Of a stretch of 64,000 nucleotides of DNA, positions 1 through 64,000 are shown piece after piece. A program made the translations under genes and the position numbers. The stretch is from an uncultured Anaerolineaceae bacterium (lineage in GTDB: Bacteria; Chloroflexota; Anaerolineae; Anaerolineales; Anaerolineaceae): positions 5,342 through 69,341 of the forward strand of contig CAYOOA010000004.1 of assembly GCA_964405455.1 (NCBI GenBank), in the 5' to 3' direction. Every line of letters starts with the position of its first letter. Within the stretch, counting starts at the first letter, position 1. Below the pieces are notes generated by a model. That model saw only the letters and a list, made by a program, of their open reading frames with translations, did not search any database and had not been told where the DNA came from.

Positions 1-13
1 GGCCTGGGCTGAG

Positions 14-259
14 TTGAAGAATGAATTGCGCCAGCAGGTGCATGACCTTTTGAAGGAGCGCGGTTGGGATCTCCTTCCGGCGGATGCGGATCGAACCCGC
101 CTGCCTGGATTTCTGACAGAATGGCCGAAAGAGGAAGATTACGATACGTTGGGAGCCGCTTTTACGGCCAAATACCTGCAGGTGGAAGTGAATGAAAATG
201 ATCTACGCCTGATGGTGGTTTGGATCGGCGGTCGGCTGCCGTACAGTTCTGCTGATTAA
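14..259 (+). CDS. hypothetical protein, probably the C-terminal fragment of a gene starting left of the window
   Basis: The frame stays open back to position 2 with no upstream stop. TTG at 14 is only an internal candidate start. No recognisable motif. Stop TAA at 257-259 overlaps the scpA stop (TTAA). Confidence 0.35.
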   Translation: MKNELRQQVHDLLKERGWDLLPADADRTRLPGFLTEWPKEEDYDTLGAAFTAKYLQVEVNENDLRLMVVWIGGRLPYSSAD

Positions 260-1038
260 TCCACAAAATCGAGCGGCGTTTCTTCATCTTCCCCGCTGCC
301 GGTCGGGCTGATTTCAATTTCCCCAAATAATTCATCCTGCTTGGCTTCCACCACCCGGCGCTTGATTAATTCCAGCATGGCCAGGAAAGTGACTACCACC
401 TCAAGACGAGTGGGGGCATGCAGCAGGTTGTGAAAGCTGGCCAGGGGTGAAATGCGCAGCGCTCCCAGGATGGTCTGGATCCGGTCGCGAATGGTGATGC
501 GCGGTTGATTGACAACCTGTCCCAGTGCGGGCAGGTTGATTTTTGTGAACAGGACCTCTCGGGCGGCCTGGACCAGGTCTGAAATCCCGATCCCGGTCAG
601 ATCCAGGCGGGCTTCCACCTGCAAGGGTGGGGGCGCCGTCCGCAGGTGGGTTTGCAGCCCGCTTTCTTCCAGGCTTTGCAGGTGGCCGGCCAGTTGCTTG
701 AAGCGGCGGTATTGGATCAACTGGCGAGCCAGGAGTTCAGCCGGATCCTCTTCAGGGGTTAAGTTTTCAGTTACGGGAGGTCGAGGCAGCAATGCGGCTG
801 ATTTGATCTGCACCAGGCGGGCTGCAATCACCAGAAAAGCTGATACTTCAGCCGGATTTTCGTTTTCGATGAGTTTCAGGTATTCCAAGTATTGATTGGT
901 CACCTGGGCCAGGGCCAGGCGGGTGATATCCAACTCGGCGCGCTCAATTAATTGGAGCAGTAGATCCAGCGGGCCTTCATAAACTGGCGTGCTGACCTGG
1001 TAACCTTCCGTCTGGTGCCCGGCGATATTCATACTCAC
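256..1038 (-). CDS. scpA: segregation and condensation protein A (kleisin)
   Basis: 260-aa ORF with the N-terminal ScpA signature '[37 protein letters not shown]'. GTG start at 1038. Confidence 0.9.
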
Positions 1039-1045
1039 GGGCGAT

Positions 1046-1069
1046 ATTATAGCAGATAGGCATTATAAT
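1046..1069. promoter_or_regulatory. back-to-back -10 boxes for divergent scpA and moaC (candidate leaderless transcripts)
   Basis: Plus-strand TATAAT at 1064-1069 lies 6 nt before ATG 1076. Minus-strand TATAAT at 1051-1046 lies 7 nt before GTG 1038. Neither start has a Shine-Dalgarno sequence. Confidence 0.4.
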
Positions 1070-1075
1070 TTGGGT

Positions 1076-1561
1076 ATGTCTGATGAACGCTTAACTCACC
1101 TCGACGAAAACGGGCAGGCACACATGGTGGATGTGAGTGCCAAACCGGATACGGAGCGCACAGCCATCGCCCGCGGTGAGGTACACCTTCGCATTGAAAC
1201 ATTGGCATTGATTAGCCAAGGTTTGATGAAGAAGGGTGATGTGCTCGGGGTGGCGCGTATAGCCGGGATCCAGGCGGCCAAGAAGACATCGGAGCTCATC
1301 CCATTATGTCATCCACTGCCGATCCACCAGGTGCAGATCCAAGTAGACCTGGATGAACAGCTTCCAGGGATCAAGATCGAAGCCAGGGTGAAGACCAGCG
1401 GGAAAACCGGTGTTGAAATGGAAGCATTGACCGCCGTTTCGGTGGCTGCTTTGACCATTTATGACATGGTGAAAGCGGTTGAACGCTCAGCCCATATTGA
1501 GAATATCCGGCTGGTGGAAAAACACGGCGGTCGGAGCGGGGACGTGGTATTGGAAGAATGA
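1076..1561 (+). CDS. moaC: cyclic pyranopterin monophosphate synthase MoaC
   Basis: Motifs '[25 protein letters not shown]', '[10 protein letters not shown]' and 'EMEALTA'. ATG 1076 is preferred over TTG 1070, which abuts the -10 box. Confidence 0.9.
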
Positions 1562-2262
1562 AGATCATACAGGTTTTACTGTTTGCCACTCTCAAAGATC
1601 GAGCCGGATCCAATCGGGTCCAGGTTGAATTGGCGCAACCTGTCAGCGTGGCTGCCCTGAAAACCGCCATGGCCGGGGCATATCCAACCCTGGCTGATTA
1701 CCTGCCCAATGTGCTGGTGGCTGTCAACCAGTCGTACGCATTTGACGAAGATATCATCCCCGATGGTGCAGAGGTGGCCATGTTTCCGCCCGTTTCAGGC
1801 GGAGACCACGGGCCAACCATCCTGAAAATTGTAGAAGGTCCGCTGGACCTGGACGATTTGACAGCGCAAATCACCCTGCCGACAACCGGAGCCATTTGCA
1901 TGTTCACCGGCGTGGTCCGCGGCTCCACCCTGAGGGGTGAAGCCCATGAGACCAGTGAATTGTTCTATGAGGCCTATGTGCCGATGGCAGAAGCAAAATT
2001 ACAGCAGGTGGCGGATGAAATCAGGACGCGCTGGCCTGCAGTGGAAGGGATTGTGCTGGTTCAGCGGGTGGGACGCTTGCAACCGGGCACACCCACCATC
2101 CTGGTAGCCTGTTCGGCCGCCCACCGGGATACCGGTGCATTCGATGCCGCCCGTTACGGGATTGATCGGATCAAGGAAATTGTGCCCATCTGGAAAAAAG
2201 AAATCTCTCCATCCGGAGAAAGCTGGGTGGAGGGTGAATACATCCCGGGTGCTGGAGATTAA
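1558..2262 (+). CDS. fused molybdopterin synthase small (MoaD) and large (MoaE) subunits, MoaX-like
   Basis: The N-terminal 82 aa form a ubiquitin-like MoaD ending in 'FPPVSGG' (Gly81-Gly82, nt 1798-1803). The rest is MoaE-like ('[12 protein letters not shown]...PIWKKE'). ATGA overlap with moaC. Confidence 0.85.
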
Positions 2263-2264
2263 GG

Positions 2265-3362
2265 ATGCCAACCATCCGCTGCATGAGTTGTGGAGAGCCA
2301 TACCCTGAAAAGGGGATTCCTTTTCGCTGCCCAAAATGCGGGGGAGTGTATGATTTTAACGGTCCTCCCGATTTTAATCCAAACAAAATCGAACCTGGCC
2401 TGCCCGGTTACTGGCGCTACCGACACTCATTCAACCTGGCTGAGAAAGCACCGATGATTTCTCTAGGGGAAGGACGAACTCCGCTCATCTGGGTGGAGGA
2501 GCGCGGGCAACGGGTGGGGCTGAAAATGGAGCATCTAAACCCAACCGGTTCTTATAAGGATCGAGGCAGCTCTGTGCTGATGAGCCAACTGGCAGCCAGG
2601 GGGGCAACCGAGGCGGTTGAGGATTCCTCCGGAAATGCCGGCGCATCCTTTGCAGCCTACGCCGCCCGGGCGGGAATCCGGGCGCGAGTGTATGTACCAG
2701 AAAGCGCCTCGGGGCCTAAACGGACGCAAATCGAAAAGGTCGGTGCTGAACTGGTGAGCGTGCCAGGTCCCCGCTCTGCCGCTGCCGAGGTGGTTTTAAA
2801 GGAAGCTGAAAAGGGCATCCCATACGGCAGCCATGCCTACCTCCCATTCGGACTGCCAGGGATCGCAACCATTGCCTATGAACTTTGGGAAGAGCTGGGT
2901 GACGCACCGGGTACGGTTATTGCGCCGGTTGGACATGGTGGGTTGTTACTGGGGATCGTACGGGGGTTTGCCTCCCTGCGTAATGCCGGCCTGATTAAAC
3001 AGGAGCCTTTTTATGCAGCGGTCCAGGCAGCCAACTGCGCGCCAATGGTAGCTGCCGCCAAAAATGGGATACAAGCTTTGCAGGACCTACAGGAAGCGCC
3101 AACCATTGCTGAAGGGGTACGCGTTCGCTGGCCAGTCCGTGTTGAAACACTATTAAATGAAATGGACCCTGCACGGCGCATGATCCTGGGAATCGGCGAA
3201 GAAAAATTATTGCAGGCCTTTCATGATTTACCCAGGCACGGAGTGCATGTGGAACCGACTTCCGCCCTGGCCTGGGCTGCCTTCCAGAAAAACCTGGGAA
3301 TTTTCCCGGAGCCCGTGGTAATCATCCTGACGGGTTCAGGGTTAAAATCAACCATATCCTGA
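2265..3362 (+). CDS. threonine synthase-like PLP-dependent enzyme with an N-terminal Cys4 zinc ribbon
   Basis: Motifs 'CMSCGEPYPEKGIPFRCPKCGG', 'GEGRTPL', 'NPTGSYKDRG' (PLP lysine) and 'DSSGNAGASFAAYAARAG'. Starts 2 nt after the moaDE stop. Confidence 0.7.
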   Translation: MPTIRCMSCGEPYPEKGIPFRCPKCGGVYDFNGPPDFNPNKIEPGLPGYWRYRHSFNLAEKAPMISLGEGRTPLIWVEERGQRVGLKMEHLNPTGSYKDRGSSVLMSQLAARGATEAVEDSSGNAGASFAAYAARAGIRARVYVPESASGPKRTQIEKVGAELVSVPGPRSAAAEVVLKEAEKGIPYGSHAYLPFGLPGIATIAYELWEELGDAPGTVIAPVGHGGLLLGIVRGFASLRNAGLIKQEPFYAAVQAANCAPMVAAAKNGIQALQDLQEAPTIAEGVRVRWPVRVETLLNEMDPARRMILGIGEEKLLQAFHDLPRHGVHVEPTSALAWAAFQKNLGIFPEPVVIILTGSGLKSTIS

Positions 3363-3443
3363 AGAATGGAAACAAATGGAGCGCCAGCTCCCGGACCGAC
3401 CGGGTAGGTGGCTGACGTCCCCTGCGTTTCCGGGAGGAAATAG

Positions 3444-4163
3444 ATGGCATTTTTAAGCCAACCGGCCGCTGAGGAAACCCCTCAGGAGTTAGCCAATCGA
3501 CTGAACTTGAAATTTAATGACTGGCTGCTGCTCAGCCGGGCATTAACTCACCGTTCTTTTTTGAATGAACACCAGGAAGCCCTGGAAGATAATGAGCGGC
3601 TTGAATTCCTGGGTGATGCCGTGCTCGATTTCGTAGTCGGAGCATGGCTATATAACCGCTACCCGGAAATGCCGGAAGGCGATCTGACCCGGATGCGCTC
3701 AGCCCTGGTCCACACGCAACGCCTGGCGTTTTTCGCCCGCAAGATCCAACTGGGCAAAGCCATGCGCCTGGGGCGGGGCGAAGCCCAAAATGGCGGCCGG
3801 GATCGGGATCCTCTGTTGTGTGACACCTTTGAGGCCCTGGTGGGTGCAATTTACCTGGACCAGGGGCTGGATGGGGTCAATCAATTCATCTTCCCCTTGC
3901 TGCTGGGTTCAGAAATGGATGTGTTTGTTCATCACCGCGAAGAGGATCCGAAAAGCCTGTTCCAGGAGTGGGCGCAATCCCAGGGATTGCCCACACCGCA
4001 ATATGTCACGCGCAATATCAGCGGGCCGGATCACTCCAAGGTTTTTGATGTGGATGTGTTGATCGATGGTGAGGTGTACGGTTCGGGCAGCGGACACAGC
4101 AAGCAAATGGCGACCAAGGCAGCCGCAGCCAATGCCCTGGAAAAACTGGGAATCGGTGGATAG
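3444..4163 (+). CDS. rnc: ribonuclease III
   Basis: RNase III signature 'NERLEFLGDAVLD' plus a C-terminal dsRBD ('SGPDHSKVFDVDVLIDG...GSGHSKQMATKAAA'). GGAGG SD upstream. Confidence 0.92.
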   Translation: MAFLSQPAAEETPQELANRLNLKFNDWLLLSRALTHRSFLNEHQEALEDNERLEFLGDAVLDFVVGAWLYNRYPEMPEGDLTRMRSALVHTQRLAFFARKIQLGKAMRLGRGEAQNGGRDRDPLLCDTFEALVGAIYLDQGLDGVNQFIFPLLLGSEMDVFVHHREEDPKSLFQEWAQSQGLPTPQYVTRNISGPDHSKVFDVDVLIDGEVYGSGSGHSKQMATKAAAANALEKLGIGG

Positions 4164-4172
4164 GAAAAAGAT

Positions 4173-7100
4173 TTGGCAACCCGACTGAAATCTCTCGAAC
4201 TGCATGGTTATAAGACATTTGCCAGCCGGACGGTATTTGAGTTCCCGGAGCAAATCACCGCCATTGTCGGGCCGAATGGGTCCGGGAAATCCAACATTGC
4301 AGATGCCATCCGCTGGGTGCTGGGAGAGCAATCCTATTCACTGCTGCGCGGGCGGAAAACGGAGGATATGATTTTCTCCGGCTCGGAACAGCGTCCGCGG
4401 GCCGGGATGGCTTCGGCGGCGATTATTTTTGATAATGCAGACGGCTGGCTGCCGATCGACTATTCCGAAGTATCACTAGCCCGGCGTGCTTACCGGGATG
4501 GAAATAATGAATACCTGATCAACAACCAGCGGGTTCGGCTGAAGGAAATCTCAGAGTTGCTGGCTCAATCCGGCCTGGCTGAACGAACCTATACGATCAT
4601 CGGTCAAGGCCTGGTGGATGCAGCGCTCTCGCTGAAGCCGGAAGAAAGACGCCGATTCTTTGAGGAAGCTGCAGGGATTGGTCTCTACAGAAGCCGGCGG
4701 GAGGATGCCCTGAATCGCCTGGAAACCACCAAGCGCAACCTGGAACGGGTGCAGGATATCCTTGTTGAATTAGAGCCTCGCCTGGCGACATTGGAACGAC
4801 AGGCCCGCCGTGCGGCTGAATACGAGCGCATTAAGGCCGATCTACGCGTGCTCTTACGGGATTGGTACGGCTACTACTGGCATCACAGCAATGCAGAACT
4901 GGCGCACGCCCGCGAAACGTTGAAAGTACAGGAAGCCCGGTTGGAGCAAGCCCGCAACCGGATGGAACAGGTGACCACGGAAGTGGAAGCACTTCGGGCA
5001 AGAATGCAAACAGCCCGAATGAGTTTGAATGAATGGCATACACAATCGGCTGAAGTCCACAGACAGTGGGAGCAGGTCAGCCGAAACCTGGCCGTGCTGG
5101 AGGAGCGCCAACGAGCATTAAGCAACAGTCAGGGCGGACTGACAGCGGATTTGACCCGATTATCCGAGGAGGAACAGGTCCAACTCAACCGCCTGGCCAA
5201 CCTGGAGGCGGAGCAGAAACGCCTGCAACAGGAATTGGATGACTCCAACCGGCAATTGGCAGAGGCGCAACAATTAATGCAGATCCGCCAGAAAGAAAGA
5301 GACCGGGTGGACACCTTGCTGCGCGAAGCCCGCCGGGTGCTGGTCAGTCTGGAAACCGGGCAGGTTCAAGGGAAAGCGCACTTATCCGAGGTTGCCAACC
5401 GCCTGGATGGATTACGCCGAACACTTGAGAATTATCGTAATAGCCTAAAAACAGATGAACAGGCGGTTGCACAGGCGCAGACCCTGGTGGAGCGGGCGAA
5501 GACCCACCGCGAGGAGGCTGAAGAAGAACTACATCAATTTGAAGAGGAGCTGGTGGTTCAACGCCGGCAATTGACCAGCCTGGAAAACGAGCGCCGCAAT
5601 TTGCAGGATGGCCGGGCCCGCCTGGAAGCTGACCTGAGTCGCGCCAAAGCCCAACTGGAAGTACTTGAGCAAGCTGAGCGCAGCCTGAGCGGGATGGGAC
5701 AGGGCGCCCGAAACCTGGTCCAGGCGGCCAGGCAGGGAAAATTAAAAGCAGGTATCCGGGCGCTTTCCACCGACCTGGTTGTGCCCCAGGAGCTTGAAAC
5801 GGCTATCGCTGCCGCCCTATCCGATTTACTGGATGGGCTGGTGATTGATCCTGATAACGTTGAGTTGGTTTTGGATTTCCTGGCCAATGGTGACCAGGGG
5901 CGTGCCAATATCGTCACCCGGGATGCCAGGGCTCACTTAATCGATGCACCTCAAGCTGATCCTGACTGCCTGGGTGTGGCATCCCGGTTGGTTAAGGCAC
6001 CGGATGAAGTACAACCGATCCTGGATGTCCTGCTTGGAATGGTCCTGGTGGTGCGCAATCGTGCGGCTGCCCGCAGACTTGCGTCAACATTGCCGGTAGG
6101 CGCGCGCGCGGTCACCTTACAGGGCGAGGTGTATTGGTCAAATGGTATCATTTCAGCCGGTAAGGAGAATCGCGGTGCAGTGGTTGCCAGGCCGCGCCAG
6201 CGGTTGGATTTGCAGGAAGCAGTTCAAAACAGCCAGGCGAACCTGACGGAAAGCCTGACCCAGATCCAATGTGTAGATGGAGCACTGCAACATAGCCGTG
6301 AAATGGCTCAGAAACTGGAACAAGAGACCCGGAATGTATCCAGCCGGGTGAACCAACTTAACCAGGAAGTCCAGCAGGCCACACTAAACCTCGAAAAACT
6401 GCGCCAAAAGATCGAATGGCAGCGCGGCCAGATTGCCGAGGTGGAGAAGCAGATTCGGGCAGCAGAAGAGGACCGCAAAAGGACCCAGGAGCAAATTGAT
6501 TCTGCCGGTGCCAGGATTCAACAGGCCAATGACCAGGTACGCGACCACAACCGCACCCTGGGCGGGTTGCCCCTGGAGGAATTACAAAGCCAGGTGACTC
6601 ACTGGAATACCAGCGTTGCGGTCACCGGTCGGGCTACTCATGAAATCTCCGCCCGGGTGAAGGATGCCCGGCTGGATACAGAGGCCAACCGCCTTCAACA
6701 ACAGACTCTCCGCGAGCGCATCAGCGCCAATTCAAATGCGTTGGGGCAAGCCGAGCGCGAAAAATCGGAATTGCTGCAACAACAAGCCCGGCTGGACGCA
6801 GAAATTGCTGCCTTACAGGTCAAAATTGAACCGGCCGAAGCTGAATTATATGCCCTGGAGCAAGAATACTCCCGCCTGCAGGCCAACCAGGCTGCAGCCC
6901 AGCAAGCCCTGGGCGTGGCAGATCGATATGCCGTCCAGGCACAGACTGAATTGTCTCACCAACGAGACGCGTTGGACAACCTGCGCCGGCGGATTGAAGA
7001 TGATTTTGGGCTGGTGGCTTTTGAATACTCTGAACAGGTGGAAGGGCAGACGACATTGCCTTTTGATGGTATGGTCGAACAATTGCCGCAAATCCATGAA

Positions 7101-7772
7101 TTGCCGGCCGACCTTGAGGAGAATATCAATCGGCAGCGAGCGCAACTGCGCCGGATGGGACAGATCAGCCCGGAAGCGCTGGCTGAATACCGCGAAGTAA
7201 AAGAGCGACGTGATTTCATGGTCAGCCAGGTGGAAGATCTGAAAAAGGCGGATGCCGACCTTCGCCAGGTGATCGCCGAATTGGATGAGCTGATGAAACG
7301 TGAATTCCGCAAAACTTTCACTGCGGTCGCGGCGGAATTCCGCCAGATGTTCACGCGCCTGTTCAACGGCGGTTCAGCGACTCTGGAACTGGTGGATGAG
7401 GAAAACCTGGCTGAGGCAGGGATTGAGATTGAAGCGCGTCTGCCAGGCCGCCGCGAACAGGGCCTTTCCTTACTCTCAGGCGGAGAACGCAGTTTGACGG
7501 CGGCCGCGCTGGTTTTTTCACTTCTGAAGGTTTCTCCCACGCCGTTTTGTGTGCTGGATGAAGTGGATGCGATGCTTGATGAAGCTAACGTAGGCCGTTA
7601 CCGCGATTTATTGCGTGAATTGAGCGAGAAGACACAATTCATCGTCATCACACATAACCGGAATACTGTCCAGGCGGCGGATGTCATTTACGGTGTAACG
7701 ATGGGGCGCGACTCAGCCAGCCAGGTGATCAGCCTGAAATTAGATGAAATCAGCGACGACATGGTGAGGTAA
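4173..7772 (+). CDS. smc: chromosome partition protein SMC
   Basis: 1199 aa. Walker A 'GPNGSGKSN', long coiled coils, a hinge, C-motif 'LSGGERSL' and Walker B '[12 protein letters not shown]'. Conserved rnc-smc synteny. Confidence 0.95.
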
Positions 7773-7774
7773 GC

Positions 7775-7804
7775 AAAACGCCCCGGCAGAAACCGGGGCG
7801 TTTT
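7775..7804. terminator. bidirectional intrinsic terminator between convergent smc and the PPIase gene
   Basis: AAAACGCCCCGG-cagaaa-CCGGGGCGTTTT, a perfect GC-rich stem flanked by an A-run and a T-run. Confidence 0.8.
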
Positions 7805-7826
7805 CATCAACTGAAAAGCACAGTTA

Positions 7827-9152
7827 TTACTGCGCTACCATATTGGCCGGGATGCTTGGTTCAGTGGGAACCATGTCTGAGGGGATCTCCAGCGTCTTCA
7901 CAGTTTCAGCCGAGGTTTGTTCAGTCAACCAATTGGTAAAGAAGGTGCTCTTGGCGTTCTCAAATTCGGTGGCGGTCAGCGGGACAACACGCTTATCCAG
8001 GACCTGGATAATATGCCAGCCGAAGCTCGTCTGGACGGGGTCGCTGAATTGACCGACTGGCAGGCTAAAGGCAGCCTTCTCAAATTCAGCCACCATCTGG
8101 CCTTTCCCAAACCAGCCCAAGACGCCGCCGGAATCCTTGTTGGATGTGTCCGTCGAGAGTTCCTTGGCAAGGGCATCAAAGGATTCACCAGCTTTCAACC
8201 GCTCCAACACAACCACTGCAGCAGCCTGGTCTGGAACCAGAATATGGCGGGCATAAACTTGTTCCGCCTCGGGCTTCATATCAGTCGTTAAGGCTGCCTT
8301 CACCTTATCGCGCAATAATTGCGAGCGGAAGAGTTCGCGGATATCTTTTTCGTTGAACTGGACTTCGCTCAGGTTGGCGATGGCCGTTTTATACATATTT
8401 TGGTACCCCTCATAGGTGAATTCAGTTGGGGTGGGGGTGATGGTGGAAGTCGGCATGGGCGTGAATGTGGGCGCCGGGGTGGCTGTCGGGGGTTCCGGGG
8501 TGGGAGTCACATTTTCCGGAGTGGCTGTAGCGGTCGGCTCCAGGGTGGCAGAGGGGATCGGCGTCATGGTTACATAGGATAGCAACGTCGATGAGAAGGT
8601 GGGTGTTACAAAGGACGTGGGGGTGAGAGTGGGTGTTGGTGTGCCGTTCGGATAATACTCGAAGGCATCCTCGACAGCCTTGTTCAACTCATCTTCACTG
8701 ATGGAGATGCCGAGCTTCTTGGCTTCCTGGGCAATGACCTTATCCTGGACCATATAATCCAGGATGGTCTTCGCAAAGCCAGCAGAATCAGTAAGCTGAG
8801 TTGAAATTTGGGTCATCTGATCCGTGAAATATTGCTGGAAGCTGGGTTCTCCGGCAAACATCTGGGAGTAGTTGTAAAGATTAGTGTATTGGTTGACCAG
8901 GCGCCAGCGTTCATAACGAACACGGGTTTGAAGATCACGGATGGTGATTTTTTCGCCATTCACGTCGGCAACAGCCCGGTTGGAGCGCAAGACGGTTTGA
9001 TCCAGAATTCCATAACCAATGACGCCAATGATAATGACTGCCACAGCGATCATGGCAATGAGCAGGTAACGCATCTGGTTTTTTTCGCGTTCCTGGCGGG
9101 CAAGATGTTTGCGGTTGGTAGTCCGCGGGGTATTGCTGGAAGAATTTGCCAT
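7827..9152 (-). CDS. membrane-anchored PpiC/parvulin-type peptidyl-prolyl isomerase (PrsA/SurA-like foldase)
   Basis: N-terminal TM helix 'YLLIAMIAVAVIIIGVIGYGI' and a C-terminal parvulin domain 'ARHILV...GVLGWFGKGQMVAEFEKAAF...FGWHIIQV'. A 73-aa Thr/Pro-rich linker separates the domains. Confidence 0.85.
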   Translation of the reverse strand: MANSSSNTPRTTNRKHLARQEREKNQMRYLLIAMIAVAVIIIGVIGYGILDQTVLRSNRAVADVNGEKITIRDLQTRVRYERWRLVNQYTNLYNYSQMFAGEPSFQQYFTDQMTQISTQLTDSAGFAKTILDYMVQDKVIAQEAKKLGISISEDELNKAVEDAFEYYPNGTPTPTLTPTSFVTPTFSSTLLSYVTMTPIPSATLEPTATATPENVTPTPEPPTATPAPTFTPMPTSTITPTPTEFTYEGYQNMYKTAIANLSEVQFNEKDIRELFRSQLLRDKVKAALTTDMKPEAEQVYARHILVPDQAAAVVVLERLKAGESFDALAKELSTDTSNKDSGGVLGWFGKGQMVAEFEKAAFSLPVGQFSDPVQTSFGWHIIQVLDKRVVPLTATEFENAKSTFFTNWLTEQTSAETVKTLEIPSDMVPTEPSIPANMVAQ

Positions 9153-9184
9153 TCTAGGACTAACCTCTTCTCTTCTAAAGAGTT

Positions 9185-9224
9185 GAAAATAATAATGGGG
9201 CAGGGAGCGGTTGCTCCATGCCCC
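9185..9224 (-). terminator. intrinsic terminator after rpsR
   Basis: The minus strand reads GGGGCATGGAGC-AACC-GCTCCCTGCCCC followed by ATTATTATTTT. Confidence 0.65.
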
Positions 9225-9241
9225 GTTGGTTGTATCCCGGC

Positions 9242-9517
9242 TTAGCGGCCGTCGTCCTGGTTAGCGACGAAGGGCAGCAGGCTAACCTGGCGGGCGCGCT
9301 TGATGGCGCGGGCCAGAGCACGCTGGTGCAGCGCGCAGGTTCCGGTTTGCCGGCGGGGGCGGATTTTTCCTTCTTCGGTTACAAAGCGGCGCAGCATATC
9401 GGCGTTCTTATAATCGATTTCAAGGGACTTATCCGCACAGAACTGACAGATTTTTGGTCTGGCCACATAACGCCGCCCATAGGGCTGCTCGTGTTCCAGG
9501 TTCATTTCATCACTCAT
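9242..9517 (-). CDS. rpsR: 30S ribosomal protein S18
   Basis: Motif '[53 protein letters not shown]'. Confidence 0.95.
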
Positions 9518-9532
9518 TTTTGCTTACTCCAA

Positions 9533-9931
9533 CTAAAACGGAAAATCATCTTCTGGTTCAGACGTCTCTAAGGCGTCAGCGGTGTGATTATTCTCGCGGC
9601 GTTCACCGAGCATCATCATTTCGCTGGCAACAATCTCGACGCTGGTATGCTTGACGTTTTCATTGTCTTCCCAGCGGCGGGTTTGCAGACGGCCTTCCAC
9701 ATAGACCTGCTGGCCCTTGGTAAGGTATTGTTTGCAAATTTCTGCCAGGTTGCCCCAGGCAACCACATTGAACCATTCGGTTTCGGAATGGCGCTCGCCA
9801 TCCCCGGTGCTCCACGTACGGCTGGTTGCCACAGTGAAGGTGGTCACCGGTCGACCGGAAGGGGTGTAGCGCATTTCCGGATCGCGACCCAGATGGCCAA
9901 TAATCATGACTTTGTTTAATCCTCGGCTCAT
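9533..9931 (-). CDS. ssb: single-stranded DNA-binding protein
   Basis: OB-fold N-terminus 'LNKVMIIGHLGRDPEMRYTPSGRPVTTFTVA' and the acidic C-terminal tip 'EDDFPF'. Confidence 0.95.
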   Translation of the reverse strand: MSRGLNKVMIIGHLGRDPEMRYTPSGRPVTTFTVATSRTWSTGDGERHSETEWFNVVAWGNLAEICKQYLTKGQQVYVEGRLQTRRWEDNENVKHTSVEIVASEMMMLGERRENNHTADALETSEPEDDFPF

Positions 9932-9977
9932 TGAATATCACTCCGTTGTACTGACCAATGAGACAAATGATACGATC

Positions 9978-10262
9978 TCAGTCGTTGACTGTGATCAGGA
10001 ACCGCAGCACGGGTTCCAGGAAGCGCAGGTTGCGTTCAAGCGTGGCGTTGAATGTGGGGTTGAGATTGGCCTGAATGAGCACAAAGTGCCCTTCACGCTG
10101 CTTGCGAATGGGATTGGCCAGGCGGCGCTTCCCCCACAAATCAACTTTGGCAACCTCTCCACCGGCTTCTACAATCCAGCCCTTAACCTTATCGACGAGA
10201 GCGGTGAACGCATTCTCGTCCAGGTCCGACTGGACAACCAGCACGATATCATAATTGCGCAT
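9978..10262 (-). CDS. rpsF: 30S ribosomal protein S6
   Basis: 'MRNYDIVLVVQSDLDE...WGKRRLANPI' in the classic rpsF-ssb-rpsR order. AGGAGG SD. Confidence 0.95.
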   Translation of the reverse strand: MRNYDIVLVVQSDLDENAFTALVDKVKGWIVEAGGEVAKVDLWGKRRLANPIRKQREGHFVLIQANLNPTFNATLERNLRFLEPVLRFLITVND

Positions 10263-10373
10263 AACGGGATCCTCCTTTCCTCGGGTTTGCCCCGGGACTG
10301 CACCGACGGTGAGCCAGGAGCGGAAAGTAACACCCGCCAGGCGGGTGCCAAAACAGCGGGTGTTATTGTACCA
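10263..10373 (-). promoter_or_regulatory. candidate extended -10 promoter and structured 5' leader of the rpsF-ssb-rpsR operon
   Basis: The minus strand has TGGTACAAT (10373-10365), an extended -10 box. The leader carries CACCCGC twice and GCGGGTG once, which allows two mutually exclusive helices. Confidence 0.4.
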
Positions 10374-10411
10374 TAAAGGCGATTAATTTTCGAGGATTAA
10401 CAGTTTCTAAT

Positions 10412-11101
10412 TCAGTGATGATGATTGTTACCAAGGATCTGGTTGGCGCGGTTAAGGATATTATCCAACGGTTGGGCGGCAAAGGATGGGATGGAGAAAT
10501 CCGCCTGGGAGAGGTCTAATTTGGCAGAAAGCGGATTGGGAGCCGCCACGCAAATCATCCCGGCAGCCTTGGCAGCCCGGATTCCATTGGGGGAGTCTTC
10601 AAAAGCCAGGGCTTCGTGAGGTTGGATCCCCAGGTGACGGACAGCAGCCAGGTACAAGCCGGGATCCGGTTTGACCGGTGAGACTTCGTCCTTGGTATAA
10701 ACACATTGGAACCGCCGGGATAAATCCAAACGATCCAGGTGGCGCATCACCCAGGAGCGCTCGGAGCTGGAAGCAACCGCTAAACCCATGCCAAGTTGAT
10801 CTGCCCGATCCAATACATCCAGCACGCCTGGCAGGACTGGCTGCTGCATAGCTCGAGCAAGTGACATTTGTGTCTGTTGAGCCCAGATTTCCTGTCGTTC
10901 CGGCAACCTGTGCCCCAATTTACTCTCCAGATGAGCAACAGGATCAAATGCATCCTGCGTAGTACCAAGACAGGCAACCCAGTCCGTAAAGAGTAAATCC
11001 TGGCCATAGCGGTGATAAATTTCCACCCAACTGGAGTATTCCGGTTGCTCTGTGTCGACAATCACACCATCAAAATCAAAAACAATCGCTCGAATCATCA
11101 T
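10412..11101 (-). CDS. HAD-superfamily hydrolase (beta-phosphoglucomutase/phosphatase-like, subfamily IA)
   Basis: Motif I 'VFDFDGVIVDTE', then 'AVASSS' and 'EDSPNGIRAAKAAGM'. Starts 2 nt after the Ldh2 stop. Confidence 0.8.
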   Translation of the reverse strand: MMIRAIVFDFDGVIVDTEQPEYSSWVEIYHRYGQDLLFTDWVACLGTTQDAFDPVAHLESKLGHRLPERQEIWAQQTQMSLARAMQQPVLPGVLDVLDRADQLGMGLAVASSSERSWVMRHLDRLDLSRRFQCVYTKDEVSPVKPDPGLYLAAVRHLGIQPHEALAFEDSPNGIRAAKAAGMICVAAPNPLSAKLDLSQADFSIPSFAAQPLDNILNRANQILGNNHHH

Positions 11102-11103
11102 TA

Positions 11104-12210
11104 TTAAAAGGGAAAATTGAAGTTGGTCAAGTTTAGTTCTGCCTGAAGATACTTAATATCTTTTTGCAGGTTGGGGACAATCGGCACACCCTGGCGGCGG
11201 ACAAGCTGTTCACTCTCGAATTCCTTCTCGCCGGCTGTGTATATCCGCGGTTGGCCGGGCGCTTTGGTGGAGGCACGTAATTCGCGTAGAATCTCGCCCG
11301 TAGTTTTCTTGAATTCGTTCAGGTCGACAAAGGCTTCGATATTGATTGCCATGAAGAAGTGACCGATCTTGAACGGTTGTTTCTTGCCCTCCGGGCTGAT
11401 CCCGGTCAATCCCCACATGAAGGCCCCACCCTGCAGGGAGGCGGAGAAAATCTCCACCATGGTGGCCAGGTCGTAGCCTTTATGACCGCCAAGTAGCTCT
11501 CCAGCGCCACCCAGGGGGAGCAACGCCGCGGCTTCCTTGCCGAATCCTTCCAGGATCTGGGCAGGGTTTGTCAGGGGCTGCATGTTTTGATCGATCACCC
11601 AGCCTTCCGGGGCGGGCTTTTCAGCCCGGTCGAGCACTTCGATCTTGCCGCGCTGGGTGATGGAGGTGGCAGCGTCGAAGAGGAAGGGGCATTCTTCATC
11701 TGTGGGGCAGCCGAAGGAGATGGGATTGGTGCCCAGCATGGGGCGGACACCGAAGGTTGGTGCGATGGAAGGCCGGGCATTGGTGAATGACATGCCGATC
11801 ATGCCGGCTTTAACGGCCATCAGCGGGTAGTATCCATCAATGCCGAAGTGAGTGGAATTGCGGACAGCTACAGATCCCATGCCGTACTGGCGGGCTTTAT
11901 CAATGGCCATTTGCATGCTGCGCGTGCCGATGATCATACCCATACCGTGGTGACCATCCACCAGGGCAGTGGTAGGGGTTTCGCGGATGATCTCATAATC
12001 TGTTACGGCCTTGTGTTGACCGGATTTAATCCGATCGTAATACATGCGCAAGCGGCCAACGCCGTGAGATTCAATCCCGCGCAGGTCCGAAGTAATCAAT
12101 ACATCTGCGCAAACACTGGCTTCATCTTCAGGTACGCCAGACCGAATGAAGACCTGACGCATAAAATCATACAGTAACTCGACAGGTAAATATTGGGTTG
12201 TTCCAGCCAT
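11104..12210 (-). CDS. Ldh2-family (type-2 malate/L-lactate dehydrogenase family) NAD(P)H-dependent oxidoreductase
   Basis: 'DLRGIESHGVGRLRMYYDRIKSG', 'NSTHFGIDGYY' and 'PLGGAGELLGGHKGYDLA' are typical of the Ldh_2 family. ATG 12210 is chosen because GGAGG sits 8 nt upstream. Confidence 0.8.
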   Translation of the reverse strand: MAGTTQYLPVELLYDFMRQVFIRSGVPEDEASVCADVLITSDLRGIESHGVGRLRMYYDRIKSGQHKAVTDYEIIRETPTTALVDGHHGMGMIIGTRSMQMAIDKARQYGMGSVAVRNSTHFGIDGYYPLMAVKAGMIGMSFTNARPSIAPTFGVRPMLGTNPISFGCPTDEECPFLFDAATSITQRGKIEVLDRAEKPAPEGWVIDQNMQPLTNPAQILEGFGKEAAALLPLGGAGELLGGHKGYDLATMVEIFSASLQGGAFMWGLTGISPEGKKQPFKIGHFFMAINIEAFVDLNEFKKTTGEILRELRASTKAPGQPRIYTAGEKEFESEQLVRRQGVPIVPNLQKDIKYLQAELNLTNFNFPF

Positions 12211-12233
12211 TGCACTAACCTCCATGAAAGAAC

Positions 12234-12263
12234 ACCGCCCTGGCAATGGTTCGCCAGGGCGGT
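12234..12263 (-). terminator. hairpin between the DAO-type oxidoreductase gene and the Ldh2 gene (possible attenuator or terminator)
   Basis: The minus strand reads ACCGCCCTGGC-gaaccatt-GCCAGGGCGGT followed by GTTCTTTC. A second 7-bp hairpin lies at 12276-12302. Confidence 0.4.
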
Positions 12264-12314
12264 CATATGAATTCTCCCTGACAAGCGGTCAACTGGTCAG
12301 GGTTTATTTTACCC

Positions 12315-13481
12315 TTATTTCAGCAATTCTTGGCCGGAGAATTGGCGGTAAGGATCCAGAATTTGGAGAATGATCTGGTCATCCGGCAGGGTTTTGCCAG
12401 TGACCATGCGGGTTAGTAGTTCTGCGATGCCGGGCCCGAGCATAAAGCCCTGGCCGCACATGCCAACTGCCAGGAGCAAACCCTGGATTTCTTTCACCCA
12501 ACCGACCAGCGGAGCGCCATCGGGGGTCATCGGATACAGGCCGCGCCAGGTACGCCGCACGCGAATATTGGATAAGCGCGGCATGATTTCGATCATCCGG
12601 CGGGACACCATGGGTAGAAATTCGCTGGTTTCATTGGTGTTGTAACCCCAGATATTGGGGCTGGGGGTGATGCAAAACACGATCTGGCCAGTCAGGTGTT
12701 GATAGAAATAGTAATTGCTGGATCCAACCGTCGGCCGGATATCGACCACCATGGGGCCAAGAAAACGAGCCACAGCTTCTGTAATGGCCGACTCGTGGGA
12801 ATCCGGCTTGACGGGTAGATCCAGACCGGTCAGCTTGCCGACCTGGTTGGCCCAGGCGCCGGCAGCATTGATCACTACATCCGCGGCATAAGTCCCCTTG
12901 TCGGTTTGAACGGCTTTTACCCTGTCACTTTCCACTACGATGCCGGTAACTGTTTCATTGAACCTGAACTGAGCCCCCAGGCGAACAGCCTGGGTGTAGA
13001 AGGCATGGCAGGCCAGCAGGGAAGAAGCGCTGCCGTCATCCGGCGAGAAGGTGCCGCCCATCAGTCCATTGGGATTGAGATCAGGAACGATTTTCCGCAA
13101 GTCTTCTGCGTTGTACCAATCAATATTCAAGTTGAAGGACTTCTGGGTGACCAACAAATCCTTGAGAATTTTTTCTTCCCGGTCCTGGTACGCGACAAAA
13201 AGATAGCCGCACTTATCCCACTCGATGTCATCTCCGTAAGTTTCCTTCCATGTGGAGAAAACCTCCAGGCTGCACAGGCACAATTGGATCTTGGCCGGAT
13301 CGGAGTGGGTGGCGCGAATACCACCGATGGCTCGTTTGTTGGAACCCTGGCCAACGGAGTGGGCACCATCAAGAACCAGCACTTTCAGGCCAGCCCGGGC
13401 AAGTGAAAACGCGGTGGGTGAGCCGATGGATCCAGCCCCGATGATAATCACATCATAATGAGGAGTGTGGTTGGGATTCAT
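12315..13481 (-). CDS. FAD-dependent oxidoreductase, DAO family (HcnC / opine oxidase B / sarcosine oxidase beta-like)
   Basis: N-terminal 'YDVIIIGAGSIGSPTAFSLARAG' dinucleotide fold with the DAO-family layout. ATGA overlap with the upstream gene. Confidence 0.85.
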   Translation of the reverse strand: MNPNHTPHYDVIIIGAGSIGSPTAFSLARAGLKVLVLDGAHSVGQGSNKRAIGGIRATHSDPAKIQLCLCSLEVFSTWKETYGDDIEWDKCGYLFVAYQDREEKILKDLLVTQKSFNLNIDWYNAEDLRKIVPDLNPNGLMGGTFSPDDGSASSLLACHAFYTQAVRLGAQFRFNETVTGIVVESDRVKAVQTDKGTYAADVVINAAGAWANQVGKLTGLDLPVKPDSHESAITEAVARFLGPMVVDIRPTVGSSNYYFYQHLTGQIVFCITPSPNIWGYNTNETSEFLPMVSRRMIEIMPRLSNIRVRRTWRGLYPMTPDGAPLVGWVKEIQGLLLAVGMCGQGFMLGPGIAELLTRMVTGKTLPDDQIILQILDPYRQFSGQELLK

Positions 13482-15568
13482 TTCTTTTCCTCCTCCCGGG
13501 CACCGGCAAAGACGCCAAGCGGCACCTCCATAAAGATCGGGCGGCGGGTTTGTTCAGTGATTTCATTGATCGGGATGCCCTCTTCGCGGAACAATCGCAG
13601 GACGATGGCTGAGCAGGTCTTGGCGCCGCACGATCCCATCCCCGCACGGGTGACTGTCTTGATCTCATTTACATCCCGGTAACCGGCCCGAATGAGCTGG
13701 CGGATTTCGCGCGCAGTAACCCGCTCACAGCGGCAAACAATGGTGTCATCTTCGATGTGGGGCACATACTCATCCAGGGCCTGGGTGACTTCGGGTTCCT
13801 GGATGCGCAAACCGGCGATTTGGCGGGCAATTTCCTTGGGCGCCTGCACCTGGACAATTAATGTCCGGTCGCTGGTTGGGATGGCATGTACGCCAACCAC
13901 GCTTAAATCACCCAGCGGGGTGCCTTCCGTGTCCAGGACGGTGACGATGTCTTTTTGAACAATTGATTTTCGTGTAAATTCGTAGGGGATGGAAACCAAC
14001 GGCTTTTCCGGGTTGGAGCGGTAGTCCACCAGGGTAATGGCCAGGCCCGGGCAGCCGGCCACGCACATTTCACAATAACCGCAGGAATATTGATCGCCGA
14101 TGAAGGATGGAACCTGGCGAATATCGGCTTCGTTGACCACAATCAAGCCGCGGTCGCAAAGGGCAGAGCAGGGGTTGCAGGGTATTTCCTGGGTACAGTG
14201 AATGACCGGCATGACGCCCGTCGTGATCTCTGGTAGTTCTTCACTGAAATTGGCTCCGGGTTTTGATTTCAAGATTTCGCCGGTACGGTACCAGGAGGCG
14301 GGAATCCCACCGGTGTTGAAGCCCAGGGCGGCAGCCATCTCGCGGCCTTTGATCTTGCCGGAGAACATGGCAGCCGAGGCTTCGGCGATTTCCTCGGCAT
14401 CGCCGGCGGCGAATGCCTGGATACCGAAATCCCGGGCTTTGAGGTAAAACTCATTGACCGGGTCCAGCCCGACGGCGATCAAGACTGCATCACATTCGAA
14501 AGATTTCTCGGTGCCAGGGATGGGATTAAAGTGATCATCCACGGCAGCAATGGTGACCGAATCGACATAATCCGTGCCGTTGGCGCTCAGGATGGTGTGA
14601 GAAGTGTAAATCGGCACGCCCATTCGGGCAATTTTATCCTTGTGAACCTTGTAGCCGCCGCATTCCTTCATGGCTTCCACCAGACCAACCACACCGATAC
14701 CGGCCTGCAGAGCATGATAACCGGCGATCAGGCCGACATTGCCGCCGCCGACGATGAAAAGGCGCTGGGCAGGACGGACCAGGTCGCGATTGACCAGTGT
14801 CTGGAAAGCTCCCGCGCCGTAGACACCCGGAAGAGTGTTGCCCTTGAAGGCCAGGAATTTTTCACGGGCGCCGGATGCGACCAACAGGATTTGCGGCTTC
14901 ACCAGGACGTAATCCTGCCCGTTGCGCAGTATGCCAACCTTCTTATCACTGTATACAGCCAGCGCCGTGGATTGCAGCCAGATCTCAACGGATTGATATT
15001 TACGCAGATCTTTTTCCAGCCGGGTGGCAATATCAATGCCACGGGTGCCGGCATATACGGCGCTGGTTGAGCCGAAGAAGCGGTGAGTTTGCAGGACCAG
15101 CTTGCCCCCCAGGCGGTGTTTATCGTCCACTAAAAGGACACGGATGCCCAGGCGGCCCAGTTCTGCCGCAGCAGAAAGCCCGGCCGGGCCTCCGCCGATG
15201 ATCAGGACCGGGACTTCGATTTCTTCCGGTGCGTGCATGTTCGGGACGGCTTCCACAACCGGAAGTTCTGGTAACCCGTCTGCCGGGGCGACACGCATTT
15301 CTGGTTGGATCAATTCCATGCAGGATTTTACCGGCCGGCCGTTCGCCAGGACCATGCACTGGGCACACTGGCCGTTCGCACAGAAAATCCCTTGGGGCGC
15401 GCCATCCTTGTGGTGGTGTCCGAAGATGCGAATTCCGTTGGCAAATAAAGCGGCAGAGATTGTTTCACCAGTCAAGGCGGTCAGTGGTTGGTCCAGCCAG
15501 TAAAAAGTGAGCGGTTGACGTTCCGGGATGGGAAGAATGGGGTGTTGCTGGATGCGAAAATCAGCCAT
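13478..15568 (-). CDS. multidomain Fe-S flavoprotein, an HcnA-like [2Fe-2S] plus HcnB/OoxA-like pyridine-nucleotide-disulfide oxidoreductase fusion with a Cys-rich Fe-S segment and a BFD-like [2Fe-2S] domain
   Basis: 'GIFCANGQCAQCMVLANGRPVKSC', 'VLIIGGGPAGLSAAAEL', 'LFIVGGGNVGLIAG', 'CGYCEMCVAGCPG' and 'CRCERVTAREIRQLI...GMGSCGAKTC'. Confidence 0.8.
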   Translation of the reverse strand: MADFRIQQHPILPIPERQPLTFYWLDQPLTALTGETISAALFANGIRIFGHHHKDGAPQGIFCANGQCAQCMVLANGRPVKSCMELIQPEMRVAPADGLPELPVVEAVPNMHAPEEIEVPVLIIGGGPAGLSAAAELGRLGIRVLLVDDKHRLGGKLVLQTHRFFGSTSAVYAGTRGIDIATRLEKDLRKYQSVEIWLQSTALAVYSDKKVGILRNGQDYVLVKPQILLVASGAREKFLAFKGNTLPGVYGAGAFQTLVNRDLVRPAQRLFIVGGGNVGLIAGYHALQAGIGVVGLVEAMKECGGYKVHKDKIARMGVPIYTSHTILSANGTDYVDSVTIAAVDDHFNPIPGTEKSFECDAVLIAVGLDPVNEFYLKARDFGIQAFAAGDAEEIAEASAAMFSGKIKGREMAAALGFNTGGIPASWYRTGEILKSKPGANFSEELPEITTGVMPVIHCTQEIPCNPCSALCDRGLIVVNEADIRQVPSFIGDQYSCGYCEMCVAGCPGLAITLVDYRSNPEKPLVSIPYEFTRKSIVQKDIVTVLDTEGTPLGDLSVVGVHAIPTSDRTLIVQVQAPKEIARQIAGLRIQEPEVTQALDEYVPHIEDDTIVCRCERVTAREIRQLIRAGYRDVNEIKTVTRAGMGSCGAKTCSAIVLRLFREEGIPINEITEQTRRPIFMEVPLGVFAGAREEEKK

Positions 15569-15763
15569 GGAATTCCTTTGAGTAGAATCTCAAGTAGAAT
15601 TAATCGGGCAGGGTTGTTGTCCGCATAAGATTGTAACAAATGGAATATTATCCGGCTAATTACTTTCAGCCATAAATCGGACTATGACTGTCACAAACTT
15701 GCATGGATAAATCTCAACTGGATTGTGATACAATTTTTTAAACTTACAGCGGAGGGAGTAATT

Positions 15764-16732
15764 ATGAAAAGAGTAGCTGTTTTGACAAGCGGCGGTGATG
15801 CTCCCGGAATGAACGCGGCCATTCGGGCTGTCGTGCGAGTCGGCATTGCCCAGGGGTTTGAAATGTTCGGGGTTCGCCTGGGCTATGAAGGATTGATCAA
15901 TGGACGCTTTGTTCCCCTGGGAGCGCGGGATGTGGGTGGAATCATCCAGCGGGGAGGGACCATCCTGGGCAGCGCCCGCAGCCTGGAGTTTAAGACCCTG
16001 GAAGGTCAGCGAAAAGCCATCCGGGAAATGAATGAACAGGGGATTGATGCCCTGGTGGTGATCGGGGGAAACGGCTCTCAAACCGGCTCTTATGCACTCG
16101 CCAAACTGGGTTTCCCGGTGGTGGGGGTGGCCTCCACGATCGATAACGATTTATTCGGTTCGGATATCACCATCGGGGTGGATACGGCGTTGAATATTGC
16201 CCTCGAGGCGATAGATCGGCTTAAAATAACTGCATCTTCGCACCAGCGAGCCTTTATGATCGAGGTCATGGGAAGGAATTGTGGATACCTGGCATTAATG
16301 TCCGGGATTGCCGGCGGCGCTGAAATGATGGTTATCCCGGAAGTGGAGATTAACCCGGAAGAAATCGCTGAAGCTCTGCGAATTGCATATGATAAAGGCA
16401 AGGCACATGCGATTGTAGTTGTAGCAGAAGGAGCCAAGTACCCGGTGGCTGTTTTGGATCAGTACTTCAAAGACCACAAGGAACGACTTGGATTTGATCT
16501 GCGTATCACCACCCTGGGGCATGTCCAGCGTGGTGGAAATCCAGGTGCGTTTGACCGAATCCTGGCCACCCGCCTTGGAGCAGGAGCGATTGATGCGCTG
16601 GTACGCGGAGAATCCGGCGTGCTGGTAGGGCAGGTGAAAAGCGAGGTGATCACCACCCCCCTGGAGGTGGTGACCAATACCAAGAAAACAATCGATATGA
16701 AACTATTGGAATTGGCCAAGAAGCTGGATTGA
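15764..16732 (+). CDS. pfkA: ATP-dependent 6-phosphofructokinase
   Basis: Motifs 'KRVAVLTSGGDAPGMNAAIR', 'IGGNGS', 'TIDNDL' and 'MGRNCGYLAL'. ATG 15764 lies behind GGAGGGAG, so the longer GTG 15725 start is rejected. Confidence 0.92.
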   Translation: MKRVAVLTSGGDAPGMNAAIRAVVRVGIAQGFEMFGVRLGYEGLINGRFVPLGARDVGGIIQRGGTILGSARSLEFKTLEGQRKAIREMNEQGIDALVVIGGNGSQTGSYALAKLGFPVVGVASTIDNDLFGSDITIGVDTALNIALEAIDRLKITASSHQRAFMIEVMGRNCGYLALMSGIAGGAEMMVIPEVEINPEEIAEALRIAYDKGKAHAIVVVAEGAKYPVAVLDQYFKDHKERLGFDLRITTLGHVQRGGNPGAFDRILATRLGAGAIDALVRGESGVLVGQVKSEVITTPLEVVTNTKKTIDMKLLELAKKLD

Positions 16733-16760
16733 TCGTTACGATCGAAAGAGAAATATGGAA

Positions 16761-16792
16761 GCGGCTGGCTAAATCGCCAGCCGCTTTTTTTT
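16761..16792 (+). terminator. intrinsic terminator after pfkA (convergent with prfB)
   Basis: GCGGCTGGC-taaatc-GCCAGCCGC followed by T8. Confidence 0.85.
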
Positions 16793-16795
16793 AGA

Positions 16796-17882
16796 TTATT
16801 TTTCGCCGTTCCAGCGCAGGTAGGCTTCGATGAAGCCGTCGATTTCGCCGTCCAGGGCAGCCTGGGTGTTGCCAGTCTCATACTCGGTGCGGTGATCCTT
16901 GACCAACTGGTAGGGGTGCAGGGTGAAGGTGCGGATCTGGCTGCCAAATTCCACCTTGGTGTATTCACCGCGCAATTCGGCCATTTGCTTGTCCTGTTCG
17001 GCACGCTTGATTTCCAGCAAACGGGCGCGCAGGACGCGCATGGCATTTTCGCGGTTTTGCATCTGCGAGCGTTCATTCTGGCAGGCAACGACGATGCCCG
17101 TGGGGATGTGGGTGATGCGAACAGCAGTCGAGTTTTTCTGCACGTTTTGTCCACCGGCGCCGGATGAGCGGAAAACATCCACCCGGATTTCATCGGCGGA
17201 GATGACGATTTCATCATCATCGTTGACTTCGGGCAGCACTTCCACCTGGGCGAAAGATGTGTGCCGGCGGTGGGCAGAATCGAATGGAGAAAGGCGGATC
17301 AGGCGGTGAACGCCCTTTTCAGAGTGAAGGTAACCGTAGGCATACCTGCCGGTGACCGCGATGGTGACCGTTTTGATCCCGGCCTCTTCGCCTTCATTGA
17401 AGTCGAGGATTTCGGTTTGGTAGCCGCGGCGTTCCGCCCAGCGCAGATACAGACGCTCCAGCATGGCGGCCCAATCCTGGGCTTCTGTTCCGCCAGCGCC
17501 AGAGTTGATGGTCAAGAGGGCATTGCCTTTATCGTAGGGACCGGAGAGCAGCGTGGATATCTCCCGCTGGGCAAGTTCCTTTTCAAGAGCGGTGGTTTCA
17601 TCCTCCAGCTCAGGCCGCAGGGATTCATCTTCCGTGCCGGCCAGTTCGATGGCGTCATCGAGGCGCTGAACGATAGCTTTCCAGCCATCCACTTCGGCGC
17701 GTAAATCGGCCATGTCTTTCATGATGCGCTGCGCGCGTTCCCGGTCATTCCATAGATCGGGATCTTCCGATTGTTTGGTCAGTTCGGCGAGTTCAGTTTC
17801 CTTTGACGCCAGGTCAAAGATGCTCCAGGAGGTCAGAGATCAGCGCTTTTGCGCTGTTAAGACGGTCGAGCAAATCCTGCAT
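16796..17882 (-). CDS. prfB: peptide chain release factor 2, expressed through a programmed +1 ribosomal frameshift
   Basis: The 308-aa ORF carries 'SGAGGQNVQK' (GGQ) and an RF2-type domain. The missing N-terminus (ATG 17882, 22 codons) ends at an in-frame TGA in the context CTT TGA C, and a +1 shift joins the two frames into 361 aa. Confidence 0.9.
17813..17826 (-). other. RF2 autoregulatory +1 frameshift site
   Basis: The minus strand reads GGAG CAT CTT TGA C, that is an SD-like element, a 3-nt spacer, slippery CUU and a UGA stop followed by C. Confidence 0.88.
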
Positions 17883-17911
17883 TGGTAAACTCCTTCCAGG
17901 TTCCGATAAAA

Positions 17912-18823
17912 CTATTTTTCCATAACCCCGTTGACAAATGCTTCGCGGTCAAAGGGAGTTAAATCTTCCGGTTTCTCGCCCAGTCCAGCATACAGGATGG
18001 GCAGCCCCAGTTCTTTTTGAATGGCAAACGCCATGCCGCCTTTGGCGGATGAATCCAGCTTGGCCAGGATGATGCCGGTGACCTTGACCGCTTCCTTGAA
18101 GGCGCGCGCCTGGGCGAGGGCATTTTGACCGGTGGTGGCATCCAGCACCAACCAGATGGCATGCGGAGCACCGGGGAGAGCTTTGCCCACCACGCGGTGG
18201 ACTTTCTTCAGCTCTTCCATCAGGTTGAAGCGGGTGTGCAGACGGCCGGCCGTATCCACCAGGAGAATATCCACAGCGCGAGCCTGGGCGGATTGAACCG
18301 CATCAAAGGCCACTGCACCGGGGTCGGCGTTGGGCTGGCCGGCAATCACCGGGATATTGAGACGCTGACCCCAAACCTGGAGTTGATCCACGGCAGCGGC
18401 ACGGTAGGTATCCCCGGCGGCCAGGAGGACTTTTTTGCCCTGGATGGTGAACAGCTTGCCCAACTTGGCGGCAGTGGTTGTCTTGCCGCTGCCGTTGACG
18501 CCTACCAACAGCACAACAGCTGGTTTATGGGCGGAGAGATCCACCAGGGGAGATGGATCGATCCGACGGATCAACTCGGCACGCAGGGCTTCCTGCAACT
18601 CTGCTGAACGGGTTAAGCCCTGCTCTTTGACAGTCTTCTGGAGTGCAGTTGTGACCGAAAGAGTGGTATCTGCCCCCAGGTCGGCCTGGATCAAAATCGC
18701 TTCCAGTTCCTCCCAAGTATCGTCAGAGATTTCTGTTGCGCCGAACAGGGTTGCTATGCGCCCAAATGCCACCTTGCGGGTGCGGGCGAGTCCTTCCATC
18801 CATTTGCCAAATATATCTGCCAT
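17912..18823 (-). CDS. ftsY: signal recognition particle receptor FtsY
   Basis: NG domain motifs '[17 protein letters not shown]', 'DTAGRLH' and '[14 protein letters not shown]'. ATG 18823 is preferred because the 18880 start would overlap rlmN by 34 nt. Confidence 0.88.
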
Positions 18824-18846
18824 AGGGTTGAAATTATAACATGGGC

Positions 18847-19905
18847 TTAACGGGTATGTTCGGTTGCCAGTTGACCGCAACCTGCCTGGATATCAATGCC
18901 GCGCCGGATACGGATGGTACACGGGATGCCGTTCTTCTCAAGGATGGCCTTGAATGCAGCCGCTCGTTGGTGGGTGGTGGCCTGACCGTTGAATTTCCGG
19001 GTCGGGTTGAGGGGAATCACATTGACATGACAGAGCATGCCTTTCAGCAGCCCGGCCAGCCTGGTCGCTGTTTCCGGGGTGTCGTTGACGCCCTGGATGA
19101 GGGCCCATTCAAAAGTGATGCGCCGGCCGGTTTTTTCCACGTATTCGCGGCAGGCTGTTAGCAGGTCGGAAATCGGGTAGCGCTTATTGACCGGGAGCAG
19201 GGCTGATCGTTCTTCGTCTGAGGCAGCATGCAGGCTGATGGCCAGGTTGATCTGGCGCTTTTCATCGGCAAAGCGGCGAATCATGGGGATGAGGCCGACC
19301 GTGGAGATGGTGAAACGGCGCTCGCCCAGGTTCATCCCGGCCGGATGATTCAGCCGGTCCACGGCAGCGAGGGTGGCCTCGTAATTATGAAATGGTTCGC
19401 CCATGCCCATCACGACAATGTTGGTTACATGTTCGCCCATAGCCTTCAATTGGCGAGCGTAATATAAAACCTGTTCGACGATTTCACCGCTGGTCAGGTG
19501 GCGCTTGAATCCCATCTGGCCGGTGGCGCAAAAAACGCAACCCATGGCACAGCCGGCCTGGCTGGAGATACAAAGAGTACGGCGCTGCTCGTAGCGCATC
19601 AGCACGGCTTCAATGGCCCAATTGTCATGCAGGGTGAACAGCGTTTTCACAGTTTCGCCGTCTTTTGACTGGAGCACAGCACCCGGCCTCAGTCCGGCGA
19701 AGCGAAAATTATCTGCCAATTTGGCCTGAAGGGATTTCGGGATGTTGCTGAACTGCTCGGGCCTTTCCCATAATTGGACATACAGCCCATGCCAGATTTG
19801 CCCGGCCCGATAGGCAGGCTCTCCCCAGGATTGGACCAACACGGTGAGTTCCTCCAGGGTCAAATCATAAATCAGCGGCAGGGTCGTCATTTTCATCCTC
19901 AGCAT
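18847..19905 (-). CDS. rlmN: 23S rRNA/tRNA (adenine-C2)-methyltransferase, radical SAM
   Basis: Radical-SAM cluster motif 'CAMGCVFCATG', then 'MGMGEPFHNY' and C-terminal 'DIQAGCGQL'. Confidence 0.92.
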   Translation of the reverse strand: MLRMKMTTLPLIYDLTLEELTVLVQSWGEPAYRAGQIWHGLYVQLWERPEQFSNIPKSLQAKLADNFRFAGLRPGAVLQSKDGETVKTLFTLHDNWAIEAVLMRYEQRRTLCISSQAGCAMGCVFCATGQMGFKRHLTSGEIVEQVLYYARQLKAMGEHVTNIVVMGMGEPFHNYEATLAAVDRLNHPAGMNLGERRFTISTVGLIPMIRRFADEKRQINLAISLHAASDEERSALLPVNKRYPISDLLTACREYVEKTGRRITFEWALIQGVNDTPETATRLAGLLKGMLCHVNVIPLNPTRKFNGQATTHQRAAAFKAILEKNGIPCTIRIRRGIDIQAGCGQLATEHTR

Positions 19906-19908
19906 CGA

Positions 19909-20685
19909 TCAAGAAAGCACCAGTTGGTGCAAGTCCTCGGCAATAAAATCAGGGCCAGGCTGGGCCTGAAGGGCCATCTCACGCGTGGTTACTCCGCTAA
20001 GGACCAGGGCTGTCTTGCAGCCGGCATTCTGCCCGCCGAGGATATCCGTTTCCAGGCGGTCGCCGACCATCAGGGTTTCTGCCGGACGGGTTCCCAGGCG
20101 TTGCAGCGCCACCTCGAGGATGGCCGGATGGGGCTTTCCGGCGATGATGGGGGTTTGATCGGTGGAAGCTTCCAGGGCAGCCAGCAGCGCGCCGGCACCC
20201 GGGATCAATCCCTCCGGGGTGGGGAAGGTGCGGTCCGGGTTGGTTGCGTAGAATTTCGCACCCGCCCGGATGAGCAGGGTGGCGGTACGAAGTTTATCAA
20301 AGGTAATCTGGCGATCAATTCCAACGACAACAGCGACCGGATAAGAGTCCGTCAAGTAAAATCCGCGCTCGGCCAGGGCAACCTGCAGACCGGTTTCGCC
20401 GATCACATACACCGGACCGCCCATGGGGAACTTGCGGTGAAGCAGGTCAGCCACAGCCTGGCTGGAAGTCAGGATCTGGGATTCCTCCAGTTCAACACCA
20501 AAATCCCGAATCAGCGCCTGATAGGCAGCCGGGGTCTTGGTTGAGTTGTTGGTTGCCAGGACGATTTTCCATCCGCGGCGGAGCATTTCATTGAAGGTGG
20601 CTGGCATATCAATAAGGGGTGATTTCTCCCGCCACAAGACGCCGTCCATATCGAGGATAACACCCTTGATTTGTGATAAATCCAT
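19909..20685 (-). CDS. HAD-superfamily hydrolase, subfamily IIA (NagD-like sugar phosphatase)
   Basis: 'GVILDMDGVLWR', 'LATNNSTKT', 'GKPHPAILE' and 'VGDRLETDILGG'. Confidence 0.8.
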   Translation of the reverse strand: MDLSQIKGVILDMDGVLWREKSPLIDMPATFNEMLRRGWKIVLATNNSTKTPAAYQALIRDFGVELEESQILTSSQAVADLLHRKFPMGGPVYVIGETGLQVALAERGFYLTDSYPVAVVVGIDRQITFDKLRTATLLIRAGAKFYATNPDRTFPTPEGLIPGAGALLAALEASTDQTPIIAGKPHPAILEVALQRLGTRPAETLMVGDRLETDILGGQNAGCKTALVLSGVTTREMALQAQPGPDFIAEDLHQLVLS

Positions 20686-20701
20686 TGGCTTTCCTATAGG
20701 G

Positions 20702-20731
20702 CCAGGCCGGAGGGGATGCCCTCCGGCCTGG
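20702..20731 (-). terminator. 13-bp GC-rich hairpin downstream of clpP (no U-tract; possible terminator or processing site)
   Basis: CCAGGCCGGAGGG-gatg-CCCTCCGGCCTGG. Confidence 0.35.
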
Positions 20732-20754
20732 GTTTGATGGTAATGTGAAGTTGC

Positions 20755-21360
20755 TTATCTGGCCGGCGGGGTGAGGATTTGATCCACCAGGCCGTATTCC
20801 ATCGCCTGCTGGGCGGTGAAATACACATCGCGTTCCGTATCGCGTTCGATCACTTCCAGCGGCTGGCCGGTATTGCCCGACATGATCTCATTCAAGCGTG
20901 AGCGCAGGCGGAGGATTTCCTTGGCCTGGATCTCAATGTCAGTCGCCTGGCCCTGGGCGCCGCCCAGGGGTTGGTGCATGTGGATGGTGGCGTGGGGCAG
21001 GGCATAACGCATGCCCTTGGTTCCGGCCGCCAGCAAAACAGTGCCGAAGGAAGCAGTCAGACCGACTGCCACGGTGCTGATCTTGTTGGGGATCATCATC
21101 ATGGTGTCATAAATCGCCATACCGGCGTAGATTTGGCCGCCTGGCGATTGGATGTACATCTGGATTTCCCGCTCCGGGTCCTCGTGGCTGAGGAAGAGGA
21201 GCTGGGCAATGATGAGGTTGGAAATCTGGTCATCGATGGCCGTGCCGAGGAAGATGATCCGTTCCTTGAGTAGCAGGGAATAGATATCATAGGCGCGTTC
21301 ACCGCGGCCCGAGGATTCAACAACCATCGGGATGACAGAGCGAAAATTGGGTATGGACAT
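20755..21360 (-). CDS. clpP: ATP-dependent Clp protease proteolytic subunit
   Basis: '[19 protein letters not shown]', '[14 protein letters not shown]' (catalytic Ser) and 'MHQPLGG'. AGGAG SD. Confidence 0.95.
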
Positions 21361-21394
21361 GGGTTTCTCCTGTTATTCCAAACCGAAAGAATGC

Positions 21395-22819
21395 TTAGGC
21401 AGCCGGTTGATCCTCAACCGGAGTTTCAGCGGTAGGCTCTACAACCGGGGCTTCTCCCTCAGCGACCGTTTCAGGTTCGCGTGAAGGATTTTCGCCGGTG
21501 GCAATGGCTTTCAGGCGGTTCATGATCTTTTCATTCATCAGACGGCTGGCAGTATCCATGGCAAGGGCGTTGGTAAAGTCGCGCCGGGAAACTCCCTTGG
21601 GAATGCGATTGAGTTCGCCGTACTGGTTCATCTGCTGCAATGTGTTGCTAACTTCCTGCATCAGCTCATCGGTATCGAGGATAATATTTTCTGACCGGGA
21701 AAGCTCATCCAGCACCAGGGCGCGAACCAACCGGCGGATGGCAACGGGCTTGACTTCTTCCTCGATGAAGGCTTCGCGGGTCTTCTCCTGGGTTTTCAAG
21801 TAGGTTTCCAGGTCCATGTTCTGATCAGCCAGCTGGTGCTCAAAGGAATGCAGAACCTCATGGATCTCATCCTCCAGCATTTGAGGGGGATACTTGACGG
21901 TCGACATCTCAATCACCTGGTCAACCAATTCGCGGAGGTAATTCTGGGTGTAGCTGCGATTCTTGTTGGTGTCCAGTTCAGCCCGGATGGATGTGCGCAA
22001 ACCTTCGAGATTTTCAAAGGGGCCAACGGTAGTGGCAAATTCATCGGTGAGTTCCGGGACAGTGAGCGATTTCACTTCGTTGACTGAAATGGAGAACTCA
22101 ATTTCCTTGCCGCGGAATTCCTCAGCCGGTTCTTCCTCGGCAAAAGCGTGGCGGAATGTCTTCACGTCCCCGGCAGAAAGACCAACCAGCTCCAGGCTGA
22201 AGCCGTGATACGGCCATTCTACGGTACCGTCATCGTAAGTGGAAACCAGCACCTGTTCGGGTGTATTCTCGATCAAAGTCGCGTTTTCGCCCTCCTGGGG
22301 ATTGACCACGGTGGCCGAGAAATTAATCCCCACCACATCGCCCACCTGGGCAGGTCGTTCCACGGCTTCAGTTGTGCCGTAGGATTGCTGCAGGTTCTTC
22401 AAGACGCGATCAATATCCTGGTCTTCGATGGGTTCGGGGGTGTATTCCTTACGAATGGAGCGGTAATCACCCAGGACAACTTCCGGCTTCAGAGGGACCA
22501 CAAAGCGGAAGGTGGGCGGATCCAGGCTGACAACCTCTTCAAGCGCACCCGATCCGGAAGGCTCAATACCAGCCTCCTTGAGAACCTGGGGGTATTGGTC
22601 GTCGACGAGCAATTCCACGGCCTCTTCCACCAGGGCGGCATCGCCCACCGTGCGGCGGACTAAATCATAGGGAGCCTTGCCGGGGCGGAAGCCCGGAATA
22701 CGAACCTGGCCGGCCAGCTTGCGGGCCGCCCGGTGCTTAAACTGTTCCAGGGTTTCCAAATCAAATTCAGCGATAATCGTGATCTGTTGATCTTCGCGGG
22801 GTTGGGTTTCAATTTTCAA
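21395..22819 (-). CDS. tig: trigger factor
   Basis: N-terminal ribosome-binding 'GFRPGKAP' motif, a central FKBP-like region and a helical C-terminal arm. Canonical tig-clpP synteny. TTG start. Confidence 0.92.
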   Translation of the reverse strand: MKIETQPREDQQITIIAEFDLETLEQFKHRAARKLAGQVRIPGFRPGKAPYDLVRRTVGDAALVEEAVELLVDDQYPQVLKEAGIEPSGSGALEEVVSLDPPTFRFVVPLKPEVVLGDYRSIRKEYTPEPIEDQDIDRVLKNLQQSYGTTEAVERPAQVGDVVGINFSATVVNPQEGENATLIENTPEQVLVSTYDDGTVEWPYHGFSLELVGLSAGDVKTFRHAFAEEEPAEEFRGKEIEFSISVNEVKSLTVPELTDEFATTVGPFENLEGLRTSIRAELDTNKNRSYTQNYLRELVDQVIEMSTVKYPPQMLEDEIHEVLHSFEHQLADQNMDLETYLKTQEKTREAFIEEEVKPVAIRRLVRALVLDELSRSENIILDTDELMQEVSNTLQQMNQYGELNRIPKGVSRRDFTNALAMDTASRLMNEKIMNRLKAIATGENPSREPETVAEGEAPVVEPTAETPVEDQPAA

Positions 22820-22855
22820 AGCAGCAATCCTTCTTCGTATAGGTATTTGATTTTA

Positions 22856-22937
22856 TGGGGATGGAGGGACTTGAACCCTCACGCCTTTCGGCACATGATC
22901 CTAAGTCATGCCCGTCTGCCAATTCCGGCACATCCCC
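22856..22937 (-). tRNA. tRNA-Leu (anticodon UAG)
   Basis: Folds by hand into a cloverleaf. Acceptor stem GGGGATG/CATCCCC plus discriminator A, 3-bp D stem, and anticodon stem CATGA/TCATG with loop CT-TAG-GA. Long variable arm GCC-GAAA-GGC and T arm GAGGG-TTCAAGT-CCCTC. CCA is not encoded. Confidence 0.9.
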
Positions 22938-22947
22938 GGAACTAAGG

Positions 22948-22976
22948 ATTATAAGTGATAGGAAAAGCTGCGTCAA
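22948..22976 (-). promoter_or_regulatory. near-consensus sigma-70 promoter of tRNA-Leu
   Basis: The minus strand reads TTGACG (22976-22971), a 17-nt spacer, then TATAAT (22953-22948). The -10 box ends 10 nt before the mature tRNA 5' end. Confidence 0.65.
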
Positions 22977-23028
22977 TAATCGAGTATAATTTTGGCCGAA
23001 ATTAATAAAACTATTATGGAGGCGAACA

Positions 23029-23451
23029 TTGAGCCGGATCATTAACCCGGAAGGAGCGGCAAAGGAACGCACCCGGATCACACGCTCCATTGTTCTGGCG
23101 CTGCGTGAACTGATGCGCCAGCAGGATTTGAGTGATGAGAGCCGCGACCTGATGGCTTTTATTGCCCTGGCTTTATTGGATCTATATGCAACGGTTGATT
23201 CATCCGTGGGGGCGTGGGAAAAACGCGGTTACTGGGTGAAGGCAGAGCGCTTCCGCATGGAATGGGAATGGTCGCAACATCAGGGCGAAAAAATGCGTAA
23301 AGCCGTGTTGGACGAGGACTGGGCTGGGGTGGCTCAATGCGCAGCAGTCACCGGACAGAAGCTTGCGAAGGTCAGCGTTCCCATCCGCCACAAGCTGGGA
23401 ACCCCCTGGGTGGGCGCTTACGAACAGCTCATCGATCAAGCCAGGAAATAA
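23029..23451 (+). CDS. hypothetical protein (140 aa)
   Basis: TTG start 6 nt after GGAGG, coding-like composition and a strong terminator right after the stop. No motif I can assign. Confidence 0.55.
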   Translation: MSRIINPEGAAKERTRITRSIVLALRELMRQQDLSDESRDLMAFIALALLDLYATVDSSVGAWEKRGYWVKAERFRMEWEWSQHQGEKMRKAVLDEDWAGVAQCAAVTGQKLAKVSVPIRHKLGTPWVGAYEQLIDQARK

Positions 23452-23460
23452 ATCAATAAA

Positions 23461-23488
23461 AAACGGCCGCCTCATCAGGCGGCCGTTT
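23461..23488. terminator. bidirectional intrinsic terminator
   Basis: AAACGGCCGCC-tcatca-GGCGGCCGTTT with an A-run before and a T-run after, between convergent genes. Confidence 0.8.
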
Positions 23489-23504
23489 GATTACCGGTTG
23501 ATGC

Positions 23505-25613
23505 TTATTTCTTCTTCAGGATGATGCGGGCATCCACAACCTTGATCCCCTTGCCGTCTTCGTAGACGAGGACAGGGTTGGCATCCGATTCGCTGATTTC
23601 ATCCGCCAGGTCGATGATCATCGCGGAGTACCGGGAAACTGTCTCGGACATGGCCTTGGTATCGCGGGGAGCTTCTCCGCGTACACCCGCCAGGATGGGG
23701 GCGCCACGAATTTCACCCAGCATGCGCATGGCCTGACCGGAGCTGACCGGTGCAACCCGGAAGGTGACGTCCTTGAGGACTTCGACGAAGATACCACCCA
23801 GGCCAAACATCATCGTCGGGCCAAAGGTTGGATCATTGACGGAGCCGAGGATGACTTCCGTGCCCCAGGGGGCCATTTCCTGCACAGCAATGCCGTGAAT
23901 GTTGGCATCCGCTTTATACTTCAGCGAGTTGGCCATGATCGTGCGGAAGGCTTCGCGAACAGCGTTTTCGTCTTTGATATTGACCTTGACACCGCCGGCA
24001 TCTGATTTGTGCAGGATGTCTGGTGAGACGATCTTCATTACGACCGGGAATCCAATTTCCTTGGCCAGGCGCACTGCTTCCTCTTCGGTCTTGGCCAGTT
24101 TGGTGGATGTGACCGGCAGTCCGTAGCAGGCAAAGATTTGCTTGGCCTCAATTTCGGTTAATGAGCCACGGCCTTCAGCGCGGGCGTGGGCAATGATTTG
24201 CAGTGCGGCAGCCCGGTCAGCCTGGCCCTGGGCCGCTTCGGTTTCACCGAGAGTGGCTTTCAGGCGGGAGAATTCACGCAGGGCAGCCATGGCGTTGACA
24301 GCCAGGTCCGGGGCGGGATAGGCAGGAACACCGTGTTCCACCAGCCAGCTCATGGCAGCTTCCGATTTTTCGCCACCGACAAAGGATACGGTGACCGGCT
24401 TCCCGGTGATACCGGCTTCCTGCAGAGCTGCATGGATGGCCTGGGCAATTTCCATCGGGTTGGTCATGGCGGTTTCACAATAGAGAACCACCAGGCCGTC
24501 CACCCAGCTGTGAGCATAGGCGAACTTGACCGAGTCGTGATACCACTCATTACCGGCCATACCAGTCAAATCAACCGGGTTCTTGGCGGAACCGAATTCC
24601 GGCATATGTTTCTTGAGCTCGTTCTGAACATCCACGGGGGCGAACTTCAGGGGAAGGCCGTAGCGTTCCGCTGCATCCGTGGCCAGAACACCCACGCCAC
24701 CACCGTTGGTGATGATGAGCAGGTTGTCGCCGTTCATGGGCGGTTGCAGGGAAAGGGCCAGGGTGCGGTCGAAGAGGTTGTCCAGGTCGGAGGCCTGAAT
24801 CACACCACCCTGCTGGAAGGCAGCACCGTACACTTTGGCGGCTCCGGCCAGGGAGCCGGTGTGGGAGGCTGCTGCAGCAGCGCCGTGGGCAGATACACCA
24901 GCTTTGAGGGCAATGATCGGTTTGCTGGACTTACGGGCAGCTTCGATAAAGCGGCGGCCGTCCTTGAATCCTTCGATGTATAGGGTGATGCAGGACGTGT
25001 TGGGGTCATCTTCGAGAAATTCGATCAGGTCAGCAAAGTCAACATCCGACATATTGCCGATCGAGACCAGGCGGTCAAAGCCTACGCGGCGGGTGTAAGT
25101 GGCTGCGTCCAAAGCGATGAGCAGAGCACCGGATTGAGAAACCAGGGTGGCTTTGCCATTCAAGGGCAGGAACGGCGCAAAAGAGGCATTCAGTTGGTCG
25201 GAGTTGGAAAGATTGCCGACGATGTTTGGTCCCAGGACGCGCATGCCGTACTGGCGGGAGATGGCCACCAGTTGATCTTCCAGGTCGCGCCGGCCGACTT
25301 CACTGAAGCCGGAAGTAATGACGATCAAGCCTTTGACGCCTTTTTTACCGCATTCATCCGCCACTTCCAAAACCAGTTTGGCGGGGACGGTGACCACGGC
25401 TGCATCGATTGAATCGGGCACATCGGCGATCGTTGGATAGACCTTGAGCCCCAGGATTTCAGTCGCGGTGGGGTTGATCGGGTAGATTTTTCCGTTGTAT
25501 TTACCTTCAATCAGGTTGGCCATAACGGTGTAGCCGATTTTCCCCGGGGTGGCTGAAGCGCCAATGACAGCAATTGTTTTTGGCCGCATTAATCCAATTA
25601 ATGCCTTGTCCAT
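23505..25613 (-). CDS. ADP-forming acetyl-CoA synthetase (acetate--CoA ligase), fused alpha/beta domains
   Basis: 702 aa with an N-terminal CoA-binding fold 'PKTIAVIGASATPGKIGY', a succinyl-CoA-synthetase-like ligase domain 'SHTGSLAG' (phospho-His loop) and a C-terminal ATP-grasp. GGAGGAAG SD. Confidence 0.88.
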   Translation of the reverse strand: MDKALIGLMRPKTIAVIGASATPGKIGYTVMANLIEGKYNGKIYPINPTATEILGLKVYPTIADVPDSIDAAVVTVPAKLVLEVADECGKKGVKGLIVITSGFSEVGRRDLEDQLVAISRQYGMRVLGPNIVGNLSNSDQLNASFAPFLPLNGKATLVSQSGALLIALDAATYTRRVGFDRLVSIGNMSDVDFADLIEFLEDDPNTSCITLYIEGFKDGRRFIEAARKSSKPIIALKAGVSAHGAAAAASHTGSLAGAAKVYGAAFQQGGVIQASDLDNLFDRTLALSLQPPMNGDNLLIITNGGGVGVLATDAAERYGLPLKFAPVDVQNELKKHMPEFGSAKNPVDLTGMAGNEWYHDSVKFAYAHSWVDGLVVLYCETAMTNPMEIAQAIHAALQEAGITGKPVTVSFVGGEKSEAAMSWLVEHGVPAYPAPDLAVNAMAALREFSRLKATLGETEAAQGQADRAAALQIIAHARAEGRGSLTEIEAKQIFACYGLPVTSTKLAKTEEEAVRLAKEIGFPVVMKIVSPDILHKSDAGGVKVNIKDENAVREAFRTIMANSLKYKADANIHGIAVQEMAPWGTEVILGSVNDPTFGPTMMFGLGGIFVEVLKDVTFRVAPVSSGQAMRMLGEIRGAPILAGVRGEAPRDTKAMSETVSRYSAMIIDLADEISESDANPVLVYEDGKGIKVVDARIILKKK

Positions 25614-25686
25614 TCTATTCTTCCTCCGAAATTTCGATTTAATTCATCAATTGATGAAAGATTTCACGATCGGGTCAGACAGTACT

Positions 25687-26286
25687 CTAGTATACTTGAT
25701 TTTCTTCTGAATGGGATACACCACTGGCGAGTATTTCATCCAGGAGGGGACCGGGGTCCAGCAAAAACGGCGGGGGATCAACGTACCCAAAGTAATTCCC
25801 GCCCAGATAGTTTTCATTCCAGTCTTCTGGCGGGGAGGCGTATACTTCAAAATGGAGCATCGCAGAATGGTCCGCACTTTTCAAATCCTGGATATACTGG
25901 GGATCAGAGGTCGTGACCCGGTTTTTCATCAAAACTTCGCCGACCTTGCCGATCATCTGCCCGGCCAGGACAACATCTCCCTGGGCTGCAAGGGATTGCC
26001 CCAGTTCAGCATAACGAAGGAGGATACCTGAAGGAAGCTGAAGCAGGATCGAATAAGTTGTATTCCAGTAGGGAAGGACGCCAGGAGACGTGAAGATGGA
26101 AACAGCTACCACCCGGCCGGTTTGAATAGCGTAGACCGGGCTGCCGGCAGGCGCGTATAGATCCACCCCGGCATGATGCCGGTCACCACGGTCCTGCCAG
26201 AAGGAACCGGGCTGGCCGGGGGGTGGGTATTGGCGGGTGTTCACCGCTCCAACAGGCCAATACATGCCAAGATTTTTACATAACAT
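25687..26286 (-). CDS. M23 (LytM-type) metallopeptidase-domain protein
   Basis: 'HHAGVDLYAPAGSPVYAIQTGRVV' (HxxxD) and 'MLHFEVY' (HxH-like) motifs. I see no N-terminal signal peptide or TM helix. Confidence 0.7.
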   Translation of the reverse strand: MLCKNLGMYWPVGAVNTRQYPPPGQPGSFWQDRGDRHHAGVDLYAPAGSPVYAIQTGRVVAVSIFTSPGVLPYWNTTYSILLQLPSGILLRYAELGQSLAAQGDVVLAGQMIGKVGEVLMKNRVTTSDPQYIQDLKSADHSAMLHFEVYASPPEDWNENYLGGNYFGYVDPPPFLLDPGPLLDEILASGVSHSEENQVY

Positions 26287-26375
26287 GTCAAATAGATTGT
26301 AAGGCTTTTTATATCAAACAAAAATAATCATTTTGGTGGATACAAATCATCAAAATAATCTGGTTGGAGCCGTAA

Positions 26376-27737
26376 ATGTATACAATTATCCGTCCGCCCA
26401 TACAGGAACCAGACCGTGTCAATTTTATTCAACATTTGATTGAAGCAGCCATTACGGCCGCTGATGCACGGAAGGCTGTCCGGGGGGCAGTGAAATGGAA
26501 GAACGATAATTTACAAATCGGGGCAGAGAGCTACCCCACAGCTGAAATCTCTCGAATTCGCATAGTTGCAATCGGAAAAGCCGCCCTGGCGATGACCCGG
26601 GGAGCCGTGGACATCCTGGGTGAGAAGGTCTCGGATGGCATTTTGGTGACCAAGCATTTGCCCCCTGATTGGCAAAGAGAAATTCCAGGCTGCATCCAGG
26701 GCTTGACTGGAGGACATCCAATCCCTGATGAGCACAGCATCGAGAGCGGCAGGGCTGTGGAGGAATTTCTCCGGAGTTCGCGCCAGGGTGATTTGATCCT
26801 GACTTTGATCTCTGGGGGTGGTTCGGCCCTGGTTACACTGCCTTATGCAGGGATTCAACTCAGTGATTTGCAACCGTTAAACCGCAGATTATTGGAGAGC
26901 GGTGCGGAGATCCGGGAAATCAATACCATCCGGAAACACCTGGACCGCATCAAAGGAGGAGGTTTTGCCCGCCTGGCGTTTCCAGCCAGGATTGCCTGCC
27001 TGATCGTGTCGGACGTGATGGGAGACCCGCTGGATGTTATCGCCAGCGGTATGACTGCTGCCGATCCAACAACCTACGCTGATGCTTGGCGAATTCTGGA
27101 ACATTACCGATTATTAACAGGCGTTTCGAACAACATACTTGATATTCTTCAGCGCGGAAACAGAGGAAAGATCCCGGAAACGCCCAAGGCTGGTGATCCA
27201 TGCCTGGAGGGGGTGGCGAATGAAATCATTTTGAATAACGCCAGTGCATTGGAAGGAGCCCTTGGCGAGCTGGAGACGGCAGGTTGGAGAAGCCAGGTCC
27301 TGGAGGAAGAGTTGATAGGAGAAGCTCGTGAAGAAGGCCGCAGACTGGCAGAAATTCTGCGGCAATTGGCAAAGGAAAGCAATTCACGGAAACCCATCTG
27401 CCTGGTTGGAGGAGGCGAAACCACGGTCGAGGTGCGTGGAAGCGGGGTGGGGGGAAGGAACCTGGAATTAGCTCTGGCTGCGGTGGATGTGCTGGGTGGG
27501 GTCCGAGATGTTGCACTGGTCAGCCTGGCCACAGACGGAGAGGACGGAATAACCGGATTTGCCGGTGCCGTGGTCACCGGAAGCACGCTTCGCATAGCCA
27601 AAGAATTAAACATCTCGCCCCGGGATTTCCTGGCTGAAAACAATTCCAGCCGCTTTTTTGAAGCGGCTGGAGGATTGATTAGAACCGGGTCCACCGGGAC
27701 GAATGTGAACGATCTTGTATTGCTGATGGCCTGGTGA
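26376..27737 (+). CDS. glycerate 2-kinase / hydroxypyruvate reductase-like protein (DUF4147 + MOFRL family)
   Basis: 'IRIVAIGKAALAM', 'GGHPIPDE', 'LISGGGSAL' and the C-terminal MOFRL-type 'GGGETTV...GGRNLELALA...TDGEDG...TGTNVNDL'. Confidence 0.85.
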   Translation: MYTIIRPPIQEPDRVNFIQHLIEAAITAADARKAVRGAVKWKNDNLQIGAESYPTAEISRIRIVAIGKAALAMTRGAVDILGEKVSDGILVTKHLPPDWQREIPGCIQGLTGGHPIPDEHSIESGRAVEEFLRSSRQGDLILTLISGGGSALVTLPYAGIQLSDLQPLNRRLLESGAEIREINTIRKHLDRIKGGGFARLAFPARIACLIVSDVMGDPLDVIASGMTAADPTTYADAWRILEHYRLLTGVSNNILDILQRGNRGKIPETPKAGDPCLEGVANEIILNNASALEGALGELETAGWRSQVLEEELIGEAREEGRRLAEILRQLAKESNSRKPICLVGGGETTVEVRGSGVGGRNLELALAAVDVLGGVRDVALVSLATDGEDGITGFAGAVVTGSTLRIAKELNISPRDFLAENNSSRFFEAAGGLIRTGSTGTNVNDLVLLMAW

Positions 27738-28712
27738 TTATTTTTCGTAGACCTGGGGATTGGCGCAAAACGGCAGCTTTTCGCCCTTCAACCCGGCCAA
27801 TAAATTATTGACTGAAATCAAAGCCATACGGGCACGAGTGGCTGAACTGGCGCTGGCAATGTGGGGGGTGATGACGACGTTTTTCATGGATAACAGGGGG
27901 TGATCTGCCGGGATGGGTTCGGGTTCGAAGACGTCCAAACCAGCTCCCGCAATTTCACCGGTTTGCAAAGCCCAGGTCAGGGCAGCCGGGTTGACGATGG
28001 ACCCACGCGAGGTATTAATCAAGAAGGCTGATTTCTTCATCAGTTCAAACTGCTTAAAGTCAATCATGTGATGATTTTCCGGGGAGTAATATGCATGCAA
28101 GCTGACGAAGTCACTTTGTTTAAGCAATTCCTCCTGAGAAACAAACTCCGCCCCGGTTTTCTCTTCGGCTTCCAGGTTGCGCTTGGGGTTCGAGTACAAA
28201 ATACGCATATCAAACCCGGCAGCCCGCCGGGCTACCGCCTGGCCGATCCGGCCAAAACCGATGATACCAAGTGTTGCACCAAACAGGTCCGCGCCGGTCA
28301 ACACAAATGGACCCCACGGCCGCCAGATTCCTTTAACGACTTCATTGTGAGCCTCCACTACCCGACGGGCGGTGGCTAGCATCAAGGCCAGGGTAAGGTC
28401 GGCGCAGGCTTCTGTCAGCACGCCGGGCGTATGGCCAACCGGAATCCCGTGCTGGGTGGCAAAAACAAGATCGATATTATCGGTTCCAACGGCATACTGG
28501 CTGACTATCTTCAATCCAGGCGCTGAAAGTACCTGGCTGTCAATTGGGTCGGTTAAAAGGGTGAGCAACCCATCGCATTGATAGGCTTTTTCAACCAGGA
28601 AAGCATGGGAGGGAGGAGTTTCTTCGCCCCAAACTTCAACTTCACAATGATGAGCCAAGAGGTCCAACGCTTCCTGGTGAAGACGGCGGGTAACAAAGAC
28701 ACGTGGTTTCAT
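27738..28712 (-). CDS. D-isomer-specific 2-hydroxyacid dehydrogenase (glyoxylate/hydroxypyruvate reductase-like)
   Basis: 'GIIGFGRIGQAVARRA' NAD-binding fold and the catalytic 'NTSRG...D...ITPHIAS' pattern. Its stop abuts the convergent glycerate kinase stop (TGATTA). Confidence 0.88.
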   Translation of the reverse strand: MKPRVFVTRRLHQEALDLLAHHCEVEVWGEETPPSHAFLVEKAYQCDGLLTLLTDPIDSQVLSAPGLKIVSQYAVGTDNIDLVFATQHGIPVGHTPGVLTEACADLTLALMLATARRVVEAHNEVVKGIWRPWGPFVLTGADLFGATLGIIGFGRIGQAVARRAAGFDMRILYSNPKRNLEAEEKTGAEFVSQEELLKQSDFVSLHAYYSPENHHMIDFKQFELMKKSAFLINTSRGSIVNPAALTWALQTGEIAGAGLDVFEPEPIPADHPLLSMKNVVITPHIASASSATRARMALISVNNLLAGLKGEKLPFCANPQVYEK

Positions 28713-28737
28713 AGGTAGATTATTCTAAAAAGGATAA

Positions 28738-29277
28738 TTATCGTCCTGCGATAAGTACGTTTTTGCTGCGACAAATCATCATTGGAACCCGGATGATTGG
28801 AAGGGTCGGAAAAACAGGTGATGTGATCTGGACATCGTACACGGATGTAAATTCCTCGCGGTTCAGTTCAATAAATTTTGCAAGGTCAGCCCGCATAGAA
28901 GCCCAGAGGGAGCCTTCTGCCCGAAAGGAACTGAATAAAACCGTTACAGGCAGAAGACGGCGGTTGGGTTCAGCAGCGTCATAATCCAACGGCTCAGTCG
29001 TGCTTGGAAGAAGGTGCATCGCCTGGATTTCCGATTTGGGGATATGAATTTCTGGGAATTGGTTCGGTTTGGAGGGCGTGCTGCCAATTACATGAATAAC
29101 CTTGGCGTTCTGAAGCTGAACAATATCGGGCGCCGAACTGGTCTTCAGCCAAGTGCTCACGCGGATCTGGCTGACAACTTTTACATCGCCCAGAAGCATA
29201 GCCGACCGGGTGTAGAGGATGACAGGCATAACTTTTTCGGATGTTTCATTGATTATGTTGCTTGATGAAATGGACAT
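28738..29277 (-). CDS. hypothetical protein (179 aa)
   Basis: ATG 29277 lies behind AAGGTGGGTG. The longer 29325 start would run through the 18-bp inverted repeat. No recognisable motif. Confidence 0.5.
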   Translation of the reverse strand: MSISSSNIINETSEKVMPVILYTRSAMLLGDVKVVSQIRVSTWLKTSSAPDIVQLQNAKVIHVIGSTPSKPNQFPEIHIPKSEIQAMHLLPSTTEPLDYDAAEPNRRLLPVTVLFSSFRAEGSLWASMRADLAKFIELNREEFTSVYDVQITSPVFPTLPIIRVPMMICRSKNVLIAGR

Positions 29278-29291
29278 TTCACCCACCTTTT

Positions 29292-29335
29292 TTTCATACA
29301 GATGGCAAGTCATTAGCCTTGCCATCTGTATGAAA
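29292..29335. repeat. perfect 18-bp inverted repeat with an 8-nt loop in the intergenic region
   Basis: TTTCATACAGATGGCAAG-tcattagc-CTTGCCATCTGTATGAAA, located 14 nt upstream of the ATG at 29277 and 13 nt after the upstream stop. Confidence 0.7.
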
Positions 29336-29348
29336 TATACTCATGGAT

Positions 29349-30368
29349 TTAAAGTGAATACCGCCGCTTAATGGAAGGGATCAGGTATTCTTCGAAGGAA
29401 CGAGTCTGATCAAAATCCGGCTGCCAATCCCAATCAACACGGGCAGCACTGTCGTCAATATCGCCAGGCCAGGAATCGACAATTCTCTGGCGGGCTTCAT
29501 GGGGTTTGAATGTAATCTCAGCCGTGGGGAAATACTTCTGGACAATGGCTTTGAATTCTTCTGCAGTTGGGCTGAAAGAAGTCACATTATAAACAAACCG
29601 GGTCAAGCGCTCGGAAGGTGCAGCTTCCAATTGAAGGAGGGATTTGATTGCATCGGGCATGGCCATGAATGGCAAGCGGGCATCCGGACGAACGAAGCAC
29701 GGATAGGGCTTTCCCTGGGCGGCGTGATGGAGCATTTCGGGACCGTAATCACTGGTCCCACCGGTGGGGATAGTGTCTGAGCTGATCAGGCCGGGGAAGC
29801 GCAGGCAGCGAAAGTCGATGGTATTGGCGGTGTGATCGGCGGCCAGTTGGCGGTAATGGCGGGCGTAATAGCGGCCAAGATGCTCACAATACAGTTTATT
29901 ACAGCCGTACATGGTGGCCGGTTGGAGGAATTCATCTTCTTTGACCTTGCCAACCGAATTCTTAACCTCCAGGCTGGGCAGACCATAAGCGGCTATGGAG
30001 GATGGATAGAGGAACTTGACGCGGCGTCCCTGCCACTGGGATTGTTCCACAGCCAAGCGGAGAAGATTCAATGTGCCCTCTACATTAATTCGGTGGGCGG
30101 TTTCGGGGTTATATTCGGCCTTGGTTGAGAGGATTGAAGCCAGGTGGTAAATCGTCTGAATTTCAAATTCGACCACCATTCGGCCAAGCAGCATGCCATC
30201 CAGGATATCCCCCTGGATGAAACGCTCGCAATAAGGGCGAAGGGATTCATCCAGCGGTTGGACATCCAGGGCAACGACGCTGACATCACCCTTCTCGCCG
30301 AGATGTTTGATCAGGCCGTGGCCAATTTCACCATTTGCTCCAGTGATAAGGACGACTTCTTTACGCAT
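29349..30368 (-). CDS. NAD-dependent epimerase/dehydratase family protein (extended SDR; L-threonine 3-dehydrogenase-like)
   Basis: 'VLITGANGEIGHGL' (GxxGxxG) and 'YGCNKLYCE' (YxxxK). ATG 30368 lies behind GGAG. Confidence 0.78.
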   Translation of the reverse strand: MRKEVVLITGANGEIGHGLIKHLGEKGDVSVVALDVQPLDESLRPYCERFIQGDILDGMLLGRMVVEFEIQTIYHLASILSTKAEYNPETAHRINVEGTLNLLRLAVEQSQWQGRRVKFLYPSSIAAYGLPSLEVKNSVGKVKEDEFLQPATMYGCNKLYCEHLGRYYARHYRQLAADHTANTIDFRCLRFPGLISSDTIPTGGTSDYGPEMLHHAAQGKPYPCFVRPDARLPFMAMPDAIKSLLQLEAAPSERLTRFVYNVTSFSPTAEEFKAIVQKYFPTAEITFKPHEARQRIVDSWPGDIDDSAARVDWDWQPDFDQTRSFEEYLIPSIKRRYSL

Positions 30369-30452
30369 TTTGGCAATCTCCAAGAATGAGAATATATAGA
30401 TTGTACAGGAAATTTGGTGCGATGAAAGACATAAATGAGGCTGATAATGATC

Positions 30453-30490
30453 AGAAAAATTACGCCCCCGGAAGTTCTCCCGGGGGCGTA
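30453..30490 (-). terminator. intrinsic terminator after secF
   Basis: The minus strand reads TACGCCCCCGG-gagaactt-CCGGGGGCGTA followed by ATTTTT. Confidence 0.8.
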
Positions 30491-30497
30491 TCTATCG

Positions 30498-31424
30498 TTA
30501 TGCGGAGGTTGTTGCCTCTTTGCGGTGGAACCAGGTCCGCCACTCTTTCTTTTCCCAAACGACGAGAATGGGAGCGGCGATGAAGATGGATGAATAGGTA
30601 CCGCTGAACAGGCCGATCAGCAGAATGACGGAGAATTCACGCAGGGTCACGCCGCCGAAGAGGGCCAGCGCCAGGAGCAGGAATTCAGAGGTCATCAACT
30701 GAGTGTTGATGGATCGTTGCAGGGTTTGGACAATAGAGTGGTTGACCAGTTTTTCGAAGTCCAATTTGCGATAGATGTTATTGTTTTCGCGAACGCGGTC
30801 GAATACAACGATCTTATCCTGGACGGAGAAACCGATCACTGTCAGCAGGGCGGTCAGGAAGAGCGAGTCAACCTGCCAGCCGAAGAAATGACCGCCGATG
30901 GCGCTGATGGAAACCACCACGAGAATATCATGCAGCATGGCAATGATGGCGCAGATACCATAACGCAGGGCGTTCGGCAGACCGCGGAAGGAGAACCAGA
31001 TGAAAATTACCACCGCCAGGGCAGCGACCCCGACAGCCAGGCCTGCACGCCGGGTTACCTGTTCGCCGATGGTTGGGCCGACCGAGTCAAACTTCTGGAT
31101 TTCAACGGTGGTGTTGAACTTGGTCTGCATTTTTTCAATCACAGCAGCACGCTGGGTATCATCCAGGAAAGAAGAGCGGATGATCAATATATCCGTACCG
31201 CTGGTGGTGATCTTGGTGTCTGTAATGCCCAGTTCTTTGTAGAGATCAACTACATCTGCGGTGGAAGGGAGTGTGGCATTGGTGAATTTTACTTCCAACA
31301 AACTGCCACCTGTGAAGTCAATGGCGAGGGGCATCCCATAAATGGCCATAATGAGCAGCCCCGGAACGATCACGAGCAGGGAAAGCAGGAAAAACCAGTA
31401 GCGTTTACCGAGAAGATTTAACAT
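30498..31424 (-). CDS. secF: protein translocase subunit SecF
   Basis: Six predicted TM helices, 'DFTGGS' and 'HDILVVVSI'. Lies immediately downstream of secD. Confidence 0.93.
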   Translation of the reverse strand: MLNLLGKRYWFFLLSLLVIVPGLLIMAIYGMPLAIDFTGGSLLEVKFTNATLPSTADVVDLYKELGITDTKITTSGTDILIIRSSFLDDTQRAAVIEKMQTKFNTTVEIQKFDSVGPTIGEQVTRRAGLAVGVAALAVVIFIWFSFRGLPNALRYGICAIIAMLHDILVVVSISAIGGHFFGWQVDSLFLTALLTVIGFSVQDKIVVFDRVRENNNIYRKLDFEKLVNHSIVQTLQRSINTQLMTSEFLLLALALFGGVTLREFSVILLIGLFSGTYSSIFIAAPILVVWEKKEWRTWFHRKEATTSA

Positions 31425-31437
31425 TGTTCCTCACCTC

Positions 31438-32871
31438 TTAAGCGCCAAACCACTTGCGCGAAATCTTAGAGCTGACAAAGTCCAGGACCACGTTAAGGAA
31501 GGTACGAGTGATGAAAATGGACGTGAACAGTGAAATGATCACACCCAAAGCCAGGGTGATGGCGAAGCCCTTCACAATGGTGGCACCAAAGGAGGAGCCA
31601 AACCAGAAGAGAATGGCGGAGGTGATCAAGGTGGCTGCATTCGAGTCGCGAATGGATGGCCAGGCGCGCTTCCAACCCAGGTCGATGGCCTGGAAGAGAG
31701 TCCGACCCGAGCGAAGCTCCTCTTTCAAGCGTTCAAAAATGAGGATATTCGCATCCAGGGCACCGCCGGTGGAAAGCAACAAACCAGCGATACCAGGCAG
31801 GGTCAGGGTGACAGGGATCAGCTTGTACAAGGCCAGGGTGATCACACCATAGCAGGCAATGGCCAGGACGGCGATCAAACCATTCAGGCGATAGAAGATC
31901 AGCATGAAAAGGGCGACGATGATAAAACCGGCAATACCAGCCCGCAGGCTCTTGCTCAGGGAGTCGGCGCCAAGGGTCGGGCCGACCACGCGGCTTTCGG
32001 CAACTTTGAGCGGGATGGGCAGGGAGCCGTAGCGCAGTTGGATCGCCAGAGCATTGGCAGAGTCAACTGTGAAGGAACCCTGGATGATGCCTTCGCCCTT
32101 GGTAATGGCACTGTCAATCTTTGGAGCTGAAAGAATGGTTTTATCCAGTACGATGGCCAGATATTTGCCAACATTGTTAGTGGTGTAATCGGCAAAGATC
32201 TTTGCGCCTTCATCCTTTAGGGAGAACTGGATGACAACCTTTCCAGTGTTGTCCGTAGTGACACCGACATCCTTCAACTGGTCACCCGTCATGATGGTCG
32301 TCCAGACTTTATCTTCAGGAGCAACCGTAGCCGTAGGTTCGGGGGTGGCAGCGGTATCAGTTGAAGTCGGAGCCGGGGTAGGGGCAACCTGTGTAGCTTC
32401 AGCGGTAGGGGTGGTTTGAGTCCCCGAAGTTGAAGAAGAGGCTGTGTTAAGCGTGGTTTTAATCACGGTGCCGGGGCTGAGGGGTGAATCACCCATATCC
32501 ACAAATTCCAATTGACCCGTGGTCTTCAACAGAGAGACAACCTGGTCCACATTGGTCGCACCAGGGATCTCGATGATGAAGCGGCGAGTGCCAGCTACCT
32601 GGACAGAGGATTCGGTCAGACCGGTGCTGTCGACGCGGTTCTGAAGGATTTGGCGGGTATCGGCAAGCTGCTGGGCGTCGATGGCTTGATCGGCGGGCAA
32701 ATCAACTTCCAATAACACATTCATGCCACCCTGCAGATCAAGCCCATAAACGGTCTTCATGCTGCGGGTGAAGCTGCCAATTTTCAGACCGGGGTTGGAG
32801 GGAAGCACAACCCAGATTGCGGCAGCCAGGATGACAAAGATCAGTGCTAGATTGATATACTTCGATTTCAT
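31438..32871 (-). CDS. secD: protein translocase subunit SecD
   Basis: 'GLDLQGG' and the C-terminal RND-like TM bundle 'GIAGLLLSTGGALDANILIFERLKEE'. Contains a Ser/Thr/Pro/Ala-rich insert (aa 144-186). GGAGG SD. Confidence 0.93.
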   Translation of the reverse strand: MKSKYINLALIFVILAAAIWVVLPSNPGLKIGSFTRSMKTVYGLDLQGGMNVLLEVDLPADQAIDAQQLADTRQILQNRVDSTGLTESSVQVAGTRRFIIEIPGATNVDQVVSLLKTTGQLEFVDMGDSPLSPGTVIKTTLNTASSSTSGTQTTPTAEATQVAPTPAPTSTDTAATPEPTATVAPEDKVWTTIMTGDQLKDVGVTTDNTGKVVIQFSLKDEGAKIFADYTTNNVGKYLAIVLDKTILSAPKIDSAITKGEGIIQGSFTVDSANALAIQLRYGSLPIPLKVAESRVVGPTLGADSLSKSLRAGIAGFIIVALFMLIFYRLNGLIAVLAIACYGVITLALYKLIPVTLTLPGIAGLLLSTGGALDANILIFERLKEELRSGRTLFQAIDLGWKRAWPSIRDSNAATLITSAILFWFGSSFGATIVKGFAITLALGVIISLFTSIFITRTFLNVVLDFVSSKISRKWFGA

Positions 32872-32959
32872 GCTGCTACGGCCTCCAATTCAGACAAATG
32901 CCAGCTCGGCGGCTGGCGTCCGGAGGATTATAACCGTTTTGAGAGTAGATGAACAGGGA

Positions 32960-33355
32960 TTATAAATGGGAGAAATCCGGGGAGGAACCAAGGAGTGGTT
33001 TCAGGTGTTGTAAGACAAGTTGCATAATTTCTGTAGGAGTAAGAGGGTCAGTCATGATATAAAGATCGGCATGCAGGCGCGCATGCGAAAGACGACGCTG
33101 CTGTTCCTGGAAATCTGCCTCGGTCCAATCCAGCCGGCGGCGTCGGGTACTGACTTCAAAAGAGGCATCCAGGAAAACCAGGAAATCCGGGTGAACCAGG
33201 CGCTGCCACATGGTGGGGACGAAGGAGTGTTCCTGGGCAATATGGCGTAAATCCAATTCTAGATGTAAGGCGTGAAGGCCCTGGATCAGGGTGGATTTCC
33301 CGGATCCGCAGGGACCCACCACGCCAACAACCAGGAGATTAACCTTCGTTGGCAT
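32960..33355 (-). CDS. small P-loop NTPase of unknown function
   Basis: Walker A 'GPCGSGKST' near the N-terminus. ATG 33355 overlaps the upstream gene end by 17 nt. Confidence 0.55.
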   Translation of the reverse strand: MPTKVNLLVVGVVGPCGSGKSTLIQGLHALHLELDLRHIAQEHSFVPTMWQRLVHPDFLVFLDASFEVSTRRRRLDWTEADFQEQQRRLSHARLHADLYIMTDPLTPTEIMQLVLQHLKPLLGSSPDFSHL

Positions 33356-34388
33356 GGACGATTGTGGAGACTTTCTCCGGGCGGCCCAGGACGGCCAGGG
33401 TATCACCCTGTTGAATCATGATGCTGGAGGCCGGGTGGAGATCCCGGTTACCATCACGGCCGTGGAAGACGATCGATAAATCGAAAAATTCCTCAACCGC
33501 TGAAATTGACTGGCCTTTTAAACTGGATTGAGGTTGAACCTGTAATCGAGCCAGACAATTTGGCTCTCCTTCGATGGAAATCGTGGGGGTGATATCCACA
33601 TTGGCTGCAGAGGCGGCAAAAATAGGCGCCGCCATGCCAGTGGCGGAAAACGCCCGAAAGCCGAACTGCTCCTGAAGAGAATGGGCAAAATCATCATCAA
33701 AGATGCGGATGATCACCTGAATAGAAGGATTTAAACTACGTGCTTTGAGGGCCATCTGCAGGTTGAGTGAATCGTTCTGGGTGCACAGAATTACCGCCCG
33801 GGCGGAAGGAATGCCGGCAGCCAGTTGAGCTTCGGTTTTTGAGCCATCATCTTCTATGACTGGAATTCCCATCTCCCTGACTTTTAATTCCAAATCAGGT
33901 CGGGCTGGATATTGCACAACCACGACATCCTGTTCGATCAGGGATAATTGCTGTACAACCCGGAAGCCCAGGTGACCCAGTCCGATCAATACCACATGGT
34001 TGGAGAAAGTTGAAGCAACCGCCATTTCCCAATCCTTTCCGCGGGCGCGTCGGTTGAAGAGCATGACGCCAAAATCCGTCAAGCCTTGTGCCAGCAGGCC
34101 GATGCCAATCACCGGCATAATGAAATGAAATGCCTGGAGATACCAGGCATGCGGAAAATCCAGGAAGCCCTGGAGAAATATCAAAGTCAGCATGAAATAA
34201 ACGGATTCGACCAGACTGTCCGGAGCTTCTCCAGCCTGCCTGGCAAGGTAATAATAAATCATTCCGCACCCGATGACGGCGAGCAGAAAGAAGAACAGGG
34301 GCTTTTGGAATTCACGCAACAATAGGCGGAGATCGCGGACTCCAGCCTTGAATTGGCGACTACGACTAAGCGGGCGGTTGCGACTCAT
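33339..34388 (-). CDS. RCK (TrkA-N/TrkA-C) domain membrane protein, ion-channel-like but without a canonical K+ selectivity filter
   Basis: N-terminal TM helices, Rossmann motif 'VVLIGLGHLGFRVV' and a C-terminal TrkA-C-like segment. The pore-like region reads 'YFMLTLIFLQGFLD' rather than T[VI]GYG. Confidence 0.72.
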   Translation of the reverse strand: MSRNRPLSRSRQFKAGVRDLRLLLREFQKPLFFFLLAVIGCGMIYYYLARQAGEAPDSLVESVYFMLTLIFLQGFLDFPHAWYLQAFHFIMPVIGIGLLAQGLTDFGVMLFNRRARGKDWEMAVASTFSNHVVLIGLGHLGFRVVQQLSLIEQDVVVVQYPARPDLELKVREMGIPVIEDDGSKTEAQLAAGIPSARAVILCTQNDSLNLQMALKARSLNPSIQVIIRIFDDDFAHSLQEQFGFRAFSATGMAAPIFAASAANVDITPTISIEGEPNCLARLQVQPQSSLKGQSISAVEEFFDLSIVFHGRDGNRDLHPASSIMIQQGDTLAVLGRPEKVSTIVHANEG

Positions 34389-35112
34389 TTTCTTTGGGAA
34401 TATATTGATCAGCCACTGGCAGGCGAACTGTCATGCGGCGAATCTGACCGGTGGAGTGGGGGTACACCCGCAGGACCACGATGCTCATATCATCGTTTGG
34501 TCTGCCCTGGTCAAGGCGAATGGCTTCATTTAGCAGCGTGTCTGCAATCTCTTGAGGGGTGGGGTCCTGGTCTTCCAGTAAGGATTCCAATAACGTGCAG
34601 ATATCCAGGTTCTGGCCGATGCGGGAACCGGCGTGAGTGATGCCGTCTGTGAATACGACAATCGTGATCCCCGCTTCGAGGTTGATTTCCATGATCGTCG
34701 GTCGGATATTGCGGGCTGTACCGATGGCTGTGCTTTCACCCCCCAGGCATTCGATGGAATCATCCCGGGCAATGAATATAGGAGATGAGTTATTGCGCGT
34801 GATGACCAATGTGCCGGTTTGCAGATCGGCAGAAAGGATATTCAGTGTGGCTGAGACCTTGCCGCTGCGCTCGGTAAAAAGATAATCGGATGCAGCCCGG
34901 GCTGCCGCGCCGTCGCGCACGCCCTCTGCAAGGAGTGCAATCACTTTCCGGACCACCATGGTGGAGATGGTTTTAGCTCCACGACCGGAGGTCTGCCCAT
35001 CCGAAAGAACGACGGAAACGCCGCCGTTCGGCCGCTCGACCACTTCCAGCGTATCACCGCTCTCTGAGACAGCGTATTTATTCGTTTTGGCAACTGCAAT
35101 CTGGATTTCCAT
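34366..35112 (-). CDS. PP2C/SpoIIE-type serine phosphatase domain protein
   Basis: 'SGDTLEVV', 'VLSDGQTSG', 'VVFTDGITHA' and 'NDDMSIVVL', matching the metal-binding Asp pattern of the SpoIIE/PPM fold. Its 3' end overlaps the next gene by 23 nt. Confidence 0.72.
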   Translation of the reverse strand: MEIQIAVAKTNKYAVSESGDTLEVVERPNGGVSVVLSDGQTSGRGAKTISTMVVRKVIALLAEGVRDGAAARAASDYLFTERSGKVSATLNILSADLQTGTLVITRNNSSPIFIARDDSIECLGGESTAIGTARNIRPTIMEINLEAGITIVVFTDGITHAGSRIGQNLDICTLLESLLEDQDPTPQEIADTLLNEAIRLDQGRPNDDMSIVVLRVYPHSTGQIRRMTVRLPVADQYIPKENESQPPA

Positions 35113-35164
35113 GTGTATAATTCTAACAAGAATCAAGTTTCAATGATAGACCCTACCTGCAGGA

Positions 35165-35170
35165 TATAAT
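35165..35170 (+). promoter_or_regulatory. candidate -10 box of a leaderless udk transcript
   Basis: TATAAT followed by exactly 6 nt, then ATG 35177. No SD. Confidence 0.4.
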
Positions 35171-35176
35171 GTACCC

Positions 35177-35827
35177 ATGGCTGAAAAAATCCCCCCCCTT
35201 GTTATTGGCATCGCCGGCGGTTCAGGTTCCGGCAAAACGACCGTGGCAAATTCCATTCTCAAACAGGTTGGCGCGCACCGGATTGCCTACCTGCCGCATG
35301 ATGCTTACTATCGCGATCTGGCAGATCTGCCTTTCAACCAGCGGGTGCGGGTGAACTTTGACCACCCGGATTCACTGGAATCTGAGCTGTTAATTGAACA
35401 CATCATCAAGCTGAAACAATGGCAGGCAGTTGATCTACCCATTTATGACTTTACCCACCATGTCCGCACAGACCAAACCATTCGAGTGGAACCGCAGCGG
35501 GTGATCCTGGTGGAGGGAATCTTGATTTTTTCAGAGAAGACCCTCCGGGAATTGTTCGATGTCAAGATCTTTGTGGATACAGATGCTGATCTGCGATTTA
35601 TCCGCCGGTTGGACCGGGATATTTCAGAACGCGGACGTACGGTACGAAATGTGATTGACCAATACTTGAACACCGTCCGGCCGATGCACCTGGAGTTTGT
35701 AGAACCCTCCAAGCGCTACGCAGATGTCATCATCCCGGAAGGGGGAATGAACACCGTGGCGCTGGATATGGTCGTTTCCCGCGTCGAAGATTTGTTGAGG
35801 CCCGAGCGGGAGCATCCGGGTGACTAA
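35177..35827 (+). CDS. udk: uridine kinase
   Basis: 'VIGIAGGSGSGKTT', 'NFDHPDS' and 'ILVEGILIF...DTDADLRFIRRLDRD'. Confidence 0.92.
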   Translation: MAEKIPPLVIGIAGGSGSGKTTVANSILKQVGAHRIAYLPHDAYYRDLADLPFNQRVRVNFDHPDSLESELLIEHIIKLKQWQAVDLPIYDFTHHVRTDQTIRVEPQRVILVEGILIFSEKTLRELFDVKIFVDTDADLRFIRRLDRDISERGRTVRNVIDQYLNTVRPMHLEFVEPSKRYADVIIPEGGMNTVALDMVVSRVEDLLRPEREHPGD

Positions 35828-36359
35828 AGAAACTCGCAACCGCCTGGTGCGGATAGCCATCCTGGTTTTCGTCATTGGCTTTTCCGTATTATTGTTTGTA
35901 TTACGAGACAAAATCAAGAACCTGGAGGCATTGGGTTATCCCGGCATCTTCTTGATTTCACTTTTCAGCAGTGCAACCATCATCCTCCCCATCCCTGGCG
36001 TGGCCTTTACAGGTGCGATGGGGATGCTTTTTAATCCATTTTGGATCGCCATGTCTGCCGGGTTGGGCTCCGCCATTGGGGAATTCTCGGGTTACCTGGC
36101 GGGATTCTCCGGTCAGCGGGTGGTTCAAAATGCAAAATGGGCCGAACGGATTGAAAGATGGATGAAGAAATATGGGGAAATTGTCATTCTGGTGTTGGCG
36201 TTCATTCCCAATCCATTGTTTGACATGGCAGGCATCTCTGCCGGAATGCTGAAGATGCCAGCCTGGCGTTTCTTCCTGTTCACCTTGATTGGAAAAATAC
36301 TAAAACAATTAATGTTTGCTTACGGTGGAGCTACACTCGGGCACTTTTTTTCAATCTAG
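35820..36359 (+). CDS. DedA/VTT-domain (SNARE-associated) membrane protein
   Basis: Polytopic protein. 'GYPGIFLISLFSSATIILPIPG' and 'GEFSGYLAG' resemble the VTT/DedA re-entrant loop motifs. 8-nt overlap with udk. Confidence 0.7.
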   Translation: MTKETRNRLVRIAILVFVIGFSVLLFVLRDKIKNLEALGYPGIFLISLFSSATIILPIPGVAFTGAMGMLFNPFWIAMSAGLGSAIGEFSGYLAGFSGQRVVQNAKWAERIERWMKKYGEIVILVLAFIPNPLFDMAGISAGMLKMPAWRFFLFTLIGKILKQLMFAYGGATLGHFFSI

Positions 36360-36377
36360 CTTAATAAAGGATTCCAT

Positions 36378-37736
36378 ATGTCTTCTTTTGATCGGATGGA
36401 TCAATACCTTGAAAATCACCTGCAAGAAAACCTGCAGGAGTTGGCCCGGCTGGTTGCCCAACCCAGCGTGGCAGCCCAAAACTGGGGTTTGAAAGAATGC
36501 GCTCAACTGGTTGCTGAAATGCTGCACAAGCGCGGGTTTGATGTTCGCATTCAATCAACGGGAGGGGCGCCGGTGGTTTTTGCCGAGCGCAAGGGCCGCA
36601 GTAATAAAACATTGCTGTTCTACAACCATTATGATGTTCAACCCGCCGAGCCACTGGAATTATGGGACAACCCGCCTTTTGCCCCGGTTATCAAGGATGG
36701 GTTGATGTACGGCAGGGGAATCAATGATGATAAGGGGCATCTCACCAGCCGCCTGTTCGCCCTGGATGCGCTCCTGGAAGAAAATGGCGATCTGCCGTGT
36801 AATGTGAAGTTCGTCATTGAAGGCGAGGAAGAGGTAAGCAGTGCCCATCTTCATGAATATGTCATTGAAAATACTGATCAATTGAAGGCGGATGCCTGTA
36901 TCTGGGAGTTTGGTGGGGTAGATCACCGGGATCATCCGATGCAATACCTGGGTCTGCGCGGAATCTGTTACGTTGAGTTAAGTGTCGAGACGGCCAACCA
37001 GGACGTGCATTCCGGTCTGGGCGGTTCAATTTTCCCGAATGCAGCCTGGCGGTTGATCTGGGCTCTCTCAACGCTCAAGGGAGAGGATGAACGGATCCGG
37101 ATCCCGGGTTTTTATGATCATATCCGGCCGCCCAGCGAGCGTGACATCGAATTATTTAATGCCATGCCAGATATGAGCGAGGAGTATCGCCAGCGTTACA
37201 AATTAAACCATTTCCTGAACGGTCTCCAAGGCGGCACGGAGCTAAATATTGCCGAAGTCTTTCGACCCACTTGTACCATCTGCGGGCTTTCCGCGGGGTA
37301 TGAGGGACCGGGTTCCAAAACAGTCCTACCTGCCAGGGCGAGTGCAAAAGTGGATTTCCGCCTGGTGCCGGATCAAACTCCTGAAGAGGTGTTGGCCCTG
37401 CTGCGGGCGCACCTGGATGCACAAGGTTTTTCTGATATCAAGATTCAATACTGGGGCGGAGAAGCACCCTCACGGACCGATCCCGACGACCCGTTTGTCC
37501 AATTGGTCGTAGAGACAGCAGCAGATGTCTATGGGATGCCCATGCAAATGGTACCGATGGTCGGCGGCTCCGGCCCAAACCATATTTTCCAGGAAGCGCT
37601 GAGAATCCCGATTGTGACGGCGGGGTTAGGGTATCCGGGCGGTTTGGCCCATGCACCCAATGAAAATATCCGCATTGACCTGTATTTGAAAGCTGCCAAA
37701 CATATTGTGAGGATTCTAAAAGCCTTCGCCGGGTAA
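36378..37736 (+). CDS. M20-family metallopeptidase/dipeptidase (ArgE/DapE/ACY1/CPG2 family)
   Basis: 'LLFYNHYDVQP', 'GRGINDDKGH' and 'FVIEGEEEVSS' metal-ligand motifs. Confidence 0.88.
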   Translation: MSSFDRMDQYLENHLQENLQELARLVAQPSVAAQNWGLKECAQLVAEMLHKRGFDVRIQSTGGAPVVFAERKGRSNKTLLFYNHYDVQPAEPLELWDNPPFAPVIKDGLMYGRGINDDKGHLTSRLFALDALLEENGDLPCNVKFVIEGEEEVSSAHLHEYVIENTDQLKADACIWEFGGVDHRDHPMQYLGLRGICYVELSVETANQDVHSGLGGSIFPNAAWRLIWALSTLKGEDERIRIPGFYDHIRPPSERDIELFNAMPDMSEEYRQRYKLNHFLNGLQGGTELNIAEVFRPTCTICGLSAGYEGPGSKTVLPARASAKVDFRLVPDQTPEEVLALLRAHLDAQGFSDIKIQYWGGEAPSRTDPDDPFVQLVVETAADVYGMPMQMVPMVGGSGPNHIFQEALRIPIVTAGLGYPGGLAHAPNENIRIDLYLKAAKHIVRILKAFAG

Positions 37737-37758
37737 GTGGCGTGGATCTGAAAAAACG

Positions 37759-37787
37759 CAGCCCAACCTATTTTTTAGGTTGGGCTG
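37759..37787. terminator. bidirectional intrinsic terminator
   Basis: CAGCCCAACCT-atttttt-AGGTTGGGCTG between convergent genes, preceded by an A-run. Confidence 0.75.
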
Positions 37788-37801
37788 TTGCATAAATACT
37801 G

Positions 37802-39280
37802 TTACCTGGTCCTGGCCCGGGCCCGCAGCATGCTCTTCCCGGCGGCTGACACAGCATCCCAGGCAGCCAGGACCTGTTGAATTTCTGCCTGGCTTTCCGG
37901 CAATTCTCCATAGCGGACCCGGATATAGGCCTGGGTTAACAAGTTCACTTCACTGGATTGATTGGGAAAAACATTTACCAGGTTTGGGATAAATTCCAAC
38001 GGCGTGACTGCCTGTGGACGGGCGGATTCCAATTGCTCACATAAATGCATTAATTGCGCATAGATACGACGGATGCGAGCTGCGGCCAGCCAGCGTCCTG
38101 CCCGCCAAATGCGGTTGGCGGCCAGCTGGCGGAAGAAATCCCGGATCCCGATGGAGGGGCCATGCTTTTCCGTGGATGTTTCAGATTCCACCTGCAGGCG
38201 GTGAACCCGATTTTTCCAGGTAATACTGATGATCACAATCAAAATGACCAGGAGCAGAACAAAGCCCAGGTAGATGGATTCCGTCCGGTTAACCAGGCGC
38301 ACAATCCAACTGCTCGGCTGGCTGGATGGTCCCCCTCCAAGACCTTTGAGGAATTGCTGGATTGGGGTGGAAATTTTCTCCAAAGCAGCTGCTATAAATG
38401 CGAGGATTTTTGGAACAACTTCGATCAGCAAGAGCAGGAGCGGGGAGAGGATGAATACAAAAATGGCCGAAAGGGCTGCGATGATGATTAAATAAATCCG
38501 GGCCAGTATCATCCCGACCTGGCCATGGAGAATCCAGGCTAACAGGATGGCCACGCTTACCACCACCAGGGCGGCCAGGATGATTCCCACCGTCCAGCGA
38601 GAACCGAATGCAGGCATCCGACCACCCCTATATTCACTCAGGGAGGCAATCCGGGCAGATGCCATACCGACCAGGGTGCAAAACAAGAAACCATAGAGTT
38701 GGATGAAGGACTCGACCGGGGATGTCCATTGCATGATGACGTTTCCGAGACCGTACAACAGGATCATAAACAATCCGACCTGGAAAGAACTGTAGACATC
38801 GAAGGGATCAACGAGGTCTTTGGCAATGGAAATTCCGCGCCAGGCTAACAACAGGGTAATCAGCAAGCACCAGGTTTCATTCAACCGGCCCGTGGCCTGG
38901 ATAATTGTGGTTACCGGACTGACTGCAATCTGGAAGAGAGAAGATTGGTTTCCAGGGAAAAGAAGAAACTTGAGAGCCAGGATATAGCAGAAGGTCAACC
39001 AACCGATGAAAACCAGGCGCCGGGGAAGGGGTTTCCAGCCTTTACGATTCATCCAGCGGGCAAGCCAATGAGTACCCAACAGGATCAGCGCCATCACGGC
39101 CAGTGCGCCGCCCATTGAAATGACCGGATGAACCAGTAGGATCAGCCAGCTGACACTCCAGGCCAGGTCCATGCCAAACACAGCCAGGGTGGCGAACTCG
39201 CGCCAAAGCCAGGGACGGCCTTCCGTCAACCGGAGGAAAGAGCTGCTACGGGCGGTTGGCATCTGAAGCGGCTCAGGCAT
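37802..39280 (-). CDS. polytopic membrane protein with a C-terminal DUF4129-like domain (TgpA-like but lacking a transglutaminase core)
   Basis: About 10 hydrophobic helices. The C-terminus 'VTPLEFIPNL...AYIRVRYGELPES' is DUF4129-like. I see no Cys-His-Asp transglutaminase motif. ATG 39280 overlaps the DUF58 stop (ATGCCTGA). Confidence 0.65.
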   Translation of the reverse strand: MPEPLQMPTARSSSFLRLTEGRPWLWREFATLAVFGMDLAWSVSWLILLVHPVISMGGALAVMALILLGTHWLARWMNRKGWKPLPRRLVFIGWLTFCYILALKFLLFPGNQSSLFQIAVSPVTTIIQATGRLNETWCLLITLLLAWRGISIAKDLVDPFDVYSSFQVGLFMILLYGLGNVIMQWTSPVESFIQLYGFLFCTLVGMASARIASLSEYRGGRMPAFGSRWTVGIILAALVVVSVAILLAWILHGQVGMILARIYLIIIAALSAIFVFILSPLLLLLIEVVPKILAFIAAALEKISTPIQQFLKGLGGGPSSQPSSWIVRLVNRTESIYLGFVLLLVILIVIISITWKNRVHRLQVESETSTEKHGPSIGIRDFFRQLAANRIWRAGRWLAAARIRRIYAQLMHLCEQLESARPQAVTPLEFIPNLVNVFPNQSSEVNLLTQAYIRVRYGELPESQAEIQQVLAAWDAVSAAGKSMLRARARTR

Positions 39281-40487
39281 GGGCTGGTTCCTGGCGGAAG
39301 GGAAGGTGAATTGCACGAATGCCAGGCAATTCAGGCGGGGGTAAAGAATCTAATGAAACAAGAGTGATGTAAGAACGATAGCGCTTCATCCGTAGAATAG
39401 TCTCAGCAAGATTCTGGCTGACATAGGCTGTCACCAGGACCAGGCTGGCTCCGTAAGGGAGAGAGGGAAGTGACTGAGCCAGAAAGGCTTCAAACAATCC
39501 GGTACGGAAACTTGTGACACCGGCCAGGGCTTGGAGCAGCCTGGCGAGTTGCCCGGGAGTTCGATTGGGCGGGATGCGAAAGGGTTGATCCGAATGGGCG
39601 ATGCAGCCATTGGAGATCAGGCCGACGGAATAGCCGGTTTGAAAGGACTGATAAGCCAGTGTGGCAGTTACTTTTACCAGTTGCTCCAGCATTTCTGCAT
39701 CCGTATCCAGCCAGGGATGGTCCGAGGTGGAAGCGTTCATGCAGAGCACCAGGTGCTGGGAATTGACCGGTTGAAAAACGCGAGTCTGCAAGGAGCCCGT
39801 GCGGGCAGTGGCCGGCCAGTGGATACGCCGAAAGCCGTCTTCGGGGCGGTATTCGCGCACGCCCATGGGACGGTTGGGATCCTCAAACAGTCGACGGCGG
39901 GCGCGCCGGTCGCCAAAAGGATCTTCAGCGTCCATGGGAAAATCGGTCGGCGAAAGCAATTCTGGAAAGACGACCACATAATCCTGGTCCGGATTCTCAA
40001 TCTCTGCTTCAAACAGGCCAAAGCCATCACCTGATTCTAGCAAAACCGGCCCGACCTGGTAAATTCCCCGCTGGCGAAGGAGGAGGGTGTAAGGACGCGA
40101 GATGGATTGATGTGAATTGAGCGAGGTGACATGTACCAGGGTACCCTGCTGGGGAAGGTGGGAAGCACCGAGGACGGATTCATCCTGGGGGGCGATCACC
40201 AACGGCCAACTATCACTGGAACGCAGCCAGGTGAGCGGTACGACTTTCTGGTTCTGGATCTGGATGCGCAGATCCAGGGTTTCTCCCGGGAAACCGCGCC
40301 GGTAATGCCAGAACCGCTGATATTTGACATTTTTCAGTGCAATTTTTCGCCAACGATCGCTGACGAACAACACGGCTGCAACCGCCGCTGTGAAGGCAAT
40401 CAACCAGGGTACATTGAAAATTGCGCCGATGGTGAACACCAGGACCAGGGAGACAGACCAGATTTGCAGCAGGCGATTGCCGCGCAA
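39273..40487 (-). CDS. DUF58 domain protein (vWA-like, MoxR-associated)
   Basis: N-terminal double TM and 'VREYRPEDGFRRIHWPATARTGSLQTRVF', the DUF58 signature. Abuts the moxR stop. Confidence 0.85.
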   Translation of the reverse strand: MRGNRLLQIWSVSLVLVFTIGAIFNVPWLIAFTAAVAAVLFVSDRWRKIALKNVKYQRFWHYRRGFPGETLDLRIQIQNQKVVPLTWLRSSDSWPLVIAPQDESVLGASHLPQQGTLVHVTSLNSHQSISRPYTLLLRQRGIYQVGPVLLESGDGFGLFEAEIENPDQDYVVVFPELLSPTDFPMDAEDPFGDRRARRRLFEDPNRPMGVREYRPEDGFRRIHWPATARTGSLQTRVFQPVNSQHLVLCMNASTSDHPWLDTDAEMLEQLVKVTATLAYQSFQTGYSVGLISNGCIAHSDQPFRIPPNRTPGQLARLLQALAGVTSFRTGLFEAFLAQSLPSLPYGASLVLVTAYVSQNLAETILRMKRYRSYITLVSLDSLPPPELPGIRAIHLPFRQEPAHA

Positions 40488-41423
40488 TCACGCCTCCACG
40501 GGAACCGGAACTGAAGCGACGATATCCCGTACCAATTCCTCCGCGGTCCGCCCGCGGAGCTGAGCCTGGGCGGCTATGATCAGGCGGTGACAGAGAACGT
40601 GGGGTGCCAAAGATTTGACGTCATCTGGCAAAACAAAAGCCCGTCCCTGGATGGCAGCCCAGGCCTGGGATACCTGGTAAAGGGCCATGGTAGCCCGCGG
40701 GCTGGCACCCAGTTGAATATCATGGTTCTGGCGGGTGGCCATCGCAATCCGGACAATATAATCCCTGACGGATTCTTCCACCTTGATTTGCTGGCGCTCC
40801 TTGACCAAGGCCAGTAATTCTTCCGGGGAAGTAACCGGTTGCAGATCCTGCAGCGGATCCAACTCGCGGAATCGTTCCAGGATGGAATTTTCTTCGGCTT
40901 GCGAGGGATACCCGATCACCACGCGCATCATAAAACGGTCCAGTTGCGCTTCCGGCAGCGGGAAGGTACCCTCCAACTCCACCGGGTTCTGGGTGGCAAG
41001 GACGAAGAAAGGCCGGGGTAGTTTGCGCGTCACGCCATCTGCCGTTACCTGGCGCTCCTGCATGGCCTCCAGCATGGAGGACTGGGTGCGCGGCGTAGCC
41101 CGGTTGATTTCATCAGCAAGGACAACCTGTCCCATGATGGGGCCCGGCCTGAATTCGAACTCCTGGATCTTTTGATTGAACCAACTGATGCCGGTGACAT
41201 CGGAGGGAAGCAAATCCGGCGTGAATTGGATGCGCTGAAAAGAACAACCAAGTGACGCTGCCAGGGCGCGGGCCAACGTTGTTTTGCCGGTTCCGGGGAC
41301 ATCTTCGATCAATACATGCCCTTCGCAGAACAAGGTGGAAAGCAGGTGATGGATGACGGTCTGTTTCCCGACGATGACTTTCTGGATGTTGTTGGTGATT
41401 TTCTCAGCTATGGATTGAATCAA
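40488..41423 (-). CDS. MoxR-family AAA+ ATPase
   Basis: 'GHVLIEDVPGTGKTTLARALA', 'VLADEINRATPRTQSSMLEAMQERQVT' and 'VLATQNPVELEGTFPLPEAQLDRF'. Confidence 0.93.
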   Translation of the reverse strand: MIQSIAEKITNNIQKVIVGKQTVIHHLLSTLFCEGHVLIEDVPGTGKTTLARALAASLGCSFQRIQFTPDLLPSDVTGISWFNQKIQEFEFRPGPIMGQVVLADEINRATPRTQSSMLEAMQERQVTADGVTRKLPRPFFVLATQNPVELEGTFPLPEAQLDRFMMRVVIGYPSQAEENSILERFRELDPLQDLQPVTSPEELLALVKERQQIKVEESVRDYIVRIAMATRQNHDIQLGASPRATMALYQVSQAWAAIQGRAFVLPDDVKSLAPHVLCHRLIIAAQAQLRGRTAEELVRDIVASVPVPVEA

Positions 41424-41441
41424 ACCGACCTCGTTTTCTGT

Positions 41442-42512
41442 TTATCCCAGGCGGATGATTGCGCCGCAATATTCGCATTGGATGGAATCCTGCCCGCGCA
41501 GGATGGCCTGCTTGATCGTTCCGCCACAATTCGGACAGATGGTGGGCGCATTTTTAACTTTGTCAACAGCAGATTGATCAATAGCCACGGCGCGGTCCCG
41601 GGTGATATCCCCGGAAAGAACTCGGTTGATCAGGGCTTTCCATTCGTTGCAGTCCTGGCCTTTGAGATGAAATTGCATTTGTTGATAGGGCGCACCACTG
41701 GCGAAACGTAAATCCAGGAAATCTTCATTTTTAAAAACACCTTGCTTGGTGGCATTTGTTTCCTGGATCATGGTCAGAGCCACCTCGGCAGCCAGCACCT
41801 GTACTTTTTTGCGCTCCGTGGTGATAAAAAGGACTTTCTTGGTGGCTACTTCTTCGTTCTGTTCAAACAGGAGCCTTTGATCGGTCAGAAATAAAATGCC
41901 TTCCGGATCATCCCTGTCTTCGCGATTGTCGCGCGTCCAGATGGCCTTGACTGCCATGATCAACGCTTCCGTGGGCAGCAGCTTGAAGCAGGCCTGCTCC
42001 AGAGAAGTGTAAGCCCACTCAACTTCATCCAGGTGGTGGAAGAGCTTGCCGGCTTCACTTTCCAGGCTGTCATACATCCCATTGATGGTCGATTCTGCGG
42101 CAGAGGCCTTTTCTTCCAGGTTACTGCATTCCGTTTCCAACTGGGTGAGCATGGGAAGAGCCAGGGCTGGGCTGTGCACGGCGGCAGCCGCCTGACCCAG
42201 GCGGCTTTCCAGCGGACGCAGGGCAGCTTCCAATAAAAAGACTTGCTGATTGATCTGGATGTTGACGGATTGGCGAAGCGGCAGCCAGCGTTTCAGTAAA
42301 TCAGAGGCCTGGCCTTCCAGCCCTTTCTCGAAGGGGAAATTCCGATTCCGGAGAGCGGTGATCCGCCCCGTCAGCCCCTTGATTTTGGTATCCAGGTCTT
42401 CAACCTGATCCAACACACTGGTTAATTTGACCTGTTTTTGAAGTTTTTCAAAAGACCAACGTACATCGTTCATTTTGGCGTTAAGTTGATCCTGGGGGGA
42501 TTGAGTGGTCAT
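41442..42512 (-). CDS. coiled-coil protein with a PH/GRAM-like domain and a C-terminal Cys4 zinc ribbon
   Basis: About 190 aa of N-terminal helical heptad-like sequence, a 'GILFLTDQRLLFEQ' bacterial-PH/GRAM-type strand motif, and C-terminal 'CPNCGG...CEYCG'. The stop is 18 nt before moxR. Confidence 0.6.
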   Translation of the reverse strand: MTTQSPQDQLNAKMNDVRWSFEKLQKQVKLTSVLDQVEDLDTKIKGLTGRITALRNRNFPFEKGLEGQASDLLKRWLPLRQSVNIQINQQVFLLEAALRPLESRLGQAAAAVHSPALALPMLTQLETECSNLEEKASAAESTINGMYDSLESEAGKLFHHLDEVEWAYTSLEQACFKLLPTEALIMAVKAIWTRDNREDRDDPEGILFLTDQRLLFEQNEEVATKKVLFITTERKKVQVLAAEVALTMIQETNATKQGVFKNEDFLDLRFASGAPYQQMQFHLKGQDCNEWKALINRVLSGDITRDRAVAIDQSAVDKVKNAPTICPNCGGTIKQAILRGQDSIQCEYCGAIIRLG

Positions 42513-42660
42513 ACGCTCTCCTTATCTAATTCAACTGGTTTAATAATTCTACAAGATTAATTGGCTTTTACAACCCAAATTTCAGTGTTGTAAAGCCGGT
42601 TGATTTGCGGGATACTATGATTATTCCACGAAGCCCGACTAGTTTATCCTAGGAGGAATA

Positions 42661-43461
42661 TTGCGAAAGGTCACCGCAGCCGTACTGATTGTGTATGTTG
42701 GCCTGACCATTTATGCGGTCCTCTCTGTTATTGCCGGATGGCCGATGGGATCGTGGCTGACACCCTTAAATACCCTGGCCGGTTTTGCTTTTTCTGTCCT
42801 TCACGCCGGCCAGCGTTACGGTTGGAAATCCGCCCTGGTTTTGCTTTTAAGTGTGTTTGTCATCAGCCTGGGATTGGAAAGCCTGGGCGTCGCCACCGGG
42901 TGGGTGTACGGACCTTATCATTACACAGATCAATTGGGGGTGAAATTTCTCGGTTTGGTACCCCTTTTAATCCCGGTGGCGTGGTTTATGATGATGTATC
43001 CGGCCACGGTTTTTGCTGACCAAATTGTTCTTCGGAAAAACCGGGATGGAATCTGGATGCGAATCATGGCTGCTGCCCTGGCCGGTTTTATTATGACTGC
43101 CTGGGATGTTGCCATGGATCCGATGATGGTCAAGGCCGGCCACTGGGTCTGGGAAGTGCAGGGGGCTTTCTTTGGCGTGCCGGTGCATAACTATATTGGC
43201 TGGTGGCTGACCTCGTTTCTTTCGGTTGGTGTATTCCTGCTGGTGACGATGAAGATGAAACTCCCCGAAAATGAGATTCCCACCCGGTGGACAGTCATCT
43301 CATATGCGACCCAGGCAGGAGCAACGATTGTTACAGATGTCTTTATTGGTTTATCAGGGGCAGGAATGGCCGGTTTCTTTGCCATGCTGCCCTGGATCAT
43401 CATCGGATGGATTTTTGGAGGGGAAAAAGGAGGGCAGGATGCTGGAAAAGATCAACCTTGA
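42661..43461 (+). CDS. polytopic membrane protein, possibly DUF422/CruF-like (carotenoid biosynthesis protein family)
   Basis: Seven or more hydrophobic helices. 'LESLGVATGWVYGPYHYTD' resembles the G-x-P-F/Y-G-x-Y motif of that family. TTG start behind GGAGG. Confidence 0.45.
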   Translation: MRKVTAAVLIVYVGLTIYAVLSVIAGWPMGSWLTPLNTLAGFAFSVLHAGQRYGWKSALVLLLSVFVISLGLESLGVATGWVYGPYHYTDQLGVKFLGLVPLLIPVAWFMMMYPATVFADQIVLRKNRDGIWMRIMAAALAGFIMTAWDVAMDPMMVKAGHWVWEVQGAFFGVPVHNYIGWWLTSFLSVGVFLLVTMKMKLPENEIPTRWTVISYATQAGATIVTDVFIGLSGAGMAGFFAMLPWIIIGWIFGGEKGGQDAGKDQP

Positions 43462-44212
43462 TTTGAAGATGAGCAAGAAAGAATACAAGGAACACCTGGC
43501 CACCCTGGGGCCGCAGTTGACTTTGCTGCAAAGGGCCTGCTGGGAGAACGGTGTTCCGGTCAGCATCATTTTTGAAGGCTGGGATGCGAGCGGCAAAGGC
43601 ACCTCGATCAACAACCTGGTGCAGTTCATGGACCCGCGCGGATTCCGCATTCACCCGATCAAGGGCGCAACCGACCTGGAAGCCAGTATGCCCTGGTTGT
43701 GGCGGTTCTGGCGGAGGCTGCCAAACTACGGCGAGGTTGCCATTTTTGACCGGAGTTGGTACGGCCGGGTGCTGGTGGAACGGGTGGAGAAGTTAACCCC
43801 GGCTGACCAATGGCGGCCGGCATATCAGAACATCGTGGACTTTGAACGCACCCTGGTTGATGACGGGATGACCATTGTCAAGTTCCTGCTGCACATCAGC
43901 AAGGCGGAACAGAAAAAACGCTTCAAGCGCCTGGAAAAAGATCCCCTGCAAAGCTGGCGGGTGGCCAAAGAGGACTGGGAACACCACCGGAAATATGATG
44001 AATACCTGGTTGCTTACGAGGAAATGCTCGAAAAAACCGAGACCGAATGGGGACCCTGGACGATCATCGAGGCGACCGACCGGAACTGGGCTCAATTCCG
44101 AATCCTGGAGACGGTCAGCCGGCGGTTGGGTGAAGCTTTAACCGCCCGCGGAAAACCACTGCCGAGCCTGGAACCATCCGGAGCCAGGAATTCTGTCGGA
44201 GAGGAGGGATGA
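43439..44212 (+). CDS. polyphosphate kinase 2 (single-domain PPK2), copy 1
   Basis: 'IFEGWDASGKGT' Walker A, 'LWRFWRRLP' and 'IFDRSWYGRVLVERVE'. ATG 43439 lies behind GGAGGG. The longer 43271 frame is an artefact overlapping the membrane protein gene. Confidence 0.88.
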   Translation: MLEKINLDLKMSKKEYKEHLATLGPQLTLLQRACWENGVPVSIIFEGWDASGKGTSINNLVQFMDPRGFRIHPIKGATDLEASMPWLWRFWRRLPNYGEVAIFDRSWYGRVLVERVEKLTPADQWRPAYQNIVDFERTLVDDGMTIVKFLLHISKAEQKKRFKRLEKDPLQSWRVAKEDWEHHRKYDEYLVAYEEMLEKTETEWGPWTIIEATDRNWAQFRILETVSRRLGEALTARGKPLPSLEPSGARNSVGEEG

Positions 44213-44215
44213 GCC

Positions 44216-44965
44216 ATGTTGGAACGAGTTGATCTGACCCAGGTACTGACAAAAGAAGAATATGAAACGAGACTGATTCCCCTGCAAGAAAAGTTGCTGC
44301 TTTTCCAGCATGAGCTATACATACGCAAACGGGCCATGGTAATTGTTTTTGAGGGTTGGGATGCAGCTGGAAAAGGCGGAGCCATCCGCCGTATCACAGA
44401 ACGCCTGGACTCGCGAGGCTATGAAGTTTTCCCGATTGCTGCGCCGGCCGGCGAAGATCGCACACACCATTACCTGTATCGGTTTTGGCGACGCCTGCTT
44501 CCACCCACCGAGAAGCAAATTCAAATATTTGACCGGAGCTGGTACGGGCGGGTGTTGGTGGAACGGGTGGAGGGTTTCTGCAATCAACCTGCCTGGAAGC
44601 GGGCCTACCGGGAGATGAATGAATTCGAGCATCAATTGGTTTCAGCCGGATTCATCCTGGCAAAGTTTTGGCTGCACATCAGCCCGGAAGAACAGGAGAT
44701 GCGCTTTACCGATCGGCAGGCGAATGCAGCCAAAAGCTGGAAATTGACCGAAGAAGACTGGCGCAACCGCGAAAAATGGCCGCTCTACCTGGAGGCGGTG
44801 GAGGAAATGCTGGTAAAAACCAGTACGCTCACCGCTCCCTGGACCGTAGTGGAGGCGAACGATAAGTATTTCGCACGGATCAAGGTGCTGGAGACAGTCG
44901 TTGGCGCCATCCAGGCCGGCCTGAATATTTCACCTCCCGATGGCAAAGGCAAAAAGAAGAAGTAA
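44216..44965 (+). CDS. polyphosphate kinase 2 (single-domain PPK2), copy 2
   Basis: 'VFEGWDAAGKGG', 'LYRFWRRLL' and 'IFDRSWYGRVLVERVE'. Starts 3 nt after the copy 1 stop. Confidence 0.9.
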   Translation: MLERVDLTQVLTKEEYETRLIPLQEKLLLFQHELYIRKRAMVIVFEGWDAAGKGGAIRRITERLDSRGYEVFPIAAPAGEDRTHHYLYRFWRRLLPPTEKQIQIFDRSWYGRVLVERVEGFCNQPAWKRAYREMNEFEHQLVSAGFILAKFWLHISPEEQEMRFTDRQANAAKSWKLTEEDWRNREKWPLYLEAVEEMLVKTSTLTAPWTVVEANDKYFARIKVLETVVGAIQAGLNISPPDGKGKKKK

Positions 44966-44980
44966 ACAAGCAGAAGTAAA

Positions 44981-45013
44981 CCAACAGCCCGCTGTCTTCG
45001 AGCGGGCTGTTGG
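44981..45013. terminator. bidirectional terminator hairpin between the convergent PPK2 and CHAD genes
   Basis: CCAACAGCCCGCT-gtcttcg-AGCGGGCTGTTGG (13-bp perfect stem). Confidence 0.7.
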
Positions 45014-45017
45014 TCGA

Positions 45018-46055
45018 TTAAATTTCCTCTGGTGCAGGTGGGGGAACAACCTCGCCGGGTGAAGGTGGCTGTGGGGGATAAATGATCAGGCGGGATATGA
45101 GCGGCCCTGCGGTGGTGCGGCTCAAGTTCTCCCAGAGGCCTTTCGTCAGGGCAGCATCCCAATCCACGATGAATTCTTCGTATAGCCTGGTTCTGGCTGC
45201 GGCTCGGTCGGCCTGGAAGGCAAGCAGACCGGGTACCAGGAGGTTGAACGGGTCGGAACGGCCGTAAAACCAGGCGGTACGCTGCTTTTCCTCTTCCATG
45301 AAAACTGGCAGATAATCCGCCCAGACATCACAATCGTGCAACAAACCCAATTGATCCTGGAACTTGCGGCAGGTATTCTGGGACGGCTTTAATTCATCAG
45401 GATAGAGCGGGGCAAAGAGTTCAAGCGTATAGCGAAGATGCTTGGCTGTAATCCGCTGGGCATGGAGATCGAGGATGTTGGCAGGATCGCGGATCAGTTC
45501 CGAACGAGAGAAGAAATCAACCAGGCGGGAGGAAATGACTGAGTGAGCCAGGTCGTACAATTCGGCAGCAGGTGGAATTTGATCGTCTTGCAGCCCCGCC
45601 AGGGGATCGAGGAGCGTGTGCATATCCGCAGCCGTGCCGGAGGCTTCAAACTCCGCCAGGGTTTTTAGGACCCTGGTCTGTAATTTGGCCCGGCGCTGGT
45701 CCAGGCGCAGGATCAAGCGCCGGATACCCGGCACGAGCTGGCTGGTCGTGTGGATCTGATTGAGAAATTCCTGAAGGCTGACGATCTGTACATCCAGATC
45801 GCGGGCGGCACCCAGGGAGCGGGTGATGCGGCGAATGGGCTGGCCCCAGGAATTGATTTTCCTGGCGGGCAGGGCATTAATAAAAACCGGCAGGGCATTC
45901 CTCAACCGGCGCGAAGCCACACGCATACGGTGGATGTATTCTATGTCCTGCCCCTGGCGAACGCCTTCGATCTCCCCCGTCAACGCATCCAGGTGGCGAA
46001 GAATAAGCTTCGCTCCGAAGATGGCAATCGGTGTTGGCTCGGGAGACTTTTTCAT
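45018..46055 (-). CDS. stand-alone CHAD domain protein
   Basis: 'IHRMRVASRRLRNALPVF' and 'LHAQRITAKHLRYTLELF' match the conserved-His/Arg helical repeats of CHAD. No CYTH domain. ATG 46055 is chosen, 10 nt after the upstream stop. Confidence 0.82.
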   Translation of the reverse strand: MKKSPEPTPIAIFGAKLILRHLDALTGEIEGVRQGQDIEYIHRMRVASRRLRNALPVFINALPARKINSWGQPIRRITRSLGAARDLDVQIVSLQEFLNQIHTTSQLVPGIRRLILRLDQRRAKLQTRVLKTLAEFEASGTAADMHTLLDPLAGLQDDQIPPAAELYDLAHSVISSRLVDFFSRSELIRDPANILDLHAQRITAKHLRYTLELFAPLYPDELKPSQNTCRKFQDQLGLLHDCDVWADYLPVFMEEEKQRTAWFYGRSDPFNLLVPGLLAFQADRAAARTRLYEEFIVDWDAALTKGLWENLSRTTAGPLISRLIIYPPQPPSPGEVVPPPAPEEI

Positions 46056-46065
46056 CGATGATCGA

Positions 46066-46755
46066 TCAGGATTTTGGCAGGAAAGGCCGGATGTTTCGGC
46101 GCAACTCTTCATTCACAGTAGAGACAGCCCGGGAGGCATCAATAACAGCGAAGTTATATTCACTGGCCATTGCGTCGAACTGCTCGATCATACGGGTTTG
46201 GTAGAGAACAAAACTGTCATACATGTTATCTGCATGGGTAATATCCATGCCAGCTTCCCAGTAGTTGAATCCACGGCCGTGAACAATCCGTGAGACCAGA
46301 GAATTCATATCGGTGCGCAGGTAGAGCACAAGATCTGGTTTCAAGGCGAAGCCATAAACCTTCCGCGCCCAGCGTGGATCGGCGCCGCGAACGACATCTC
46401 GGGCTACAATGGAGTAAAAATAACGATCTGAAAGGACAATAAAGCCTGCCCGCAAAGCCGGGATTATCTGGTTTTCCAGCCGATCGGCAAAATCAGTGGC
46501 ATAAAAAAGGCTCATCGTCAACTTGCCCAGGGTGTGGCCTTGCTTTGCGGCATCCAGACCAGGCTGAGTGAGGGGGGAGCGGCGTAAGCCTGTATCGGAA
46601 ACCGCATAACCCTGTTCCTCCAGCCATTGGCGCAGCATGGTGATTTGCGTGGAGCGGCCAACACCATCCGTACCTTCCAATACAATCAAGCGGCCTGGGT
46701 AATCAGTCAGGCTGCGGTAAGGGAACCCTGCTCCGTAAAATTCTGCCTGTGTCAT
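46066..46755 (-). CDS. thymidylate-kinase-fold protein, paralog B (Walker-A Lys replaced by Arg)
   Basis: 'LIVLEGTDGVGRSTQ' (GRS instead of GKS/T), 'FYATDFADR' and 'VLSDRYFYS'. ATGA overlap with paralog A. Confidence 0.72.
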   Translation of the reverse strand: MTQAEFYGAGFPYRSLTDYPGRLIVLEGTDGVGRSTQITMLRQWLEEQGYAVSDTGLRRSPLTQPGLDAAKQGHTLGKLTMSLFYATDFADRLENQIIPALRAGFIVLSDRYFYSIVARDVVRGADPRWARKVYGFALKPDLVLYLRTDMNSLVSRIVHGRGFNYWEAGMDITHADNMYDSFVLYQTRMIEQFDAMASEYNFAVIDASRAVSTVNEELRRNIRPFLPKS

Positions 46756-47501
46756 TTACTGCCTCCTTCGGCCTGGGTCTGATTTGCTGGTTCTTCAATT
46801 CGCCGGGAGGGGCGCCGAGGAGAGAGGGTAGGATGTGGCAGTCCTTTCCAACCCCGCAGGGCTTGCTTAACCGTTTGCCGGACAATTTTTTGCTGTTCTT
46901 CGACTGCAAGTGTGCCGTCGACGACCGTGAAATTGAATTCCGGTACCATTAAATCATATTGATCGAGGATGCGGCCTTGAAACAGGCGGAAACTGGTGAC
47001 CTTGTTATCCGACAAACCCAGATCCATCCCGGCCTCGTAATACTTGATCTCTGCGCGTGAGGAGGTGATCCGGTCAACGGCCACGTCCAGGGGAACGCGG
47101 AAATAGAAGGCGATGTCCGGCTGGGTGGCGAAGGAATACAGGTTGCGCACCCATTCAGGATCGACGCCGCGGGCTACGTCACGGGCAAAGGCGGTGAAGG
47201 CGAAACGATCGGCAAGGACGATGACACCGGCTTTCAGCAAGGGTAAGATATGATTTTCCCAACGATCGGCAAAATCTGTTGCCTGGATGAGAGAAAAAGT
47301 AGTGGGGGTAAAAAGGCGATCCTTTTTACCAAACCGGGTGGTGGATTTAACAAGGTCAGAAGAGTTCCACTCGGAAAAATAGACTGAAAGGCCGTGCGAC
47401 AGCAGGTATTTATGCAGCAAATCAATCTGGGTTGATTTCCCACTGCCGTCAATGCCTTCCACAATAATTAATTTTCCGCTGTAATTGGCTGGTTTTAACA
47501 C
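46752..47501 (-). CDS. thymidylate-kinase-fold protein, paralog A
   Basis: 'LIIVEGIDGSGKSTQ', 'IQATDFADR' and 'VLADRFAFT'. GTG start 6 nt after GAGGG. Has a basic/Pro-rich C-terminal tail. Confidence 0.72.
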   Translation of the reverse strand: MLKPANYSGKLIIVEGIDGSGKSTQIDLLHKYLLSHGLSVYFSEWNSSDLVKSTTRFGKKDRLFTPTTFSLIQATDFADRWENHILPLLKAGVIVLADRFAFTAFARDVARGVDPEWVRNLYSFATQPDIAFYFRVPLDVAVDRITSSRAEIKYYEAGMDLGLSDNKVTSFRLFQGRILDQYDLMVPEFNFTVVDGTLAVEEQQKIVRQTVKQALRGWKGLPHPTLSPRRPSRRIEEPANQTQAEGGSK

Positions 47502-47600
47502 AGGACACCCTCAAAAACTGGATTCATATACGAGTTTGATTAATTATACAACAGAGTATGGTTGACTGAATCACAGCCTTGAGCTGGAAAATATCCATCA

Positions 47601-47623
47601 AAAAAGCCCGGAAGGGCTTTTTT
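47601..47623 (-). terminator. intrinsic terminator after phoU
   Basis: AAAAAGCCC-ggaa-GGGCTTTTT. On the minus strand the stem is followed by TTTTTT. Confidence 0.8.
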
Positions 47624-47630
47624 GATGATT

Positions 47631-48308
47631 TTATTCACTATCTTCGTCGTCTGCCTGTTCCAACTCCAATAATTCACCAGTGACAATAAAGATCGTGCGT
47701 TCGCAGATATTGGTAACCCGGTCAGCCATGCGCTCCAGGTTGTGGACGACCCACATTAAAAGATTGGCATGATCAATGGTTTCAGGGTTGGCTATCATGG
47801 ATGTGACGATATGGTTGGAAATCCGCACGTAAAGACCGTCAACAGCATCATCTTCCATGGGGATCGTGCTGGCGGCTGCAGTATCTTCCGAGATAAACGC
47901 ACCTAGCGCCCGGTGAAGCATGGAGACGGCTGAATCCGCCATCAGGCTGATATCGCGGATCGGGATGGGAATCTCGTAATTCTCGAGGTTGATGACCACT
48001 TTCCCAATCCCCTTGGCATAATCACCCATGCGCTCCAGTTCAGTGATGATTTCCAGGATGGCAGTCAATTTACGCAAATCCCTGGCCATGGGTTGCTGGG
48101 TGGCGATGATGATGAGAATGTTGTTTTCGATGGCAAACCTTTTTTCGTTGATCAGGTGGTCATCGTTGTAAATCTTCCTGGCGAGATGAATGTCGCGCAA
48201 GCGCAGTGCTTCGATGGATTTCAGTACAGCCTGTTCAACCATACTGCCGAGGAGAAGTACTTCATCCTGTAATTGATGTATCTGGCGTTCCAATGTATCA
48301 CGTGGCAT
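47631..48308 (-). CDS. phoU: phosphate signalling complex protein PhoU
   Basis: Two PhoU repeats ('ELERMGDYAKGI' and 'NLERMADRVTNI'). Located downstream of pstB. Confidence 0.93.
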   Translation of the reverse strand: MPRDTLERQIHQLQDEVLLLGSMVEQAVLKSIEALRLRDIHLARKIYNDDHLINEKRFAIENNILIIIATQQPMARDLRKLTAILEIITELERMGDYAKGIGKVVINLENYEIPIPIRDISLMADSAVSMLHRALGAFISEDTAAASTIPMEDDAVDGLYVRISNHIVTSMIANPETIDHANLLMWVVHNLERMADRVTNICERTIFIVTGELLELEQADDEDSE

Positions 48309-48403
48309 TATATTATTTTCTCCTCAACTCTTTTTCATCATCCTATTCACTGAGCCATATGATTACAGCTTACCATCTTAATATACTACAAGATTTGATA
48401 AAT

Positions 48404-49228
48404 CTATCCAAACCGACCTGTAACATAATCCTCTGTGCGTTTATTGGAGGGATTTGTAAAAATAATCTGGGTTCGATCAAACTCGATCAGGCTGCCTGAG
48501 CGGGTTTCGTCAATCATCATCATGGCAGTAAAATCAGAAACGCGGGCTGCCTGCTGCATATTATGAGTAACGATGATGATGGTATAACTTTTAGCCAGGT
48601 CATGCATTAATTCTTCGATACGTAATGTTGAAATTGGATCCAGGGCAGATGCAGGTTCATCCATCAGGATTATTTCTGGTTGGACTGCCAGGGCGCGGGC
48701 GATGCATAAGCGCTGCTGCTGTCCACCTGATAGGGATGTCCCGGATTGATGCAATTTATCCTTAACCTCATCCCATAATGCGGATTGCTTGAGGCTGCTT
48801 TCTACAATTCCATCCAGGTCGGAACGATTGCGGATGCCGTATAAACGGGGGCCATAGGCTACATTGTCGTAGATCGATTTTGGAAAGGGATTCGGTCGTT
48901 GAAATACCATTCCCACGCGGCGGCGGATGTCGACCACGTCAACACCGGGTGAGAAAATATTCATACCATCCAATAAGATAGAACCCTCGATATGCGCGCC
49001 AGGGGTCAGGTCGTTCATACGGTTAAAGGACCTAAGAAGCGTGGACTTTCCACATCCGGACGGTCCGATAATGGCAGTGATTTTATTTTCTAGGATGTTC
49101 AAGTTGATCGTGTTTAATGCGCGAAATTTTCCATAAAATACGGAGAGGCTCTGAACCTCCATCTTCACGCGTTTTTGATCAATTGAAGGCAAAATCTGAG
49201 TCTGGACAGATTGCAGGTTTATCTGCAT
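48404..49228 (-). CDS. pstB: phosphate ABC transporter ATP-binding protein
   Basis: '[12 protein letters not shown]', '[15 protein letters not shown]' and '[12 protein letters not shown]'. The true start may be the internal Met ('MEVQSL'). Confidence 0.94.
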
Positions 49229-49230
49229 GG

Positions 49231-50175
49231 CTAACCTCTTAGTTTTTGTTTACGAATATTGATCCACACCCGGGCCAGGATGTTTGTCGACAGAACCACT
49301 ATCAACAGTACCAGGGCAACCGCCCAGGATTGTTCGATCCGCTCAGGGTAGGGTTGTTGGGCATACTTCCATAGAGTTAATGGGAGTGAATCGATGGGTG
49401 ACCCGAAGATGCGCTTTAGGATTTCAAAGATGCTTTGATGATTTGTAACTCCGCTCTGAATGATTGCGCCAAGATCGTAGCGCTCATTTCCGAGCGTAGT
49501 AAATAATAATGGTGCAGTTTCTCCGGCTGCCCGAGCGACAGCAAGGAGAACACCCGTGATAACGCCATCCAGGGCGGCAGGCAATAGGACACTGAGGGAT
49601 GTTTTCCATTCGGGAGCGCCAAGCGCCAGAGATGCCTCGCGAAGTGATCCTGGAACCAGCTTGAGCATTTCCTCCGTGGTTCGGATGATCGTGGGAAGCA
49701 TCAAAATTGACAACGCAGCAGCCCCTGCCAGGGCCGAATAATGACCCTGGGGTTTGACAATCAGGGCATAACCGAATAAACCGACAACGATGGAGGGTAC
49801 ACCCGCGAGCACATCTGTACTGAAGCGCAGGACAACACCCAGCATAGTATTCGGATGGCGGGAAGCATAAAATGCCGCCAGGACACCGGGAATAAATGCC
49901 AGGATGGTTGCAAGGAGGGTTACAACCAACGTACCTTCGATCGCGTGCAGGACCCCGCCGCCTTGAATCCCCATTGGCCGAGGCAGATGGATAAAGAAAT
50001 CCAGGTTGATGGATTTTCCTCCCCGAACGACGATGTATCCTATGATCCAGAATAAGGGTACCAGGGCCAGAAGAGTCAACACCCCGGAAATACTCAGCAT
50101 GAAGGAATTGGTGAGTTTGCGCTGATTCTTACGCCTGGTGACGCCTTGTTGCAGCAATTCTTTATATTCGGTCAT
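49231..50175 (-). CDS. pstA: phosphate ABC transporter permease PstA
   Basis: Six-TM permease with the EAA-like loop '[14 protein letters not shown]'. Operon position. Confidence 0.9.
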
Positions 50176-51194
50176 GCCCTAACCTCCCCGCTAGTTTTTC
50201 GGGCGACACGCCAAACCAGCAGGCGAGCCAGGATATTTAAGATCAAGGTCAGGGCGAAAAGCAGGAAGCCAATTTCGACAAGCGAAGAAGTGTGGAGTTG
50301 TGATAAGGCCTCGCCAAATTCGTTGGCAATGATGCTTGCCATGGTGTAACCCGGACGGAGGAGTGAGAGTGAGCCTTCAATGCTGTTTCCGATTACCATG
50401 GTAACAGCCATTGTTTCGCCCAGGGCGCGGCCCAACCCAAGAATGATGGCACCCAGTATTCCGGAAAGACCGTAAGGCAAAAGAACCTGCCAAATTGTCT
50501 CCCATTGAGTTGCTCCGAGGGCCAGGGCAGCTTCACGTTGTGAATACGGGATGGCTTTCAAAACATCCCGGCTGACGGCTGCAATGGTGGGAATGATCAT
50601 AATGGCCAATATCAAACTGGCAGCCAGGCGTGAAGATCCGCTTTGCGGGATGGAGCCAGTAAAGAATAAGTTGATGCCTGGAATGTTGGAAAAAATGAAT
50701 GATAACGCATTACCTAATGGAGCAACCACGGTTGGAAGAAAAACAAAAATTCCCCATAAACCATAAATTACGCTGGGAATGGCGGCCAATAATTCCACCA
50801 ACCAGTTGAGTGGAGTTTGCAGCCATTCCGGGCATAATTCAGCCAGGAAGATGGCGATGCCCAAGCCAAGCGGGAGGGCAAAGATCAGGGCTACGAATGA
50901 TGTAATCAGGGTTCCGTAAATAAACGGCCAGGCTTGAAAATTGTCATGAACTGGATCCCAGGATGGATCAAGGGTAGGCAGAAGAAACCTGATACCGATT
51001 TCGTTCCTTGCCTGGGAAGAACCCTGCCATAATAAACCACCAATAGCCAGCATCAAGATTAAAATAAAGATAGACGCAAGGATGAGTAATCCCTTCCAGG
51101 GATGATCACCATGATCCAGAAATTGGGCGATCTTCCCGGATAAGCGTTTTGCTGGGGTGCCAGAATTTTCCATCATGATCCAATCTATATGCAC
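50172..51194 (-). CDS. pstC: phosphate ABC transporter permease PstC
   Basis: Permease with 'REAALALGATQWET'. ATGA overlap with pstA. Confidence 0.9.
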   Translation of the reverse strand: MHIDWIMMENSGTPAKRLSGKIAQFLDHGDHPWKGLLILASIFILILMLAIGGLLWQGSSQARNEIGIRFLLPTLDPSWDPVHDNFQAWPFIYGTLITSFVALIFALPLGLGIAIFLAELCPEWLQTPLNWLVELLAAIPSVIYGLWGIFVFLPTVVAPLGNALSFIFSNIPGINLFFTGSIPQSGSSRLAASLILAIMIIPTIAAVSRDVLKAIPYSQREAALALGATQWETIWQVLLPYGLSGILGAIILGLGRALGETMAVTMVIGNSIEGSLSLLRPGYTMASIIANEFGEALSQLHTSSLVEIGFLLFALTLILNILARLLVWRVARKTSGEVRA

Positions 51195-51247
51195 AGGTTC
51201 TGGAGGCGCAGGGGACAGCGCCTCCAGAACCTTAAAGTTTTATGCTC

Positions 51248-52390
51248 TTACTTTACAGGGGTTCCGTTACAGGTGACCTCTCCCAGTTTGGCAATTACCT
51301 GGTCGCGAATTGCAGTTGGCAGAGTGGAGTAGCCTAGATCTGCAGCAACCTTTCCGGCGGCCGGATCTGTCAAAGTCCAGGTCAGGTATTCGATGATTTT
51401 CTTTGCTTTTACGCAATCGGACATGGATTTGGTGTGCAGGATGATGTAGGTGTATCCGGTAATCGGCCAGCTGCCTTCACCAGGACCATCGACGATGGTT
51501 GCATTAAGATGCTCATCGAAAGCTGAAGCAAAATCAGACATGGCTGATTCGATGCTGGCAGCATTGACAGTGACTGTTTTGCCGGCTTTATTAATCAGAG
51601 CGGCCATGGAGAGCTTGTTTGAAATGGCGAAGGAGCTTTCCACGTAACCAATGGAGTTCTTGGTGTTGATAACTGCGGCGGCCACACCCTGGTTGCCCTT
51701 GCCACCGACACCATTGCCCGCTTTGTCAACCGGCCATTCAACTGTAGATGCACCCCCGGCTGTCCAATCCTGGCTGAAAGAAGTCAGGGCCTTGGTGAAA
51801 ATTTCAGTGGTTCCTGATCCATCCGAGCGATGGACGGCGGTAATGGTGGCGTCCGGCAGATAACCATCCAGACCGGGGTTTAATTTAACAATGGCAGGAT
51901 CGTTCCATTTATTTACCTTGCCATTATAAATATCGACGAGAGTCTGGCGATCCAGAACCAACGCGGGCACCTTGGCGTCTTTGGGGAAATCCTTGGCCCA
52001 AACGATATTGTAAATGACCGATACACCGCCAGCCAGCATGGGATACATCTGCAGGTCCTTGCCCTGGGTGTATTGATCCGCATTGAGCAGGGAGTCTGAG
52101 CCGGCAAAATCGAGGGTATTATCCAGGATGCCTGTTTTACCAGCCCCTGAACCAGTGCCCTGGTAATTGATCACAACGGAAGGATCAACATACTGATAAG
52201 CGTAGGTCCACTGGGTGTAGACGGGAAGCGGGAAAGTAGCTCCACCCGCATTGATCTGGATTGAACCAGGGGCCGCAGATGATTGTTCTCCCGTAGAAGC
52301 GGTGGGAGAGGCAGTAGGTGCAGTGCAGGCTGAGAGAAGCAAACTGACAGCCATCACCAAAATAAAAGAGAAATATACAGGTCGACGCAT
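51248..52390 (-). CDS. pstS: phosphate-binding lipoprotein PstS
   Basis: Lipobox 'LLLSAC', then 'GGATFPLPVY', 'YQGTGSGAG' and 'RSDGSGTT'. GGAG SD. Confidence 0.93.
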   Translation of the reverse strand: MRRPVYFSFILVMAVSLLLSACTAPTASPTASTGEQSSAAPGSIQINAGGATFPLPVYTQWTYAYQYVDPSVVINYQGTGSGAGKTGILDNTLDFAGSDSLLNADQYTQGKDLQMYPMLAGGVSVIYNIVWAKDFPKDAKVPALVLDRQTLVDIYNGKVNKWNDPAIVKLNPGLDGYLPDATITAVHRSDGSGTTEIFTKALTSFSQDWTAGGASTVEWPVDKAGNGVGGKGNQGVAAAVINTKNSIGYVESSFAISNKLSMAALINKAGKTVTVNAASIESAMSDFASAFDEHLNATIVDGPGEGSWPITGYTYIILHTKSMSDCVKAKKIIEYLTWTLTDPAAGKVAADLGYSTLPTAIRDQVIAKLGEVTCNGTPVK

Positions 52391-52409
52391 TTTCTAACTC
52401 CTTTTCGAT

Positions 52410-52479
52410 ATTCTTTGACAGTCAAAGAATAACATGCCAAGGTTAAGGAGCTAGAAAGGGATTGTTAACGTCTGGTCAA
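52410..52479 (-). promoter_or_regulatory. candidate Pho-box array and 21-bp palindrome upstream of pstS
   Basis: The minus strand has TTGACC (52479-52474), TTAACA (52468-52463), TTAACC (52446-52441) and TTGAC (52425-52421) on an ~11-bp register. A perfect palindrome, ATTCTTTGAC-n-GTCAAAGAAT, spans 52410-52430. Confidence 0.45.
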
Positions 52480-52487
52480 CAGCTTGT

Positions 52488-54260
52488 TTAATCTTTTTTA
52501 GCAGCCCCGGGAAGGGAGAAGAAAAACGTAGAACCTTGCCCCTCGACCGATTCCGCCCAGATCTTTCCCCCATGGGCTTCCACCAGATGCCGGGCGATGG
52601 ACAACCCCAAGCCGGTGCCGCCCCCTGATCGCGAACGATCCGTTTTGTAGAATCGCTCAAATATGCGCTGCAAGTCGCGGGGAGAAATCCCGCTGCCGGT
52701 ATCCTGAACCGAGAACGTGACGTCTGATGGGCGCGAAGAAGCCCGCAAGGTGATCCGACCCCCAGGGGGCGTGAATTTGATGGCGTTGTGAACCAGGTTC
52801 AGCATCACCTGCGAGATCCGCTCAGCATCTGCCAGGACGGGTGGTAAATCATCCTGGACTTCCAAAGAAAGGCTCAAGCCCGCCCGTTCTGCCTGCAAGT
52901 TCATCCGTTGGAAAGCTTCCTGGAGAATGGCAGCAGGGGAGATGGGTTTTCGATTCAAAGGTACCTTTCCAGACTCAATCCTGGAAAGTTCCAGTAGTTC
53001 CTGGACCATCTGGGTTAAGTTATCAATTTCAATTTCCATCTGGGCCAAAAACCTTCGAGCAGCCGTTGGGTCTTCGAGTGCGCCTTCCTGTAATGTTTCT
53101 GCCAGGGCTTTCAGGGAAGCCAGAGGTGTACGCAATTCGTGCGACACATTGCTGACGAAATCCCGTCGTATGGTTTCAAGATGGCGAATCCGGGTTAAAT
53201 CCTGGAAAACCAACAAAACGAAATCAGCCCCGATATTTGTAAGTGGAGATGCAATGATCTGCAAATAGAGGCGGTCTGGAAGGAGATCAATTGCAATTGT
53301 CTGGTCAGAATGGTCAGCTCTGCATTTTTTCCATAGTTCAACGATTTGATGGTCCCGCACGACTTCCACGATGGAACGACCGACAGATTGGGAACGCTCG
53401 ATATGGAACATGGTCAATGCTGCCTGGTTGATCAGGGCAATCTGTTCATTCGCATCCACCATGATGACGCCATCGGTCATATTGGCCAAAACGGCTTCCA
53501 ATTTTTCACGTTCGGTTTGAAGAGCAGTAATTTGGGCAGTCAACTGGGATGAAATGGTATCGAATGCGGTCGAAAGTTGTTTGATCTCGTCCGTCACATC
53601 CATCCGGCGGGCGACGGGCAGATCGATCGTATCGCTCAAGGATAACACCCGGCGGGTTAACTGGTTCAGGGGCCGAGTTATATACCTGGTCAGAATGATT
53701 GAAAGCAAAATGGTCAGGCCCATGACAACAAGGATTGTGAGAGTGATGGTTCTACCCACCATTTGGCGATTGGCCTGGATATACGCCTGGGGAACCGACA
53801 ACCGGATGACTGCAATTACAGTGTTGTTTTGGTAGACCGGTACGGCAGCATACAATCTTTGCTGGCGGGTTGTCGTGCTGTACCGTGACTCAGATGCCTC
53901 TTTTCCTTGCAGCGCTGCCTGTACTTCCGGGCGGGTGAGGTGATTTTCGAGTGTATCCACTGGGCGATCTGATTCGGCGATCACCTTTCCATCCGGCAAG
54001 ATGATCGTGATACGCAATTCGATCAATTTTGAAAAATTTACCACTTCCTCTTGCAGGGTGGAAAACGGATCTCCGGCCTCAATTAATGGGGTCACCTGGT
54101 CGCGTAGAATGCGAGCTTCTGTAAAGAGGTGATTTTCAAGCGAGGACAGATAGGAGCGATTGAAGGAAGAATTGAGTATGAGGCCCAATACTCCAATGGC
54201 AACGACCAGGAGCAGAGAGTAAAGGATTGCAAATCGCCAGCGGATGGGTAGTTTCATCAT
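52488..54260 (-). CDS. phosphate-regulon-type sensor histidine kinase (PhoR-like; TM-HAMP-PAS-HisKA-HATPase)
   Basis: 'SHELRTPL' H-box, 'NLVHNAIKFTP' N-box and 'DTGSGI...GGTGLGLSI' G-boxes. Lies next to pstS and overlaps the regulator gene by 1 nt. Confidence 0.86.
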   Translation of the reverse strand: MMKLPIRWRFAILYSLLLVVAIGVLGLILNSSFNRSYLSSLENHLFTEARILRDQVTPLIEAGDPFSTLQEEVVNFSKLIELRITIILPDGKVIAESDRPVDTLENHLTRPEVQAALQGKEASESRYSTTTRQQRLYAAVPVYQNNTVIAVIRLSVPQAYIQANRQMVGRTITLTILVVMGLTILLSIILTRYITRPLNQLTRRVLSLSDTIDLPVARRMDVTDEIKQLSTAFDTISSQLTAQITALQTEREKLEAVLANMTDGVIMVDANEQIALINQAALTMFHIERSQSVGRSIVEVVRDHQIVELWKKCRADHSDQTIAIDLLPDRLYLQIIASPLTNIGADFVLLVFQDLTRIRHLETIRRDFVSNVSHELRTPLASLKALAETLQEGALEDPTAARRFLAQMEIEIDNLTQMVQELLELSRIESGKVPLNRKPISPAAILQEAFQRMNLQAERAGLSLSLEVQDDLPPVLADAERISQVMLNLVHNAIKFTPPGGRITLRASSRPSDVTFSVQDTGSGISPRDLQRIFERFYKTDRSRSGGGTGLGLSIARHLVEAHGGKIWAESVEGQGSTFFFSLPGAAKKD

Positions 54261-54973
54261 CAGCCCTCAAAGCGGTAACCGGCGCCACGGACGGTGACAA
54301 TTCGGGTAGGGTTGGCCGGGTCGGCTTCAATTTTCTCCCGCAGCCAGCGGACGTGCACATCCACGGTTCGGCTATCCCCTGCATATCTCCAGCCCCAGAC
54401 CTGTTCAATGAGATGTTCGCGGCTAAGAACCACTCCGCGATGTTGGGCAAAATAAACCAGCAGGTCAAACTCCTGGGGCTTGAAGGTTAAAGGTTGGTTG
54501 TTCAAGCGGATTTCCCGACGTGTCAGGTCAATTTCCAAATCATTGAACTTCAGCACAACCGCTTCCTGGGCAGCGCCTTGGGCAGGTGTTTCCAACTCCT
54601 GGCGGTACAGCCGCACCCGTCGCAGCATGGCTTTGACCCGGGCCATCAATTCCCGCATGGAAAAGGGCTTGGTCAGGTAATCATCCGCGCCGACTTCCAA
54701 GCCAACCACCCGGTCAATTTCATCATCCCGGGCGGTCAGCATCAGGATGGGAGTATTCATTTCCTGGCGCAGGATGCGGCAAACCTCAAAACCATCCATA
54801 CCTGGCAACATGATATCGAGAAGAATCAAGTCCGGGTGGGTTTTACGGGCAAGCTCCAGGGCTGCAGGACCGGTGCCGGCAATATCCACTTCGTATCCCT
54901 GGCGTTGAAGATTGTAGGCCAGGGTTTCCTGGAGCGCTTTTTCATCATCCACAATCAAAATTCGATCAGGCAT
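54260..54973 (-). CDS. OmpR/PhoB-family response regulator
   Basis: 'ILIVDDE...[14 protein letters not shown]...TARD...DDYLTKPF' receiver domain and a winged-helix '[15 protein letters not shown]...VRGAGYRF'. ATG 54973 lies behind GGAGG, so the 55132 extension is rejected. Confidence 0.9.
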
Positions 54974-56189
54974 GTTTCCTCCGTAAGTCTTCCAGCAGAT
55001 GGACCAGGTCCTCCGCCAGACGGGCACGGTTGAAATGCTCAGACACATAATTACGGCCATTTTTGCCCATTTGACGGGCTTCTGCAGGATGCTCCGCCAG
55101 ATAAAGACCGGCCAGCGAAAGTGCTTCGGCATCTCCCGGTGGGACGAAAATGCCGCCTTTTGCGGCTTCTACAACCTCGCGGATGACCCCATCGATCACC
55201 AGCAAGACGGGGCGGCCGGCAGCCATGTAATCAAACACTTTGTTTGGATAGGTGGTTTTATACATCTCAATCGGTTTGAGGATGGCAATACAGGCATCCG
55301 CGGCGGCCAAAACATCCGACATCTGGTTCTTGGGCACCGGTGCCACCCAGGTAATATTGTTGACCTGGTTTTGGGCGGCGTAGCCCTGCAGGTTGCTTTT
55401 TTCCTTGCCATCCCCGACGAAAACGAATTGGATACTTGGATGATCCTGCAGATTGGCTGCGGCGCGAATAACGACTTCCAGGTCGTTTGAAATTCCGTGC
55501 GCTCCGGCATACAGGATGATGAATTTCCCTTCCAAGCCCCATTGCTTGCGCATAGTCAATGCGTCCGAGTCCGGTGAGAACATATTCGGATCTGCCCCGT
55601 TGGGAATCAGTTGGACATTTCGACCGCCGCGTTGGCGGACGTATTCGAGGTACCCGGGGCTATTGACGATCATTTGATCCGCCCGGTGATAGAGGAACTT
55701 CTCCAACCATTCAGAAAGGGCGATCAAGGTCCGGTTTTTCAACACACCGACGGCAATGGCAAAAGCCGGCCAAAGGTCGCGGATTTCAAAAAGGAAGGGA
55801 GCCCTTTTCAGGCGGGCAAGCAGCCAGGCGGTGACGCCCTGGAAGATGGGTGGGGAGGTACCCCAGACCAGGTCCACATTCTTCACCCCCAGGCCGATAA
55901 AAAACGAGGAGAACATGAACGAAAAGAAACTGAAAACCCGATGGACAAAGGATTTATGGAGGCCACGGTAGGTGTAAGCACGCAGAATGGTGATGCCAGG
56001 CTGAGGGCTTTCCTCTTCCTTCCAATGGCTTTTCACCGAGCGGGATTTTCCGGACAAGTAACTGACCGGGCTGGTGATAATCGTCACTTGGTGGCCGTGC
56101 TCTACCAAACGGCAGGCCAGTTCATAATGGCGCGTTCCGCCCGCTTCATCCAGGGCTGCAAAAGCCTGGTGTATGAGTAAGATATGCAT
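54966..56189 (-). CDS. GT4-family glycosyltransferase
   Basis: GT-B fold with an N-terminal 'GGTRHYELA' and the C-terminal E-x7-E region '[15 protein letters not shown]...EVVEAAKGG'. The stop overlaps the response regulator start (ATGCCTGA). Confidence 0.86.
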
Positions 56190-56198
56190 GGAATGATT

Positions 56199-58148
56199 TT
56201 ACCTTATCTGAAGATTGATCATCCAGCGAGAGGTCATTTTCAGGGGTACAGCCCCGACGAAGATCATGCGGAAAGACAATGCCGGGATCTTGAAGTTATA
56301 TGTGGGAGAACTCCAGCCCAGGTAGGGCGGATATTCACCCTCACCGATAAGCAATTTGCCAGCCCGGATCAGTTGAAAAATGGGATCAACTCCAGGAGGA
56401 GGCTGAAGGCAGAGGGATATTTCGCCCCGATCTAGCTGAAGGGTTAGGCGACCATTCTCAAAATGCCAGGCATCATCCGGCAGGAGCCAGTGGAGGATGA
56501 TGGTGTGGCTTGTTTGCTTAGATTTCAAAGGGAGCAATTCATCCACAACAAGCCACTCCAGCGGTTTCAGGGAGGTTAGCGAGCGGCGATGCAGGAGGCC
56601 CAGTTTGCGCCAGGCGTTTGTTTCAGCAAAGATGGATTTTGGATCATTGCCTGGCAGCGTGTAGGCTTGCGCCCAATCCAACCAGAGAAATTTCCCGGCC
56701 CGCCTCATTTGATCCAGTCCATCGATGCTGATGGTGTTGTGACAAAGGGTTCCACTGAGCGGGTTGTTCCAGGGTTGTGGAGCCGTGTAGCGGTAGGTCC
56801 CAGCATCCAAACAGACCGGTTCACCGTCCCACCAAAGATCAACATGGAGTTGGTCGGCGTGATTGGGGCGGGAGGTAAAGCGGGCGATCCGAATGCTGCC
56901 CCAAACCTGCTCATTCTTAATCTTGTGAATTGCAGAGGACGGTGGGGGAGAGATAACTTCTGCATCATCAACCGGGATGTTCAACCAAACAGAAAGCTCA
57001 TCCCAGGGACCTGGCGGAAAAGCCGGGCGGCCCAGGAAAACCCGACTGCAAGCTTGCAGGGTAGGTCGGATATCCTGGAATGAGCAAGCGGAGAGGGGCA
57101 GGAGTTGAGCACCGTCATTGGAGCCCAGATTGGGAACCTGGCCGGATTGCGGGTCGGCAAGAGCATATAACCAAGAGGTAGCTGCTGCAAGACGTTCCAG
57201 GCAGGAGGTCGGAAAGGTGTCTTCAACCAGACGGGATACTGCCAGCATCCACAGGGAAAGGTCCAGCATCAGCCGATGATAATTGGCGCTGTGCTGGGCG
57301 TAGGTGCCATCCGGCTTAATTTGATCCGCCAGGCCCTGGTGGAAAGTTTTCCAGCCAAGTGCGCGCCATTCATTTGAGGCGGGATGATCCGGGAGGAAGG
57401 CGGCTGCAGTATAAAGACCGGCCGCCTCACTCAGGAGGTGATTGTTGCCCTGGGCGCGTGCATAATCCAACGTGGCAGGAATACGGGCGGCATGCACTGC
57501 AATGGACCGATATAGACCCGATAGTCGCACTTCAGTTGATTCGGATGAGTTTTGGAACATCCATCCTGCCCAGCAAAAGGCGATCAGGCGCAGGGCAACT
57601 TCCTGCGCTGATGCCCAGTTGGGTCCCTGGAGCGGCGGGTTGAATTGTGAAAATTGCTCGAAAAAATTCCAGAATACCCCGGGCAGCCGATCATCACCGG
57701 TCAGGAAAAATGCCCGCAGGAGGGAAAAGACAAAACCAAAGCGGGCCGGCTCCCAGGTGAACTTGGCATCTTCCAGGGGAAAGGCAGCCTGCCCCGTTTC
57801 GTATTTCTCCCAGGTGGGCAGGTTGGTGGGGGCGGTGAACGAAATCTCAACCGGCGATCCCCCGAACAGGCGAACCTTCCCGGCGCTGATTTCAGCCGTT
57901 TGGTGCAGGATATTTTCCATATCGGCCTGCAAAAACGGCTGGATGGATGATTTTGCAGGTTGGATGGAAGATGCGTTATGGGGTAGGCCACCGCTCCAAT
58001 TGGCCGCCTGACGGCAGGCAGCCACAACTTTTCGCGCTGTCCATCCGCTGCGCAGCCCCAGTTGGTAACGGGCCAGGTAAAACAGCGGCTTGAACCCCAT
58101 TTGACGGGCAGCGGATAGTCCAACCAGCAGCCGTTGAAAACTGGGCAT
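56199..58148 (-). CDS. heparinase II/III-family protein (polysaccharide lyase-like)
   Basis: 'GNNHLLSEAAGLYTAAAF' and 'HADQLHVDLWWDGEPVCLDAGTYRY' resemble the heparinase II/III N- and C-terminal domains. ATG 58148 starts 2 nt after the upstream stop. Confidence 0.72.
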   Translation of the reverse strand: MPSFQRLLVGLSAARQMGFKPLFYLARYQLGLRSGWTARKVVAACRQAANWSGGLPHNASSIQPAKSSIQPFLQADMENILHQTAEISAGKVRLFGGSPVEISFTAPTNLPTWEKYETGQAAFPLEDAKFTWEPARFGFVFSLLRAFFLTGDDRLPGVFWNFFEQFSQFNPPLQGPNWASAQEVALRLIAFCWAGWMFQNSSESTEVRLSGLYRSIAVHAARIPATLDYARAQGNNHLLSEAAGLYTAAAFLPDHPASNEWRALGWKTFHQGLADQIKPDGTYAQHSANYHRLMLDLSLWMLAVSRLVEDTFPTSCLERLAAATSWLYALADPQSGQVPNLGSNDGAQLLPLSACSFQDIRPTLQACSRVFLGRPAFPPGPWDELSVWLNIPVDDAEVISPPPSSAIHKIKNEQVWGSIRIARFTSRPNHADQLHVDLWWDGEPVCLDAGTYRYTAPQPWNNPLSGTLCHNTISIDGLDQMRRAGKFLWLDWAQAYTLPGNDPKSIFAETNAWRKLGLLHRRSLTSLKPLEWLVVDELLPLKSKQTSHTIILHWLLPDDAWHFENGRLTLQLDRGEISLCLQPPPGVDPIFQLIRAGKLLIGEGEYPPYLGWSSPTYNFKIPALSFRMIFVGAVPLKMTSRWMINLQIR

Positions 58149-58150
58149 TC

Positions 58151-60316
58151 CTATCCAACCCGGGAGGTGGGAACCGGTTCTGTGTGGCCGGATTGCAGGG
58201 AATCCATGGCGGCCAGGGTGGCGCGAGTCACCGCCAGCAAATCTGCATAGGGAATGGGTGCGGCAGTGCCTTGATGAATGGCATCCAGGAATGTTTCCCA
58301 AAGGGCTGCATGGCCCTTATCCTGGCGCAGATTACTGCTAAATTTTTGCCGTCTGCCATCTTTAACCAATTCGAGGGAGCGAAAATCATCCAGGATGCCT
58401 ACCTGGCCGGCAGAAAACACTTCCAACCGCTCCTTGGGTACGGACTTGTCGCCATTGGCCAGGTACGTCAAAGTTCCCACAGAGCCATCCGCAAAAGTGA
58501 TGGTGAGATGAACATTATCCTGCCGATATTGTCCAGAATCTGGCAGGGCAACAGCATGGACTGAAACCGGCAGGCTTCCGGTGAGGTAGGTCATCAAGTC
58601 GATAAAGTGGCAGCCTTCGCCCACAATTCGCCCGCCGCCCACGGCCGGATCTTGAGTCCAGTGCGTCAGGGGAAGCAAACCTGCATTGACCCGGTAATTC
58701 AGGCTGAGGGGTTCGCCGATCTGGCTGAAGAATTTTTTCAATTGTACGGCGTAAGGGGCAAATCGTCGGTTGAAGCCCACTGTGAGCAAGTTGGCTGGAT
58801 GCTGTTCCAGCATCTGTTCAACCTGGTCCACTTCGGTGGTAGTAATGGCGAGGGGTTTTTCACAAAAAACATGCTTTCCGGCCTGGAGGCCAGCCATAAT
58901 CTGGCGGGCATGGGCGGCATGGCGCGTAAGTACCGCCACCAGGTTGATCTGTTTGTCTTCGAGAATGTCCTTTTCCTCGGCCGAGGCAAAACCAAAGCCA
59001 AAGCGCCGGGCGGCGGTGGCTGCCGAAAGCCCACCTCCAGAGGTAATGCCGGCCAGGGTGACCCCGCCAACCTTTTGGACGATGGGTAGAAAGATGGCAT
59101 TGGCATAATTACCAGATCCAAGCACCCCCAGATGGATATCGCCAACCGGTTCTGTTTTGCCTGTCAGCGTAATTCGGCGGCCAGTGTCTGATTTGGCCTT
59201 GTCCGAATAGGTCAAGACCACGCCCAGGAACGATTGGCCGGATTTTCCGGTAATCAGTTCATAGGCGGAGGGTGCCTGGTCTATCGGATAACGGTGAGTG
59301 ATGAGAGGGTGAACATCGAATTGGCCGCGGGCAAGGAGATCAATAAAGGCGGCAATGTTCCGCCCTTCCGTCCAGCGGACATAAGCTGCGGGATAGTCAT
59401 GCCCCTTTTCTTCATACTCGGGGTCATAGCGACCCGGACCGTAAGACCGAGAGACGTAGAATTTCAATTCTTTTTCGTAATAGACCTTGCGCGGGATGTT
59501 TAAGCCGACGGCGCCAACCGCAACAACCACTCCGCGATCCCGGGCCAGAGCACCGGCCAATTCCACCGGGTCATTCGAGCGGGTATCCGCACAAACCAGG
59601 ATAGAATCAAACCCGGTTCCCGCGGTAAAGGCACGTCCGGCCGCCAGGGCATCCGGACGGGAGACGCAGGGGAAGCCGAGTTTGTGCGCCAATTCAATTC
59701 GATCAGGAGCCAGGTCGATCCCGAAGGGCTGACAACCAGCGGCACGGGCTATGCCAGCGGCCATTAATCCCAGTAAGCCCATCCCGATGATGGCAACCCG
59801 CTCACCCAGTTGTGGATGAGCAAGCCGAAAACCGTGCATGGCAATGGCTCCTAGGGTGGCAAAAGCCGCGGACTCGAAATCCACATTATCCGGGATCGGG
59901 ATCAGCAGGTTTTGGGGAACCACTGCGTATTCTGCATGCACGGCAAAACCACCGCCGGCGCAGGCTACTCTATCTCCGGGCTTAAAGCCCTTGAGACCCG
60001 GGCCGACTTCTTCAATTACGCCGGAAGAGGAATATCCAAGGACCATGGGTTGATCCAACCGGTTGAAGGCAGCTTCGATCGTGGTTAACAGGCCTTCGCG
60101 GCGAGCCTTATCCAGCACCTGCCGAACGAGGTCCGGCCGGGAGCGGGCCTTGCCGAGGAGGCTTTTTTCAGCGAACTCCACAAGCATCCGCTCGGTGCCG
60201 GCTGAGACCAACGAAGCACAGGTCCGAACCAGGGCTGTGCCCGGGCGTGGTCGGGGTTGAGGGACTTCAACAACGGATGTTTTGCCGTCGCGCATATTCT
60301 GGAGAACTTGTTTCAT
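58151..60316 (-). CDS. bi-domain oxidoreductase, a zinc-type alcohol dehydrogenase (MDR) fused to a Gfo/Idh/MocA domain
   Basis: N-terminal 'LVRTCASLVSAGTE...GYSSSGVIEEVG...GDRVACAG', central 'VAIIGMGLLGL' and C-terminal 'LGVLGSGNYA...' Rossmann fold with a Gfo/Idh/MocA-type C-terminus. Confidence 0.82.
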   Translation of the reverse strand: MKQVLQNMRDGKTSVVEVPQPRPRPGTALVRTCASLVSAGTERMLVEFAEKSLLGKARSRPDLVRQVLDKARREGLLTTIEAAFNRLDQPMVLGYSSSGVIEEVGPGLKGFKPGDRVACAGGGFAVHAEYAVVPQNLLIPIPDNVDFESAAFATLGAIAMHGFRLAHPQLGERVAIIGMGLLGLMAAGIARAAGCQPFGIDLAPDRIELAHKLGFPCVSRPDALAAGRAFTAGTGFDSILVCADTRSNDPVELAGALARDRGVVVAVGAVGLNIPRKVYYEKELKFYVSRSYGPGRYDPEYEEKGHDYPAAYVRWTEGRNIAAFIDLLARGQFDVHPLITHRYPIDQAPSAYELITGKSGQSFLGVVLTYSDKAKSDTGRRITLTGKTEPVGDIHLGVLGSGNYANAIFLPIVQKVGGVTLAGITSGGGLSAATAARRFGFGFASAEEKDILEDKQINLVAVLTRHAAHARQIMAGLQAGKHVFCEKPLAITTTEVDQVEQMLEQHPANLLTVGFNRRFAPYAVQLKKFFSQIGEPLSLNYRVNAGLLPLTHWTQDPAVGGGRIVGEGCHFIDLMTYLTGSLPVSVHAVALPDSGQYRQDNVHLTITFADGSVGTLTYLANGDKSVPKERLEVFSAGQVGILDDFRSLELVKDGRRQKFSSNLRQDKGHAALWETFLDAIHQGTAAPIPYADLLAVTRATLAAMDSLQSGHTEPVPTSRVG

Positions 60317-60480
60317 AAAACCTTCCTGTATGGATGATTAAGAAGATTATAGCTGAATTGAAAGGTGTTAATAAATTTAATTGTAAACCGGAAGGCTGTG
60401 ATTTCCCTTATAATAGGTGCATTGTTTACTAAAAAGCCATTTATTCATCCTAAATTTACCATCCGGGGTAATCATTCCAT

Positions 60481-61491
60481 ATGATGCCTGAACAAGACAG
60501 AAAACAAGGAAAAGGGCGGAAGTGGCTGCTTGGCTTTGCCATTCTCCTGGCGGCCGTATTACTATATTTCGCCCTGAAGGACATCTCCTGGGGAGAAGTC
60601 TGGCAGACCATCCGCTCGGCTCAGCCTGCATTATTGCTGGTGGGTATCGGGTTGACTATTTTCAACCTGCTGATGCGCGGCTTACGCTGGGGAGTGTTGT
60701 TATCTGCCGAGAAGCGAATTCCACCTGCCACCATGTTTTGGGCAACCGCTGTTGGTTACCTGGGCAACCTGGCGCTGCCAGCCCGGGCTGGAGAAGTGAT
60801 ACGCTCGGCTGCGCTCAGCCGAAAAACCGGGCTGAGCATTGGTTATATTTTTGCCACGGCCTTGACTGAACGGGTGCTGGATGTGTTGATCCTGGTCATT
60901 ATTGCCTTGATTTCCGCTCCGGCGATTGGAACCCTGCCGGGTTGGATGAGCCAGGCGCTACCTTTGATGTCCATCTTAGGAGCGGCCGCGGTTTTGTTCC
61001 TGGTCCTGGCCCCGAAGTTTGAAAACTTGCTAGGGAAAGTGATCCATCGGCTGCCCTTGCCCGAAAAGTGGAAGAGTGGATTGGCAGGTTTCTTGAACCG
61101 TTTTTTAACCGGAGGAAAAGCCTTCCAGCATCCTCTGCGGGCAGGTGGATTCCTTGGCTTTTCGGTTGTCATCTGGCTGGTGGATGGTATCACAGCTGTA
61201 ATAGTAGGGAGAGCGCTGAGCCTTCATTTCACCCTGGCACAGGTGATGCTCTTCCTGGTCGGGCTGGGGTTGTCTTCAGCGGTTCCCTCCACGCCCGGCT
61301 ATGTGGGCGTGTACCAATTTGTGGCTGTAAGCATCCTGCCCCTGTTTGGGGTGACTCGAAGTCAAGCTTTATCGTTTGTGTTGGTCCTTCAGGCCGTCAG
61401 TGTGGTGGTCGTTGTCATCAGCGGAGTGGTGGGATTGTGGCGGCTCGGGATACGTAAATTAAGTGTTCAGCAGGATGGAGGAGACTTATGA
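60481..61491 (+). CDS. UPF0104 / lysyl-phosphatidylglycerol-synthase-TM-region-like (flippase-like) membrane protein
   Basis: Eight hydrophobic helices, 'LMRGLRWGVLL' and 'LPARAGEVIRSAAL', typical of the family. Confidence 0.72.
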   Translation: MMPEQDRKQGKGRKWLLGFAILLAAVLLYFALKDISWGEVWQTIRSAQPALLLVGIGLTIFNLLMRGLRWGVLLSAEKRIPPATMFWATAVGYLGNLALPARAGEVIRSAALSRKTGLSIGYIFATALTERVLDVLILVIIALISAPAIGTLPGWMSQALPLMSILGAAAVLFLVLAPKFENLLGKVIHRLPLPEKWKSGLAGFLNRFLTGGKAFQHPLRAGGFLGFSVVIWLVDGITAVIVGRALSLHFTLAQVMLFLVGLGLSSAVPSTPGYVGVYQFVAVSILPLFGVTRSQALSFVLVLQAVSVVVVVISGVVGLWRLGIRKLSVQQDGGDL

Positions 61492-63578
61492 ATAATTGGC
61501 CAAGTTGGTCCAAAGTATTAATCATTGTGCTCGCAGTAATGGCCTGCCTTGGGGTCTGCTGCTGTGTGGCTGCAGCCGGGGCTTATTTTTATCTGCAGGA
61601 TTCGGGTGGGATCTCCACCATTGCCACCCAGATTGGGGTTGTTCAGACTGTAGAACCAACTCCGGAGATTAACTGGGAGACTGCACCGGCTGAAAGTACA
61701 CCGGAATTAGCCACACCCGGAAGCGAACAGGGCCAAGCCACTCCCGTCCCGGTTGGGGAGGCGAGTGCAGGTGCCTGGGAAACACTCAAGACCCTGGAAC
61801 AGGCACAAATCCCGGTGAATGATCTGCGGGAATTGGCTGTGCGCCTGGGTGGGAAACCTTCGCCCATGCCCGAATCGGTTCCAGCCCCCAGTACTCCGCT
61901 GAAAGTGGGTGACTCGCAAAAATTCTGGGTGAGCAATACAGATACGGATGAAAATTTCCAGGTTACTGCCACACTGCGAAGAATCGGCGAGCATGTTTAT
62001 TTCTGGGTGGAAAATGGGGTACGCTATCGGGATAGTGAAATCAAAGCCCTGGTCGATGCTTTTGACCAGAAAATCTATCCCACTGATCGTAACTTCTTCG
62101 GTAGCGAGAACACGCCCGGGGTCGATAATGACCCGCGTCTTTACATCCTCTACGCTTCCGGCCTGGGATCATCGCTGGCCGGGTATTTTTCATCGGCGGA
62201 TGCCGTGGTTCCCCAGGCACACCCCTATTCCAACGCGCATGAGATGTTCGTATTAAGCGCCGATAATGCTCCCTTATCAGATGAATATACTTTCGGGGTG
62301 CTTGCGCATGAATTTCAACACATGATCCACTGGTACCAGGATCGTAATGAGGAGTCCTGGCTCAATGAGGGTTTCTCGGAACTGGCATCATTCCTCAACC
62401 AGTACGATGTTGGCAGCGCAGCGTACAGCTTCGCGAGTGATCCTGACCTGCAGTTGAATACCTGGCCTGATCCCAGTCAATCGTATGAGCATTATGGGTC
62501 ATCCTATTTGTTTGTTGCCTATGTATTAGACCGCTTCGGAAATGACTTTACGAAAGCCCTGGTCAAGGATCCCCAGAACGGCATGGACAGCCTGGATGAT
62601 ATTTTGAAGGCACAAAATATCATCAATCCAAAAACTGGAAGCCTTATGACTGCAGATGAAGTCTTTGCAGACTGGACGGTCGCGAACCTGCTCAACGACA
62701 AGAACGTGGAACAGGGTCAGTATGCCTACACCGGGGGAGAGGATGTACCTGGCTTTTATCCGGGCCAATCTTATTCTAACTGCCCTGTCACATGGCAGAA
62801 TGCCACTGTTTTGCAATATGGAACTGATTACATCGAATTTGATTGCCCCGGGAATTACGAACTGCAATTCCAGGGTGTGAGTGAAGTAGGTGTCATCCCG
62901 GAGAGTGCCTATTCAGGTGACTATGCCTTCTGGTCGAACCGGGGGGATGAATCAGACATGACCCTGACACATGCCTTTGATTTCACCAATGTGCAAGGTA
63001 GCATCAACCTTAATTACAAGGTTTGGTACGAGCTGGAAGAAGGCTACGATTTCGCCTATCTGACCGCTTCCGCGGATGGAGGCGCCAGCTGGCAGATCCT
63101 GCAGACGCCGGATGGGACTGATTACAATCCTTCCGGTAATAGCTACGGCTGGGGTTATAACGGGTCCAGCAGCGGCTGGAAGGATCAAACGGTTGATCTC
63201 TCCGGGTTTGCCGGGAAGAATGTATTGCTGCGCTTCGAATACATCACGGATGCAGCGGTCAATGAAAATGGTCTGATGCTGGATGATGTATCGATCGATG
63301 CTATTGGATATAAAACTGATTTTGAGCAGGATGATGGCGGGTGGCAGGCAGAAGGCTTTGTCCGCCTGCAAAACCGCTTGCCCCAGACTTTTGCAGTCAC
63401 CGTCATTGAGAAGGGTGCAACCACCAAAGTGACGACCACTCTGCTTGAAGATAAACCCCAGGCCGTGATTCCGATCACAATTGGTGGAGATGTTGATTCC
63501 GTGGTGCTGGTGGTGAGCGGAACAACCCGTTTTACCACCCAACCGGCCATCTACCGTTACCAGTTGGTACAAAAGTAA
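61488..63578 (+). CDS. membrane-anchored extracytoplasmic zinc metallopeptidase, gluzincin (M1-like active site)
   Basis: N-terminal TM anchor and a Thr/Pro-rich linker. 'HEFQHMIHW...SWLNEGFSE' has its HExxH at nt 62307-62321. The C-terminal beta-rich region is 'YLTASADGGASWQIL...LLRFEYITD'. ATGA overlap with the upstream gene. Confidence 0.7.
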   Translation: MNNWPSWSKVLIIVLAVMACLGVCCCVAAAGAYFYLQDSGGISTIATQIGVVQTVEPTPEINWETAPAESTPELATPGSEQGQATPVPVGEASAGAWETLKTLEQAQIPVNDLRELAVRLGGKPSPMPESVPAPSTPLKVGDSQKFWVSNTDTDENFQVTATLRRIGEHVYFWVENGVRYRDSEIKALVDAFDQKIYPTDRNFFGSENTPGVDNDPRLYILYASGLGSSLAGYFSSADAVVPQAHPYSNAHEMFVLSADNAPLSDEYTFGVLAHEFQHMIHWYQDRNEESWLNEGFSELASFLNQYDVGSAAYSFASDPDLQLNTWPDPSQSYEHYGSSYLFVAYVLDRFGNDFTKALVKDPQNGMDSLDDILKAQNIINPKTGSLMTADEVFADWTVANLLNDKNVEQGQYAYTGGEDVPGFYPGQSYSNCPVTWQNATVLQYGTDYIEFDCPGNYELQFQGVSEVGVIPESAYSGDYAFWSNRGDESDMTLTHAFDFTNVQGSINLNYKVWYELEEGYDFAYLTASADGGASWQILQTPDGTDYNPSGNSYGWGYNGSSSGWKDQTVDLSGFAGKNVLLRFEYITDAAVNENGLMLDDVSIDAIGYKTDFEQDDGGWQAEGFVRLQNRLPQTFAVTVIEKGATTKVTTTLLEDKPQAVIPITIGGDVDSVVLVVSGTTRFTTQPAIYRYQLVQK

Positions 63579-63600
63579 TTTAGTTAGTTAAAATCATAAA

Positions 63601-63642
63601 ATCAAAAGCCTGTCGAATTCGGCAGGCTTTTGATTTTATTTT
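63601..63642 (+). terminator. intrinsic terminator after the metallopeptidase gene
   Basis: ATCAAAAGCCTG-tcgaattcgg-CAGGCTTTTGAT followed by TTTATTTT. Confidence 0.8.
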
Positions 63643-63671
63643 AGCAAGATTGTAGAAAACGTGAATGTTTT

Positions 63672-63896
63672 CTATTCACCTGACTGTGGAGGTTGGCGCA
63701 ACTGTATGAGTTGTTCCTCCAATTCTGCTCGCCGGGAGGCGGCAGCAGAAGTAACTTCATCCCGGATACTGGCCAAAGTATCTGTCACCCGACTGCGGAT
63801 TTGTTGACCGGATTCGGGAGCAATGAGCAGGCCAACCAGTGCGCCAAACAATCCGCCGAGCATGGCGCCGATCATAAACTTACCCCAGAAACGCAT
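63672..63896 (-). CDS. YtxH-domain protein
   Basis: N-terminal hydrophobic 'GAMLGGLFGALVGLLIAPESG' followed by a helical region. AGGAGG SD. Confidence 0.72.
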   Translation of the reverse strand: MRFWGKFMIGAMLGGLFGALVGLLIAPESGQQIRSRVTDTLASIRDEVTSAAASRRAELEEQLIQLRQPPQSGE

Positions 63897-64000
63897 GGTT
63901 TCCTCCTTTCCAGAATAGACAGATTAATTATATGCAGAATCGGGTTCGAAATCCATCACTTCGCAGGACTGCCAGTGAGAAGGTTTAATTTCTTGAAAAT

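Follow-up and report, generated by a model that had tools for sequence, protein, structure and literature searches.

Three adjoining genes in the DNA of an Anaerolineae bacterium most probably constitute a bacterial family-3 polyphosphate kinase (PPK3) module. They lie on the minus strand of a 64,000-nt stretch of DNA, referred to here as the window, and encode two proteins resembling thymidylate kinase (Tmk), called A and B, and a stand-alone CHAD protein. By homology A and B belong to the PPK3 family, A being of the catalytic (cPPK3) and B of the regulatory (rPPK3) type, and both their arrangement and their polyphosphate (polyP)-related gene context recur in other bacteria. The first-pass annotation had regarded the locus as uncharacterised, a view that has been overtaken: the PPK3 family was introduced in a 2024 preprint (bioRxiv 10.1101/2024.08.28.610084) and then in JBC 2026 (PMC12995831), and a structure in the PDB (2plr/5h70) is that of a member. 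As PPK3 was first characterised in the archaeon Sulfolobus between 2024 and 2026, the locus, though real and well conserved, can no longer be called unexplained.

Organisation of the gene unit and its surroundings

Gene A (46752..47501) begins with a GTG at 47501, preceded by the Shine-Dalgarno sequence GAGGG (47512-47508), and encodes 249 aa. Its stop codon overlaps the start of gene B (46066..46755; 229 aa) in the tetranucleotide ATGA, with GAAGGAGG upstream of the overlap. B ends with TGA and the ATG of the CHAD gene follows after 10 nt. The CHAD open reading frame spans 45018-46112, and the ATG at 46055 yields a protein of 345 aa (45018..46055). The open reading frames and the sequence agree with the first-pass annotation in the coordinates of the three genes, in the overlap and in the gap. 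The CHAD protein matched PF05235 with an E-value of 1e-47 over profile positions 3-227 of 228. CHAD domains bind polyP (PMC6537752), and the protein is predicted to be the polyP-binding partner of the pair.

Upstream of the unit lies a phosphate-uptake operon on the same strand (47631..52390), identified by Pfam and considered here as context only. It comprises phoU (47631-48308), pstB, pstA, pstC and pstS, and a PhoR/PhoB-type pair follows beyond it, going away from the unit. The terminator already seen between phoU and A is present as an intrinsic hairpin on the minus strand (47595..47628) with a 15-bp stem and a T-run, which separates the A-B-CHAD unit from pstSCAB-phoU; several other Anaerolineae loci have hairpins at the equivalent place. 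A TATAAT hexamer on the minus strand (47543..47548, within ttgTATAAT) was read from the sequence as the -10 element of a candidate operon promoter. It was missed by a consensus promoter scan because the -35 region is weak. On inspection by eye TATAAT, often as TGnTATAAT, was seen in most of 25 Anaerolineae phoU-cPPK3 spacers, and it is the -10 hexamer that is the conserved element upstream of A. We found no convincing Pho box in front of A, nor any equivalent of the TTAAC repeats that the region upstream of pstS carries at a spacing of 22 nt. The earlier proposal that the unit is under phosphate control draws on its adjacency to pst-phoU, from which a strong terminator separates it, and the unit has a TATAAT of its own.

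At its other end the unit converges on two plus-strand PPK2 genes, as the first reading had it; both match PF03976 and are again taken as context only. The first (44216..44965) encodes a single-domain protein with an intact Walker A motif that is closest to the catalytic C-terminal domain of class II polyP:AMP phosphotransferases (3e-110 against residues 262-493 of 3czp). The second (43439..44212), also single-domain, is PAP-like and 257 aa long from the ATG at 43439; its orthologue in a related locus (L001) has 255 aa. Between the stop codons of the CHAD gene and the converging PPK2 gene there is a second hairpin (44981..45013), with a stem of 13 bp, which is probably a bidirectional terminator. 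The window contains no ppk1 and no third Tmk-like open reading frame.

Relation to the Sulfolobus enzyme and distribution

The PPK3 of Sulfolobus acidocaldarius (SaPPK3) consists of Saci_2019 (cPPK3) and Saci_2020 (rPPK3) in an a2b2 complex that prefers to make ATP out of polyP and ADP (Hofmann et al., JBC 2026, PMC12995831). The suggestion, made before this comparison, of an active kinase and a pseudo-kinase acting on nucleotides with polyP was essentially right, having been shown by experiment for this homologous enzyme. In both systems two Tmk-fold paralogs stand in tandem and the genes follow one another as c, r and CHAD, corresponding to Saci_2019, Saci_2020 and Saci_2021; in both, one subunit carries all catalytic motifs, the other is degenerate, and residues of the dTMP site are replaced. 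The CHAD gene occupies the same position as Saci_2021, a very divergent CHAD protein with which it shares no detectable pairwise similarity. The polyP context is also common to both; the CHAD protein Saci_2021, the Ppx protein Saci_2018 and the SixA protein Saci_2017 are partners that recur near the bacterial pairs. There are differences as well. B has DRY and most of the cleft arginines, whereas Saci_2020 has DGY; B has an arginine in Walker A where Saci_2020 has lysine, although arginine is found there in rPPK3 from M. sedula and S. tokodaii. Neither ppx nor sixA is present in the Anaerolineae unit or in the rest of the 64-kb window; the unit lies behind pstSCAB-phoU, with two PPK2 genes opposite, and its host is a mesophile-type Chloroflexota bacterium rather than a thermoacidophilic archaeon.

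PPK3 has been presented in the literature as mainly archaeal, with "a few" bacterial members. In our scan, representatives of at least 593 bacterial species carried a c/r pair. For the gene neighbourhoods 80 related bacterial loci were kept, among them 33 from Chloroflexota and 30 from Acidobacteriota, and their genes were mapped by six-frame phmmer. The c gene lay immediately upstream of the r gene in 78 of the 80 loci, which covered at least seven phyla, so the A-B arrangement recurs far beyond chance. Naturally fused proteins, c+r and c+r+Ppx-domain-III, were also found, and the c+r fusions lend indirect support to an interaction of the subunits. In 63 loci a CHAD gene stood no more than 3 kb away from the pair; Ppx-GppA occurred within 5 kb in 32, SixA-like genes in 26. 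PhoU was encoded within 3 kb in 25 loci, mostly among those of Chloroflexota (read by hand). PPK2, in contrast, lay within 10 kb in just eight. Of the neighbourhood of CHAD, PPK2 and pst genes described at first, the CHAD part and, in fewer loci, the PhoU part are conserved, but the link to PPK2 is local and PPK2 is not a conserved part of the unit. PPK1 and PPK2 are reported to be absent from the majority of PPK3 genomes (PMC12995831), and for that reason the two adjoining PPK2 genes count against reading the unit as PPK3.

In neighbour-joining (NJ) trees the c and r subunits together were monophyletic with respect to two canonical Tmk outgroups (A. aeolicus and T. thermophilus; 96% bootstrap). 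A fell into the c-type clade together with STK_15430 and Saci_2019, and B into the r-type clade. Support for the monophyly of all r subunits was low (25% bootstrap), owing to the very long branch that leads to the Sulfolobales r proteins. Representatives with an intact Walker lysine and a lost DRX arginine (P0202, P0248/P0274) were considered as archaeal rPPK3 and rejected, since they are bacterial, Tmk-like pairs in tandem whose gene context is not one of polyP. Anti-phage defence was rejected too: the PADLOC matches were weak and generic, covering a P-loop-only stretch in A and reaching 33.6 bits over residues 23-167 in B (a candidate family).

The two subunits

A has the P-loop and DR[YF] layout noted at first (EGIDGSGKST and VLADRF) and also the motif EWNSS. 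Its catalytic set is complete: GSGKS, DRF, R107, R111, R144 and the lid residues R149 and K153 are each 99-100% conserved in c-type proteins, and lysine is the Walker residue in all 78 loci of this type. A shares 50% identity with Saci_2019 (E = 4e-68), and its best match in the PDB is 2plr/5h70 (4e-58), canonical Tmk structures scoring 1e-14 or weaker. These entries, with 4nzy and 4rzx, describe STK_15430 (ST1543) of Sulfurisphaera tokodaii, a "dTMP kinase" that shares the segments ATDFxDR, A-RD..RG and EAGxD with A and B. STK_15430 is a c-type cPPK3 homologue with an intact Walker lysine, unlike B, and is therefore a structural proxy for A, not for B.

B is 42% identical to A. Its identity to Saci_2019 (39%) exceeds that to Saci_2020 (28.5%), which, like the low support for a single r clade, is a point against the PPK3 reading. 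The replacement of the Walker A lysine by arginine is as originally described (EGTDGVGRST, hence GVGRS, with VLSDRY). Here, too, 2plr/5h70 was the best PDB match (6e-40; canonical Tmk structures 1e-14 or weaker). An AF2 model of B (pLDDT 87) superposed best on 5h70, with TM scores of 0.84/0.92-0.94 and an rmsd of 1.7-2.0, followed by canonical Tmk with TM scores of about 0.72-0.75. The lid pair is missing from B, the equivalent of R149 being deleted and that of K153 being D or N, and the c-specific EWNSS is replaced. An N-terminal extension with YGxGFPY is conserved. The Walker arginine is fixed in all 120 close B orthologues and is found in 78 of 80 r-type loci/species; the M. sedula, S. tokodaii and Nitrososphaera r proteins carry GxGR as well, while in other lineages the position is occupied by C, H or V.

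The inactivity of rPPK3 has been attributed to the missing arginine of the DRX motif (PMC12995831). This explanation fits the Sulfolobales r proteins, to which DGY was confined in our column census, but not the bacterial r proteins examined here: the same census showed the arginine to be kept by B, as DRY, and by 99% of bacterial r-type proteins. Judged from the alignments, the hallmark of the r subunit is the Walker K-to-R replacement and not the loss of the DRX arginine. A change of the Walker A lysine to arginine normally abolishes phosphotransfer, and P-loop proteins so altered are generally expected to retain nucleotide binding with phosphotransfer blocked.

It might be asked whether the bacterial r protein is a ligand-sensing or a second catalytic subunit, one that binds ATP/ADP and/or polyP and sets the direction of the reaction, or that converts AMP to ADP. 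Of the 12 basic positions that c-type proteins conserve, B retains eight, and bacterial r proteins keep R92, R119, R123 and R156, c-type-conserved residues most of which the Sulfolobales r proteins have lost. As B keeps these eight positions along with the DRX arginine, it may not be inactive in the way Saci_2020 is. The r proteins are also nearly as conserved as the c proteins (59% against 65% mean pairwise identity). On the other hand, three catalytic-type positions (the Walker lysine, R149 and K153) are altered together and EWNSS is replaced, the Walker arginine itself would be expected to block phosphotransfer, and the occurrence of C, H or V in its place elsewhere fits a loss of catalysis rather than new chemistry. 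We consider a sensing or second catalytic role unlikely.

It is improbable that the pair is a polyP-dependent kinase for other partners, such as GDP, other NDPs or NMPs, or a non-nucleotide substrate. A is just 50% identical to Saci_2019, and the neighbouring PAP-like PPK2 genes already cover the step from AMP to ADP, both of which would leave room for a different acceptor or donor; yet the c-type motifs do not vary among those bacterial and archaeal members that were compared, and the residues that bind ATP and ADP are highly conserved across cPPK3 and rPPK3 (PMC12995831).

That A, B or both are true thymidylate kinases, housekeeping or alternative, in an incidental polyP neighbourhood is very improbable. 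The idea draws on matches to PF02223 (Thymidylate_kin) above the gathering score (A 68 bits, B 71 bits), on the name "dTMP kinase" in databases and on the original report of STK_15430 as an unusual thymidylate kinase (bioRxiv 10.1101/2024.08.28.610084). Canonical Tmk (PF02223, TIGR00041) does share the P-loop kinase fold, the P-loop, the DRX motif and the lid with A and B. However, both proteins score below the NCBIfam equivalog cut-off of 83.25 bits for TIGR00041 (A 75.5, B 71.2). In both, an invariant Arg stands in place of the glutamine of AYQ, and an invariant Phe in place of the arginine of the canonical F..(A/S)(D/S)R; the role of these positions in dTMP binding is taken from the Tmk literature and PMC12995831. 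The alignment bears out the earlier remark that A and B share A-RDV.RG in place of the AYQG of canonical Tmk, together with an additional segment, Y[YW]EAGMD, which lies in the lid. Canonical Tmk is a homodimer, whereas A and B are predicted to form a heteromeric pair, and its genes are found with holB and DNA replication genes rather than with polyP genes. That the pair stays linked with CHAD, Ppx, SixA and Pst genes across the 80 loci does not suggest an incidental neighbourhood. Neither Saci_2019 nor Saci_2020 has dTMP kinase activity, which resides in the separate Saci_0893, and all PPK3 genomes examined encode a separate canonical dTMP kinase (PMC12995831). On sequence criteria the A+B pair is not a dTMP kinase.

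The last alternative, that B is a functionless, decaying duplicate of A, has the replaced Walker lysine as its sole support and is already refuted by the fixation of the arginine among orthologues and loci, by the absence of frameshifts and of internal stops in r genes across the 80 loci, by the conserved N-terminal motif and by a dN of 0.098 for B, not above the 0.104 of A (PhoU, 0.172). Genes were compared by dN, as the saturation of synonymous sites (pS about 0.75) precludes a proper calculation of dN/dS; since B evolves as slowly as A, it is not decaying.

A predicted module for polyphosphate and ATP

The activity, stoichiometry and reaction direction proposed here for the PPK3 module are carried over by analogy from the Sulfolobus enzyme. 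A would be the catalytic subunit, and B a regulatory subunit, non-catalytic or catalytically crippled, that raises the activity of A. The two would assemble, probably as an a2b2 heterotetramer, and transfer terminal phosphates reversibly (ATP + polyPn <-> ADP + polyPn+1), probably favouring the direction in which ADP and polyP yield ATP. The CHAD protein would bind polyP and anchor to the polymer either the enzyme or its regulation. The adjacent PAP-like PPK2 enzymes would supply ADP from AMP and polyP, and the whole unit, placed directly behind pstSCAB-phoU, would be expressed from its own terminator-insulated promoter region.

The pairing of an inactive with an active P-loop module for oligomerisation and activation has a parallel in the two-domain class II PPK2 (such as PA3455, PDB 3czp), an analogy with c/r pairing that was drawn by the authors of PMC12995831. 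Class II PPK2 is, like PPK3, a polyP-dependent nucleotide kinase. It belongs to another branch of P-loop kinases, however, and its modules are fused, whereas A and B are encoded separately and gave no match to the PPK2 profile PF03976 at E <= 0.01; moreover, it phosphorylates AMP, SaPPK3 ADP.

A bolder reading combines these points: the bacterial r protein would be an allosteric sensor of nucleotides or polyP, or a second, different catalytic site, and not an inert scaffold, and the Anaerolineae locus, including its two PAP-like PPK2 enzymes, would be a complete salvage module leading from polyP via ADP to ATP and tied to phosphate uptake. PPK3 would then rank as a major polyP enzyme of bacteria, given the number of species representatives that encode it. 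We regard this as speculative and rather doubtful.

Three points go beyond the text of PMC12995831, namely the K-to-R hallmark, the occurrence of the pair in no fewer than 593 bacterial species and the siting of the Anaerolineae unit behind pstSCAB-phoU. The near-universal Walker K-to-R replacement offers a simple sequence marker for the regulatory subunit, and the proteins behind thousands of database entries with the name "dTMP kinase" are very probably subunits of polyphosphate kinases. The siting of the unit next to pst-phoU suggests that phosphate uptake is connected with the buffering of polyP and ATP. Chloroflexota and Acidobacteriota are abundant groups in soil and wastewater sludge, environments whose polyP cycling is important for the removal of phosphorus.

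The A-B-CHAD unit and the PPK3 family

The three minus-strand genes described in the first-pass annotation were confirmed in ORF and sequence checks, together with their coordinates and junctions. A (46752-47501, 249 aa) starts with a GTG preceded by GAGGG and overlaps B (46066-46755, 229 aa) in the stop/start sequence ATGA, just before which lies GAAGGAGG. A gap of 10 nt separates B from the CHAD gene (45018-46055, minus strand), which encodes 345 aa from the ATG at 46055, a start choice that agrees with a 337-aa orthologue in one relative. A and B, which are 42% identical, matched Thymidylate_kin in Pfam and the third gene matched CHAD (1e-47); the motifs quoted earlier for A and B were also correct. 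Genes for PhoU, pstBACS and a PhoR/PhoB-type two-component pair (Pfam) are located upstream of A. The terminator hairpin reported directly past phoU was present (47595-47628, 15-bp stem and T-run), and a further hairpin with a 13-bp stem (44981-45013) lies between the CHAD gene and the two converging genes, both of which proved to be PPK2 genes by Pfam, as proposed.

The best solved-structure match of both proteins was 2plr/5h70 (A 4e-58, B 6e-40), the 'probable thymidylate kinase' ST1543/STK_15430 of Sulfurisphaera tokodaii; the next-best match reached ~1e-14 for A and ~1e-11 for B. A confident AF2 model of B (pLDDT 87, pTM 0.84) likewise had 5h70 as its best fold match (TM 0.84/0.92-0.94, rmsd 1.7-2.0), with canonical Tmk structures in second place (TM ~0.72-0.75). 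In Sulfolobus acidocaldarius the operon sixA-ppx-saci_2019-saci_2020-saci_2021(CHAD) encodes the heteromeric polyphosphate kinase SaPPK3 (Hofmann et al., J Biol Chem 2026, PMC12995831; first a bioRxiv preprint, 2024). Saci_2019, a homologue of STK_15430, is the catalytic subunit cPPK3, and Saci_2020 is rPPK3, which has neither dTMPK nor PPK activity itself and in the a2b2 complex increases the specific activity ~6-fold; the enzyme is reversible and prefers the reaction ADP + polyP -> ATP ~50-fold (PMC12995831). A shares 50% identity with Saci_2019 (4e-68); for B the values are 28.5% with Saci_2020 and 39% with Saci_2019. The S. acidocaldarius locus also has the gene order c->r->CHAD seen in the window. 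Judged by sequence, the A-B pair is a member of this now characterised family. The first-pass annotation had regarded the pair as uncharacterised, which no longer holds; its intuition of an active kinase and a pseudo-kinase acting at polyP was good, and the homologous SaPPK3 behaves in this way (PMC12995831).

Predicted catalytic and regulatory subunits

An exhaustive search with B yielded 262 clusters at the 50% identity level (E <= 1e-30). Neighbour-joining trees of the cluster representatives and the fetched loci, with two canonical Tmk sequences (A. aeolicus, T. thermophilus) as outgroup, revealed a c-type clade comprising A, STK_15430, Saci_2019 and the Nitrososphaera c subunit, and an r-type clade with B. 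Bootstrap values were 96% for c and r together against the two outgroups, 77% for all c subunits and 76% for the bacterial r subunits. Monophyly of all r subunits obtained 25% only, because the branch of the Sulfolobales r proteins is very long; in favour of a common origin of the r subunits are the K->R replacement and the gene order, both of which they share.

In a column census the Walker-A lysine was found in 100% of the c-type proteins, and this position was Arg in 99% of the bacterial r-type proteins; the r proteins of Metallosphaera sedula, S. tokodaii and Nitrososphaera have Arg here as well. In the bacterial r-type proteins the DRX arginine is still present (99%), and so are arginines matching R80, R107, R111 and R144 of A. 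Most of those arginines are gone in the Sulfolobales r subunits (DGY, Q, W), and Saci_2020 has Lys at the Walker position. Loss of the DRX arginine is the stated cause of rPPK3 inactivity (PMC12995831). Because the bacterial r-type proteins retain this residue, the published reason does not apply to B, which, as the r subunit of a bacterial Pho-linked member, is degenerate in another way than Saci_2020. On the census, what marks the r lineage in general is the Walker K->R replacement. The retained arginines might also be expected if the r subunit were a ligand sensor or had a second activity. This is unlikely, however, as the invariant EWNSS motif and the lid residues R149 and K153 of the c-type are replaced or deleted in the r-type.

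A further feature specific to the bacterial r-type is an extension at the N-terminus (residues 1-20 of B; 46066-46755, minus strand) that contains the conserved motif YGxGFPY (G8 93%, P12 99%). Neither the c-type proteins nor the r proteins of the Sulfolobales have it. Its pLDDT is low in the monomer model of B, which makes it a candidate interface element.

Physical and functional coupling of c and r is supported by natural fusions among the cluster representatives: P0121 (Alicyclobacillaceae) is a c+r fusion of 460 aa, and in P0151, P0157 and P0184 (650-696 aa) c+r is fused with a Ppx-GppA domain III/HD. The Walker residue of the r domains in these four proteins is H or V, not R. In five other representatives (P0215, P0246, P0252, P0256 and P0214) PPK3-like Tmk domains are fused to SPX and APH/DUF2252 or to an MFS transporter and APH/DUF2252. 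SPX is a eukaryotic phosphate/inositol-pyrophosphate sensor domain, and these fusions may therefore be eukaryotic PPK3-like proteins. Two bacterial loci (L083, 321-1699; L084, 6001-7358) contained tandem Tmk-like pairs in which one member has an intact Walker Lys and has lost DRX (NKY or EQY); their contexts are non-polyP (UDG/CN_hydrolase and NiFe-hydrogenase / rpiB-glyA-nrdR).

Proposed mechanism and alternatives

We consider it probable that the unit encodes a bacterial PPK3 with A as its catalytic and B as its regulatory subunit, and with the CHAD protein as a polyP-binding module. Reaction and stoichiometry would be those of SaPPK3, by analogy. A K->R exchange in a P-loop normally leaves nucleotide binding intact and blocks transfer; on this general basis B would still bind nucleotide and perform no phosphotransfer. 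CHAD domains bind polyP (PMC6537752), and the CHAD protein would hold the enzyme at the polymer or regulate it there. The two PPK2s and PPK3 together would lead from AMP via ADP to ATP at the expense of polyP. That the A-B pair has an acceptor specificity other than ADP/ATP seems improbable to us.

It is very unlikely that A or B is a true dTMP kinase: both score below the curated cut-off of 83.25 bits of the NCBI dTMP-kinase model TIGR00041 (A 75.5, B 71.2) and match 2plr/5h70 far better than any true Tmk, Saci_2020 is devoid of dTMPK activity, and the dTMP kinase activity of S. acidocaldarius belongs to a third, unlinked gene, Saci_0893 (PMC12995831). Decay of the K->R paralog, which would have counted against the proposal of the first-pass annotation, is refuted. 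EG.D..GRS and DRY occurred in all 120 closest orthologues of B (>= 70% identity), and among 80 species-level loci 78 had the Walker R and none an internal stop. With synonymous sites saturated, dN against an 87%-identical relative was 0.098 for B, not above that of A (0.104), compared with 0.172 for PhoU and 0.331 for CHAD; mean pairwise identity across 77 loci was 59% for r and 65% for c. An anti-phage defence role for the unit was without support in a PADLOC search.

Distribution, neighbourhood and upstream region

At least 593 genomes matched when GTDB species representatives were scanned with an r-type profile. The best 80 of these, assigned to phyla from record titles, comprised 33 Chloroflexota (mostly Anaerolineae), 30 Acidobacteriota, 6 'delta'/Desulfobacterota, 3 Armatimonadota, 2 Binatia, 2 Bacteroidota/Kapaibacteria, 1 Poribacteria and 3 unclassified. 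Among the matches listed, the closest MAG was an Anaerolineaceae bacterium (87%) and the closest cultured organism Thermanaerothrix daxensis GNS-1, whose B is 75% identical. In the main text of the preprint and JBC versions Chloroflexota are unmentioned and bacterial members are called few (PMC12995831).

The expected conservation of the neighbourhood was borne out in part. In the same best 80 loci a c-type gene was directly upstream of r on the same strand in 78 (a contig edge accounts for one exception), CHAD was within 3 kb in 63, PstB within 10 kb in 32 and PhoU within 3 kb in 25 (mostly Chloroflexota, by our reading of the loci), but PPK2 was within 10 kb in just 8. Ppx-GppA and a SixA-like histidine phosphatase were found within 5 kb in 32 and 26 loci, respectively. 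The whole set, phoBR-pstSCAB-phoU / c-r-CHAD converging on PPK2-PPK2-Caroten_synth, recurs in close relatives only (L001-L003). In L022 pst/phoU sets flank c-r-CHAD on both sides, with pstB-phoU on the upstream and inverted phoU-pstBACS on the downstream side, and 12 of the 80 loci (e.g. L019, 11862-13463) had a fused metallophosphoesterase and SAM hydroxide adenosyltransferase (PF12850 + PF01887/PF20257) just downstream of the CHAD gene.

The two single-domain PPK2 genes of the window (43439-44965, plus strand) are in tandem, 3 nt apart, with intact Walker A and B motifs. Both products most resemble the C-terminal, catalytic domain of PA3455 (3czp), a class II polyP:AMP phosphotransferase of two domains, and the pair may represent a split or heteromeric PAP-like enzyme. 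The first PPK2 start is overlapped by ~23 nt by a gene for a PF04240 'carotenoid biosynthesis protein' (42661-43461, plus strand), a membrane protein and an odd partner for polyP enzymes, which accompanies the PPK2 pair in L001-L003. Further along are three minus-strand genes (37802-41423) for a MoxR-type AAA ATPase (AAA_3), a DUF58 protein and a membrane protein with DUF4129 and, beside them (41442-42512), a gene whose 356-aa coiled-coil product has a zinc ribbon at its C-terminus and matched no family; L001 has a 355-aa ORF with no Pfam match in the same position.

No convincing Pho box was detected upstream of A or in 25 Anaerolineae phoU-cPPK3 spacers. Most of these spacers, read by eye, contained TATAAT, often as TGnTATAAT. 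The 461-nt spacer of L010 carries ~10 tandem copies of a ~21-nt unit (cccttcgacgggctcagggac) between the phoU terminator region and TATAAT. In L012, L013, L016 and L024 the conserved TATAAT is within an inverted repeat (GGCTTGATATAAT...ATATCAAGCC) with a T-run behind it, and terminator and -10 element overlap. In the window the unit is parted from phoU by the terminator and has its own TATAAT at 47543-47548. Sequence and gene context together identify the unit as a putative bacterial, Pho-linked member of the PPK3 family.
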